64,000 bases of DNA from Marsupella aquatica (GCA_973895155.1 OZ316898.1:17412752-17476751), one strand, 5' to 3'. Shown: positions 1 to 64,000, counted from the first letter of the stretch. Numbers and translations are program-made. Notes: a model not told the origin generated them from the sequence alone.

Positions 1-225
1 CAGAGGAAGAAAGATCTTCTCTCCTGTGTCTGGGTGGATCGCAGCATCCTTAATCTTCCGAGCTTTCTCAAGCTGCTTGGAAGGTATGTCTGTCTTTCTG
101 CCTTCGTCATAGGCCTTCAACAATTCCACAGCAGCATCCACATTCGCATCTGTGACAAACGCAGTTCTAATGTCCATCATGTTGAAGATCCTCTGCACCC
201 TTGCCCAGTACGTCCCTTCGTCCAT
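1..225 (-). CDS. Sideroflexin (SFXN/Fsf1-family mitochondrial inner-membrane transporter), N-terminal part; continues beyond the left window edge
   Basis: Manual translation of the minus strand from ATG at 225: MDEGTYWARVQRIFNMMDIRTAFVTDANVDAAVELLKAYDEGRKTDIPSKQLEKARKIKDAAIHPDTGEKIFLPL. It has the sideroflexin N-terminal pattern (D..TYW.R...F...D.R) and the hallmark HPDTGE motif. The true start may lie in an upstream exon (CAG|G ATG). Confidence 0.85.
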   Translation of the reverse strand, partial: MDEGTYWARVQRIFNMMDIRTAFVTDANVDAAVELLKAYDEGRKTDIPSKQLEKARKIKDAAIHPDTGEKIFLPL

Positions 226-2675
226 CCTGTCTCCTCTTATTAGCTCTCGACCGTTCTGACCGACAACGACTCGACTGTGACAGAAGATTTCACGAAGTTC
301 TCCTCCTCTTGTTGCCGGTCCGAACCAAGCTATTCGCAGGTGGATTTCGAAATCAGGAATTTTCCATTCTACGCCCCAAAATTAGGCGTGGCATTTCAAT
401 GATAAATGACTGGATTTAAACATTGTCACTTCTCCATTCCACGAAATCCTTCGCCGAATGTGGTCTGCAGTCATACACACAAGAGATGGACAATCAGTCA
501 AGCTCCTTAAATCATGTGTTTGCCGAAGCAAACGAGAGAAACAGGGACGGCCGTCTTAACTTTTCTACGTAAGTACCGCCTAGGTTTCTCGATGGATAGA
601 GAGATATGTGTCAATCACGAACAGTGGATCTCATCCACAATCCAGAACGAGAGAAGCACACCTAAATTCAGAATGGTCAGAGCTGAAAGGCGTCGCGTCT
701 TTAAAAACAATATTGCGGATCAATTTCAAAACATTATGCAACACAAGAACAATGAAACCAAGGGCTCCTTCCTACAAGCATACACTGAATACCTGGCGAT
801 CAACTTCAAACGTTTGACAATGTGCGAATTGAGGACGGAAAAGAGAGTCTGTAAGTCTGGATTCAAATCTTGTTAAGCATTATTTCATACGATTCTATCT
901 CTGGCTATAAACATCATTCACTTTTATTCTCCGGAGTCTCTGTCGCTGGATTTAACCACGATAAGCTACAGTGATATAAATTAAGATTAACAAGTATGGG
1001 AAAGAGTGCGTCGATGAAGCCCAAAGAGATCGAGATTTGTGGCAGTCACGACACAAGCAGAAAGGGCATCCAGCAAAGAGAAACATACAGAAAAATTTGG
1101 GAACAATTCACGATCGGCTGCCAACGGAGGATGGCTAACGCCGGAATGGCCAAATGATTCCTGAAAAAATTCCAAGCTGGGAAGGGAGGGGAAGGACCAG
1201 AGAAGAGACGCGGAGATCCCCGGAAAAACAAAAAGAATGAGCTTGTTTCAGCAACAGGCAGGAGCGGACAGAGCGGAGAGAGAATGGGCGACTAGCTCCA
1301 AACTCCATAACCGTACCATAGTCAAGGAAAGCTTTAGTTCTCAGGAAATCTCCACAGGAACAGAAAGCACCTCAAAGGAGAGGCAACGATTCAAACGAGC
1401 CACAGATCATCCAAACAAGGGATAGCCGAGAGCCCACTCCACGAGCAAATTGAGACAAGAGCCAGATCGCCCTTCAAATCATCAGCCCCAGGGAACAAGC
1501 GAGCAGGAAGGCAAGCACCTTCCTGAGTCATAATAGAAGCCAAAACAGAAGCCCACCACCAGGAGACAACCCGGCATTCTTGCAGGCAGACAGGCAACCA
1601 AGAATGACTGCCGCAGAAAAAAAGACACAAACATGAAGGCAAGAAAGAAATGGGAGGCAGACGAGTCACAAATGCAAACCACCAAAAACAGCCTATTGTC
1701 CTGATAAGTCACTCACCCACAAAGAGGAGGCGGGACGACAGTATTGGCAGAAAATGCCCGCTCCGGTCGTTAAGGGAGTGAATCCTCCTTCTCCACCAGG
1801 CTCCAGAACTACTGCTTGACAACGTACGCCGCCACCCCCTTCCTTCCGCTTGCGTAGGAAGTTCCAGTGAACTCACACAACCTCCAGAGAAAGGAGACAC
1901 GAGAAGCTCTTGCAGCACATAGAGTCTCCACATAACAAACCCCCCCGTCGCTGATGAGAAGAATTGAACCATATCACTAATACCACCCCCTGAAAATGCG
2001 TCGACAGATAACGAGTGGAGGGAGCAGGACGGGGATGAGATCACGAGAGAGTGGACAGGACACGCCACAGGAAGGAAAGAAGCACTCATCCGTCAGTCAC
2101 AGGGAGGACGGAAACGATCCATCCATTGTCAATGTGCTGTATGCAATCTTCTATACGACGTAGCCTACTACGCTACGCTTTCAGAATGCTTAGCAAAGCA
2201 AGGCAAAGAACTTTGCAAAAGGCAATGGCGAGTGTTAATGTGAGCGCCGCCATCTTCTTTCCTCATTCAAGCTCGCCCACTGCTCTCGATCGCTGCCTCC
2301 GCTGCTACTCTCTGCTCCCTCTATCAATCCACGAAGAAGATGACCCATTTGCCCTGAGTGTGAAATCAAATTTGTGTCAAACATGGAAATGGATCTTCGA
2401 TTTGTGGCATCTCTCCAGCTCCCGTCGTCCACTCTAGCTCTTTTTTTTTCTCTCTCTCGCTCTCTGATGTGGGTCTCTCTGTCTGTGTTGTCTCTCTGCG
2501 CGCCACCCGGGGATTCAATTTTCGAAACAAAGCTTTCTGCTGCAGAGAGTGGGCAGCCCACATGCAAGCTCATCAGTGGATTTGGTCGTGGGGCCACCAA
2601 TGCTCGATTCGATGTCACAATTCACACATGTACACTCAATTCCATAGAGTATGCAACCAACCACTCAAGTTCCAG

Positions 2676-2911
2676 TTCATTGAACATGAATACAGATTAC
2701 CCATCCTTTGAAAGTGAATAGGGGAGAGTACAATAAAAATGTTATCAAAATGTATTTTCTTACATATTCTTTGAAAGTTAATGAAATGATAAATTCATTG
2801 AACATAAATACAGATTACCCATTCTTTGAAAGTGAATAGTGGAGAGTACAATAAAAATGTTATCAAAATATATTTTCTTACATATTCTTTGAAAGTTAAT
2901 GAAATGATAAA
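2676..2911. repeat. Tandem duplication, 2 x ~118 bp, AT-rich
   Basis: ttcattgaacat(g/a)aatacagattaccca...gaaagttaatgaaatgataaa occurs at ~2676 and ~2794 with few mismatches. Confidence 0.9.
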
Positions 2912-3263
2912 AAAACTCATCATTTTAGTGGTCATATAAAATATATCATTCTCTTTCTATGCACATATGTTGTGGTGGGGCCATAGTGCAGTTTTTGAAT
3001 ATCAATACTTAGAAATTATCACAAAAAACTTGCATGTTTGAATTGACATACATAGATCATAGTCATGAGTTTTTCCCATGCACATGAGTTTTTCCATACA
3101 CGTGATGACCATGGAGTTAAGGTCTAGAGGCTTCACTCTAGATCTAGGTTCTTGAAAGTAGACTTCTCTTGGCGCTTTTATAATAAGATGAGGAAAGGGG
3201 ACAAAAAACCTTCATTACAAGTTCAAAAAATAGAGATGAGGTATACCAGTAATGCATGTGGTC

Positions 3264-5100
3264 CTAGTTATGAGAGTGGCACAAAATTTTGTCCCTGTTA
3301 TGAGAGTGCACAAAAAATGTTACTATGGACTTCAAATGTTCTGTATTTTTACAATGCTCAAATGACCAACCATTCTTCCTCTTCCAACCCAATCCGAATA
3401 GGGTCTTAACAAATGGTTTGAACTCACTATTCTCATTGCACATTGGCACCCCATCAACAAGTACCTGATAAGCCTTGGAAATGACATCACTTGTCCATTG
3501 CACGGGGCTGGCCTTGACTGGTAAGTTCACGGCTGGTGATCTAGCAACAAAATCCGTGATCAGGGATGTAGTAGTTATTTTCCACGGTATGTCACATAAA
3601 CAGAGATTCCAGTCCCATCGCTTGCAAATTAGCTCAAAGGATCAGTTTCTTGTGAGGGGAGCTAGGAATCTTGGCACTTGCCGGGCGACATGGAGGAATA
3701 TGTAATAATTCTACGACTTTAACTTGTGCTGATGGAGTTGCGACACCTTGCCTACATGATGGTTTGGCATGAACTTGCCAAGGCATAGTACCTTGCATTG
3801 TAGGGACGAGACAATATAGCCCTACTCTACCAAAAGGTCTTCACGTCGTCTACCCCTGGGCCTCGACATTGTGGAGGTTCAATGGGGAGCCTAAAAGTTG
3901 TTGATCATTGTATATCTACAGCTAATCATACCACCCATCAGAGTCAAAGTCAGTATCATCATTGTTCTACGAATCACTGGGATGATCGGCCTCATGACAA
4001 GCTCTCCCCTCCTCCTTTAGTCTCTCCATATAATTGGCCCAGCTCCTTGCCCGCTCCCTCTGTCATTTCTTTAGGGCCTTCTTGGTAGCCAGGACTCGGG
4101 CGGTACAATGCACTATTGTTTCCTCCTGCTCCAAAGGTGGTGGTGGAGTGGCTTGTTCTCGTTCAGGCTGCCCCATAGTGGCGAGATGAGGGTTTGGTGC
4201 AAGGACCTAGTTAAGGCCTGCCTTTGCACCATCCATTTGCTTTGGATGAGCCATGGAGGAGGTAAGGAAGCTAAATTTGAGCAATGATAACATAGAAGCT
4301 GGGGTAGAAACTTGGTTGGCTGCAATGTGTTTAGGGTTTTAGATGAGGTCTCTACAACAAGAACCAAGGTAGGTGAGGTTGGTCACTTTCTATCGACAAT
4401 TATGGTGTGCAGAACCCAGTTTCTCTATGTTTATATGCAATTCTCTATAGGGTACAGATCTTGAAACAATCTTCATATTTGAAGCACTTGGGTCCACCAA
4501 TTTTAACGTTCTTTAATTGCTTGAAGCCGTTAGTGTGCATCCCTATCAGTGTTAGTCCCAATCACTTGTGTTTCATAGACTCGCGCTCAAACTTGCTCAT
4601 ATATATGGGAGCTATATAGATGCTATCACGGTATGATAATAGGACCCAGGCTAGGTGTAAGCCCTCTCTAGCTTGGGCCAACCAATTTGTCCAATAATCA
4701 TAACCACACCTTCACATTAAATGACCATATCACATAATCACGAGGCATGATTGAAGTCTCGTGATTCTTGTGGATCCTCACCCCTAGGGCCCTCACTTAC
4801 GTTGGAGTTTAGCAACAAGCAAGTGTATGGTTTCCTTACATAACAAACTCACTTAAGGTAAGTTGTACACCTACATCCGTCGATCAATGTCGAGCAGTTG
4901 CCACGCATGGACCCTATATTGTGATTCTTCCAGGTAATGACACTTCACAAAGTGATAATATGCGACTTGCACTCATTGATTTACATAAATTAAGTAGGTT
5001 CATCATGGTATGTAATCGTGCCTTACATCATGTATGTAACATTGTGATGTAGAGTTACCTGTATTGCACATCTAAACTGCCCTCCACTTTTTCAGGCTTT
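3264..5100 (-). mobile_element. Possible highly degenerate transposon-derived ORF remnant
   Basis: Stop-ridden minus-strand frames include a protein-like segment (LITDFVARSPAVNLPVKASPVQWTSDVISKAYQVLVDG...GLGWKRKNGW). No catalytic motif was recognised. Confidence 0.25.
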
Positions 5101-5374
5101 CATTCAACTCACAACTCCAACACAATTTGCGCATATTGTTTACTTAGGGACGGTTTTTTGTGAGAGACGCTCTTAGGTAGAGCAAAATGTAACAAAATTT
5201 GCTAAACAACACATTATGTTGAAGCCCTTGGCCCAAGATATGTGTTGGAAAGTGGGTTTATCAATAAACTTGTTAAATAATATGCTCAAGTTGTAGTTCA
5301 AGATTACTTTTGTACGTCTTGCTTCCTAATGAAATATTGTGAGTAAAGGTTGAGGAGGTTTACTAACCCATCAT

Positions 5375-5987
5375 TACAAAGGATAGCTAGGCTGAAGCAA
5401 GAGTGATAACAATAGATCAACATTTTTGGCATATATTGAGAAACCCAAGTTCCGAAAGGTTATTGAAATTTTGGAGAGGCCAAACAACATTGAGGAATCA
5501 TGCTACTTAACAAGACCGCAAGCTTCCTGTCCTAAGCAAAACCTGGTACAATATAGTCAGTGGGAATTTTTACTTATGCTATACTTCATGAGAACACACA
5601 ATTGACAATCAAAGGCGTATAGGTAGATTGGAGAGAAGGAACTTACTAGCTCAACTCAATTCTGACCAGTACAACGACACTTTGACCGATCAAAGGTGTA
5701 TGGTAAACAGGAACTTACGGGCTCAACGCAATGCTAAATCCTAAACCCTAACATGTTTACTTAGGATCAATCATGGGATCAATGTGTAGAGGAACTTACA
5801 GACTCAACCCAATTCTCACTACTACAACCAATTATGAATGACACAATTCTGATTAGTAGGACGATTCCTCAATGTTGCTTGGTCTCTCTGGAATTTCAAT
5901 AGCCTTCTTGAACTTGGGTTCTCAATATATGCCAAGAATGTCGATCTATTTTTGCCACTCTTGCTTCAGCCTAGCTATCCTTCGTAG
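5375..5987. repeat. Inverted repeat (~130-bp arms) enclosing short internal repeats; foldback/MITE-like
   Basis: 5375-5508 (aaggatagctaggctgaagcaagagtg...cattgaggaatc) matches the reverse complement of 5854-5987 with scattered mismatches. Internal ggaacttac...ctcaac repeats lie at ~5637, ~5710 and ~5791. Confidence 0.85.
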
Positions 5988-6039
5988 CATTCTCTTTGTC
6001 CCACCCTTCGTCTCCCATACTCTCCCCTGCCCTTCCCTT

Positions 6040-8215
6040 GTTGGATCCCCATAGATATCCACGTAGACATGGAGTACTAAGCTAACCAGTATTAGCAGTG
6101 TAAAAATGACTTTCTATCATTGGTAGGACTACAAAATGTGACCAAAAGTGGAGCAATTCCAATTTCATGCTAAGCGTGGTTTAAGGTTTAGACCACGCAC
6201 CATGGTCAGTGGCAGTGGTAACTCGGTCAGCCCTAGAGGGTAAGAGGTAGCTACAAAATAGTAGGCCAGCCTCCCCTCACTACCTTTCCCTTGTTAAATC
6301 CCAAACATATCTAGGGAGACACAAATTAAGTACTACTCAGGGTACTACTCTAACCAGGGTCAACAGGTAGAAAAGACTTACAATCCCCAATGGGACGGAA
6401 AGTCGGGGTACTCCAATTACTTATTTATGTAAGTACAATATATTAGTGAAGGCCAATTTGTATAAGAAATTAAAGTTCTTTAGAGAGCTCGATCTTGGCT
6501 GGCCTTGCACTCTAGTGCCAATGGTCACCTGGTCAGCCATTTCGGTTAGCCCTAGAGGGTTAGAGGTATCAGAGTAGTCAGCCCACCCTCCCCTGCCTTG
6601 TCCGATCCCAAGAGGTATCCATGGAGACACGGATTACTACTCTAACCAGGGTCAGCCGTTAGAAAGGACTTGCAATCCCCAATGGGATTGAAAGTGGGGG
6701 AGAGATGTACTTAGAATCCATGGAGACACATAGTATGAGTGCTTGAGAGTAAAAAAGTTTTGTAGAGAACTGTCTTACTTAGCGGGCCTTGCACTTTGGT
6801 ACCGATGGTAACTTGAGTTAGCTGTAGAAAATTAGAGGTCGCCACACATTAGTCAGCCCATCCTCCCCTGCCTTTCCCTTGTCCACTACTTAGCTGGCCT
6901 TGCACTCCAGTGCCAATGGTAACTCAGGTTAGCCCTAGAAGGTTAGATGTAGCCACACAGTATTCAACCCGCCCTCCCCTTGTCAAAGCCTCACACTCTT
7001 CCATAGAGACATGGAGTACTAGAGCTGAAGACTAAAAAGTTCTTTAGAAACCTGTCTTACTTAGCTGGCCTTGCACTCTGGTCTCGATGGTAACTTGGGT
7101 TAGCCCTACAAGGTCAGAGGTAGCCACACCAGTAGTCAGCCCATTGTCCCCTACCTTTCCCTCGTCCACTACTCGGTGGCCTTGCCCTCTGGTACCGATG
7201 GTAACTTGGGTTAGCTGTAAAAGGTTAGAGTTAGCCACACAATAGTTAGCCTGTCCTCCCCTGCCTTTCCCTCGTCCACTACTTAGCTGGCCTTGCACTC
7301 CGGTACCAATATTAACTCGGGTTAACCCTAGAAGGCTAGAGGTAATCACACATTATTTGGTGGCCTTACACTCCGGTTAACCCTAGAAATTTAGAGTTAA
7401 TCACACATTATTTTGGTGGCCCTGTACTCAGGTAAATCCTAGAAGGTTAGAGGTAATCACACATTATTTTGGTGGCCTTGCACTTGGGTACCGATGGTAA
7501 CTCGAGTTAGCTATAGAAGGTTACAGGTAACCAACCACACATTAGTCAGCCAGTCCTCCCCTGCCTTTCCCTTGTCCACTCCTTCGGTGGCCTTGCACTC
7601 CAGTACCGATGGTAGCTCGAGTTAACCCTGGAATGAATGCTAGAGGAAATCACACATTACTGATGATAACTCGGGTTAGCTCAGTCTAGAAGGTTAGAGA
7701 TAACCTTACACTAGACAGCCCATCCTCCCCTGCCTTTCCCTCGTCCACTACTTCGGTGGCCTTGCACTCCACTACCGATGGTAACTTGAGTTACATTACC
7801 GATGATAACTCGGGTTAGCTCTAGAAGGTTAGAGGTAACCAAACAATAGTCATCCACTACTTTGGTGGCCCTTGCACTCCACTACTGATGGTAACTCGAG
7901 TTACATTACCGATGATAACTCGGGTTAGCTCTAGAAGGTTAGAGGTAACCACGCAATAGTCATCCACTACTTTGGTGGCCTTGTACTCCACTACCATTGG
8001 TAACTCGAGTTACATTACCAATGATAACTCGAGTTAGCTCTAGAAGGTTAGAGGTAACCACGCAATAGTCATCCTCTACTTTGGTTTGGTGGCCTTGTAC
8101 TCCACTACCGATGCTAACTCGGGTTAGCTCTAGAAGGTTATTAGAGGTAACCACGCAATAGTGAGCCCGTCCCGCCCCTGCCCATACGCATCCATGGAGA
8201 CACGGAGTACGAGCG
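6040..8215. repeat. Degenerate tandem array (~16 copies, 55-130 bp units) immediately upstream of HUB1
   Basis: Recurring core ggccttgcactcc..taccgatggtaactcgggttagc.ctagaaggttagaggta.ccacac, plus a recurring ccatggagacacggagtac block. Confidence 0.92.
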
Positions 8216-9319
8216 CTGGAGAGGGACGAGGGAGTGGGGGAGAGAGGAAGGGGGCGAGAAGGGAGAGTGGGGCGAAGAAGGGGAAGATTGTCGGGAGACG
8301 AGAGGAATGGAGATTGACGCCCGAAGGTGCAACAGGAGGAGGAGGAGAAGAAGGCCAGAAGAAGCAGTCGTGGAGGAGCGTTGTCGAAGAGGAGGAGGAG
8401 GAGGAGGAGACGATTATTTCGGCCTCGGGTTGTCGACTGATGAGGGTTGTTGCTGCGTTCTTCGTCATCTTTCTCGTCGTCGTCCACTATTCCTCTCATT
8501 GACGCCTGCTTCTTCTTCTGTCGGCCAATCTCACATTTGTGGAGTTTCGGTTTCGCTCGCTGCACTTCTCCGGATCGCTGCGTATTATTTGTAGCAATTT
8601 CCGCGCCTCTCGCGCACCTTGGAGTTCCATTCGGGGTCTTGTCCCGACTCTGCCCATCCACTGCCCGTGTGGTTTAGGGGTGATGACCACTTCTGCCTTC
8701 TCCGGATTTCTTCTCAGGACGTCGATGACGACGTCGCATTTTTGATGTTAACCAATTTTTGTGTGTAGTTGGAATGGAGGACTTTTCCTATGCTATTGCT
8801 GTTATGACCCTAGAGTCTGCCTCTTTTTCGCTTTGTTCGGCTGCTCTTTCGTCTCGTCTGCGGTGCGACTCGTCAGCAGCTATACGGGGTGCGATGTAAC
8901 ATTTTAGCCACGGCTTCTACTGCCTCTGCGGAGTTGTGTTTTGCTGGAGTTCCTGGCGTCAGTGGAGAGGCCTTCTACGGATGTGTGATACACTTTTTTC
9001 GGCTCGTCCGTCTCTCCGGAGAGTCATCGCCGAGGGGCGTGAAGCGTGGCAATAGAGTAGAAGTAGGGTTTTCTGTGTCTCTGAACGCGGTGGAAAGGCA
9101 AGGTCATGAACGGCTAGGAAAGGGAAGGGAAGGAAGGGAGGAAGACAAGGGCAAACTGAGGCAAGCCACGACGCATGTTGGGAGGTCTTTCTCGAAAGTA
9201 TTACTGTAATTTTAGAGTTTTTTTGGTGATTGCTTCTGGTTGTCGAACTGGAGTTCGTACGGGCAGCTGTTGTAAGCAAGCGAAGGCCCGATAATGCGCC
9301 GCTTCAGGCCCGGAGTAGC

Positions 9320-12300
9320 ATGGGAAGCACTGAGGAACCTGAGAGGAAGCGGCGCCCTCTTCATGATCATACCGCCTCTCCCCCTCTCAAGAAGCAACCC
9401 ATGGCTCCCTCTTCAGAAGAGAAAAAGGTAAGCTTATTTTTAGACCTCACAATTTCATACCATTGGCTGCAGTAGGGTTGTGGTGCATTCCTACCTAGTT
9501 TATCGTTGTGAAACTGGCACCCTCTTCCGTCCCTACAAGAATTGTATCAGTGCGTGCCTCACCATTCGTGAAATTTGTCGCGAAGGTTTAGGAAGCCACG
9601 CGTTTATCTCCTGGACAGACATATTCTTTTGTTATCTAGATGTAGGGTTTGTGGACTTAGCCAGAGCTGTTCTGCTGTTCATTCTGGCAGTGCCTCTGGT
9701 GTGACTCTGGGTGCCCTTGTGTGGAAAATGTAACATCTGTAATCGCTATTAGTAGGGTTTCTTTAAGGTCATGAACGTCGTTGTCTCCTTCCCTACATCC
9801 AGCGCGTTCCAGGAGAGTTTGGGTGTCCTCGTGAAAGCTGATAGTAGTTCTACTTTGTGACCAGGTCGACGCTCAAGTATTACAATACCAAAACCAGAAA
9901 TTGGCACAACAGTTGGACGTGCAACGGACCGAAATTCATGCACTTGAAACTAGGTTCAATCAATTGAAGTCAAAGCAAGTTTCATACGATGAAAGTCTCA
10001 TGTGTGTGAACCGCGTTTGGAATCAGGTACTTGTGCTGTTCCTTTACCCGCTAGCCTGTCATTGTTTGTTTCGCCGTCGAACATTCCGTTACAAGTGGAA
10101 TGCCACACGACGTCAGGCATAAATGTTGTTTATGTGAATTGACGACGGCAGTGTTTTTCTTCTTCTTCTTCAGTTAGTGGATGATCTGGAGCTGCTCACA
10201 GTCCGTGCCAATGCAACTTGTAATGGAATACGGGTGTTGGAGGCTTCTGCCTCCTCTAAGGGTAATATTGTTTTCCCCTCTGAGCGTCGTCCACGATTCT
10301 TTCTCCTTACTGTCATCTTGGGCTTCGCTCTCGTACGTTGAGTCTGGCACTAGTTAGGACGTCATTTTGACTCGGAAAGATGTGTGCTGCAGAGAGAGTT
10401 CCAGCACCCCCCCCGGAACACACGTTTCTGCACCGACTTTTGGAAACCGGTGCAACAGAAAGCAGCACTTCTGCTGATAACAGCAATTCTGTTGATGCCG
10501 CCCTAAATGTTCGAAAGGCATCCACCGTGAAGACTATGAAATGTCTTGTCCAGGCAATCGATGTTCAGCGCAGCAAAAATGAGGAGCTTGCAAGCTTGTT
10601 GAGAGAAAGGGTCCCCGGTGATGGTAAGTCAACTGTATACCTTCAGTTTCTGTTCTCAGCTTGGGTTGGTCTTGGGTTTGTTTGATTCTTCACTCCCGTT
10701 CCTAAAATTTCAGATCGATGATGCTATGTCAATTTCAGTGTAATAATCTGCACCATTGTCGCTTACGGTTCCCGAAGATGGAGCGTGTACATGGTTGATT
10801 TTGTACTACCTAATTTCAAACAAAGGTCGAAAATCTGCACTTTTTGTTTGTGATGGGCCCAATCCGAAGGTTGAAAGTAGTTACTTCTTTGATTGCGACA
10901 GAGGCTGGGCGCCATCTACAAAGAGTCGATGAAGATCTCCGTGCTGAAATCTCGACCCTTCGGGCAAGCATGGATGCCCTCCATCTTAAGTACAAGGAAA
11001 TTGCTACCGAAATAGGGGTATGCCGAGACGCTCGGGCAAAAGACCAATCAGAAATTGCAAGACTCGCAGGTAAATGCACTGAACCTGAAGGAATAACGAG
11101 GACGTGTGCATTATTAGCCGTTGCGCGTTTTGGTGATTGCTTTATGATTTATAAGAGGCAAAGTACCAACTTCCGTGCTTATGCCCGTTAGTCTGAGCGT
11201 GGTACTGACTCTGTAGACGTTTTTGAAATGCCGTTGCCTTCAGAGACTTGTTGCCAGCAGTAGGGACTCTAGTTTGAGCATCAAAGCATAGGTGCTATAG
11301 TATATCCGGGTTTGCGAGCTATAGGGACCTCTGGTTTAGAGCATCTAAGAACGTGTGCAATAATCTATTCTGGTTTGACAGGCGAGCTTGAAGAGACAAC
11401 CCTTGACCTGGAGGCTAGTAGACGGAAAATGGCATCCCTACGGAATCAGAAAGATGTTGTTGTTGGGCCTCCTACTCCGAGCCCAATTCCAGGAACAAAG
11501 AGTGATCATAGTGAAAGAGGGGCCTCTGAAAAAGCCACAAAAGAGGCTAAGGAGTTAGAGTTTGCTCTAGAGGAAGCCAAGGTTGATCTCTCTTTCTCAC
11601 TCTCTTTTGATTTTCACTATGGAAAGTATGTACAGAGTCTTCGATAGAGTTCTAACTCACCCTATTGCAGATGAGCCCAACAATCCCTCTGGAGCGACAC
11701 TGAGGCTAACTTGCATTGGTGGGATTCTCGTTGATTGTCAGTCCTTAGCAGCAAGGAGACTCACTGAACTTCAAGACTCTCTTCAAACGCAGTTGAATCT
11801 TTCTCAAAAACTGCAACATATGCAGGTATAATGTGCTGCAACCATTGTCATATAGCCTCGGTTACTGATGTAGACTTGGGAGTCCATGCTTTGCCGTCCT
11901 TGCAATTGCTGGGTATGACCTTGTTCCTAGTTGCTGTAGTAGGTCAGGTTGTCTCGGCCTTGTTCTACGCTATGATCTGTGTATTGCAGCTCCGATAGGA
12001 GTATTGAGTTTTTATCGTGGACTGGATCGTGTTTTTTTAGGACCTTTTGGGTGAAGAGCAACGAATACTGTCTTCCCGTCCTTATCAACTGCTCAACGAG
12101 CAAGTACAGCATGCTAGGAGTGAGTCAGACCGCCTTCGGACCGCCAATGAAGAATTACGGGTGAGTCCATCGATTGGGTTTCTAGTAACCATTCCATGTT
12201 GTTTTTGGACGAGAATTACACACCCACTATCCAGTTACAAGTGGTGTCACAATGTTGACCTTTTGTTACGGTTGTGTTTGCAGAAAGATCGTGATGCAGC

Positions 12301-15300
12301 TGTTCTGCACGAGAAAGAAATTTTTCACAAATTGGACATTGCTGAGGGTGCTCGAAGGGTCAGTGCTGTCGCCGAGTCAAGGATGGGAGAACTGGAGGGA
12401 CAGCTGCAGCAGTGTATGGCAGAAAGGGATAACCTGCAGTTGAGATTAGAAGAGAGAGTACATGCTCAAGGTTTGAAACAGCACCTGCACGAGGTCGGAT
12501 TTGCAGTGTTGCATTGTCGGATCTTCTCTGGCTTGCTGATCTCTTGATGATTTTGGTGAATTTTTTCATGAAAAAGTTCTCGGATGGATCTGTCCAGGAA
12601 GGAAGGACTCTGTCTCTGAATTCAAGGTGATGGTGACTACTCTTCATAAAGAGATGAGTATGATGCAAGCTCAACTGACCAAATACAAGGAGGCAGCGCT
12701 TGAAGTGCATTCACTTCGAGCTGAGACTCACTCTCTTGTATCTATTCTTCAAAGAAGGGTGAGCAATGATCTTCCGGCTTGTGGCTTCTGTATGTGAATT
12801 CGTACATACCAAGACCAAAGTTTGATCACCCGTATTCTGAAACAATTATATTGGATTGTGCAGACAAGTGAGTATAAGAAGCTCTCAGAGCAGTATTCTG
12901 CGCAAATTAGAGAGCTGGCTTCCTTGAAGGATGAAGTAAGTTGTGTAATTATGTCACACGTTTTTCTACGAATTTGCATGAATGAGTCATGCATCTTACG
13001 AATATTGTTTGCTACAACCCAAAGTTACATGCAACCCTAATTCCCCTCAGGATCGTGATTTGTCTTCATATTGAGGACATTTGTCTGATAAGTTTTAAAA
13101 AAATTATGTTGATGTACGCAGGTGCAGACCTTGCAGGACAGCGAACAAGAGTTGAAACTTATTTTGGACATGTATGGACGGGAATCAAGTGATCCAAGGT
13201 ATTTTTGGTCATTTGTCATATCTGCGAAGAGTTGTACGCTGTTTTCATTATTTTCGGCCATATTAAGTTGATACAGCATATCTTGGTCAGAAGCTTTTGT
13301 TTGTTCAATCTAGCTTTAGAGGGTACGGAGGTTTCCTAGAATTTTTTTTTGGTTCCTTTAAGCGACTGCCAGGCTCTTAACGTCTGCTATTCTCCAGAGT
13401 GTTGCACAGTATTCGGAGCATGATTTGGGAGTGCTTCTTTTACAAGACTGCGTTGTGTCCATCTTCCTAGTTTTTGGGGTCCTCTTGTCCACTTGCCCAG
13501 AGTACGGAGGAGGCTGGTTCGTAACATCAATTTTGTGAGGGTATTTCGTACAGGAATGTGATAGAGCTGCAGCAAGCGGAATGCAGAGCATGGGCCCAAG
13601 TGGAACGGCTAAAGACAGCCTTGGATGAGCACAACTTAGAACTTCGGGTCAAAGCTGCCAATGAAGCTGAAGCAGCCTGCCAGCAGAGGCTTACTGCTGC
13701 AGAAGCAGATATTGCAGAGTTACGGCAGCAACTTGATGACTCCGAAAGGTTGGGAATGTGACCGACATTGTTTGTACAATTTTCATCTTGGGAATTGTAA
13801 ATGTGATGGGCGGGGTAAAATGCAAGGCGGTGTAGATTTTGTTCCGAGCTGAATTTGTCACCAGGTGACTAGTGAAGGGTCTATAAAGTTCTTCGCATCG
13901 TATGAATCTGTGCCACATGGCTACTGTATGGCTGAATGTTTTGCGGCCCTTCATGTCGTTTGATAGAGTCGCAATGGAGCTGAGGGAGTCCCTCAAGGCT
14001 AAGAACGAGGAGGGAGAAGCATACATTTCTGAAATTGAGGTCAATTCTAAATTCTCTTTTTGGTAGATATGACTTCTAAGACTTCTGTCGTTTCGGGCGT
14101 CTAGTACACTTTGTTGGGTAATGGAGGACAATGCTTTTAGCAATGTTAGCAGGTGTGTAAGATTCTACAGCGTATAATGTCAATCACTTGTTTGTTTTTG
14201 CAGTATATGCCTCGTTTGTTACCCTTACTTCCTCTATCTGGCTTCGTTCTTCCTTTGTTCTTTCTATCTATGTCCGTCTGGGACACGTGGACTTCCCCAA
14301 GACGAAATTGGTTCATATTGTACTCATGATTAGACACCCTATCTTCAAGGGTTGAGATTATGGAACCTCAAATTCAACTGCACTGTTGTTTCTCTGCCAA
14401 TTAGACAATTGGACAAGCATACGAAGATATGCAAACACAAAATCAAAGGCTTCTTCAGCAATTGTCGGAAAGGGACGACTACAATACGCAGGTGTGTAAT
14501 GGTGTGCGTTTCGAGTTGTTGCGGATCATTTATTTCTTCTGTTTATAGTATCTAGACGACTTGTCATCAAGTAGCGGGATTGCCCATTTTTCCAGAGTTC
14601 GTAGTCTTGCAATTTTGGTGAGGACTTCTCATATCAGAAAAGTTTACTTGGGGTGCCAGAGAATGTCTTATGAATTTCTTGTCTGTTATCAGCTGGTTGC
14701 GGAGAGCCTGAAGGCAAAGCAAGCCCAAGCAAATCTGCAAGCAGAGAAGCTTTTACTGGTTAGCCGAATGCAACATGTGAGTGCGACGTCAGATGGTCAA
14801 AAGCAGCGGCTGGTGCGCCTTGAAGAGCAGGTGGTGCTTTATTCAATTCCTCTGTTGAGTTTTAAATCATATATTGCGTTCAATGAAATGAATCTTGTTG
14901 GTCCCGACTCTCCCACCCATGAAAAGTGATCTTCACATAGGCTTGCTGACTCAGTGCTACAGATGTTTGAGTAGATCGTCCTGTAGTCATGGATTGAGAC
15001 ACAAGATTATTCAGTGCCACAGGTGTTTGAGTAGATCGTTCTGGAGTCATGGATATAGATAAGACTACTCATTCTGTTACGAGCGAAATGAAGCTCTGAA
15101 TTTGACTGGTTTGCTCTTTCATCAGGTAAGAACGTACATGGATCAATTGGCGAAGGCCATCGATGAAGGGAGGCTGTACGCATCGCAGCTCGAGAGTGCC
15201 AAACGAAAAACATTGGAGGTAGAAAAAGAGGCTTCGTCTACAAAATTAGCCCTGGAAGCTGCTCAGAAGACGGCAGAGGAACGTGGACATAAGATTTCAG

Positions 15301-16678
15301 AGATTCAAGGGGAGCTGGAGAAGGAACGGTGTGTGTTCTGTTCTCCTTGAGAGCGAGCCCTGGGTGTGACCTTATCTTATGCTAGCGCTTATAATTATCA
15401 ATCTGGATGTAACACGAATATTTCCGCGGAAGGACGTGTATGACATGGACAACAAATGCGAAGCTTCGGAAGGCAAAGATTTTTAGAGACAATGTCCGTC
15501 ATGAATTAGACACATTGAAGTTTCTCGTCTGGCTCGAAGATTAGTGCAGGTTTATTTGAAACTGCCGTTTGGACGCACCGTTGTAACGTATTATTTCTAT
15601 GACAGATTTGAGAAGAGGAGAGTACAGGAAGACTTGAATGCTGCCATCGCAAAGGTTTCTCGCCTTGGTTCTCATCAAGATGCAAGTCCAATGATTGAAA
15701 GACTACAGGAAGAAATCAAGGAATATAGAGCTATTCTGAAGTGCAGTGTTTGCCACGATCGAGCAAAAGAAGTAAGTGTCTTTAACATTGTTTGTTCCTT
15801 TACTGCCGAGATCAGGGCTGGCAGCATATGTGCTCTTTTGGCCTTGAAATATCGCTAATTTCTAAGTCAAAGTGATTTACTCCTTATCCGCTATCTTGAA
15901 AGTGGGTTTATTTGTGGTTGAGGCTTTTGGATACCCAAGTTTTGAAGACTAGCATGATATCTGGCGAAGGTCTTAGTATTTCAGTTGTACATGGCTCACT
16001 CCTTAATCTGCCGCTTGCGTTCCGGTTGTTGGAGCCGAATATTTAGAATGGGTGTTCTGAGGTTGTCATTACTGTACAGCCTTCAGGGACACGCTGTTTT
16101 CACTAAGCAGTAAATAATTTGACAAATTTTGTAAACTTTGACTTAAAGCCCCTAATTCTACTCTCAAGGTCAGGTAAGTTTTGGGGACACTAGTGGGATC
16201 CTTTGCGTGCCCCTGGCATCAGGATATGCCAGGCCTTTTATCCAGCCTTCCCTGGAAACTGCTCACCTGGCGCTATTTTTCTCATGCATTACCTCTACCC
16301 GGTCCTTTCCTCACTTTGCCGAGACTTCCCGTACAGTGCATGTCCAGTTTTTGGCCATATCTAATACGAGGCATCGCTTTCATATTTGTGAGGCGTAATC
16401 TGAGCCGTCTGTTGTCTTTACTGCTTTCTACTTATGTAGATCAGATTCTAACTCGTCGTAGTGGATATCTGCAAGTAGTTTCCGTTACCTGGTGTAACGC
16501 CTCTTGTAAGCTAACCGTGACCTTTACTACTGCAACTTTGCTGCAGGTTGTCATCACAAAGTGCTATCATTTGTTTTGTGGGCCTTGCATTCAACGAAAT
16601 CTTGAGCTTAGACATCGGAAATGTCCTGGCTGTGGAGTACCTTTTGGACAGAATGATGTACGGACGGTCTATATATAA
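9320..16678 (+). CDS. HUB1: E3 ubiquitin-protein ligase BRE1-like (histone H2B monoubiquitination, HUB1-type), ~19 GT-AG exons
   Basis: Exon 1 (9320-9427) MGSTEEPERKRR...SSEEKK splices to exon 2 (9865-10026) VDAQVLQYQNQKLAQQL. Coiled-coil exons follow (e.g. TIGQAYEDMQTQNQRLLQQLSERDDYN). The C-terminal C3HC4 RING LKCSVCHDRAKE|VVITKCYHLFCGPCIQRNLELRHRKCPGCGVPFGQNDVRTVYI is split across 15771/16547. Confidence 0.95.
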
Positions 16679-19182
16679 CAAAATTGTGCCCAGTCAATCA
16701 ATTGGGTTAGGGCCAACGTGAAGTAAATGCAGGAAGTGCAGAAAAATCTCAATTCTTTTCGTTCTAATGTGATACTGGGCTTATATAGTGAATTATCGGT
16801 AGCGCAGTCGGCTCAAAATGCATTGAAACGGCATCCCCAGATTTGGATGCGGGCTTGGAGCTTCTTGATTGGGGTGTATTAGTAGGTCACAGAATTCTCC
16901 ACTCAAAAGGCTTGTAAATTTTTTAATCTTTAAGAGATTCCTCTGCTTTGCAAGTATGAGTAGCATGGTTTTGGGGGTTACTATTTACAGTGTTGAATTT
17001 GTTGACTTATAGGCTTCATTCTCTTCATGAGTGCGTGCGCTATGTGGTTCTCATTGGAGAATGAATTTTGCATTGCATGTGAAACCAGAGGGCTTCGATT
17101 CTCCAATCCCTTCCTTCTTCCCCCCGTCAAGCCCCTGTGCATTTCCTGTTGATGGCAAGATTCGTCACAACCACCGCAAAATGTTTTTATCACAAGTCTG
17201 AGACCTTCTTGACATGATGCTTGCGCTTAGTCACAAGTTTAGTTAAGAATCCACAAGGGATGGTGGATTATAGTCTGCAGGGAGCAATTTTAGTGTTACT
17301 GTGCGTGTGCCTAAGTCTCATGAGAGTTTAGTGGCATCCCCTTATTGTATAAGATTATTGGCATGCACAAGATGAATGGCAGGAATGCCCAGTTTCAGCT
17401 GGAAGATTGCCAGAGCATGGAGTGGATAACAGATATGCACGTCATATGATTCTACAGCATGGAAGGTCTGCAAATAATCAGCGTGGGCATCCAATTATTA
17501 AATAGTAACTGGGAGGTAGTACGATGATGGGTTGTCGGGGACATCGTAGGTTAAGTGAAGGCAGCCAGCATTTTTGGGCTGTATGTAATTTTTGAAGCTG
17601 GCAGCAGCATTGCAACCTGTGAAGTTGATTTAGATTTGTTTCATCTTGGACAATGTGCTAACCGCGGCATGGAGCAGGAGTTGGCATTTTGTAATCTTCT
17701 TAGGGAGTCGCAGCCTCGTAACTTTTATGTTGGAATGAATGAATCAAAACTTACTCGAGTTGGACTTTTGGAATTCCGTGGGTAGACTTGATCCTGAGCA
17801 AAACTGCTTTGATCGTGTTGTCGTTCAAGGACGAACAAGGGCAGAAAGGACGTACAAGGGCAGAAAGTTGCTACTTGTTGGCTTTCTAGGCGGCCAAGTG
17901 CACAGTCTACATTTTTTTCTTCATCGGAACACAGTATATTCAAGCGGTTTTCAAGGGCCGCTTCTTTCGAGTTGATCCTTCATCCTGGTCGGGACTTCTT
18001 TACAGTGTCAGCGTAGTTTGTGTCATTTTGCATTTTGCACCGGCATGGAGATTACTCTAACTAGGAGAGTCTTCATTCTAGGTGCATCGTTGGTGCTGCA
18101 GGTCGGAAGAAGAGTTCACAGGGCCGAACGATTATTCATCTTGAAAGACAGTCTGCCTCACTTGCACTTTGGAACTTGGTTCCCCTCTTAAGCTGCTAAC
18201 GATCAATCGGGGGTTCTGTTACTTATCGTGCTTCATCTCAAATAATGACTCTGAAGGCAGCAGTACTCTTGCCTTTGACATGGCGTTTGACATGGGATGA
18301 AACATATAATCCGCAGAAAGCTTCGAAGGTGGTATGAGGAGGACCTCGGATCTCCCAGGGATCTAGTTAAAGACACGAAGGGAGGTCTTGGAATAGATTC
18401 GGAGCTATGTGAATTGCAATCATTGGTAAATTTGAGAAGATATAATAAATTCTTCACTTCATAACCTTTCCATGGGATCATGTCATTCTTCTGGCCTTCC
18501 CATGAATTACATACAGCTGGCTACGTGTACCGGCTGAACTGTTGTCATTCGTACCTTATATCAGGTCAAGTTGTTCGTTTAGCGGACTGTAAAGTGGGTG
18601 AATTTCCTGTCCTGGATTAACCTGTCCTGGATTTCGTGCATTGTCTGCCAAGACCTTGCCTGGCCTCAAATTCGAACCAAACTTACAAAACAACACCAAT
18701 CTGCAGCGAAGTTTATCTGGCATGGATTTTTCCTCCAAAAACCTGAGACAACTACAGTAACAAAAAATAAGCGTGTTTTACGGTGAAGAAATTGGTTTAC
18801 ACTTCTGGAGCTAAGAAAATGGTCTCAGATGCCCCTGAAGTCAGATTTTTCATCAACGAAGCTGCTTTGGCTAATCGTTGCGGGGCATTTAAATTTAGCA
18901 GGTAGAAAAATACACACGTGAAGGGTCGTTACATTCAGCAGGTAGAAAAGTAAAGTACGTATATCAGTCTTTGCAAAATTGAGGGTCCTTGAAAGTTATT
19001 GCAAGCTTTCCACTAAACGTAGTAATATGCATTTTCATATATGTCAAGATGCGTTGATCAATTTATGATAGTCTTACATTCAACAAAACTAGCGCATATG
19101 AGCCTTTGTTAACCCTTGATTGCCATCTGAAGATTAGGCTAAGCTTCATTTTTCAGGTTTTGGGTCTTGATTGCCATCTTAA

Positions 19183-19338
19183 ATCACCACTGTCCATAGA
19201 AAAGGAGAAGTGTCCAAGGAGTTTCCCTTTTTCATATACTTCTCCTCTAGGGTGAGACTTTGCACCACAATTTGAGAAACAATTTACTAAAAATGCTGAA
19301 ACCTAGTGGATCTAGGTTTTGTCATGGACAGTGGCGCT
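19183..19338. mobile_element. 156-bp MITE with TTAA target-site duplication
   Basis: TTAA at 19179-19182 and 19339-19342. The termini atcaccactgtccat and atggacagtggcgct are imperfect inverted repeats. An adjacent duplicate of the flanks lacks the insert (ttgattgccatctgaagattaggctaag, ~19117-19143). Confidence 0.8.
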
Positions 19339-21210
19339 TTAAGATTAGGCTAAGATCACATGCTCCATTTTTCAGGTTTTGGGTCTTGAAGCTGCTGCCA
19401 TGTTGGCCCTGATCATATTTCATAAATTCAAGGCCATTTGTCACTGAGGTCTACTTATCATCCATTGTCTTAGAGGGGTTGGCTTTAGGATGTATGGTGT
19501 GGGGCCAGATGCATTCATTTGTATCGGAAGGGAAAGGTCACATGTCTAATACTCTGTACATCCAAAACATATATTGTTTAGTCAGAAATAACAACATGCT
19601 TCCTTCGATAGTACTTCCTCTTGCTTCTTATAGCTGTACCAATATGAGGAGGATGTTGGGTCTGTCACTCTTCAACACTATTTTACTCCAATAGATAACA
19701 TCTCATAAGGGGTTTCAGTGATCCTTTGACTAGCTCGTTAAGGGCATTGGTTGACTATAAGAGCATTTGGGCCAATCGGAATGTGCCACATCATCACTTT
19801 ATATCGTAATGTGATTATACGGTTTTGAGGTATTCATAAGTCATAATTTTCTGGAATGTGCAAAGAAGCTAGGTACAGTCATGGTGTGTGTCAGACTGTA
19901 CAGGTCCTGTCTATTGTCTGTGCCTAACATTTTTGGCCTGTTTGTGACAGGCATGCCCTTAATGTTGGCCAATGGGCTTGTGATGGACCCTTACGCGTAT
20001 ACGATCTCCCGTATGCCTCCCCGCATATGCGGGTCGACATATGGTTGACCTTTATACACAGTAATGGTCCATCCCAGGACCATTACCCTATGCATAGCCT
20101 CCAGTCCACAATTATGATCTCACATGTGCCGAACATGGATCTGTGGCTAAAATTAAGCAAGCATGGTTTCTATGGTAGAATTAGTCAGGCATAAATCAGA
20201 AGAGAAAATTTTCCTAACATGGGCCTGGCACTAAAATCACCTGAGAACTTGTCATCAAACATATATGGTCCATTGTTAAAAATAAGACGAGCATGGGTCT
20301 ATTACTAAAATTAGCCAAGCAATGGTCAAAGAGCATGGGTCTATGGCTAACACTATCACATGAATCACTTTCTAAATTTATTGAGTTGTTTACTCTTTCT
20401 TGAATCATGATTTGTTTGCATACAACTTACACTCACTTCAACTACACTGTCCACACCAATAAGGCATGTCAAAGCATAGTTGTAACTCAGTTACAACTCA
20501 ACACATAAACTCCTTTTACAGCCAAGACAATATCACTAGGAGAGACCAAATACATACCCCATATTAAGCATTTTACTTACAAACATCCACAACCATAAAA
20601 CTCTGTTTAAGTGAGAACTTTGACACTCCCTAATTAGTGTTAACACTAGTTACTTAGCTCTTGAAATTTGACCACATAAAATAGTGAGTCACATTATTTT
20701 AGGGATCACACTAATTATATTTGAATAGAAAGTTAATTAAATCTGATGAGGTGAGTTTGTTTTGATGTCCTAGACCAACCCCTCGATAGACGTATTAATA
20801 CATGTCCCACCCCATCCGCTATACATTTCTTATATAGGGTGGCCTCATGTATCTCAACTTATGTCCATCTAGTTACACTGTCTTGCCATTGATACGTGGA
20901 TCGATTGGAAATTGTGAATTTAACGTTCTGCTGGTACGTATTGGCCGCCACCCAGAAGGAGGTCGCCATTAACACCTTCACCTGTAATTGATCATGAGCG
21001 GGATCATCAGATCATGAGTCTCGAGCAAATTTTGTGACCACTTCACCTCTGAAACATCCCTGGACTGGAAGTTCTGGCCTTTTGATTACGAAAAAATCGA
21101 CAATGGTACTCCTTTGCCTGCAGCAGCTGCTGAATTTCGGAATGCTGGTCCGGCTGCAACGTTGAACTGCTAGATTGTAACGGATACCATCAACTCGAAC
21201 CGCTAGATTC

Positions 21211-22713
21211 AACGATCCCAATTTGCCACCGCTCACAATTTCAGTCCACTCCGCAGTTATCTCGTTGAATGAAACATATCTGCGTCGCTAGATTCAACGA
21301 TCCCAATTTTGCCACCACTCACAATTTCATTCCACTCCGCAGTTATCTCGTTGAATGAAACATGTCTGTCTGCGTGTTCGGGATTGTGTATTTGCTCGTT
21401 GAATGAAACATGTCTGTCTGCGTGTTCGGGATTGTGTATTTGCTGACTCGTAGGCCAACGCTTGCCCCTCGGTGTGAGCATTATCTCTGGATGTGTATTT
21501 GCTGACTCGTAGGCCAACGCTTGCCCCTCGGTGTGAGCATTATCTCTGGATCTGTTGAATGAAACATGTTTGAGTGTTCGGAACTGTGTACTTGCTGACT
21601 CGTAGGCTAACGCTTCTTTGGGTCTGTCTGGTTCAATCATTATTTCCAGAACACGATCCAAAGGAAAGACAGTCGATCGATCATCCTCGTAGCTTGGTGG
21701 TCAAAGAACAACTGAATTGATCGATGCATAGATCGGTCACAGTCATCAGGTTGTTCTCAGTGCGTATGATTAGATTTATTGTTGTCTATTGCTGTACGTG
21801 TAAACTAGAAAATTGGGGATAGCAGTGTGTAACAAGACGGCGATATTGATCAGTGGAGAAGAGGGAGGAATGAGAGACCTTGAAAAGCATGAGGCGGCTG
21901 CGGCCGAAGGTGTACCATGCATCGCGGAGCCACTGTCGATGAAGCAGAACGGAGGGCTCGTTCGCGGTGATCCGGACACAATGATGATCTGAGGAATGGA
22001 TGGCAATTGAATGCTGGCGGAAGTGAAACGATACCTTTCTTCCCGTGTTAGTGATCCAGACACAATGATGATCTGAGGAATGGGAAGTGAAACGATACCT
22101 TTCTTCCCTGGACACAATAATGATGATCTGAGGAATGGATATGAATTGAATGCTGGCGGAAGTGAAACGATACCTTTATTTCCTTGTTTTTTCGACAATC
22201 TAGTACCTAGATAGCAGGTTCAATTCAAGACGGCGTCTGAAGTAGGAACCTGGTACCTAGGTCCTAAATTGTTGAAAACGCTAGGGTATCAAGACGGGGC
22301 GTCTGAGACTTCCTGCCAGTGCTGATGTGTGAGAGCCTAATTCCCTTCTTGTTGGAGGTGGGGTTGGTTTGATGGTAGTAAAGTTAGTTTTCCCGAGTGC
22401 ATGTGGTGTCTTTGGGATCTTGTCTCAAGGTTTGGCGTTTTTTTTGAGCTTGGGCACTGTAATATATATTTTAGTGCATGTGGTGTTTGATCTCTCATTT
22501 TATGATTTAATGAGTTTATGATTTAATATGTGACTTACTTTGTGTTTACGTTTTCTGGAGTTTTCAAAATTTCTGTCCCCTTGGGCACTGTGATATATAT
22601 ATTTAAATGCATGTGGTGTGTGATATCTCATTTTATGATTTAATGTGTTCATAATTTAATTAATATGTGACTTACTTTGTCTTTACGTTTTCTGGAGTTT
22701 TCAAAATTTCTGT
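21211..22713. repeat. Mosaic of short tandem duplications (~48-130 bp units)
   Basis: cgctagattcaacgatccca... x2, cgttgaatgaaacatgtctgtctgcg... x2, tgtgtatttgctgactcgtaggccaacg... x2, gacacaatgatgatctgaggaatgg x3, and a ~130-bp duplication at 22450/22580. Confidence 0.88.
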
Positions 22714-24120
22714 CACCATAGACAGTGCAGCCTATGGCTTCACTCTATGGAGTAGGTCATGAAAGGAAGACTGTGATTGTAAATTATGGTATAGATTTTA
22801 TTTTTCTGGTGCCTGCCGGCAAGGAGGTGGTGCCCAAGATGTAAGAAAGGATACTTCCTGGTTCAAAGCACATCAAAGTAACCCCTTCTTTCCATTTGTT
22901 CCTTTCCTTAGGTTCTTGTCCTTTTTATTTATTTATTTATTTATTTATTTTTAGGTTCTTGTCCTTTTGTCCTCTTCCTTTTCTATCTGAACCTGGTAGG
23001 GGAAACCCAGGTTCTCCCTGGAACCTAAAGTCCACCAGGGTGTCTTACAAGGGAGGGAAGAACCAGGGTGAGGGTAACCTCTTTCCAGCCCTTGTGATCA
23101 AAAATACATTGTAGTCTGAATGAACCCTGTGAAGTATTTTAGGCTTTCCCTTGCACCTCATTCTGTGGCACAACGCATGGTTGTGGAATATTCTTTGCTC
23201 TGATTCTCATGTGGCTTCAGCTTGGCAGTCTTACAAAGAAAACAAATGGAAGTAGTACTAGGTCAACTTCAATAAAATCGAGAATAAAATCATGCCTTGT
23301 TGTTTACCCTGGTGGTCCTGTCTCTTGGTTACGTTAAACAGCCACAGTCTGTTGTCAAAACTTGTTGGATCCGGGTCACCATAACTGGTTAATAATGTTA
23401 CTAGCAAAGTGGAAAAGTGAGCCAAAAATTAGTTTTTGTCCTCCCCATAGCTTTTGGACACATTGGGGTTTAAGAACCGGTCCAGCAGGTGGGGGTCTCA
23501 AATCTTAGCTGTGAGCTTTCAAGTTCTGAGCTGGACAAATCAAGAATTGACCCTTTTGAGGGTGAATTGTTTTTTTGTTTTTTTGGAGGGGGGGTGGGGA
23601 CTGAGAATATTTTATTAATAAATCCCTTTTAGTGTGATAGTGGGGCCTATTGTTTAAAGTTCTTCCTTTCTTGCTACTGTGGTCAATCTTACCTGGTGTA
23701 AAGTAAAAGATTCTAAGAAAATTCTGTTAAGCTTAGTAGATTAGTTTATTATATATATTCTAAATTCTATATATAACGAAAATCATCAGATTCTGGCGAG
23801 TGAGGTCATGACTATGAAACTCAGGAATCCGAGACCAAAAAGAAAAAGGTTAATTTATTAGGCCAAAAGTGACATTTTCTTCTTAGTGGGGTGAATTTCT
23901 GCGAATTTTCGCACTTAAAAAACACACATATTCATCATTCTGTCCCCGACTCAGCCCCTAATTAATCCGTGGACCCCCAAGTTCATCCAAGAAAATGTAC
24001 GTGTGTGATGAAGTGAAATTGTTTTATTTTGAGCAAATGAAAGAAAGAGGTAAATGTTTTGTTAATGCATAATATTTTTTTGAAATAATATTTGATCCAC
24101 TTAACAGTGCCTAAGTCCAT

Positions 24121-24998
24121 CTATTTGGCATCATATTTGCGCTTCAAAGAAGCGCCCACTGTTGAGGTCTCATCCCTGTTCTTAGCAGGGACGTCGGTGA
24201 TCAGGCCTTCCTCGCTGCTCCTCTGCAGACGATCGATTAGCGTTTGTGCGTTGTCTTTAGTCAAGTTGACCAGCATGTCGATTGGCATCTTGAAATCGTG
24301 TCTCAGCCTTGTAACCTGGGCCAGATGCGCTCCCTTGGTATGCTGAATGTATTCGTGTGTCGCCTCCTTCTTGGTCAGCTGGTCCTCATCGAAAGGTACT
24401 GCCATGTACCTGAGCACCTCTTTCTGCACTCCTGTGTTACAATTTATGGTTGAGTTAGTACATTATTGTTCTTTAATGTTGTAAGATGGGTTTGAGTGGG
24501 ACTTTGTTACCTGTTGCTGGTCTCTCATTAAAGAGTTCCTTGAAATCTTCAAAGAATTTCTTGCGGTTGTCTATCAATTTTGACATGTCTTTTTTGCTGA
24601 TGCCGAAGTCCCATTCTGAGGCTTCCATTCCCATACCGTCTGCGTACTCGATCTGTTTGGTCGTGGGGACGTCTATCTCACGACTATGGTCCCCTGTAGG
24701 CAGCTCACGCATGATCAATCGCGCCAGCTCGACTGCCGTCATGGGCTGAAGTGAGACACCGACAAAATGTTAGTTGGTTTTAGTGTCACGTTAGTTGTTA
24801 TCAATTTCTTTACATCTGTTTTTCCTAATGAATTTAATAGTGGTGAAGAGATCTGGAGATGGATTGTAGTGGTATTACCGTCGTAATGTTTGTCTTGGCA
24901 GCTGGTGCAGTTGTCTCAATGTGCGCCGGCTCTCGTGGATGTGGTTGGGATGACTTCCCGACTTTGCTCTGTTTGCTGGTCGACATCTGCTTCACCAT
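24121..24998 (-). CDS. Predicted 3-exon protein (~220 aa) with three DUF3072/Irc3-tail-like repeats, adjoining the RepHel
   Basis: Exons 24998-24879, 24745-24511 and 24431-24121 are joined by phase-compatible GT-AG introns (ACG|GTAATA..TTCAG|CCC; ACAG|GTAACA..ACAG|GA), giving ...TNITT|PMTAVELARL...RPATG|VQKEVLRY...LKRKYDAK*. Confidence 0.65.
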
Positions 24999-27900
24999 GA
25001 ATGGGCAAATCCTTGGATAAGCGAAACACTCTGAAGTCGGACGGCTTGAGATTTCCAACAATGCGCATGAATGACCTGTTTGTGACTCTACTCAACATGA
25101 CATAGACTAGCCCGGGTGCAAATGCATTGCTAATGTCCAACACGACCTTGTTGGATACCGTGCATCCTTGGCTTTTGTGTCCGGTAATTGCATACCCGAG
25201 CATCAAAGGGAACGTGGATTTTCTATAGGTCTCGAGTCCTGAGAGAAATTTGTTTTCATGCACTGTGCGGTTCACTTTGATGAGACAGTGGTTGGAAGCC
25301 AGGCGGATAGAAATAGTCATTTTGCCGTTGGTGTCGGTCTTGATGTCCTCAATGACTCCGCCGTTGCCGTTGACTGCATGTTGGGCAAGGTCGATGTTAT
25401 GTGTGAGAATCACCTTGCATCCAATTGCTGCGGTTGATAGTGTGTGGAAGTTGGAATCTTGGATCCAAGCTTTCGTCACATCAGTGAATGGGGCATTTGT
25501 CAATATGGGGATGTCTATGATGTCTTGTGGTGCAAAGTAGCTTTGTAGGGCCAGGTTGTTGTAGTTGTTGACGGAGTCTCTATGCGTGCATATGACGGTC
25601 GTAGAGGCGTCCATGAAGTCTAGCGCTTCGGTTTTTGAGACATAGCATTTTGAAAGGCAATCCTCGATTGATTCTTGGGTGGGGAGCTCTGTCCGGATTG
25701 CATTGAGGAACTCCATGAATTGTCGGTCCTTGCTTTGTCTGAGGATTGTGCTGAGGTGGAACTTTTGCATGGACTCATAAAATGGCGACGCTGATATATG
25801 ACACAACTTGCATATGTTGTCTGTTTGATGGTTGCATACTGGGGGCAGTTGGCACATGTCACCCACTAGGATCACCATCTTTCTCTTGAAAGGGTCGGCG
25901 GTGCGGTACTCATCTTGGAGTGTCTCGTGGATCCTTGTGGAGATACACCGCAGTAGTTTAGGCGTCAGCATGCTGGCCTCGTCTATGACAAAAATGTCGT
26001 TGTTTCTCAACGTCTGAAAGTATGGGCTTGTGATGTGGAGAGGTCGGAGCTCTCCGTGTGTCGGAATGTTGAACAAGGAATGCATAGTCACTGCGTTGGA
26101 GTTGAGGTTGATTGCGGCCGCGCCTGTGGTGGCACACATCTTCACCGACCTTCCTTTTGATCTCCAATACCTGTCCATGTGTGCTATGAAAAAAGTCTTG
26201 CCTGAGCCCGGGTTCCCGTTGATCATGAACAGTCCGCTTGTGACATCCTTGAGTGCCTTGAACACTTCCTTTTGGTCTGGAGTCAACTTTACATTTTGGA
26301 TTGCTTCTTCTGCAGTGGTGGTGGCCATTGTTGGTGGTACAGTATTGGAAGGGCCTGGCTGGAATGTGGCTGCTTCCTTAAAAATCTCAAGAGGAAGCTT
26401 GTCGTTCAGTTCATGCAATAGGTGCGATGTGTGGTGGGTCGAGTAGAGGTGCGATGTGCAGTACTCAAGAACCAATTGGTGTATGTCATCTACGTTGTTG
26501 ATCAACTTGCGATGGATGCACTCGTGTAGGTAGGTCCAAGTGTCGCTAAAGGGTTTGAGGAGAATTTCTCCTTCAGCACGAAATCTTACGACCTTCAACA
26601 GGTAGTTGTAGAAGAAGCCATTCATCTTGTAGACCGGATGGTACTCCAAAAATCTCACGAGCCGGTTTGTGCGATACACAAAGTTGCCTTGTAAGTCTTG
26701 ACCAACATAGTCACTGTTGTTGCTTTTCTTGTTGGTGAGGACCTCATGGTTTGTGAAGTACTCATGGAAGGACATATCAAAGAGCGCCTCGGGCCTCTGT
26801 GCGTACAATCGAGTCGGATGTAAACATATCCCTGATGATTTTCTATAGATGGCTGATCTTAGCTCAGGAGGGGAAGAATCCATGTAGAACACTGTCTCTG
26901 AGCGGTGTATGATGTTGATTTTGAGGCATGTCAGAGCTGCCTCCGTGGCGCACACGCTTCGAGAAAGTACTGCTCCACTGACCAACTTTAGTTGAATTTC
27001 AGTCAAGTCGTCCAAGCCTAGGGTACGTGCATCATCAACATTTAACTTGAGAGATCCCAATGGCTCGCATTTGATGGCGTACTTGAGCAAATAGAATGAC
27101 CAAGCTGCATTTGTGACGCGTTGGAGGTTCATGTGCGCACCCCACAATAGTAGCACGAGCGGATGATATGGGACGACATTTCGATGGTGGTCACTTGGCC
27201 TGAGATACCTCCATCTGCCAGTGGTTGGATTTATCGTGGCGATCCTCTCAGAGTATGTCTCTTGGGGGAATCCCAATTTACAATATCGTAGACCTGTTTG
27301 GTGTTGCATTTGCAAGCATAAGCCGGGCTTGCAGTAATGCATTTGCTTTGTCACCACATTCTGATAGAGTGTTCTGTCTTCTGGATTTTCAGGCTCTTCA
27401 AATCTATCCAATGCCTCATCAAATCTTCCAGGAATGTATGCAGCTATTTCGTTTGTGACACGATCAATGTCGGGTTCCTCCACCCATAGCACAGTGTGTG
27501 CATGTAGTGATCCTCTTCCCTGCAACTCATACCTGATGATGTAGTGCAACACCTTGCCAAGTATGGCATGTCTCGACAAAATGTATTCCTTGAAAAACCG
27601 TTGTATTCGTTCATGGAAAAGGACAGCACATTCGGCCGGACAGTCTTTCCATGAGAACGAACGATTCATTCTCTTTGCTATGGTTCCAAATCTGCTATCT
27701 CTGGCCATCTTGTGTCACTAAGCTCGTCACAAGTCAACGTTAGGAAGAAGTGTGGCAAACCCCATTTTCTCACCATGCACTTTAGGTCATCAAGATGTTT
27801 TCCATGCCACGCTGGGCTTCCGGGAACAGCCTGGGTGATTGTCTTCTTTATCAACATTTTGTAGATATCCTTCTCGATGAAGTGTGGGAACTTTTGCTTA

Positions 27901-29042
27901 ATGGACAAGTATTCCTTTTCTATCACTGTCGTCCTGCTCATGGATGCTATCTGGCTGGCCTGTCGCAGCTGGTACATGATGAGTAGATATGGCTTGTACA
28001 AAGTGAACACACTGAATAGCTGTTGGGTTCTGCGTTTCATGTAGTTGATTAAGCTAAGTTGTCCTTGGTGGAATCCCCTGGAGTGCACAAACAGGAAAGG
28101 GAACATTGCAGTCTCCAATGTCAATTTTGGATTTTCAGATAGCCCTTCAACATTGGTCTTGACTTCTTCTTCCGTGCACATCCGCTTGCGAGCGTAAACG
28201 GTGCCGGAACGGAAGATTTGGTAATGGCGTTTGCGTGAAGTTGGGATTGTGTACGTCACGTCTTGCAAGATGTGTAGATCAGGGTCAAAGGGGTCAAAGT
28301 TCATGGATCTTGTGGTGATTCCTTTTGCCCTTTTGTCTTTGAGGATTTCATCGACAGCCTCGGAACTGAGGATGCAGAGTCCAAGCGATGGTTCTGGCAA
28401 CTCGACCAACGACACGTATTGCTTGAAAAGTTTGTTCTTAGTCAAATTCAATTCCATGACCTTGTAGATCTGCAACATGATCTCATCTTTGTTGTCACAC
28501 TCCAAGGTCTCCAAATTCCAAGATATCAAGGGGCTATCTAGGAGGCTTTCATTCTTATAAAAGCCAGAATGGAAGCCATGGAACTTTTGTATGATGCCCA
28601 GTCGACAATCGATCAATGACAATAGTTGCATGTAGAGTGGCTTTGCGGCCAGGATATTGATCGCGTATTGTGGAGACACAAAAGTGTTAATCTGAATCCT
28701 TTTGGGATTTCGAGCGCATGTTACGCAAACATTCACTTTTTCATCCTAGGTATCAATGTATTGGTTCATGAAAGCGTTGCATATCCCGTATGGCGTGACG
28801 TCAATCTTTTGAACAGTGGTGAATGTCATATCGAGCCTTGATGTGTTGCCATAACGCACAAGTCCGCACATTCCGCACACCCTCATGTCTCGTACCGTCT
28901 TTTGGCAGACTGTTTGCCATTCTTGTAGATACAATTGGGCCGAGGCCCATCCTTGACAGTATGGGCTTTGCAATTCAGCATGGGCGAGTGTGGCACGCTC
29001 TCGTGCTGTATCTCTTCTCTCAGATAATGTACGGCGCGACAT
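24916..29042 (-). mobile_element. Rolling-circle transposon (Helitron-like, Helentron/Helitron2 type) Rep/PIF1-helicase, ~1375 aa when repaired; one in-frame stop and one frameshift
   Basis: N-terminal CxxC pairs (CGMC, CVTC). Rep motif 1 GLPHFFLTLTCDE, HUH motif 2 YIIRYELQGRGSLHAHTVLW, motif 3 YLLKYAIK. PIF1 motifs GNPGSGKT, IDEASML, GDMCQLPPV, LRQ, FPLMLGYAITGHKSQG, YVMLSRV. TAG at 28746-28748 is in frame with the next ORF; a -1 frameshift falls near 27683. Confidence 0.95.
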
Positions 29043-29504
29043 TTACTTGCAGCCCTATGCATATCAAGAAGAAAGGGTCAGGGTTTATGCAAGAATACGG
29101 TCTGCCATGAAATTTCACATGGGAAGAAATGACCAAAGTTGTGATCCTAGCTTTGCAAAGTAAACCATTTTGAGGTCAAGTGAATGAGTTTTGTGCAAAG
29201 CACAAAGAAAGAATGTAAGTGATGACCTATAATTAGGTGGACATAACTTGTAGAATCATGGAGCAACGTGGAAGACATGGAAGTGCCATAGTTGAGGTCA
29301 AGAGAATGAGGTATGATAGAAAGGATGTAAGTAATCGCCTCTATATAAGTTCCATCTCAGTATTTAGGGTCATCCTTCTGTATGAACCCAAACGATTTAA
29401 CATTCCAATTAGGAAAGTGACAGAGTTATCCTCTACCGTAACTTGTGGATGAATGGGGCAAGTTATGTATTACGCCAGATTTGGCTCTATATATATTCAT
29501 CCAT

Positions 29505-30930
29505 AAGGACGAATACTAGAAACCTAAGCACATTGTGTACTTTCAAAGTAAGGGATATTGTTTTATGATGATATGTGAAGCTACAACACTCACTAGCACT
29601 AATATCCATTTCAAGCTGGAAATTTAACTTCTATTTCACCTGCCTTCAACATCCTACAACTAAAATACACTGAGTACAAACTGACTTTCTACTAGAATCA
29701 TAAATTTACTTATTATTTTATTTTATAAGTTGTTAATGTTATGTTTCTATATTGATGATATAATAAACTGATTCCATAGTAGGGTCATTAGTTTTCCACT
29801 TCTTCCTCTTGTTTGTTCAGTTTTGATGTTGTTTGTACTTTAATAATGTTTTATGTAAGAGATAAAACAAACTCATGGCAAAGTAGGTTTGGTGTTTAGT
29901 CTTAGCATGATGTTTTGTTTTATAACTTTTTAAAGATTGCTTTACAGTTATTTTGAATTAAAGTCACATTTATAACACATGATTGTGCCATTAGCTTCTC
30001 ACTGAAATATTTGTTGCTGTTAGACTATTGTTATAACGATTGTTTCTTGCAGTTTTTAAGAGAGTTGAGTTGTATAGAATGAACATACTTGTACCACAGA
30101 CAATCAATAATTGTGACTCGTATTGCAGTTGCCCTTCCAAAGAGTTGATGTGTTGTAATCCACCTATCAAGGTAAGAGATCATGGATTGACACTCATAGT
30201 ATTTAGTCAGATGCTTGATTTATACAGTTGTTTGCTCTATATTTATTCATGAGGACAAATACTAGAAACCTAAGCACATTGTTAACTTTGAAAGTAAGGG
30301 ATTTTGTTTTATGTGTCTTGGACAGATTACCAACTAAAATACAATGATTACAATCTGACTTTCTACTACAAATATAAGTTTACTTACTATTTTATTTTAT
30401 GCGTGTTAATGTCATGTTTCTATATTGATGATATAAAATATTGATTCCATAGTAGGCTCGTTACTTTTTCACTTGTTCTTTTTCACTTGTTCCACTTGTT
30501 AGTTTGGTTTTCATGCTCTTTTTGCTTCAATTACGTTTTTCATATAAGAGATGTGTTGTAATCCACCTACCAAGGTCAGAGATCGATCATGGATTGGCAT
30601 GCATAGTAGTTAGATGCTTGATTCATACAGTTGTTTGTTCATATAAGCGATAAGTCTTAGCATGATGTATCGGTTATAACTTTTTAAAGATTGCTTTACA
30701 GTCCTTTTGAATTAAAGTCACACTTATAACACATGATTGTGCTATCAGATTCTCAGAAAACTACTTGTTGTTGTTAGACTATTGTTATAACAATAGTTTT
30801 TTGCAGTTTTGAAGAGAGTTGAATTGTATAGAATGAACATACTTGTATCACTGACCAGCAATAAATGTGTCTCGTATTGCAGTTTCCCTTCCAAAGCGTT
30901 GATGTGTTGTAATCCACCTATCAAGGTGTA
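29505..30930. repeat. AT-rich segmental duplication (blocks of ~100-370 bp, rearranged) upstream of the RepHel
   Basis: aggac.aatactagaaacctaagcacattg at ~29506 and ~30252; agtcttagcatgatgt...ccacctatcaagg at ~29898 and ~30653. Confidence 0.85.
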
Positions 30931-33900
30931 GTATAGGTGTACCTCTGGAGATTTAAGTGACCTCTAAGTGGCCTGTAAAAAGTCTGTGAAATATCAAGTA
31001 CAATCAACAGATGCTCAAAAAGCAATGAATGATGATAATGTAATTGTGACTTACTTCATTACTCCAATAAGGCAGATATAAGGTTAATTAAGGTTATTGG
31101 CCTTTGTGTAGAAGGTGCATTGCCGTCTGCCTGGTGTGGACATACATAAGCTTTACACGTAAAACAGTCAAGGCGGCCACAACCCAGCAGCTACAGTTGC
31201 TTATGCACAGAATCTGTTCAATTGAGTGAACTTTGGGCTTTGACCATGTACAATTTTCTGGGCATTCCACTTTCCAAATTTTCATTTTGTATCACTCCGT
31301 TCTAGACTAACCAGAGGGGGGCATACTCCACAATTCGGTTGATGACAAAATTGTCAAAAAGCACGCAAGTTTGCTTTACTGTTTGATATGTGGGTCTTGA
31401 TGAGAGGATATTATTCTCATGCATGTGATTTCTGTTTTTTTGAACCTCGTACACTTAATGAGCTCCTCTTATCTTCCAAAGTGATGATGTCATTGCAATG
31501 GATATGAACAAACGTGAAGATTGTACAATCATACACAGTGTCCATACCATGTAAAGAAAGACTCATCAACTTCTCAAGTAAATTATGTCCCAAAAAGAAG
31601 AGGAAGCAAAATGGAAAACTTCTATATCAACAAACCGAGCTTCGGAAGAACGTAGGCAGAACGACGTCAGTTTCACCTTCAAGAAGTGCTTTCATAGAAT
31701 CTCCATGTACATTTATTTTCTCCACCTACACCAATTTTATCTTCGGGCAAGATTCGCTCAAGCTCCTTGACGTGCCTCAGCACTCAGCACTTTGCACTGA
31801 GATTAAAAATGCATAGACTGAAAGAGGGTGAACACTATGGTAAGTCTTACAGAAAAACAGGTCACAACGCAAAAACTGAATCAAACGAACTCTCCAGACT
31901 TGTATCCCGAAGATCAGGAAATAGCCACTCGACAAAGACCATGTTTGGCTCCAGCAAGTTCAAATCATAAAAAATTTCGTCAGTGTCAAAATAATCCCAA
32001 TCCCAGAATTACACGAACCCAGAATTTCTCTGCAAGAACAAAAACTGAAACCAGAGTGGGCTAAATGTGAAACAAACATGTGGATACAGACAAGAGGCTC
32101 CAGAGTGCACAAGACCCCAGGCATCAGGCATCAGAACTCTAGCAGAATCTATCAGAAACAACTAATATGTCCAATTGCAAAGAAGAGGTCAGGTGAGAGT
32201 GCCTTTTCAAGTGGTAGAGGTCAATATGTGCAGTATGCAAATTTGGCCTTTCTGGTCACCAACAAGCTGTCAGAAATTTTGCCTTTATGCAACCAGACGG
32301 CCACCGTTGCAGTGAATGGGGCCCGCGGAGAGCTGTCACATAATTATAACGTGACAATATTATTCTCTGAAATTGAGGATCAGCTCATTTCTAAACGTGG
32401 TCCGTCCTACAATTCAAGGAATATGGAATTTGGCAGAGTAAGAAACTAACTTTACCTTGAAAGTGTTGTCTCCAAAAAACTGAATCTCACTGAATTCTTT
32501 CTCAACAAATGACAAACATAATGTCTTATCCCATCCACTGGGGAAGACCTGAACCATCACGATCAAAAGTTTGTTATTACAAACCAGAAATAGCGCTCTA
32601 AAAATCCCAATAGAACTTAGGAATCATTCTAGGTAAATGTTGGCGTAGAATGTGGATTGCGGCAGTTCATCTGACATCTTGTCAAACCTTGTGAGCTGTC
32701 AGAAATTTTGTCTGGATGTAACCAAGCGGCCACTGTGGCAGTGAATGCGGAGAGCTATCACATAATTATACTGTGACAATATTATTCTCTGAAATTGAGG
32801 ATCACCTCATTCCTATAACGCCCCTGGAAAAGTCATCCTGACTGAAGAAATCTCAGGTAGACGGCAGATTGTGGTAGCACATACTACTAAAACCAACTAA
32901 AGTAGCTGGATGTACTTTACATGATGAAACAGCCCCAAAGTCTAACGGACGATATTGGAAGAAATTGTGCTTTCAGAGAAGATTAAAGCGCAACATTTTT
33001 ACCAATCAGTCATGGTGGCAATTGTGCGAAACGCGATGATGAGAGACCAATCCGGATTGGAGCCCCGGTCCTGCCAACAGCCCAGCGACGACATGATATA
33101 TCCCTGAGCCCTATTTGGTTTAGTGATAATTGTGGACATTTCGCCGTCTGTGAGGAGAATATTAGAAAGCCCTCCAACACGGACAGGGTCGGTAGACGAT
33201 GACTCGTTGGAGAACGTTCGTCATTCAGAACCGTCATGGCGTTCTATTTTGCCATGGGAAGCGGCATAGAGCCTCCATTTCGGGATGGGAAAATGAAAAT
33301 GCGGAATTTTAACAACGAAGAAGGGACCAGCTTTGTATGGATGAGCCCGTGCAATTGATGCGGCGCCCGTTGCAAAGTGAGCAAGCGGGGTCTCTCCATC
33401 CCCAGGAGTCATTTTGATCGGGTGCTCTGCCTCACTCGCCATCTCTCCAAAATGGTGACAAGCTCCCCACCCGGCAGTTGTGAGTTCGAGCTGAGGCGAA
33501 TTGTAGAGAAATGTCTCTTAACTAGAGCTGGAGACCATATCTTGAACTCTAATGGGCAAGTTCAGAGAAGACTCGCTACTCTGTTTCCATCCCATTCGAT
33601 CTCATTGCATCTCATTCATGGACATGAATGAAGCACGAGTTTATCAAAATACACATATCAAGAGCGAGATCGTAATTACTTAAGTAAAGTGCATATTTCC
33701 ATAACGATGAGACTCTCTCACCTGGTTCCACCTCGAAAGCGGTTCCTATCAGTCAATCGTAGACCAGATCGTCGCGTCGCCGAGGAGGCCACCTCACACA
33801 CAGCTCTAGCACTACAAGCACAAATTCTTCCAATCTGCAACGGGCCCAAATTCTTCCAATCCACAACGGAAAAGGTTGTCTTCTCATCCACAAAGACAAA

Positions 33901-36900
33901 CCCACGACCAAGAAGACAAGAGCCACCTATAGGAAGAAATGCAAACTGGCGACAAAACCACGACCAAAAAGACTGCTTCGGTTTTCACATGCACACAGGA
34001 TTATGTGTGACGTTACTTTACTTTACGTTACTTACTTCTCTATTTTTGAGTCATTTTGTAGCATTTAAAATAGTCCAATGGTAACTAATACAGTTACAGT
34101 GAAAAAATATGTTATCTCTTTAAATATGTTATCTCTTTCCTTGTATTCTTTTTATTTTTAAGATTAATAGTTACGGCATGGCACCCCAAAAATTACCTTG
34201 CTTTTATCACAAACAGGACAGAGTCCCTTTGGATTTACAAGAAACCTGCTCTGTCCTGTTTGTCACCATCCTTGATGATGTGGCGCATCCTAGTGCCAGA
34301 GAATTTGCAAGAGACCTCTAATGGGGTCCGTAACCAATGCCTACTACACACGCGGCACACCCTCGTTGCACCCAACAGCACCAGCGCACAGCAAACCGCG
34401 CGCGAAAAGGAGCAGAGCGAAGGATTCCACCAAGGAAAACCGCGCGGTCGACCATGCGGTGAACTGCGTTGTTGCTGACATCATTCGAGGCTTGAAAAAG
34501 TCCGCGTTTTATGGATTGCTTCACAGAGAAATTGGTCGAATCCATCGATAGATCGATCACAGCACAAGGAATTTTTCGCCGCGAAGCGATTCTGTACTAC
34601 CGACCTTCGATTTCCCAGAAATTGGGCTTCAGAGTTCAGAATTCTGGTCCAGTCTAGTGTAAGTCTTGTCCAGTGTGGTCTCCCGTAGGTGATGTGAGTC
34701 GGAGGTACAGGTCTGTTGACTACGGCACTCCTCATGATGGATTGTGGTGCGATGTCGTTGATCGTTCACTGTTCTAGCGTAGGAGTAGGGATTACTGATT
34801 ACGCAAAAGCCGCCGAGTGATTGTGGTGTCAATTACGGTACCGCTCCTTGCTTTGGGTTGCAGGCAGTTGGAGCAGAACAGAGCTCTCCCTCTGTCTCTC
34901 TCGGTCTTCCTCTCGTTTCCTGTGTTGCTCTAAATCTCTCCCTCTCTCTCTCTGTCTCTGCGTCTTTCTCTCGTTTTCTGTGTCCCTCTGTAAATCTCGT
35001 TCTCTCGTTGTGGAATTGTCTCAGCCGATTCACGGAGCAATCTTTCTTTCTGCTTTGACAATTTCTATTCGGGGATTCTATCTCGCGTAGTAGGTAATTG
35101 AGTGGTTTGGAGAAGTTTTTAGTCGTTTCTCTGTGAGTCCATGGCCTTTTTCGTTCTCGTGTAGGTGTAGGCGAACTCGTTGCCCTCTTTCTTTGTGGTC
35201 CTTGCCTGCTTGGTCATCCTCTATTTCTGCGTCTCTGTACAGAATTTCCTTCTCTCTCTGGTACGTTTGTCGACCGCAATCACTGCATTACGGAAGGTGA
35301 CGTCCCGTTCTCTCTGTACAGACGGAAACAGGGGTTGTTTGTCAGCCTGCCGTGCAAGCCAGGGCAAGCCTACAGAGAAAGTGCTGCGAAATCTCTCGCC
35401 GGGATGCCAGTTTAGGGAAACTTCTTCGAGAAACGGGACTGGAAAATTATGCTCTTGTGTGTACGTTCCTGCTGCTGTCCGACGACGAGGAGGACCACGA
35501 AGACTAGGACGACCATCGCACTCGAGGAGCACGTGTTGGAAAGGAGCTATGACCGATCGCGCGCGTGATGGAAGAAGCTCCGGTGCACTTTGAGGAGGCT
35601 TCGGAAGAGGAGGAGCAGGAGCGCAAAGAGAATCATCGACGCAGCGTTACTATTGTTAGTGATCTCGAGCCCTTGAGCAGACTCGCACGTATCTGACCTA
35701 ATTGGTCTGTTAGCTGGGGGCCACCGCACCGCAGGGCACCATGGTGATGGGGTCAAGTCTTTGGGTGGGTTTTCTCCTCGGTCTATCTGCCTAATTGATT
35801 CATTTTTATTTGGATGGGTGTAGTAAAGCAATTGGATGGAATTTGTGTGGTTAGTTCTTCCTTCCTTCCTTCCTTTCCTTCCCGCAGATTTGAGGAGAAT
35901 TGCAGAGGATTCGAGGGTAATTTACCGTTGTTGGGCTTCCATCTTGGACAATAGAGTAGTTCCGACTGCCTAGCTTCCTGGCTGGCCCCAATTGTTGGAT
36001 TCCCAATCGGTTGTTAGCTTGTGAGCTCTTTGAAGGGGAAGGGAAGTGAACGAAGGTATAGGAAAACTGAACGGAAGTGGACGCAAGGGCAGGAAAGAAA
36101 GGAAGACGAAAGAACTGGAACGAACATAACAGAATTATTGTCAACTGAAGTCCCTTTGGATTGCGGTGGCCGACCGCCTGAAGCCATTTATTTTCCAACG
36201 CTTGTTCCTCTTCTTCTTCCGCCCGGGGGGAGCTAAAAAGTCGTCTAGAGTGTCACGTTGGAATGCTATCGACTTGTGTGTGACCAGAGATGTGAGGCTT
36301 TGGGTTACCATCGTGCCTTGTAAGTATCAGACACTAGCAGTGTTTGAGATTCCTGCCGTGTGATCATGGATGCAATGGTGATGTTTACGTTTGGAAGGGA
36401 GGGAGAACAGGAGGAGGCCGGCCTGGAATTGAAGTATTCTGACTGACCTCCCGATCTTCGCATTTTTTAGATGTCAATGGCGATCTGTACGACGAGACCT
36501 CAAATGTGCAGTGTTCTTGGAAAACTCCTTCTGATTCCTATGCATGGTCAAAATAAGAGCAGACTAGCCTGGGTTGTTCGATTTACAGTTCTTGTGCTAC
36601 AGAAGGTCCTGGACATGCCTTATCAGCTCCCCGTTCAGAAATGTTTCGCTTGGCAAACCAAACAACCAGAATGGCCGTGTCTAGGGTTGGTGCTGCGAAA
36701 TGGAGTTTGATTTCTTTTTCCCGTGTCGATTTCTCCCCGTGTCAGATTTGTAATGCTGGTGGCAATTCCGAGGATCTTACAAAATTTAAGAACAGGTTTA
36801 GCCTGACGCAGAAGTCCATATAACATTTAGGTTTTCTGTTTTCTGAATGTCTATCGGCTACCATATACGCACGACTCTCACTCAGCTGCCGGAATGGTTT

Positions 36901-37210
36901 GGCCTACTCCGCACTGTAGGAAATAGGACCGCACCCAACCTTGGCCTTATTCATTTCGTCCAAGTATGAATTTTACCAAACGAGTGAGGATGTACATACA
37001 TATTTGCTGGCTTTTGCTTTGTTTTGTCTTTAGGACAACCGAACTGGTGGATTCTCTACCGAGATTCATTATATATGGGTCTGTTAGTGAAGGATATATA
37101 TGGGTCTGTTAGTGAAGGAACAATAGGGAACCTTAGCCAGGTGATTTTACACTGGTATGAATTGATGATTGCGAGGTCGGATCTAACAGACTGTCTTCCT
37201 ATCATGGCAG

Positions 37211-39886
37211 GAGGAGGCAAAGGGATATGTTATTGGTTTGCATGAGCAGAGAAAAGACAAGCGAAAGCGGAAGAAAGCGAGTGTCGTGAAGGAAAAATCG
37301 GAAGAGGAATATGTTGGGCCAGATACATCTTCTTTGACAGCTTTTCTTGCATCTTTACTTTCACTATCTGAACCCACTGCTACTCACAAAGACGAGAAGG
37401 CAGCAGATGGCATTGATTCGGAAGAAGATACAAGTGTCTCTTCTTCCCAGAGCAACTCAGAACACGAATATGAGCAGGGGAAGTTGTTTCCTGCGGAGCC
37501 TGGTGGAGTTGAGAACGGTGACCGGGAAGCTCTACCTAGCACAAGTGGAGGAGACGGTTTGGATACTGATTGGCAGATTGTCTCGGAAAAGGATCTCATA
37601 AATTCCAGATATTTTGATTCCCCTAAGGTTCAAGTAATGCAGCAGCAAGATGAGCTACCACAACCAAAACCACTGAAGCTACCGGAAATGTCTGAGGTGT
37701 CTTCACTATTACCAGCTGACCTGCGGAGGGCCATCTATTCATCCCTTCCAACGTTGGCTAAGGGCCGCCAATGGGTGCTTCTTTACAGGTAGTTAACGCA
37801 TGGACAGCAACAGGTTGAGTTTAAACTGGACGACTGCCACTTGAAGATTTCAATCACAGTGTGATATACGACACGTAGTCGTTGATTAGATTTCACTGAA
37901 ATGGGGGTTGTCATGTTGGGTGCAGTACAATGAGGCATGGCATATCTCTGCGGACTCTCTACCGAAAGGCTGGTTCAATTCCAGGTCCTTGCTTGCTGGT
38001 AAGGTCTGACACCTGCACCGTATTATAAAAGTCGGTCAATACCGCATAACGATAAGTGCTCGACTTACATCTACAAGTTCTGCCATGTAGTCTTGAGTGG
38101 TGCGTTCCAAGTGGGGACAGAGACAATCTCTTACTGGTTTTGTGAATTTGTTTGAAATAAATTGTGGTCGTCCCTCTCTAAGCATGAACCTTTGGGGGGG
38201 CGATTCAGGTTGTCACAAGCAAATTCTTTCTTGTACCCTGTGAAAAGAATAGTTTATGGTAGTCGTGGCCTGAATCTCAATTTGGCTAAGCATAGTGATT
38301 GAGCTATGAACGTTTTATTACCTGTCCGCTTGCGAACAGTTGAACTCCTAATATCTACCTAATATGTCAGTGGCCAGGATTAGCCTGTTTCCAAATCTGG
38401 CCTAAAGCCCTTACTTTAAGACATTGAGTGTGATTTCTGGAACGGAAGGAAAATAAGACAGAATAAGGGTCCGAACTGTGTAGGATAAATGGGGATTTCT
38501 CTTCTGAATCATTCCCTCTTGCAGGTAGTAGGGGATAGAGTAGGCGCAGTTTTTGGTGGATTATTGTCATCACCGAAACCAACACCGAAGAAAAAATATC
38601 AGGTGATTTTCTTTGTCTAGTGTTATTTTCCCTTTTTGAATATACGTTTTTGTAGTGATTAGCACTGTAGCGTTTCGGCAGTTCCCGTTTATAGCTGCGG
38701 TCGTTGTTCTTGATGAGGCGATAATCTAAGACAGTCCTAATCTTGCCTTGCTTAAGGTTTCAGGTTGTAATTTGGAAGCACACGGGCCATTAGAATATCT
38801 GTCATTCAATCAAGTTAAAAGCAGTTTATAGAGGTTGAGCTTGGTGAGTGACGAATAGTTTGCGGTTGTCGCAGGGAACAAATGACTCGTTTGTGTTCAC
38901 GAATGTCGATGGAAGTCCTCAAGTTTTCCGCACTACAGGTGCCTTTTCCCTCCTTTTTGTCATGTTTTATCGTTTAATCTGCTTGTCCTGCTCATTCGGA
39001 AGTGGATTCCCATAAAACGCCGGAATTTTACTGTTGCACGCTGTGATATTCAGTTAAAATATTGGATAAATGATGCGAACAGGTGCCAATCGATACTATG
39101 TACTTTGCACGAATGATGCAATAGCTTTTGGTGGAGGTGGCCACTTTGCCCTACATCTTGACTCGGAATTGTAAGTCTGTCGCAACCAATCGTTTGTTTA
39201 CGTTCACATCAACCAACGCACTGTCGTTCAAGTATGCAGAAACGAAGGGACCGGCATTTGTTATGTGGCTTAAATCATCACTGAAACCAATGTTCCAGTT
39301 CCTGCAAATTTCGTGATGTAACGGGTGGCTTTATGTGTTCAGGTTGTATGGATCAAGTGCCGCATGTGAGACCTATGGAAATCTTGGTCTAGCAAACACC
39401 GAAGACTTTGTGGTAAAGAATGTAGAGGTAAAGCTACACACCTGCCTGGTCATGGTTTCTGTGGAAGCGCGAGTTAGTCGCAATCCATCCCTCTAGAACT
39501 CACATTTGTCGAAGCATTCTTCTAAGTTTCATCTCATAGTACAGATCACGCACATTCAGTGATCGATTGGAGTTACGTTTTAGGTTCGCATGTGGTGTAT
39601 TTGACATTTTTCATTGAGCCTACCAGAAGTAGTGATTTCTCCTTAAACGGCTTAGCGGTCCTTACAGAATCACGCCGAAAGGAGGTTTAAGAAATGTTCA
39701 AGTACCTGGGTAATAATTAGAAACTGTGACTTCAGACCTGTCGCCAAGAGACCCGAATGGCTAACTAATTTTGACATGATTGTCGGATGGTTCCAGGTTT
39801 GGGGTTTTGCCCATACTTCAAGATATGTGCCATTCCACGCATCGTTCAAGGAACCCGAAATCGTGCGTGGCATTTATAGCTGGTAA
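37211..39886 (+). CDS. TLDc-domain protein (oxidation resistance, OXR1/NCOA7-like); N-terminal exons unresolved
   Basis: Exons 37211-37788, 37926-37998, 38525-38602, 38875-38938, 39083-39170, 39343-39427 and 39797-39886 give GPDTSSLTAFL...WVLLYSTMRHGISLRTLYR...GAVFGG...KKYQGTNDSFVF...GANRYY...AFGGGGHFALHLDSELLYGSSAACETYGN...VEVWGF, the plant TLDc pattern. Confidence 0.92.
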
Positions 39887-41159
39887 CTTGGGAGATGGGA
39901 GTTCATTTAAGCACCAAGCTGTGCCTTTTGCAGATGTCATCTATTTGAAGAAGACTGGGCACGTTTGCCTTTCCGAGGATTGGTGACTCGGAAGGGGCGG
40001 GCAATTGTGGCACTCTTCCTCCCGAGTCAGGGTGGAGTCTGTATATACTTGACGGCTGTAGATATTCCCGGTTAGCTTCATAGCCCGGCGAAATTTTCTC
40101 AGTTTCAAAACATAAAGATATAAGGGAATTTGTAGCCTACCATCGTAACGTTAAGAGTGCAATGCCACTCTCAAAACCTGTATATTCTCTGAAAATAAAT
40201 ACGATGGCGTCCTCTGCCCCTTCTTGACATTGGGTCTACTCAAGAGTGAATTCATTCATTTGTTTTGACAATCTTGGTAGCATTTTGAATTTTGGGTTTC
40301 AAAACAGCCAATTCAACGTCCGCCATGATTGTTTTGAACAATTACAGTAGCCAGGACAGAATAGAAATGCTCCCTTTGATTACCTCCTATTGATAATGGC
40401 GAGAACAATTATGCTACGGCTGAGTAGATTCTTGGATTGGGCCACACCAGAATTTCTTTCGCACGATTCTGTTTCTGTGTCCGATTGCAACCAGGGTTAC
40501 AACAAAAGATTTTGTAGGTGCGCTGCCCCGTGCGAATTGCCTCTAAACAGCTGTATACATGTTAAGAAACACAGTTTACCATAATCTGGATAGCGATCCT
40601 CCACTTCCGCTGCTGACACGGTATCCAAAGCAAAACATGACTACTGGTCATTTCATTTTATGGTTGTAATTTCGATGTCTCCCATCCAATGCATTCTTCT
40701 GCGCTGGTCTCCTCTCCTCTAAATAAAAGGTAAGCAGCTGGTCCATCCTTCCTCCATGAAAATGTGATCTGCACATTGGTCGAAGAAAACGCGAGATGAG
40801 GATTTCACGGAATCACTTGCAACAGCAGCAGCAGAGGATTCCCATCCGAAAATTTGTGTAACATTGAGGTGAAAGTGCGATCGGAGTCTTAGGATTTCAC
40901 GGAATCAATTAGCTCGAAAGCAGCAATAGCAGAGGTTTCCCATTCCGAAAATTTGTGCAACATTGAGGTGAGAATTTCCAGTCGATATGCAGTCTCCGAT
41001 GAGGCCTCACGGGTTCATTCATGCTCCACTGCAGTAGAATGTGAACTTGACTGCGAGACACATTCCAGTAGAGTAGAATGAGGAGAGGGATGGAAGAAGT
41101 TCCTATCCCGAGGAAGAAGTTCCGAACAGGAGGACGCACAGGAGCCGCAATCTCCTAGA

Positions 41160-42200
41160 TGAAGCATCCGATTCTCAACTCACTCTAGAATATCTCACGA
41201 ATGGCGAGAATCACAACCTGAAAAGATTGGACATGAGCTACATAGACATTGGAGCTGACAAAGCGGAACGGATTGGGGAAGCAGTGGCCTCACATCAGTC
41301 TTTGGAGGTGCTGACTAAAAAACTGGACTCGGCTCTTGATGAGGAGAAGCTCTTGTCTCCAACTAGTATGTGGCCAAAGGATAGTTTCCTCACCGTAGCA
41401 TTTTTGGGGCCACAGGAACATCGGAATAGCTCTGTCGTGTCCTTGTTCATTGCAGGTTCTTGCACCGATGGAGATCTAATGAGAGTGGTGGTCCTTCCTC
41501 AGGTAATTTTTGCGACAATACCCACATATGTCAATTGTTGTTCCAGTGGCACGGCGATGACGGCACGAGCAGGGGTGAGAGGGTGGGCCGTTTAGAGGCA
41601 TTGCAGCAGAACTCTACAATTGAATCCTTGACTTTGCCTAAGTTGGTGAGGTGCGATATTCCGGATGATGAAGACAGGGATTCGTTGATGGGGAGGCGTT
41701 CACTCAGGCTGTGAAGCTTGTGCAACACAGCACGTCAATTCACAAGCTGGATCTCCAGATCAGAGAGCGCAGAGGGGGCAATACAAATGTAAACTTGGAT
41801 GCATTCTACAAAGCTTTGAGTTCTAATTTCCATCAGTATTCTTCGTTTGAGAGGGCCAATCTATACTCAGATTGCGGAGACTGAATTTTCCAATTGGTTA
41901 AGAACGAAGTCAACTCTAAGGGATTTGGAGTTGGAGAGCGATTTAAAGAAAACTCCAGTGCTGACAGTGCTCTTCCGGGCCTTGGGAGAGAACAATAGTC
42001 TGCGGAGACTTAGATTGGAGGACTTTCCAGCATCAGATGATGAGGACGTCATCGAAGGATTGTTGAATTCCACAAGAGTGAACTCAACTGTACAGGAGAT
42101 TGTTTTCGACACTGGATCTAAATGGGGAGAAGAAGTGAGAGAAGCATTGAAGAAAAACATTGAACAACAGGCCCAAAAGCAATCTGACGGCAAGGTCTAA
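41160..42200 (+). pseudogene. RNI-like leucine-rich-repeat protein remnant (TORNADO1/NLRC3-like LRRs), frameshifted
   Basis: LRR fragments in different frames: NHNLKRLDMSYIDIGADKAERIGEAVASHQSLEVL, LEALQQNSTIESLTL, LRTKSTLRDLEL, ALGENNSLRRLRL, VNSTVQEI. No splice sites were found that would rejoin them. Confidence 0.7.
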
Positions 42201-43479
42201 GGTTTTCATTCCTTTGCTTCTTGTTCGTTTTTCGTTTCTGGAGATTCGGATTGGGATCTGAAAATGAACTGAGTGAAAAGCAACAACAGCAGATCTCAAC
42301 AGCCCACAACGCCACCACCCCTGCAAACCCACCTCTCTCCATGTTGTTTTAGGGACTGCAGAGCAAAGCACTGAAGATCATAGCACTAGAGAAGGAGCTG
42401 CGTAGATGAGGACCCTAGATTTCTCTGTTTTTTAGTGCGAAATGTCAATAAGTCTGTCTATGCTAGTGCCCTTGCTTTAGGCGAGGATACTTTACTGGCA
42501 GAGGAGTGCAACTATGCTGTGGACCAATTTTTATCGGTGCTGTAAATTGAAAAGATGTGTTGATTGGAGATGAGTAGTGGAAGCGAATGGAAACATGGGC
42601 GATGTAATAACTAACTCAAAAGCAGAGGATGCGTCATATATCACCTAGCCCAAAGTAAGTGGAATGTGAACATAAGTGAGATGACTAGACAATTAAACAG
42701 TGTGGAGAGTGAGGGGTTGGGCACAAAAAGGTGCAGGGTGGCAAATTCATTGCCATCTCATGGTTAGGAAAAATTTTAATCAGAATCCAATGGCTACGGA
42801 GGCTTCCATTAGAACAACAGTTTCGCAAAGCATGTAAACATTTCTAGAGGCCCTTGCTATTCTCATGATCTGTTGCCCGGAAGTAACCTCTTTCCGGACA
42901 ATTGAACATACTGTAAATGCATGTTTGGGTAAGGGTTCTAGTCTAAACCCTGCTCTGAGAAAGTTCAGAAAATCTTCCCGGCTGTCACCGATCAGTGTTC
43001 TTCACTTTCTGGTCAGAGGGTTTCAGGCTAGTAACCCCAGAGGAGACTTGCATTATCCTATACATAAACCAACCATGAGAAAGAAAGATACCAACAGATG
43101 CATGCTACAGAAACACGTTTTAGCATGTTCTCATCTGCTTAGTGGAAACATGGGGCTTACTTGAAACGGGCAATATGGTAACTTGGTCAAAAGCAAAGGA
43201 TGTGTTATATCTATCAGCATGCAAAAGGGACGCATGCTACAGAAGATACATTCAAGGCTCTTCAAATCCATACCCTGGTCAATGCATGCTACACTGTACA
43301 GAAGATAGAGCTTTAAAAAGTTTGACATGAGGAACACTGTCTGGACTGTACCTGTTCTTCAATGCATGCTATAGAACTGTAGATAAAGATTTGAGTATTT
43401 AACATAGAGAACATGTACCCACCTGGATTGATATCTATAGAAGATAGAGCTTTCAGCATTTAACATGGAGCACATTGAC

Positions 43480-43945
43480 CAACCTCCATTGGTATCACTG
43501 CAGGAGAAAGAAGCTTTTGAACATTTAACATGTATTAAACTTACCTACCTCCATTGGTATCACTGGTCAAAAGCAATGCCCTTCAAGATTGTGTAGATAC
43601 TTAAATGTACATCTTTGCTGCATCTACAGTAGTGTCATAAAGGGTTGTTTTGTTGAAGTTAGTTGGGAGATTACAGTGAACTCTACCTCCATTGGTATCA
43701 CTGGTCAAAAGCAACGCTCATGATTGTGTATATACTTAAATTTTTATCTTGCTGCATCTACAGTTCTGTCATAAAAGGTTGTTTTGTCGAAGGTAGTTGG
43801 GAGATTATAGTGAACTCTACCTCCATTGGGATCACTCTGGTCAAAAGCAATGCCATTCATGGTTGTGTAAATACTTAAATTTACATATTGCTGCATCTAC
43901 ATATGTGAGTGAAGGGTTGTTTTGTTGAAGGTAGTTGGGAGATTT
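43480..43945. repeat. Tandem repeat, ~3.5 x ~135 bp
   Basis: acctccattgg(t/g)atcact..ggtcaaaagcaa...gg ttgttttgt.gaag.tagttgggagatt starting at ~43546, ~43684 and ~43819. Confidence 0.88.
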
Positions 43946-46900
43946 CATGGTAAATGCACACAGTAGAAGTGCAAACATTGGTTTGTGGCAAGGCATGTCT
44001 TTCTTCCGCTTTTTTTTCCAACCAATGTGCACTTTTTCTAAGTACATTGAGGTTGCACGAAAGAACAAATTTATAATGAAAGCCCTCTACAAGATAATTG
44101 TTTGTGATTTTTCGTGCTTATAGGTTGCACTGATGGAGTTTTGAAAAGAGTTTTTAGATTTACAAAGGACCTAAACCCTAGACTTATCATGAGTGCTGAA
44201 TTCTTAAAATTTGCACTTATCTCATAGTGCAAATAAATTATAAGTGCAACTCTATGGGGTCTTCCAGGGAGTGTGCAATTATCGAGTTCACTGCATAGCA
44301 GGGTTGGGGTCCAGGATCTAGTCATGGTTTCATTGCAGTGGAACGTAGTGCTATCCCAAAATATTAATTATTTTTAATTTCAAAAAATAAACAAGGCCAA
44401 ATATATATTCTCTTGTTTTAGTTTTTAATTCTTTAAATAACGTGTATACTCACAAGTCAATGTTTATATCAAATGTATAGGATATTCTTCAAATTTCTAT
44501 TACAAATTCTTGTGACACTCTAATTAATAAGTAAATGTTTTATTAGCTGAACTAAGAAGGCACTATGATTGCTCCACTTTGACCAGTAGAGATTTCTGGT
44601 GGTCTTAAATAGTATACTTGATATTACGTGATATTTTACCTGATATCATATTAGAGCAGAGCTCCTGGGCGCAGACGTACGAAATTTGCAGGGAGACAAA
44701 GCCTGGAGGAGGCAGGGCTGGATATTTTATTGGGTCATTTGGTGGTACTATGGTGTACTAATCTGATCCACACTGGTATTTAAATACTAACCGTACTGGT
44801 TTCACTCATTAACTAGTCTTGGAAATTTTAGAATATAGTAACAAAATTTAAGTTCCCGCGTGTGAAACCGTGCAACAATTCCAACTCATGTGGTCTGCAA
44901 CCTTTCTTACCAGTGACAAAATGTTATTTCATGATTGTTTATGCTGTCATGGCCCTGGCAGCTTTTGACGAGTAGAGAAACTATTTGAGTCTAGACAAAT
45001 GTCTTAAAAGTTGCTTATCCACATTGGTTCATCCAAGTCGTGATCTATGCTGTCTTTTTGTGTTTGCAGTGCATATTCATGAGCTTTGCTAAATCTAGAA
45101 ACATGTTGGTCCAGGGTGACCTCTGAGCAAGCCAGTGATAAACCTACTCTCAACATTAAAACATGCTCGGCAACTCTCTTTATAGTTTTGACTGAAACAC
45201 TCTGTAATCCGACTCCCGGCTGAAATGAAGTCTCATAAGCGGTCGTAAGTTGATGCTTATGCACAAACTAATCAGGGTGGTCTTCATAGAGTGAATCATC
45301 CTTCCTTAAAGTGATGAGTAGATTCTCATGCCTAAACCGCAGGGCGTACTTCACAATGTGTGAAACATCTCACCCCAAAGTGGTGAGTCATTGCACATGC
45401 CCAAACTACTCAGGGCGTTCTATCCTTTTCACAAAAATAAATTGTCCTTCCTAAAAGTTGTAATTAGCCATTGATACCCAAAGTATCAGGGCATTCTTCA
45501 TAATAGTGAAGTGTCATTCCCAAAAGTGGTAAGTTGCAGCTCTTGCCTAAACTGCTCAGGACATCATTCACTAAAATGAAATGATAGTTGGCAGTTGATT
45601 TATAATATTTTACCATATTTGCACTCAATGGAGCAATCATCACAGAAAAGTCTTAAACTTTCTCAAGACAATAATAGATTGGAGTCATCAGAGAACATGC
45701 TGGAAAATTTGAGCTTCCACAAGGGTACAACAGCTGTCCAAACAAATGCACAAGCCTGTCGGCAGAAAACCAACATTTTACACTTGATAGGGGCACCTAG
45801 GAAAACTAACTCTGGGAGTCCTTTTAACAAATGAAACATTGTTCCCAAAGCAACTGGTCAGTGTGAATTTCGGGTGTAAAGTGAGGTAGCTCGTTGTGCA
45901 ATCCATGGGGATGGGCAAACAAACCCCTTGTTGTCAAGAAACTAATCCCAATTGGGACCAGGTCTTGCGTTGAGACCCATGTTGGTGGAGAATGGTCCAT
46001 CTTGGCTTAAGATTCAGTCAAGAAATGAGCAAATAATATTCTCTTGTCAAACTTTCCTACTGCCCGCAAGCCCAAGAGTGTAACTTCAGCCATGTACTGT
46101 CAGTGCCATAATACTCTTGATACCATAGTCCCACTTGTTTATGAAAACTGAAAAATCAAATTGTTTGTACGAAGCCAAGGGTTGAGATCACAATTTTTTT
46201 TAACTAAATTCCAGGTTCCTCATAAATTTGAAACAATTGCACAGATTAGGTTACTTAGGATACCATTTGAGATACCAAGTAGAATTAGTTGATACCAATG
46301 GTCAATGGCGGGGTTCTAATTTGTTCTGGTGAAAGTTGATGGTGAACCTTGCTTAGCTTCCTAAACCTTCCTGGACACCGTGGCCCTATAAGAAGCCTCT
46401 AACACGGGTTTTGGTTTGGGCAAGATAGGGGATTCAGAGAGGGCTAAGGTTCAATGGGTTAGGGACCTTCAGGGTACTTCATTTGAGAACCCCCAAAACC
46501 AACACGATTTCAATAACCGCCTCACATTCAAATGTTGTGACTGCACCAAAAGTGTGCATTGTAATTCTCAAACTCTGGTACAACTAAGTTAATCATTCTA
46601 CCATCTAGAAACAGGTCAATGACTACAGTTTTTTTTAATGTTGTGGCTTTAACTTGAGACATTGGAATGCTTCAGTTTTTGGACAAACAATTCCAACTCA
46701 TACAAAGTTTGAAAATAGTTTTGGTGTCACAAGTGGTATATGGGTATTTTCCATGGGACACAATGTCTGACCAAAGTTGTCATGGTGTTTTATCTGCACA
46801 TGCAAGATTCTTCTCTTGAGTGGTGCAATCAACTCAATAACAGGAATTAGTCTTGTCAAGGCACCACAAGTGTAAAGACAACACTTCCCACAATTTCTGC

Positions 46901-48190
46901 CCTTATCACCCAAATGCATGGAGTTTGGTGCCCAAGCTGGTGAAGGGAAGGAATTGCAAATTAAAGCAAATCACCCTTCTCCTCATGAACCTTTCCATCC
47001 TTTCATTTCAGAGGTTGATGATATCAACATTGACTACAAATAAATGGACTTGAACAGAATGAAGAGCACAAAAAACCCATTCAAGTTTATCCAAATCTAC
47101 AATTAATGTTCACCACCAAGGTCTTGGCGATCAGATAGTGGTACTATGTAATTAGTGTGGGTAATTAGGTAAACACCCACAAGTGACATGGTTAAAGGGT
47201 TTACACTAGTCACATTATATGTACAACCTGTGTAAACTAGTTGTTCTCTCCAAAATAGTCTTAGTAACATTTAATTTCATCTCATTTCATTTACACAGAA
47301 ATTAGAGTGGGTAGAACTGGATCATGTGAACCCCTGATTTTGACTTGATTTGGGTGTTACCAAGAGTATTTGTGGAGAACACTGTAGTGGATTTGTCATT
47401 TCATTGCTTTCCTAGTCAGCCTTGCAACTCAATTGATTTACAAAGAAAACTGCTTTATAGATGCTTGGTTGGATCACAACATTTGACCCCAACAATGTCA
47501 TCATTCAAAACAAAGAAGAGACTACTTGAGTTAAGAAAATCCTCAGAAAGGGGTCCATTCGGGCCATAGTGGACAAATCCAACTTCTTTCAAACATCATG
47601 GTAATCTTTTTCATGATTCGTTTCACTCTACTGAAATGTATTGTTTAGTAGATTAAAGTATAAAAAACTAACACCTCACGGAACCCAAAACGGTAATTAG
47701 TTACTCAGAGAATTATGGCAAGAGACAGAATCATTGCATGTAATCCAAATTTGATTCCAGATATCTTTGACCACTGAAAGGAGGTGAATGTAATGACGTA
47801 CTAGAGTACGGTAATGACAGTAAAACGACTTATCATTTGGTCATTGCATGTAATTATCACTAGTTCTGTGTTTCTGCCTAATTACGTACGGTAAGACATT
47901 GGTTTTTTAATTAATAAACCAATCCAATTTCACAGAGAATATTTCTGGGGTAAGTACAGTGTACCTAAAAGTGACCTAGGGTGCCGTGTCAAGCCCTTCA
48001 TAATTATCTATCTACTGACATTTAAGAAAACAAATATTAAAAAATGCGTGTTAAGATTGACCTGTGCTAGCGAATATTAGCGAAGTACACACCTCCTAAA
48101 AAGTCTTCATTGCTTTTGGCGAAACTTGGTTGATTTTTCTGTCGTTCATTAGGAAGTGCACACCTAACCAGAACCCACTAGCGAGATTGT

Positions 48191-50931
48191 AAGAGAAATA
48201 TACTTAGTGAATCTCCAAAACTCAATTTTGTTTTTAATGGACCAAAAGTTTCGCTTTCCCATTGGTCTAGATTCACTCCCAATGGACCTTCAGGCCCACT
48301 CCGTACAAGTATGTTGTTCTGAAACATCTCACCACACAGTTCAGGTCCAATGTGTACCCTATGGACACCATGGTTGGTCATGTGTAGTAGGCCATCGCAG
48401 TGCACAAGTGACGTAGCCCTAGCCACAATCGAGCACTCTATCGTCGTAGCACCATGGCTTCCTAGTTTTTTTTAATACAATATGGCTATTATATTCAAAA
48501 TTACAATTGAACAAGTTTGTGGCGACTAGAGCACGCAAGCACCTTCATGCCCCGGCCTCGAAGTATTTCAGAATACATTGTCACTTTAGTGTTCAACATA
48601 CAAAGGAAATAGTTTACAACTGCATTGGAGCTTGCAAGCGCTGTACCTCCCCCAACCTCCTTGCTTTTATGAAGACATTGTCTGTAATGTATACAACTTT
48701 TAAAGGAATTTTCAAAATTCAAATGTGCCCGCCCTTTATGGACCCCATTTGGAACCTGTTGTTTTATTGCATTTGGTTTGTTTCTCTACATTTTCTTGCA
48801 TTTTCTCGTGTCACTGGTTCTTGCTCCTATTCCCGTTCATGTTCTTGCTCGTGTTCCTGCTATGTCGACCCTTGAGGATGTGCAAATTGCAATGAGGAGG
48901 CCCAGACAACATCATTGGGCCAATCCCGGTATATGTTTGTAATTAATCTTGCCTCTGATTACCCGTGGCCGAGAAAGTTCACTTACAAAGGTTGTAGGCA
49001 TGGGATTGGCGGTGGTTTGGTTTGTTGGAAGTCCATTGAAGCAACGGAGCAATGCAACCACGACCCACTGCTAGACGGGAACAATTGTCATTTGTATAGG
49101 TTCCAAAATTTCATGGTTGATGTGTATGAGAACACTGGGCCATTCAAGGCCACAACCTTTCAAGCTGCATGAAAGCTTGTGGAGATGAATGCTGACAAAT
49201 TTGTAGAGTATGGTACCATTCGCTAGCTTGAGACAATGCACAAGAAAATTGCTCAGGTCGATCCCATATTGTCTAGTGTGGATTAAAGCAAGACATCACT
49301 TTGCTGAACATGTAAATAAGCTTGTTGTTGAGCGTAGACATTGCTCTCCTAGTCGTGCCCGTGTGCAAACAAGAGTTGAGAAAGTGATCAGAAAAAGCAA
49401 TCTTGTGGATGTTGATGTCCTTATGCAGCAGCTGGAGGTGACCGCAACAATGACTCAAAGTTTTGTTTGTCCACCATCAAATCTGCTCTACAACGTTGTT
49501 TATGTATTCACCTAAACTCTTTTTTATGTAACACATTGCAACATTCTTTTGTATGTGGAGAATATTTAGAACACAGAATTCTACATGGTTATGTATTCTT
49601 TAAACTCTCTTTCATGTAACACGTCTTAACATTTGTTTCTTTCATGAGAATACATGTTGGAAGACAACATGGTTCACAACTTGGGGAAAGTTATAGCCCT
49701 GTTTAGTCACCACTGTGTTATTGATAATAAATATGAACTGATCAATATGCCTGTCCACCTGTATTGTTGTTGGATTTAGTAAATAATATCCAATGTTGCT
49801 TGATTTCTTGCTCTCTTTGAAGACTATACACTTGCATGATTTGTTCCAAAAATGAACAGAGTAGACAAGAATGCACAAACCATGATTGAATGGTATACAT
49901 GCCGCACAATGTGTTCATTACTCACAATGAAAAAATTGTATCCATGACTCTGTAGCCTAGAAATGGACAAAACCATTTTTACCTTGTATACATGGTGGAC
50001 ATTGTATTCCAAGGTTGCACTTAGACAAAGTTATGACTCCCCTATCTTACATACAGGCACCAAGGCCTGCTCTAATGGACAAAACCAAATAATGTTGAAC
50101 ATAGAATGATGTATAGCTTGTATACAATATGCACATTATATTCACTCAAATTTCCACTTAGAAAAACTTCATTTCCTCCAACTTGTTAGGTATTTACTCA
50201 AGGTCTAGGGTTACGACATGTAACCATAGTTAGGCTAACCATAGTCAGAGACATGGTTAGGTTAACTAGGATGCACACTATATGCCAAGCGGTGTTTGCT
50301 TGGATAAGTGGAACTTAGGCTCATTATTATGGAGCCACTTGAGAGATGAGGAGAGCTTACACTGTGGAGACTTGGTATGGCCGACGGGCTTAGAGTTCAG
50401 TAAAGCTATCTTGTGTGTTCCCGTGGACGTAGCCTCGAGGAGGTGAACCACGTATCTCTTGTGTCGACTACTTGCGCGTTGGATGTGTCATCTGCTTACC
50501 GTTATGAGTGTCGTCTATGCTCAACACAACTTTACAAAGACGCCCCCGTTGAAGCCTGCCCAAATGGACAAAACCTACCGTATTCAACTTACATTGCACG
50601 TTGTATTCAGATTTCACAATTATAATTATTTTTGTTTGTTTGACATTATGGTTGTTGTTTGTATGCATTGTGATCAATGTATACATTGATTCACTTGGAA
50701 TTGTGATTATAGTCAACCGCATTTGGACTCGGTCAGATATTGAAGAAGAGTAGAACATGCTGTGTTTTATAGTGACAATCTTGCATTATAAGAACTGCAT
50801 AGTGCGTTAGAAGAACATCTCACACGAAATGGTACCTCTGGTGGGACCGGAGGTCCACTGGGAGAGAGTGTGAAACTTTTGATCCATTAAGAGAAAAAGT
50901 TGCATTTGGAGGTCCACTAAGTATATCTCTT
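48191..50931. mobile_element. Degenerate long-TIR DNA transposon (~2.7 kb)
   Basis: 48191-48306 (aagagaaatatacttagtgaatctccaaa...ttaatggaccaaaagtttc...ctcccaatggacctt) matches the reverse complement of 50832-50931. The interior has stop-ridden frames. Confidence 0.65.
50184..50526 (+). mobile_element. Solo LTR (Copia-like), 343 bp, TSD CAACT
   Basis: TGTTAGG...TCAACA termini flanked by CAACT at 50179-50183 and 50527-50531. It contains the Copia-LTR-like motif cccgtggacgtag...gaaccacgta...ttgtgtc. Confidence 0.88.
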
Positions 50932-51264
50932 CAGATTGTAACTGTTGTCGTTAAATCTAGATACTTAAATATTCAGAGATTTGGCAGTCAGGAATTAATG
51001 TAGTAAAATTATAAGAACATCTGACCATCCTCTCCTTCATAGAAGCTAACAATTGCCACACTGGCAAAAGCTAGAAAAGCTTAAGTAAAAGGACCTTGAA
51101 AATTCTGCTGATCGGTACTTCAAACTTTATCGAAGAACCGTTACTTACCTATGTTAAAAGTATGGTTTTAACATAGGTAGGTAACTATCATGTTGTCCTA
51201 AAAGTCCTATTTAGTGTCTACGATGTAGAGTGAAACCTTTAGACCACAACCCTGGGGACTAAAG

Positions 51265-51596
51265 TGTTGAAGTATGACGCCCTCCTTGATGATGATACAA
51301 TCATGACTCATACCATGCTCACATAGTCGACACAATCCATACGTGGTTCATCTCCTCTCCAAGGCTACATCCACACGAACACAACAACTTTACTTCAAGA
51401 GTCGTCAAACACACAAGCTCTCTCTCTTCCTCCAGTTGCTCCGTTACAATGAGCAAGCACCATATACCAGCGACTTACACTAGCCCTGGTATATGCAAGG
51501 TCACACACGACTAACCTAACTTTAGCTAAGTCCCTAACTGTGGTTAAGCTAATTTCCGTAACCTATGAGTCACAAGACTAAGAGCAATCCTTAACA
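51265..51596 (-). mobile_element. Solo LTR (Copia-like, related to 50184-50526), 332 bp, TSD TAAAG
   Basis: On the minus strand TGTTAAGG...TCAACA, with TAAAG at 51260-51264 and 51597-51601. It carries the reverse complement of the same gtgttc.gtgga.gtagcct...gaaccacgta...tgtgtcgact motif. Confidence 0.88.
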
Positions 51597-51779
51597 TAAA
51601 GTTGGGAGTGCAAGTGAAAAATGAGGATGGGGATGTCTTTGAAAAGGGTGCAGCTCACTTCATGTACTAACCTCTATTTATGTTCAAAAATGGAACACTC
51701 AGACTACTCCTATACAAAAATCAGCTCTCTCTACAATCAATCAAGAGGAAAGAATACACAACAATTAGATATTTCACTC

Positions 51780-51782
<3 letters not shown>

Positions 51783-51828
<46 letters not shown>
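51783..51828. repeat. (GA)n microsatellite
   Basis: Uninterrupted GA dinucleotide run. Confidence 0.95.
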
Positions 51829-51830
<2 letters not shown>

Positions 51831-53199
51831 CCATTTGCACTTTGGCAAAACTGACATTGAATTTTGGCGATTAGATTTTTGGCCATTTTGTTTGATTTTG
51901 TCATAAATGTGAAGGGGTCAATTTCAGCAAATAGTTTTTCATTGTAATTAACATGAAATATTTAAGCTTGTGTTTTTTCATGTCTCCTTCTTCTCTAGTT
52001 TCCATGCAGCCCAATACAAAACTACAACTCAATTAGGATTTCATAATTATCAATTTATTAGCTGCCCTTAAATTCCCATGAACTAGCAAAATGTGATCCA
52101 TGGGAGCACAACACTATGGTCCATCCTGGCTTCAATTTACTCGACAGTAGAGGCTAGTGATTTTTTTATTCACTATAATGATTCAGTCACCATTAGTCAA
52201 TACCTATGTTCCTCAACGGCAGAGGCTAGTGAATTTTGTTTCTTTGTACATAAACCTTGTGAAGTGGCAATGACCATTTTTTACAGACCCACTAGAGGTC
52301 CCTTCCAAAATTCCTGGCACCACAGCGTGCCACGTCAACAACAACCGCAACAAACAAGACTCGTCGGTTTTGTGAATCAAACTTATAGTTTTCATTCATG
52401 TTTGTGTCAATTTGGGTGTAAATTTTGGGACGCCGTGCCGTAAAAAGAAAAGTAAAAACATGGGAAATACAAAGAGCAAGACGGTTAAAACTGTCACTAT
52501 GTAACCGTTTTAGTTACATTTCCAATTTTAAAACTTAAATTCAAAGATTTATAGAAAGTATTTTTCATATAATAAATAATGACTAATAACTAACTTGATA
52601 ACTTCCTTGTTAAACCGCAACTCCCGGTATGTAAGGACCTCTCGTATTGTACGGCCATTAATGCTGGGAAGAGCACATAGAATCTCAGGATCGGGGAGGA
52701 GGAATGGCTGGAATCTTGAAAGTTCATCGAATTTTATACTCAAAACTATTTACTCATTCTCAAAAAAAAAATATACCCGGTCGTAGATCTCATTGAGATC
52801 TTTCTTTTGCACCCTAGATCGTCTTCTAACATGGATGAATAAGATTTCTAGAGGCATTACAAAATGGACGGCAAAGATCGTAAAATTAACAAAATCGACA
52901 GCTAGGAAAGCTTGGATTTGTTTAATTTTTCATTTAAAAAATATTAACCCATTTGCAAAATGGACAGAACACATCCATAGATCTATTTGAGATCTTTCTT
53001 TTGAGTCATAGATTGGCCATTATGATGGACGAACAAGATTTCCGGAGATAAGAAATGTTGACGGCTCAGATCGACTCTTCCCCCTGATTTTATTAGTCAA
53101 GGGGTCCACTAACTAATTGATGGTCATATGGCATCATCCTTAATTTGAAGCTTTGAGGTGCCCTAATATAAAGAAAATGATGCGCGCTTGTGCGCCATA

Positions 53200-53985
53200 A
53201 GGTCCACAACTGTGCATCATACAATACCGAGTAGAAGACTACAGTAGCAGAGGAGGAGAGAAGTCAGTCCGTTTGTCCCTCAGCGATCAATAGTGGAGCT
53301 CGGGACGTAAACACCAAAGTATTATAGAAAAGGAAAAGAAAAACAGTTCCACCAAAGTTTATACACTTTATACAAAAAAAATGATAGAAAAATTTGATTC
53401 ATTTACAACTTTGAAGTTTTGAAACGTCCTAAAGGAAAAGAAAATGATGAAAAGCAATGATGAAAAACAGTGATTAACTGTTTCCCTTTTTTTCCTTGGT
53501 CCCATTGGATGTGTCTGGTCTTGGGGTGGTTGGTGGCCCTAGCCCTTGTTTCAGGCTGGCCTGGTTCGTCCCTGATTTAATGGATTTTGCTTTTTGGATT
53601 TCACCTTTCAGAAGAGTAAAGTGCTCCTTTCATTTTATTTTATTTTTAAAATGATTAGTTTTTCGCAGTGCGCGATACGGTCCAAGACTGTGCAGCGTAG
53701 AATGCCGAAGAGAAGACTACAGTAGCAGAGGAGAGAAGTCCGTCCGTCCGTTTCTTTCCGTCAGTCAGTGTTGGATTTCACCTTTCAGATGAGTAAAGTG
53801 CTCCTTTCATTTTTATATTTGTAAAACAATGATTAATTTTTCGCGGTGCTCGATACGGTCCAGAACTGTGCAGCGTACAATACCGAGGAGAAGACTACAG
53901 TCGCAGAGGAGAGAAGTCCGTCCGTCCGTCCGTTTCTTTCCGTCAGTCAGTGATCAATCGTGGAGCTCGACTGCGGTCGGGACGC
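53200..53985. repeat. Triplicated segment upstream of eIF2B alpha (2 x ~178 bp tandem plus a diverged partial copy)
   Basis: ttggatttcacctttcaga.gagtaaagtgctcc...agaagactacagt.gcagaggagagaagtccgtccgtccgtttctttccgtcagtcagtg at ~53594 and ~53771; partial copy at ~53200-53310. Confidence 0.85.
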
Positions 53986-55878
53986 AAACAACAACACCCA
54001 ATATAATCGACTCCACTCGACTCGACTAGACTAGACTAGACGAGTCGATTCGATTTGCATCGGATTGCGAATTCGCAGGACGACGGCGGCCCGGCAGTTT
54101 CGCTCCCTCGAGCGAGACTGCAAGACGGAAGAAACGGATGACCTGCTGCAGAGGACGAGCGCGGAGGAACTGATGATGAAGCTTTCGGCGATGGAGGATG
54201 ATTGATGCTGACAGAAGAGAGAAGAAAGAGGACGAGGACGAGAATGAACTGGAGCATGAGGTTCGTAATGGTGGGAGTGATGACTGTGGTGAGCCGAGGT
54301 CCCGCGTACCAGACCGGATTGACGGAGATGGTTTGCAGTGGAAAATTCACGAGACGAATGAGGGAGGTGGAACTAGCGCTCAAAGCAGAAATATGTGGAA
54401 AGGGAAGTGGAGGGCCCGACGCGAGGGATGGAGGGAGCCAGGCATGGCGTCGCATTGGACGTAGTTGGAACGTAGCAGAAGCGTCGACTACTGTACCGTG
54501 ATTGGAGAAAGGGGCCGTGGTACATGATTGTCGTCGTCACTGATTATCAGTAGTTGCAATGCAAGCGGCTAGACTGATGTGGGCCTTTTGTTCTATTCGA
54601 TACGCTCCATGCTCTGCTCTCTGTCCTGTCTTGGCGTCTGGCACTACTAGTGGTGTCACCCCGGGACCCACTGTGCTCCCGCCTCATCCTCTGCTGCTCT
54701 CAACACCATCCTCCGCCTCATCCGCCTCCATCGACTCACTGAAAGTATTCCTTCTTCTTCAATCATCAGCTTTCCCGCACGCCTAGGGTGGTGAACTGGT
54801 AATCTATGTTTCGGACCGCGGGCCTCTGATGCAGGTAATGCTGCAACTAGGGCGTGCAGTGCAGAGCGACGACGGTTCATGAGAGAGAGAGGGAGAATAG
54901 CTTGTATCACTTCCTGGACGATACCTGCGGCCAGGATTGCGGAGATTTGTGTCGATGTGAGTAAAGTAGAGGTGTTAGTGGCATCGGAATTCGACTTAGC
55001 ATCCTAAATTTTTCGATGAAAGAGGGATCGATGGTGCCGGAGGACTACGATAACGCGAACTGGTATGCTTTCAATGGCGCATATTCGAGTCATTTTTTCC
55101 TTCTCTTCGACTTTTTTAAATGTTCAATGATAATGATTAGGTACCTACTAAAGGGACGGACTGAGAGCGGAAAAAGGTATTCGCAGTGAGGGTACAGAAA
55201 TCGTCCGAGTCTGCGCTGAAGATTCTCGCGAGAATCTCTGACATAATCAACTGCGATCAGCTCTGCAGTGGCAGGTTACTAGAGATCTTCACAGGAAGCG
55301 AGAAGACTCGGAAAGAAATATTGTGATGTACTCAATTGCGTTGTAGCCAGAAGGGTGACGAGCGTGACCTCATGCACATGTAAGCGTCGTTCCCTTCGAT
55401 TCCCAGGAAATTATCATCGTTGCGCGTCAAACGCTTGTTCGCTTGAGATTGTTGTTTTTGCCGTGTACTTCACCGCCATTCACAACATGAAGTCTACCTG
55501 TCATGAGGTTAAGTCCTTATCTGGCATTGCCGTTTGTCTGCTTTTAGCTTGTAGCGCACGTATCCATATTCATTTCTAGGAATGCAGCAGGGCGAGGGCA
55601 GGCGCTTAGGATGACCATCGGTATCATATGATCATGACGATGGATTACGGTTCGGGAACTGATTGGAGAGAACTGTAATAAGATCGTTATTCAGGTCGGA
55701 AGGCGAAACTCGAAGGAACGAAACGACGAGGTGCCGCATTGCGATTGAGTGCCTAGTGTGACGTATAGAGAGAGAAGATTTAGTGCCGTGGCACGGATGG
55801 CGCATTATTATCATCACAGGACGTAGCACAAAAGGAGAAAAAACGCAGGAGAAAAAAGGCAGGCACCGCGCAGCAACA

Positions 55879-58707
55879 ATGAATGCTCGCAGGTCTCCGT
55901 TTCTTCTGTTTGAACCGTCCGTCGATCTCGATAACTCCAGCTCGAAGGAAGACAGTGAGGAAGGGCTGGTGGGAGGGGTTGATAGTAGTAACAATATGAG
56001 TAGTAGTGATCCGCGCCAGCGAGGAGAGCCTTATCCCGTCCCGAACCGAGGAGGGGGTAACAGATTCAAGCTGCTGAGCAAACGTGGGGGCTTCGACGGT
56101 GACTCGTTGCACAACACTGGCCCCGTGACTTACGAGTGGCTGACGCAAGCGGAAGACGCTCGCATCCATGGGGGCTCGTCCGACGCTGGTCAGCCAATTG
56201 GAGGAAATCCTGCTAGGAGGATGAGCAGGGAGGACAGCGGCGGTCGGAATGCCGGAGGCTTATCGTCTTCCGTCATCGACGAATTTTACTTCTGGCGCGG
56301 AAAGCCGGAGCTTGCTGAAGCTGTAGCTGCCATAAAGGCGCTGACGGCTGTGATAAAGCGCAGCGAGGCTACGACCATGATGGGGCTGGAAATTGAGCTG
56401 AAGGAAGCTTCCGAAGCTTTGAAGGTCGACTAATACTCCCTCTGCTTCTTGTATCTGTCCCTCCCTCCCAATCACTATTTTTCCTGTCTATCAAATTTGC
56501 ATCGATCGGCAGCTCCATGCGAAATGTGTTCGGCTTGGACATCCATTTCTTACCCTCTCTGCTTTCCGATTGTGAAATGGACAGCCAAGTGGATATCCTT
56601 GGCTTTCGGAATCGTTTTAGCAGCTTCTGTCGAGAAGCTTGTGGCCTGGGCATTACTTTTGAATTTTATGTACATTCTCTTCGTTAAGGAAATGGCTGAA
56701 TAGTAATAGCTACATCGATTCCTCGGTTATACTCAGAAGAGATAATTGCATGAGAGCTATGAATCTTGGCCTCCCTACGAGGATGTGAACGAAGAACGGA
56801 CCATCGAATGCCGGAGACTCGGACCTTTCTTGAATCTCTGTGGTGGCTTCCCGGCAAATTCCGCCTAGTTATATCAGAATTTGGAAACAGAACCAAAAAC
56901 AGTAGAAGTGTGAAGCAGTGGCAATATCGTTGCCTTGCCTACCGGCGACTCGCAGTAGTCGAAGCTCTTCTAGTAAACCGAAACTTCCCCGTCGTTGGCT
57001 CCAACAATCAATCAACCACGGTTAAGTCGTAGAGCTTGGATCTGCAATAACGAAACCTCGGTTAAGTCGTAGAGCTTGCATCAGGAGGCGTTGTCACTCG
57101 AAGCGTGGATGGCAGATGCGCGGAGCAAAAATATTCTTTACCTCCACGAAGATACTGCTGGACTTAGCAATATTGTGCAGTATGTGCATGTAATTAGCTT
57201 TAGCAATGATGTGGGGTTCTCATTTGTGGATTCGGCCATGACCAGGCATCGGATGCGACGTCCATATCACTGTCTGCTGGCTGCGATCTTTTCATGCGCT
57301 ATGTCACTCGTACGTCTGCCCTAGAGTACGAGGACATTGGTGCTGGGAAGGCTAGACTCATTGAGCGAGGAGAGAGGTTTGGTGAGATTTCGTTGAAGGT
57401 AAGCTGTCTATCTCCTGTTTGTTGGAAATTAACTGTAATGCAATTCAGGATCCAGTGCTTCTGTCGCTGTGACTTCAAAATGTTTAAATGTTTGTTTCCA
57501 ATGTTAAAACGGTCACGAGATGTGACAGTCTTTGAGGCTGGGATATGGATAGACTGTTTGTAGGAACAATTGCATGCTATCTGGTCTCGCAGTAAAGTTG
57601 CGGGTAAGGCGACAGGGCAGTATTCCCTTTATTGATTCATGTTCTACATGGTGGATCAAAAGGACTGCCGTTTTAATGTTTTTCAGGGGCGTTTTGATGG
57701 TTATGCCTTTTCTCTGATGGTTTTTCCTTCTCTTGAAATTGCAGTCGAGACAGACTATTGCCAACTTGGGCCAGGAATTCGTCTACGACAATAGTACAAT
57801 TTTGACACATGGTTTTTCAAGAGTAGTCCTGGCTCTGCTGAAATTAGCTGCTCGAAATGGAAAGCATTTCAGTGTTGTTTGTACAGGTAATACATTGTTC
57901 AAGGGGATCTCTTATTCTTTTATTTGATCTTTCTCAGTTTCAATCTGGTCTCAGAACGGGATCCTTTTTGTTGTTTGTCCTTACTAGTTCCTGTAGCCTG
58001 TATGGATGTCCACTATACTTTATTTGCATGAGCAGGTGTATTTGGGCTGTTTTTTTGTCGATTATATTCTTAAGCTGACTCAGCTAATTTATGACTTTCA
58101 TGTGGTCATACTTGGACTGTAGAGGGCAGGCCGGATAACACGGGTGTGGAGATGGCCAGAGAGCTTTCTGCTGCCAAGATCCCTGTTAAATTGATTTTGG
58201 ATGCTGGGGTGGCATTTATTATCGAGAAAGTGGATATAGTACTGGTGGGAGCTGAAGGGGTTGTAGAAAGTGGAGGTATCATTAACTATCTCGGGACTTT
58301 TCAAACTGCATTGGTCGCAAGGAGTATGAACAAACCTGTATATGTGGCAGCTGAGAGCTACAAGGTACTTTGTGGATTCTTTGCTGACTCCTGCCAGCTC
58401 GTATAGTTGTTTTGAGTCCATTTATTGAATGTGCGACGATGCTCTTCAACTGTGATGGCTGACATGTGGACTAAGCTTTGTGGTCTTGGGGGCCTTGCAG
58501 TTTGCCCGATTATATCCATTGGATCAGGATGATATGATACCTGCTCCGCGCCTTGTTGATTTGGCAATCCGAGTGCCGGAACGGATAAAACTGGAAACTT
58601 CTGCAAGGGACTATACTCCACCCCAGTATCTGACTCTATTGATCACGGATTTGGGAATTTTGACTCCATCTGCTGTTAGTGATGAGTTGATTCAACTCTA
58701 TCTTTGA
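55879..58707 (+). CDS. EIF2B1: Translation initiation factor eIF2B subunit alpha
   Basis: Exons 55879-56424, 57246-57398, 57745-57886, 58123-58364 and 58501-58707 give SVIDEF..W..KPELAEAVAAIKAL...SISLSAGCDLFMRYVTRTSALE...ILTHGFSRVV...TEGRPD...VGAEGVVESGGIIN...AAESYKFARLYPLDQ...RDYTPPQYLTLLITDLGILTPSAVSDELIQLYL. Confidence 0.96.
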
Positions 58708-60821
58708 GGATGAACAGGATGTTGGTCGTCAATCGAAAAGGCTTCTGCAGTCTACTGTATGGTCCTATCATGTGTTCGGCCATGGCAGCTGCGCTGGGTT
58801 CAGTTTCCACAGGTGCTTACTCCTCTGTGAGACCGCCCAGACATTTTTTAGAATACTGCAGATTTCTGTTTTCTCGAGGTGAGCTAACGCATTCTAATCG
58901 GAAAGTAGTCTAAGCAGACATTTTTCAAATAAAACAGTCTGGGGCTTTGTCATTTCTGGGCTGCAATTCAGCCCCAAGGCTCCTCCTGATACGTAGTCCG
59001 CTGGTGGTGGAGGGTTTGTCACGGATGTAGTCATTTGGTGGTCAAGAGTTGGTCACGGATTAGGGTCGAAATGAGAGGATATCTTCAACACCATCCAAAC
59101 ACCTGTCAGATATATTTGTGAATAGTCTAGATTGAATCACTATGGAGGACTAAAATTGAGCGGAAGCCATTGATTGTAAGTGACCAGTGCGATTGAGAGT
59201 GCACATATTTTTGTTGGCCTTTTGCTTCGTTGAAAAGGCAGTTTTGGCTCGTGATTGTGGGGCAGCAACTTGATCAGCCCTTGAAAAAACTATATGTAGC
59301 AACCCATTCAGACTCTGGCCAAATCTCTGTTTCACAAAAATGTCTGGGTGTAGGCCAGATCGTGTCTTATGCATTTGCGTAGATCAATCGCAGGTTTGGG
59401 AGACGGTTTCTCTCAGCAAGTGTCAGATAACTGTTCCTCCCCCTAATTCCCTAATTAGGTCTCAGTGAGTTTCTATTCTTTCTGTAAGTCCTTCACATGG
59501 AGTCTATGACGAAGAGGCCATGGCAGACACCAGACATCTGTGACCTACGTCCTCCATAATAGCTTTGGTGATGGATATCGGTTTCTCGTCTGCTTGTTGG
59601 GTGAGTACTGGCCCCACTGACATTGATAGGCTGCAGAGTCATGACCTCTTTGCTGGGCATGACTCTTCCCCGGTTAAGAGTGTGGCTACCCCTCCCTCAA
59701 AGGCTGGCCAACAAAGGATCCGCCATGATGATGAGCTGGATAAGATTTACATCAAGGCTTACTAATTGACGTCTTACAGTGCGGCGTTTGGTCTCTGAGC
59801 AGCAAAATGGCTTTCTTCTAAAGGCGATTCATTGGAGCAGAACTAGGGGCTTCAACGCGTAACCCCACGAGGCCTTGGATAAGGTTCAGTGACATGAAGA
59901 GTCCCTTTGGGGACCAGGGATGACAATGATTATTCATACTTTACTTTATCTTATCTAGAGACAGTCTTACATAACCATGTCCCAGTGGCAAGTTGCTGTT
60001 AATTTGTTTCAGGAAATTTCCGATCTCAATTATCCCTGAGCGGAAGCCTTTTGAGTGAGAGTTAGATAGGTCCAAATCTTTCCAAAAAGAGCAAGTGAAT
60101 TGTTCATTGTTCAGCCTAGAGGGCTCTGGCTCTTGTAGAATTGAAATCAAAATCTGTCTTGAAGCACGAAGCTACATTTGAAGCACAACTATATGTGAGA
60201 AACAAGTTTTCCGTTCTAATAGTTCCTCGTGAGAAAATTCGAAGTATTGCGAGATGGCTCGACATACGAAGATGCAGGCGAGCATTTCCCATGCAAACGG
60301 GAATAACAAATCATCACATTATTTCTCTTCAGTTGAGTAGCAAACCGGCGACTGCCATACTCAACACCTAGTGAATGCACAGCCAAAGTCGATTTGACAT
60401 TGTGTAGCAACAAACTGCGCGCTACCTCACACAAATATCAAAGCTACCATTAGTGTTCAGAAAAGGCACGTACACTGGACAGAAATGTCCCCTACTCCAA
60501 ATTCTTAGCTTGATGACAAACGTGACAACAAAAGCTGAGGGTGATTGGTACAAATGAAATTCATACGCATAGGACTACAATTACAATGGACGACAGGGGC
60601 CTTGCTCGTCCTAGAGGATTTGTGGCTACCTCATCCAACTCTTCGTTGCCAAAGTTCTAAGATACAGACAAAAATTGTACATACAGCTCGGGCTGAAAGA
60701 TTTTTGAAACCATTCACAACTCCTCTAAATCTCGTGTCGACTTTGGAGATAATTGTAACGTAACTGTAATTTCTGAGCGAGCATTCTTCTGAGGGCAAAT
60801 TCTCGTTCTACATCGATGAGT

Positions 60822-62147
60822 TTAATCCAAGTCCAAAATGCCCAAGTTGGATACGATAATCTTCAGTTGTTCCACGAAGTCTGACCCTGTGGCGAACTCA
60901 GTGAGTAAGCCAACTGCAAGCCCGAACATAACCCACCTGCAACAGGGACAAATTCGCATAACTTCAGCACATCCCATCGACAACGGTAACAATTACGTGC
61001 TGTTATCATGCTTTGAATCTACAGCAAGTTACTACCTACAGTAGATAGCCCACGAAGATCTTCTTCGGGAGTACAGCAGAGCTAAAATGCAAGACTTCGG
61101 TACTAAATTACGTGCTGTAATCATGCTCTGAACCTACAGCACGACAGTACTACAGGACCTAGCCCTCGAAATTCTTCAGTAGTAGAGCAGAAGTGAAATG
61201 CAAGACTTCGTGAGGGATGGGTTGCACAAACAGTTTTTCTACCCTTCATTGAGCTACGATGAAGAGGGTCCTCGAGAACCAATAATTGATAGAAGCCGGG
61301 AAGTACTGTAAATTTGAGATAAAGAAATCATTCCGTGGTGAGCTGCAACTTTGAGGTCCGAATTAGCTGCCCCCGTTATTAGTGAGCAATGTGAATGGCA
61401 GATGCTTGATCACCAATTTCAAACTTCTACAGATAGGGTGGAAAGGAACCAAGGAAAACATTGACCCCGCATTTCCGTCTACACAGGGAATCTGTTGGGA
61501 GCGATTATGGTGGAGCAGGAATTTGGTCATGGGAGTCGCATTGTGCTCAACGTGGAGCTAGCAGGACAACAATTCGCTCTGAAAGGGCTATCCAGGAAGG
61601 ATATGGAATGAGCTCGGACAGGTGAGACTTGATGCCAGAAACCAATGCCAGAAACCAATGCCAGTTGAAGAAAGCTGCCTGCATACAATCCCATTAAATT
61701 GTTTCATTGAATAAGCGAAAATCGTTCTCACCTCCCATTGGCGATCTCGTTCTTCTTTGTCCAGCCAAAAATGCGTTGTTGGGAAGTTTGGTCTTCGTAT
61801 TTCTTATCTAGAAAGTAATCTTGCATCTCCTTGGCTCTTTGCCTCTGGAATTCGATGGTGACCCCCGAGGCCTTGCTGCTGCTGCTGGACGGCATTGCTG
61901 GCGGAGCAGCAGGAGCAGCGGCAGAGAGATCCACCGCTGGTGGCGTCGACGGTGTGGGTGGTGAAGGCGGCGGAAGAGTAGAAGGAGACGCTGGTGGCGC
62001 ATTCAGAGAAGGCCTTCTCAACGGTCCTTCGGATTTGGAACACCTGATGACGACCCTGTGATTATTAGTGTGACATTTGGAGGTGGCCGAAGAGATGGAG
62101 AATGCTGCTGCCCCCAAAGCGGGGTGCAGAAGGAGCGAGGATGTCAT
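60822..62147 (-). CDS. OHP2: One-helix protein 2 (LHC-like, chloroplast)
   Basis: Exons 62147-61732 and 60936-60822: transit peptide, EGPLRRP, Pro-rich linker, GVTIEFQRQRAKEMQDYF, FGWTKKNEIANGR|WVMFGLAVGLLTEFATGSDFVEQLKIIVSNLGILDLD* (LHC ExxNGRxxM motif). Confidence 0.95.
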
Positions 62148-63337
62148 CTTGCACGAACCAGAGCTATCCTTGCACGCGTGATCCCTCCCTCCGTTCCCTG
62201 CAAATAAAAACAGTCCACAAATATCATTCACGGTGACAAAATCGGACTGGCGCATATCGAGACAATTCCTACCTTCTGCTATGGATAACACCAACTTGCC
62301 ACTCAATTGCCCTCAAAACCCATCATCAATTGCTCTTCCATTACGATGATTGATACACACCACCACCACCGAAACCGCTCCTCTCGTCTGATTGGATCGA
62401 CCTTTCGATCGACCCGCGACGCAACCACGCTGCACGCACCCAGAGAGGAGAGAGAGAGATGTCTCGAAAGGAGACTTACTGCAAGCTACACGGCCACCGG
62501 ATGGCTGTCGTCCATAGCACCAACCGACCCACCCACCCAGCAAGCAAGCAAAGCACGCACGCACGCAAAACAAAGGCAGAGGAAGAAAGAGAAGACAAGA
62601 GGGGAGGAGAGAAGAGACGACAGAGAGCAGAGGGCGACAGAAATCAGAGTGAAGCACACCACCGCTCAGTCGAGCAAATCAGCACCAGTCTCTCGGATGA
62701 AAGTCGATGAAATCAGTCCGAGACGGAATTCGAGGCGATGGTGTGGCTCTGTTTGCTGGTTGCTGTGCGGGCCCCTCTCTGTGGATGAGGGCCTTGCTCT
62801 GCGGTCTTGGCCACGTGTACTTTCTCTGACTGCTAATACAGCTTCTTCAGTCGTTTGGAAAGGTTAGACCAGGAAAAGTCGACGCGATGGAGTTGGGAGG
62901 TCGACGCCATGGATGCTGAGTCGCTGAGAGGCACAGAGAGCGGAAGGGAGGACAGAAAGCTTGGCCGGTGGCGATGGCGATGGTGGAGGAGGAGGAGGAG
63001 GAGCATCCACGAACGGGAGCGATGGTCACACACGGCAAACAACAATGGATGGCGTCGCGGAGGATGATGACGGTGCTTTTTTTTCTCCCAAACAACCCTG
63101 CCTAAGTGCACAGCCGATAAGTACAATCTACCTATTATTGGTATCTTTCTATCTATTACTGGACTATCTCTGGTGATGGACATTTTTTAGACTACTGTAG
63201 GGACGATCAGATATGCGTGTGCGCTGTGATATAAGTTAATTATTGTTCTTTCCAAATTGTAGCGCAATGTTATGTTATGTTATGAGCAATTACTCTAGAT
63301 TCTTTGTTTCCTTTAAAAACAATCTGAATACTGAAAA

Positions 63338-63490
63338 TGTTGAGGAATGATGTGGGAAATGATAATGAGATTCCTCTCTATAGAATGAATGGGTGCATCT
63401 CTTTATATAGTCTTCGTCCGAGTTATCCTATACGGTAACTATGGTTAAGGTAACCATGGAGTCTAGTTAGGGTATAACATTCCCCCTTGG
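63338..63490 (-). mobile_element. Possible short 3' LTR with upstream polypurine tract (Copia-like remnant)
   Basis: Minus strand: ccaagggggaa (PPT-like) directly followed by TGTTATACCC at 63479, a TATATAAAGAG box, and TCAACA ending at 63338. Confidence 0.5.
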
Positions 63491-64000
63491 CTATATAATG
63501 ATAACTATGTAGACAAAAAGTCTTCTAACTAGATTATCATGCTTATAAACATGGCATGATTTGAGTACAAATGAGGAAGGTACTGCCTCGTTAAAACCTT
63601 TAACAGCTTTAAAAAACTCTATCAGGGTAACAGAGAAAAAAAATATCTCAGCTCTAAAGGAAAAAGAGTACAGCCCTGTCGGTCCTCAAGTGAATCCGGT
63701 GGTATGTGGAGTTAACAGCAACAACTCCACTCCGTCAAAATGAACAAGTTGTCGTATGCTCAACGGCTCAACAACAACTCGACATGTCTCCAAATCGCTC
63801 ACCATCACGCATACATCCGCACATACATCCTCGCATCGAATACAATTTAAAACACATATGAAAAATGGTTAGTAATTAAGTTATTATCATAAAATCACTT
63901 GTTCGTGGCTCATCTGTGCAAAGTGTAAAGTATAATAATAAATAATGTCATCTCGTGCAACTGAGTGCGTAAAGTATGGGATGTAAAAAGTCCAAAAAAT

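Follow-up and report, generated by a model that had tools for sequence, protein, structure and literature searches.

The stretch of Marsupella aquatica DNA analysed here, a window of 64,000 nucleotides, contains a Helitron-like element read from the minus strand. Its RepHel gene (24916-29042) joins a Helitron_like_N Rep domain and a PIF1 helicase in one protein, the combination by which a Helitron-like RepHel is recognised, and is colinear at 39-56% identity with an intact 1346-aa relative, P0001. The gene is broken in this copy. An in-frame TAG (28748-28746) separates an N-terminal 98-codon ORF from the remainder, both sides being colinear with P0001, and a 1-nt deletion at approximately 27683 is absent from most other copies in the read data. 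Disabled twice, this RepHel is accompanied by a small downstream gene that is intact. The conserved part of RepHel ends at a ..DF.VF motif (approximately 25024), and the tail of the window ORF beyond it is not conserved and overruns the first exon of the small gene; in two related loci, L001 and L006, RepHel stops right after DF.VF. The element had been labelled HLE2 in the original prediction. A DUF6570 domain N-terminal of Rep is the proposed marker of that group (PMC11417382), and neither the window's N-terminal ORF nor P0001 matched it at E≤0.1, so the label is unverified and was not borne out on this marker, the one tested.

The small gene spans 24121-24998. Reading of the minus strand recovers three exons and two introns, confirming the originally predicted model of three ORF pieces joined by two phase-compatible GT-AG introns (24878-24746 and 24510-24432). 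The coding pieces of 40, 78 and 102 codons, together with one split Gly codon, give a predicted protein of approximately 221 aa with a basic C-terminal tail. Candidate exon 1 (24879-24998, 40 codons) has an ATG at 24998 and a second at 24986, and ends in phase 0 at ACG/GTAATA; it encodes a Ser/Thr/Pro/Lys-rich stretch, likely disordered, and overlaps in another frame the non-conserved 3' tail of the RepHel ORF. Intron 1 (24746-24878, 133 nt, GT..AG, phase 0) closes with a pyrimidine tract and CAG. Exon 2 (24511-24745) opens in phase 0 and closes, after PAT, in phase 1. It holds 78 codons plus the first base of the split Gly codon, and its product comprises helix-loop-helix unit 1 and, before it, a conserved N-terminal helix (..AVEFAR..L.ELP). 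Intron 2 (24432-24510, 79 nt, GTAACA..CACAG, phase 1) lies within the Gly codon of a PATG motif. Exon 3 (24121-24431) completes that codon and continues for 102 codons to a TAG stop at 24123-24121. Units 2 and 3 of the helix-loop-helix series come from this exon, followed by a G-L-x-D-[VI]-P motif, a variable linker rich in acidic residues and Ser, and the basic tail. Beyond the stop, the 3' untranslated or terminal part of the element (23960-24120, same strand) contains an AATAAA at 24028-24023 and ends at the family boundary near 23960.

When exon 3 was compared exhaustively with 1.84 billion representatives by phmmer, nine relatives were returned (E 5e-18 to 6e-5, 37-52% identity), a tenth match being low-complexity noise. 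Word-indexed protein homologue searches that took exon 3 or P0039 (191 aa, from a JGI sample) as query added nothing new, and metagenome-contig scans with the same two sequences were empty. Seven further loci, one of them in the liverwort Riccia sorocarpa, carry homologues of exons 2 and 3 whose protein sequences are 30-50% identical, and exon 2 is matched in five loci (L005, L006, L008, L009 and L011) at E 1e-9 to 1e-40 by tblastn and HMM. Four of these five, L008 being the exception, present an exon-2-like ORF, a gap and then an exon-3-like ORF (E down to 1e-40). All four gaps are GT..AG introns that share the exact position and phase of intron 2, inside the Gly codon after P-A-[TS], and the acceptor of this intron is also seen in L007. 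The sequences and lengths of these introns are unrelated. In the Riccia locus (L008) and in P0039 intron 2 is precisely missing with the frame uninterrupted; both read contiguously through the junction (...P-A-T-G/R then [IL]-[MQ]-K-E...), which is precisely the splice of the original prediction. L005 and L006 share the Met at 24742, with which exon 2 begins its conserved part.

Substitutions between these loci follow a coding pattern, with differences at 0.53-0.77 of third codon positions, which are saturated, at 0.41-0.62 of first and at 0.25-0.46 of second positions. The ratio dN/dS, proposed at the outset as a check on the gene, is approximately 0.19 in the three between-locus pairs with estimable dS, and purifying selection is thus seen.

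The Riccia locus lies on a chromosome of the R. sorocarpa assembly GCA_046195345.1 (PMC11923412), at approximately 37.70 Mb of CM100797.1, where an annotated 132-aa gene (L008:8001-8663) is a decayed copy of the family. It keeps an intron-1-like gap and lacks intron 2; its start Met is replaced by Arg, and its frame is interrupted at 8310-8312 by a stop, around which the annotated gene model splices. An N-terminal fragment of RepHel lies on that strand 1.9 kb further downstream (10553-10768), and upstream there is no RepHel. This copy is a pseudogene.

The start of the protein is supported by position and not by sequence conservation. Exon 1 has no significant sequence similarity at any locus examined, and its similarity to the ORF downstream of the L001 RepHel is not significant. 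The acceptor of intron 1 (pyrimidine tract and AG) stands 3 nt before the conserved Met codon, a location shared by the window, L006 and L008. Upstream of it, L006 offers an ATG approximately 27 nt past the RepHel stop, with a short frame to a GTATGT donor in frame with exon 2, and L008 an annotated first exon with an ATG start and a GTATAG donor, likewise in frame with exon 2. In L001 an ATG occurs approximately 28 nt past the RepHel stop, and the spacing between the conserved DF.VF motif and the window ATG at 24998 equals that seen for the ATGs of L001 and L006. The frame upstream of exon 2 is open in L011, with Ser/Thr/Pro-rich codons, and the majority difference of other copies at 24885 is synonymous in the exon 1 frame. 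This positional support makes exon 1 genuine on the balance of probability, in which case its low-complexity Ser/Thr/Pro-rich region probably forms the N-terminus; the conserved Met at 24742 is an alternative start.

Membership of the gene in the element was assessed with contigs from four DNA runs of two organisms, aligned at a likeness of at least 80% and taken together rather than read as separate copies. Hundreds of related pieces extend across 23960 to approximately 29250, and the summed contig depth over 24091-24878 is comparable to that of the RepHel bins in all four runs. The gene is thereby placed in most copies and inside the termini, which supports the original prediction that it belongs to the element. 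We set the end of the element at approximately 23960 because many contigs there run on into diverse unrelated flanks. The last 130 nt or so (bin 23894-24090) are about tenfold more abundant than the coding body, as expected if non-autonomous derivatives share the terminus, and this suggests a large family of such derivatives with only the terminus in common. At 23991 many contigs change to another shared consensus. Within the gene, other copies show alignment breaks at 24788-24828, inside intron 1, a 2-nt indel and an alignment break inside intron 2, and a 3-nt in-frame insertion at 24168/24169 in exon 3.

Short terminal inverted repeats and a TT target are features by which the HLE2 class is recognised. 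No terminal inverted repeats were found between the two ends within 23900-29500, the 5' end being located only imprecisely, and no unusually stable 3' hairpin was found at the terminus. Just past the 5' side of the element, a unit of approximately 750 bp is tandemly duplicated at about 90% identity (29492-30927; repeat families D3, D9, D10 and D13). Clusters of tandem or dispersed short repeats with units of 110-300 bp (families D1, D2, D4, D5 and D6) occupy 6785-8085 and 53190-53947.

A place directly 3' of RepHel, proposed in the original prediction as a check on homologues, is seen for the gene here and in related loci. In the window the ATG of exon 1 overlaps the RepHel tail and exon 2 begins 174 nt past the RepHel stop; in L006 a decayed RepHel C-terminus lies approximately 350 nt upstream of exon 2, and in L001 an ORF opens 28 nt past the RepHel stop. 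The L001 contig, whose RepHel is 51-56% identical, ends 200 nt past the stop, and the partner exons are present in L009 from the same ENA sample. The gene therefore has a fixed position at most 4 kb away on one side of RepHel, which is the positional criterion applied to Helitron-like elements in PMC11417382. Downstream of three distant RepHels (L002-L004, 35-39% identity) only unrelated ORFs and no such gene were found, from which we conclude that the gene is specific to one RepHel sub-lineage and is not essential for Helitron-like elements in general. Two of these metagenome contigs carry ORFs of 150-165 codons directly downstream of RepHel (L002:5936-6427 and L003:9320-9784), without Pfam match and related neither to one another nor to the gene described here. 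We hold with high confidence that the window contains a real, conserved, element-borne gene, and consider it likely that this gene is translated separately from RepHel.

Assigning the product to a known family proved unsuccessful. Searches of Pfam, NCBIfam, PHROG and PDB sequences returned no match for the window exons, each queried separately, or for any homologue. The original prediction had proposed a resemblance to DUF3072 and to the C-terminal tail of Irc3-like helicases. By eye, unit 3 (G-A-x-L-x-Q...P-x-D...L-T-x-x-Q-A-x-x-L-I-x-x-L) does follow a pattern like the one proposed for DUF3072. However, the assignment fails in its defining test, since hmmscan gave no match to DUF3072 (PF11272) at E≤1 for exons 1-3 or for homologues P0036-P0044, the full-length P0039 included. 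In the ESM Atlas the neighbour cluster of rank 7 (score 0.78) has DUF3072 in 14% of its members, a score that shuffled sequences also reach; a query with the full-length homologue gave no usable match, and the neighbours overall were at noise level. No helicase was found by PDB sequence search with profiles A3 and A5, nor any above Z 4.2 by fold search. Four families of HeH modules (helix, extended loop, helix), namely SAP (PF02037), LEM (PF03020), HeH (PF12949) and Rho_N (PF07498), had no Pfam match at E≤1 among the window exons or homologues. The known accessory domains of Helitron-like elements (RPA, OTU, EN and others in PMC11417382) were likewise without a match, as had been anticipated.

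The three tandem repeats originally proposed fared differently in sequence and in structure. In sequence they are marginal: BLASTP of exon 2 against exon 3 found nothing, pairwise alignments of the three units gave p = 0.17-0.82, and in hhalign profile-profile comparisons only the second repeat against the third (R2 against R3) rose above 200 column shuffles, and only over a 16-column L-T-K-x-x-A helix, R1 against R2 and R3 not doing so. The predicted structure does contain three helix-loop-helix units, and the basic tail is also present. AlphaFold2 (AF2) was given alignment A3, of 11 rows, with the natural contiguous homologue P0039 as first row and the window exons kept as separate rows. It modelled residues 20-145 (approximately 125 residues) with pLDDT 88-96 and pTM 0.66, the remainder being disordered. 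Seven helices (19-27, 41-62, 69-77, 89-99, 105-114, 119-122 and 127-143) form three units of helix, extended loop and helix packed into one compact predicted domain that spans the exon 2/3 boundary. A three-unit architecture is accordingly plausible in the structural model, and not demonstrable from sequence. Modelled by AF2 from its own sequence only, exon 3 gave a poor structure, for which Foldseek returned nothing.

The profile or fold match proposed as a check in the original prediction was obtained neither in Pfam nor in structure, a confident AF2 domain being the outcome. No fold match to the A3 model emerged from PDB or BFVD by Foldseek, or from the 48,161 chains compared by VIA-align; the best Z was 4.2, where 7-8 is typical even for unmatched models, and the structural matches cover approximately 40 residues. 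That best value belongs to unit 3 superposed on a TFIID segment (rmsd 1.2 Å), which is a lead only. Unit 3 (model residues 104-143) also superposes on the LEM domain of emerin (Z 3.3, rmsd 1.5 Å, 36 residues, 28% identity) and on the SAP domain of MANF (Z 3.0), both within noise for small helical motifs, and the C-terminal unit on the three-helix, protein-binding C-terminal domain of Red-beta (Z 3.7, 47-48 residues), a weak likeness that is again within noise. Directly past the last helix, the G-L-x-D-[VI]-P motif is strictly conserved. A basic tail of S-P-x-[AG]-K-[RK] type (SPxKR/K) is conserved in most homologues; it is similar to minor-groove motifs of the SPKK kind, to CDK sites and to nuclear localisation signals.

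How the gene should be understood depends on several readings of unequal probability. The simplest is that there is no gene, and that chance frames have been joined through fortuitous GT-AG pairs in decaying transposon DNA. ORFs of approximately 100 codons are indeed common in the 64-kb window, so that ORF length alone is no proof of a gene, and the exons are without Pfam match. Against this stand protein conservation by HMM to E 1e-40 in seven other loci, the shared intron position, the coding-type substitution pattern and a confident AF2 domain across both exons. Homologues, intron position and codon-position pattern exclude chance ORFs; the comparative data refute this reading, to which we give almost no credence. 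The three exons could instead form a spliced C-terminal extension of RepHel, giving a fusion protein in intact copies. The candidate exon 1 of L006 is in the frame of the decayed RepHel, 27 nt past its stop, the window RepHel ORF overruns the exon 1 ATG, and other copies carry 1-nt indels at 25006, 25012 and 25015, in the non-conserved RepHel tail, where a net change of -1 would bring RepHel into the exon 1 frame; the acceptor conserved just before the exon 2 Met would also suit such a fusion. Yet L001, the closest intact RepHel, ends after DF.VF and has stops in all three frames before the next ATG, the L006 RepHel likewise stops right after DF.VF, and the extended RepHel tail of the window is not conserved. 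The contig of P0039 moreover has approximately 450 nt between the upstream ORF and the gene, and no good in-frame GT donor exists in the RepHel frame upstream of 24916. We regard the fusion as highly improbable.

A separately translated gene may still be a passenger, taken from the host or from another mobile element, that plays no part in transposition. Gene capture is frequent among Helitron-like elements (PMC11417382), the retained introns are as expected for capture at the DNA level, and the R. sorocarpa copy is annotated as a gene with no RepHel upstream. That copy, however, is a pseudogene that has lost its Met and acquired an in-frame stop. The nine relatives, all that the search of 1.84 billion representatives returned, are on short contigs or beside RepHel remnants, and none is a host gene in annotated plant proteomes. 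The place of the gene beside RepHel does not change among loci with only 40-50% protein identity, and purifying selection persists over that divergence, which is unexpected for a useless passenger. Capture is therefore disfavoured, by the lack of a host-like orthologue among those representatives and by purifying selection across loci with approximately 50%-identical RepHels, and we judge it distinctly unlikely. It is also conceivable that the same element gene acts through protein-protein contacts, as a RepHel cofactor or as an adaptor recruiting a host replication, repair or chromatin factor. Such a contact could run through the G-L-x-D-[VI]-P motif, strict conservation of which directly after the last helix speaks for it, as do the closeness of the gene to the RepHel stop and the weak likeness to the protein-binding Red-beta module (Z 3.7). 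LEM domains, too, bind a protein, BAF, rather than DNA. Since the structural matches all lie within noise and a basic SPxK tail would be more usual in a protein that binds DNA or is nuclear, we consider the adaptor role unlikely, if less so than capture.

The reading that we tentatively favour is of a new, lineage-restricted accessory gene of a Helitron-like element in liverworts, whose product would bind nuclear DNA or chromatin and help RepHel. From the HeH-like units and the basic tail we infer DNA or chromatin binding in the nucleus, a role that we hold possible rather than probable: no family, motif or fold match for DNA binding was found, and structural Z values reach at most 4.2 over approximately 40 residues. 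The helix-loop-helix units might act like SAP/LEM-type (HeH) modules and the basic tail in nuclear import, in SPKK-like minor-groove binding, or both. Bound to nuclear DNA or chromatin, at the element ends or on the excised intermediate, the protein could assist RepHel in end recognition or in handling or tethering that intermediate. The likeness to HeH modules such as SAP, LEM and Rho-N lies in each unit being a helix, an extended loop and a helix with an [LI][TS] N-cap. Unlike those modules, the units of the window protein pack into one domain rather than standing as independent motifs, they have no Pfam match, and the superpositions reach only Z 3.0-3.3. In a stronger form, which seems doubtful to us, the lineage would be a true two-component rolling-circle transposon with a three-HeH-unit, orphan-fold protein as obligatory partner of RepHel. 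The partner would then be the product of a spliced gene that is coupled to the 3' end of RepHel, and its task might be to recognise the ends of the element or to anchor the excised circle on chromatin.

Comparison with known systems places the gene at some distance from each. In the HELIANO survey, 20 domains are recorded as stably carried in Helitron-like elements, among them RPA-like, OTU protease and AP endonuclease domains and 17 others (PMC11417382); none corresponds to the window gene. The survey relied on ORFs of at least 100 codons and Pfam (PMC11417382), and a spliced orphan gene is missed by ORF and Pfam surveys because it is spliced and has no Pfam family. Helitron2 has been described as encoding a single ORF (PMC4067079), and no Helitron Rep was reported among the proteins of Marchantia polymorpha (PMC8788227). 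The window gene shares with the accessory genes of Helitron-like elements its status as a second coding unit at a fixed place by RepHel, inside the element and in most copies, which is HELIANO's sense of stably carried. It differs from them in being an orphan family with its own fold, spliced and confined to one RepHel sub-lineage. An accessory gene of this kind is undescribed for Helitron-like elements.

A parallel from another class is offered by PIF/Harbinger, which are two-component cut-and-paste elements with a Myb-like ORF1. There, as here, a small helical protein of nuclear type is encoded beside the transposase and conserved with it. The transposon class and the fold are nevertheless unrelated, the window gene has no Myb/SANT match, and the need for the Myb-like protein in transposition has been shown for Harbinger, a requirement that can only be supposed for the window gene. 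By analogy with the Harbinger protein, we propose as a model that the partner binds DNA and aids in targeting to the nucleus or in recognising the ends; plant Helitrons, with their RPA-like proteins, may provide a further analogy.

Helitron-like elements shape plant genomes, and only RepHel and a handful of accessory domains are known from them. How ends are chosen and intermediates handled in Helitrons is unclear, and the gene described here is a candidate for a missing cofactor of these steps in land-plant elements. If the two-component reading is true, it would add a protein family and a fold not yet catalogued. Liverwort genomes carry a previously unrecorded lineage of Helitron-like elements with a gene content of its own.
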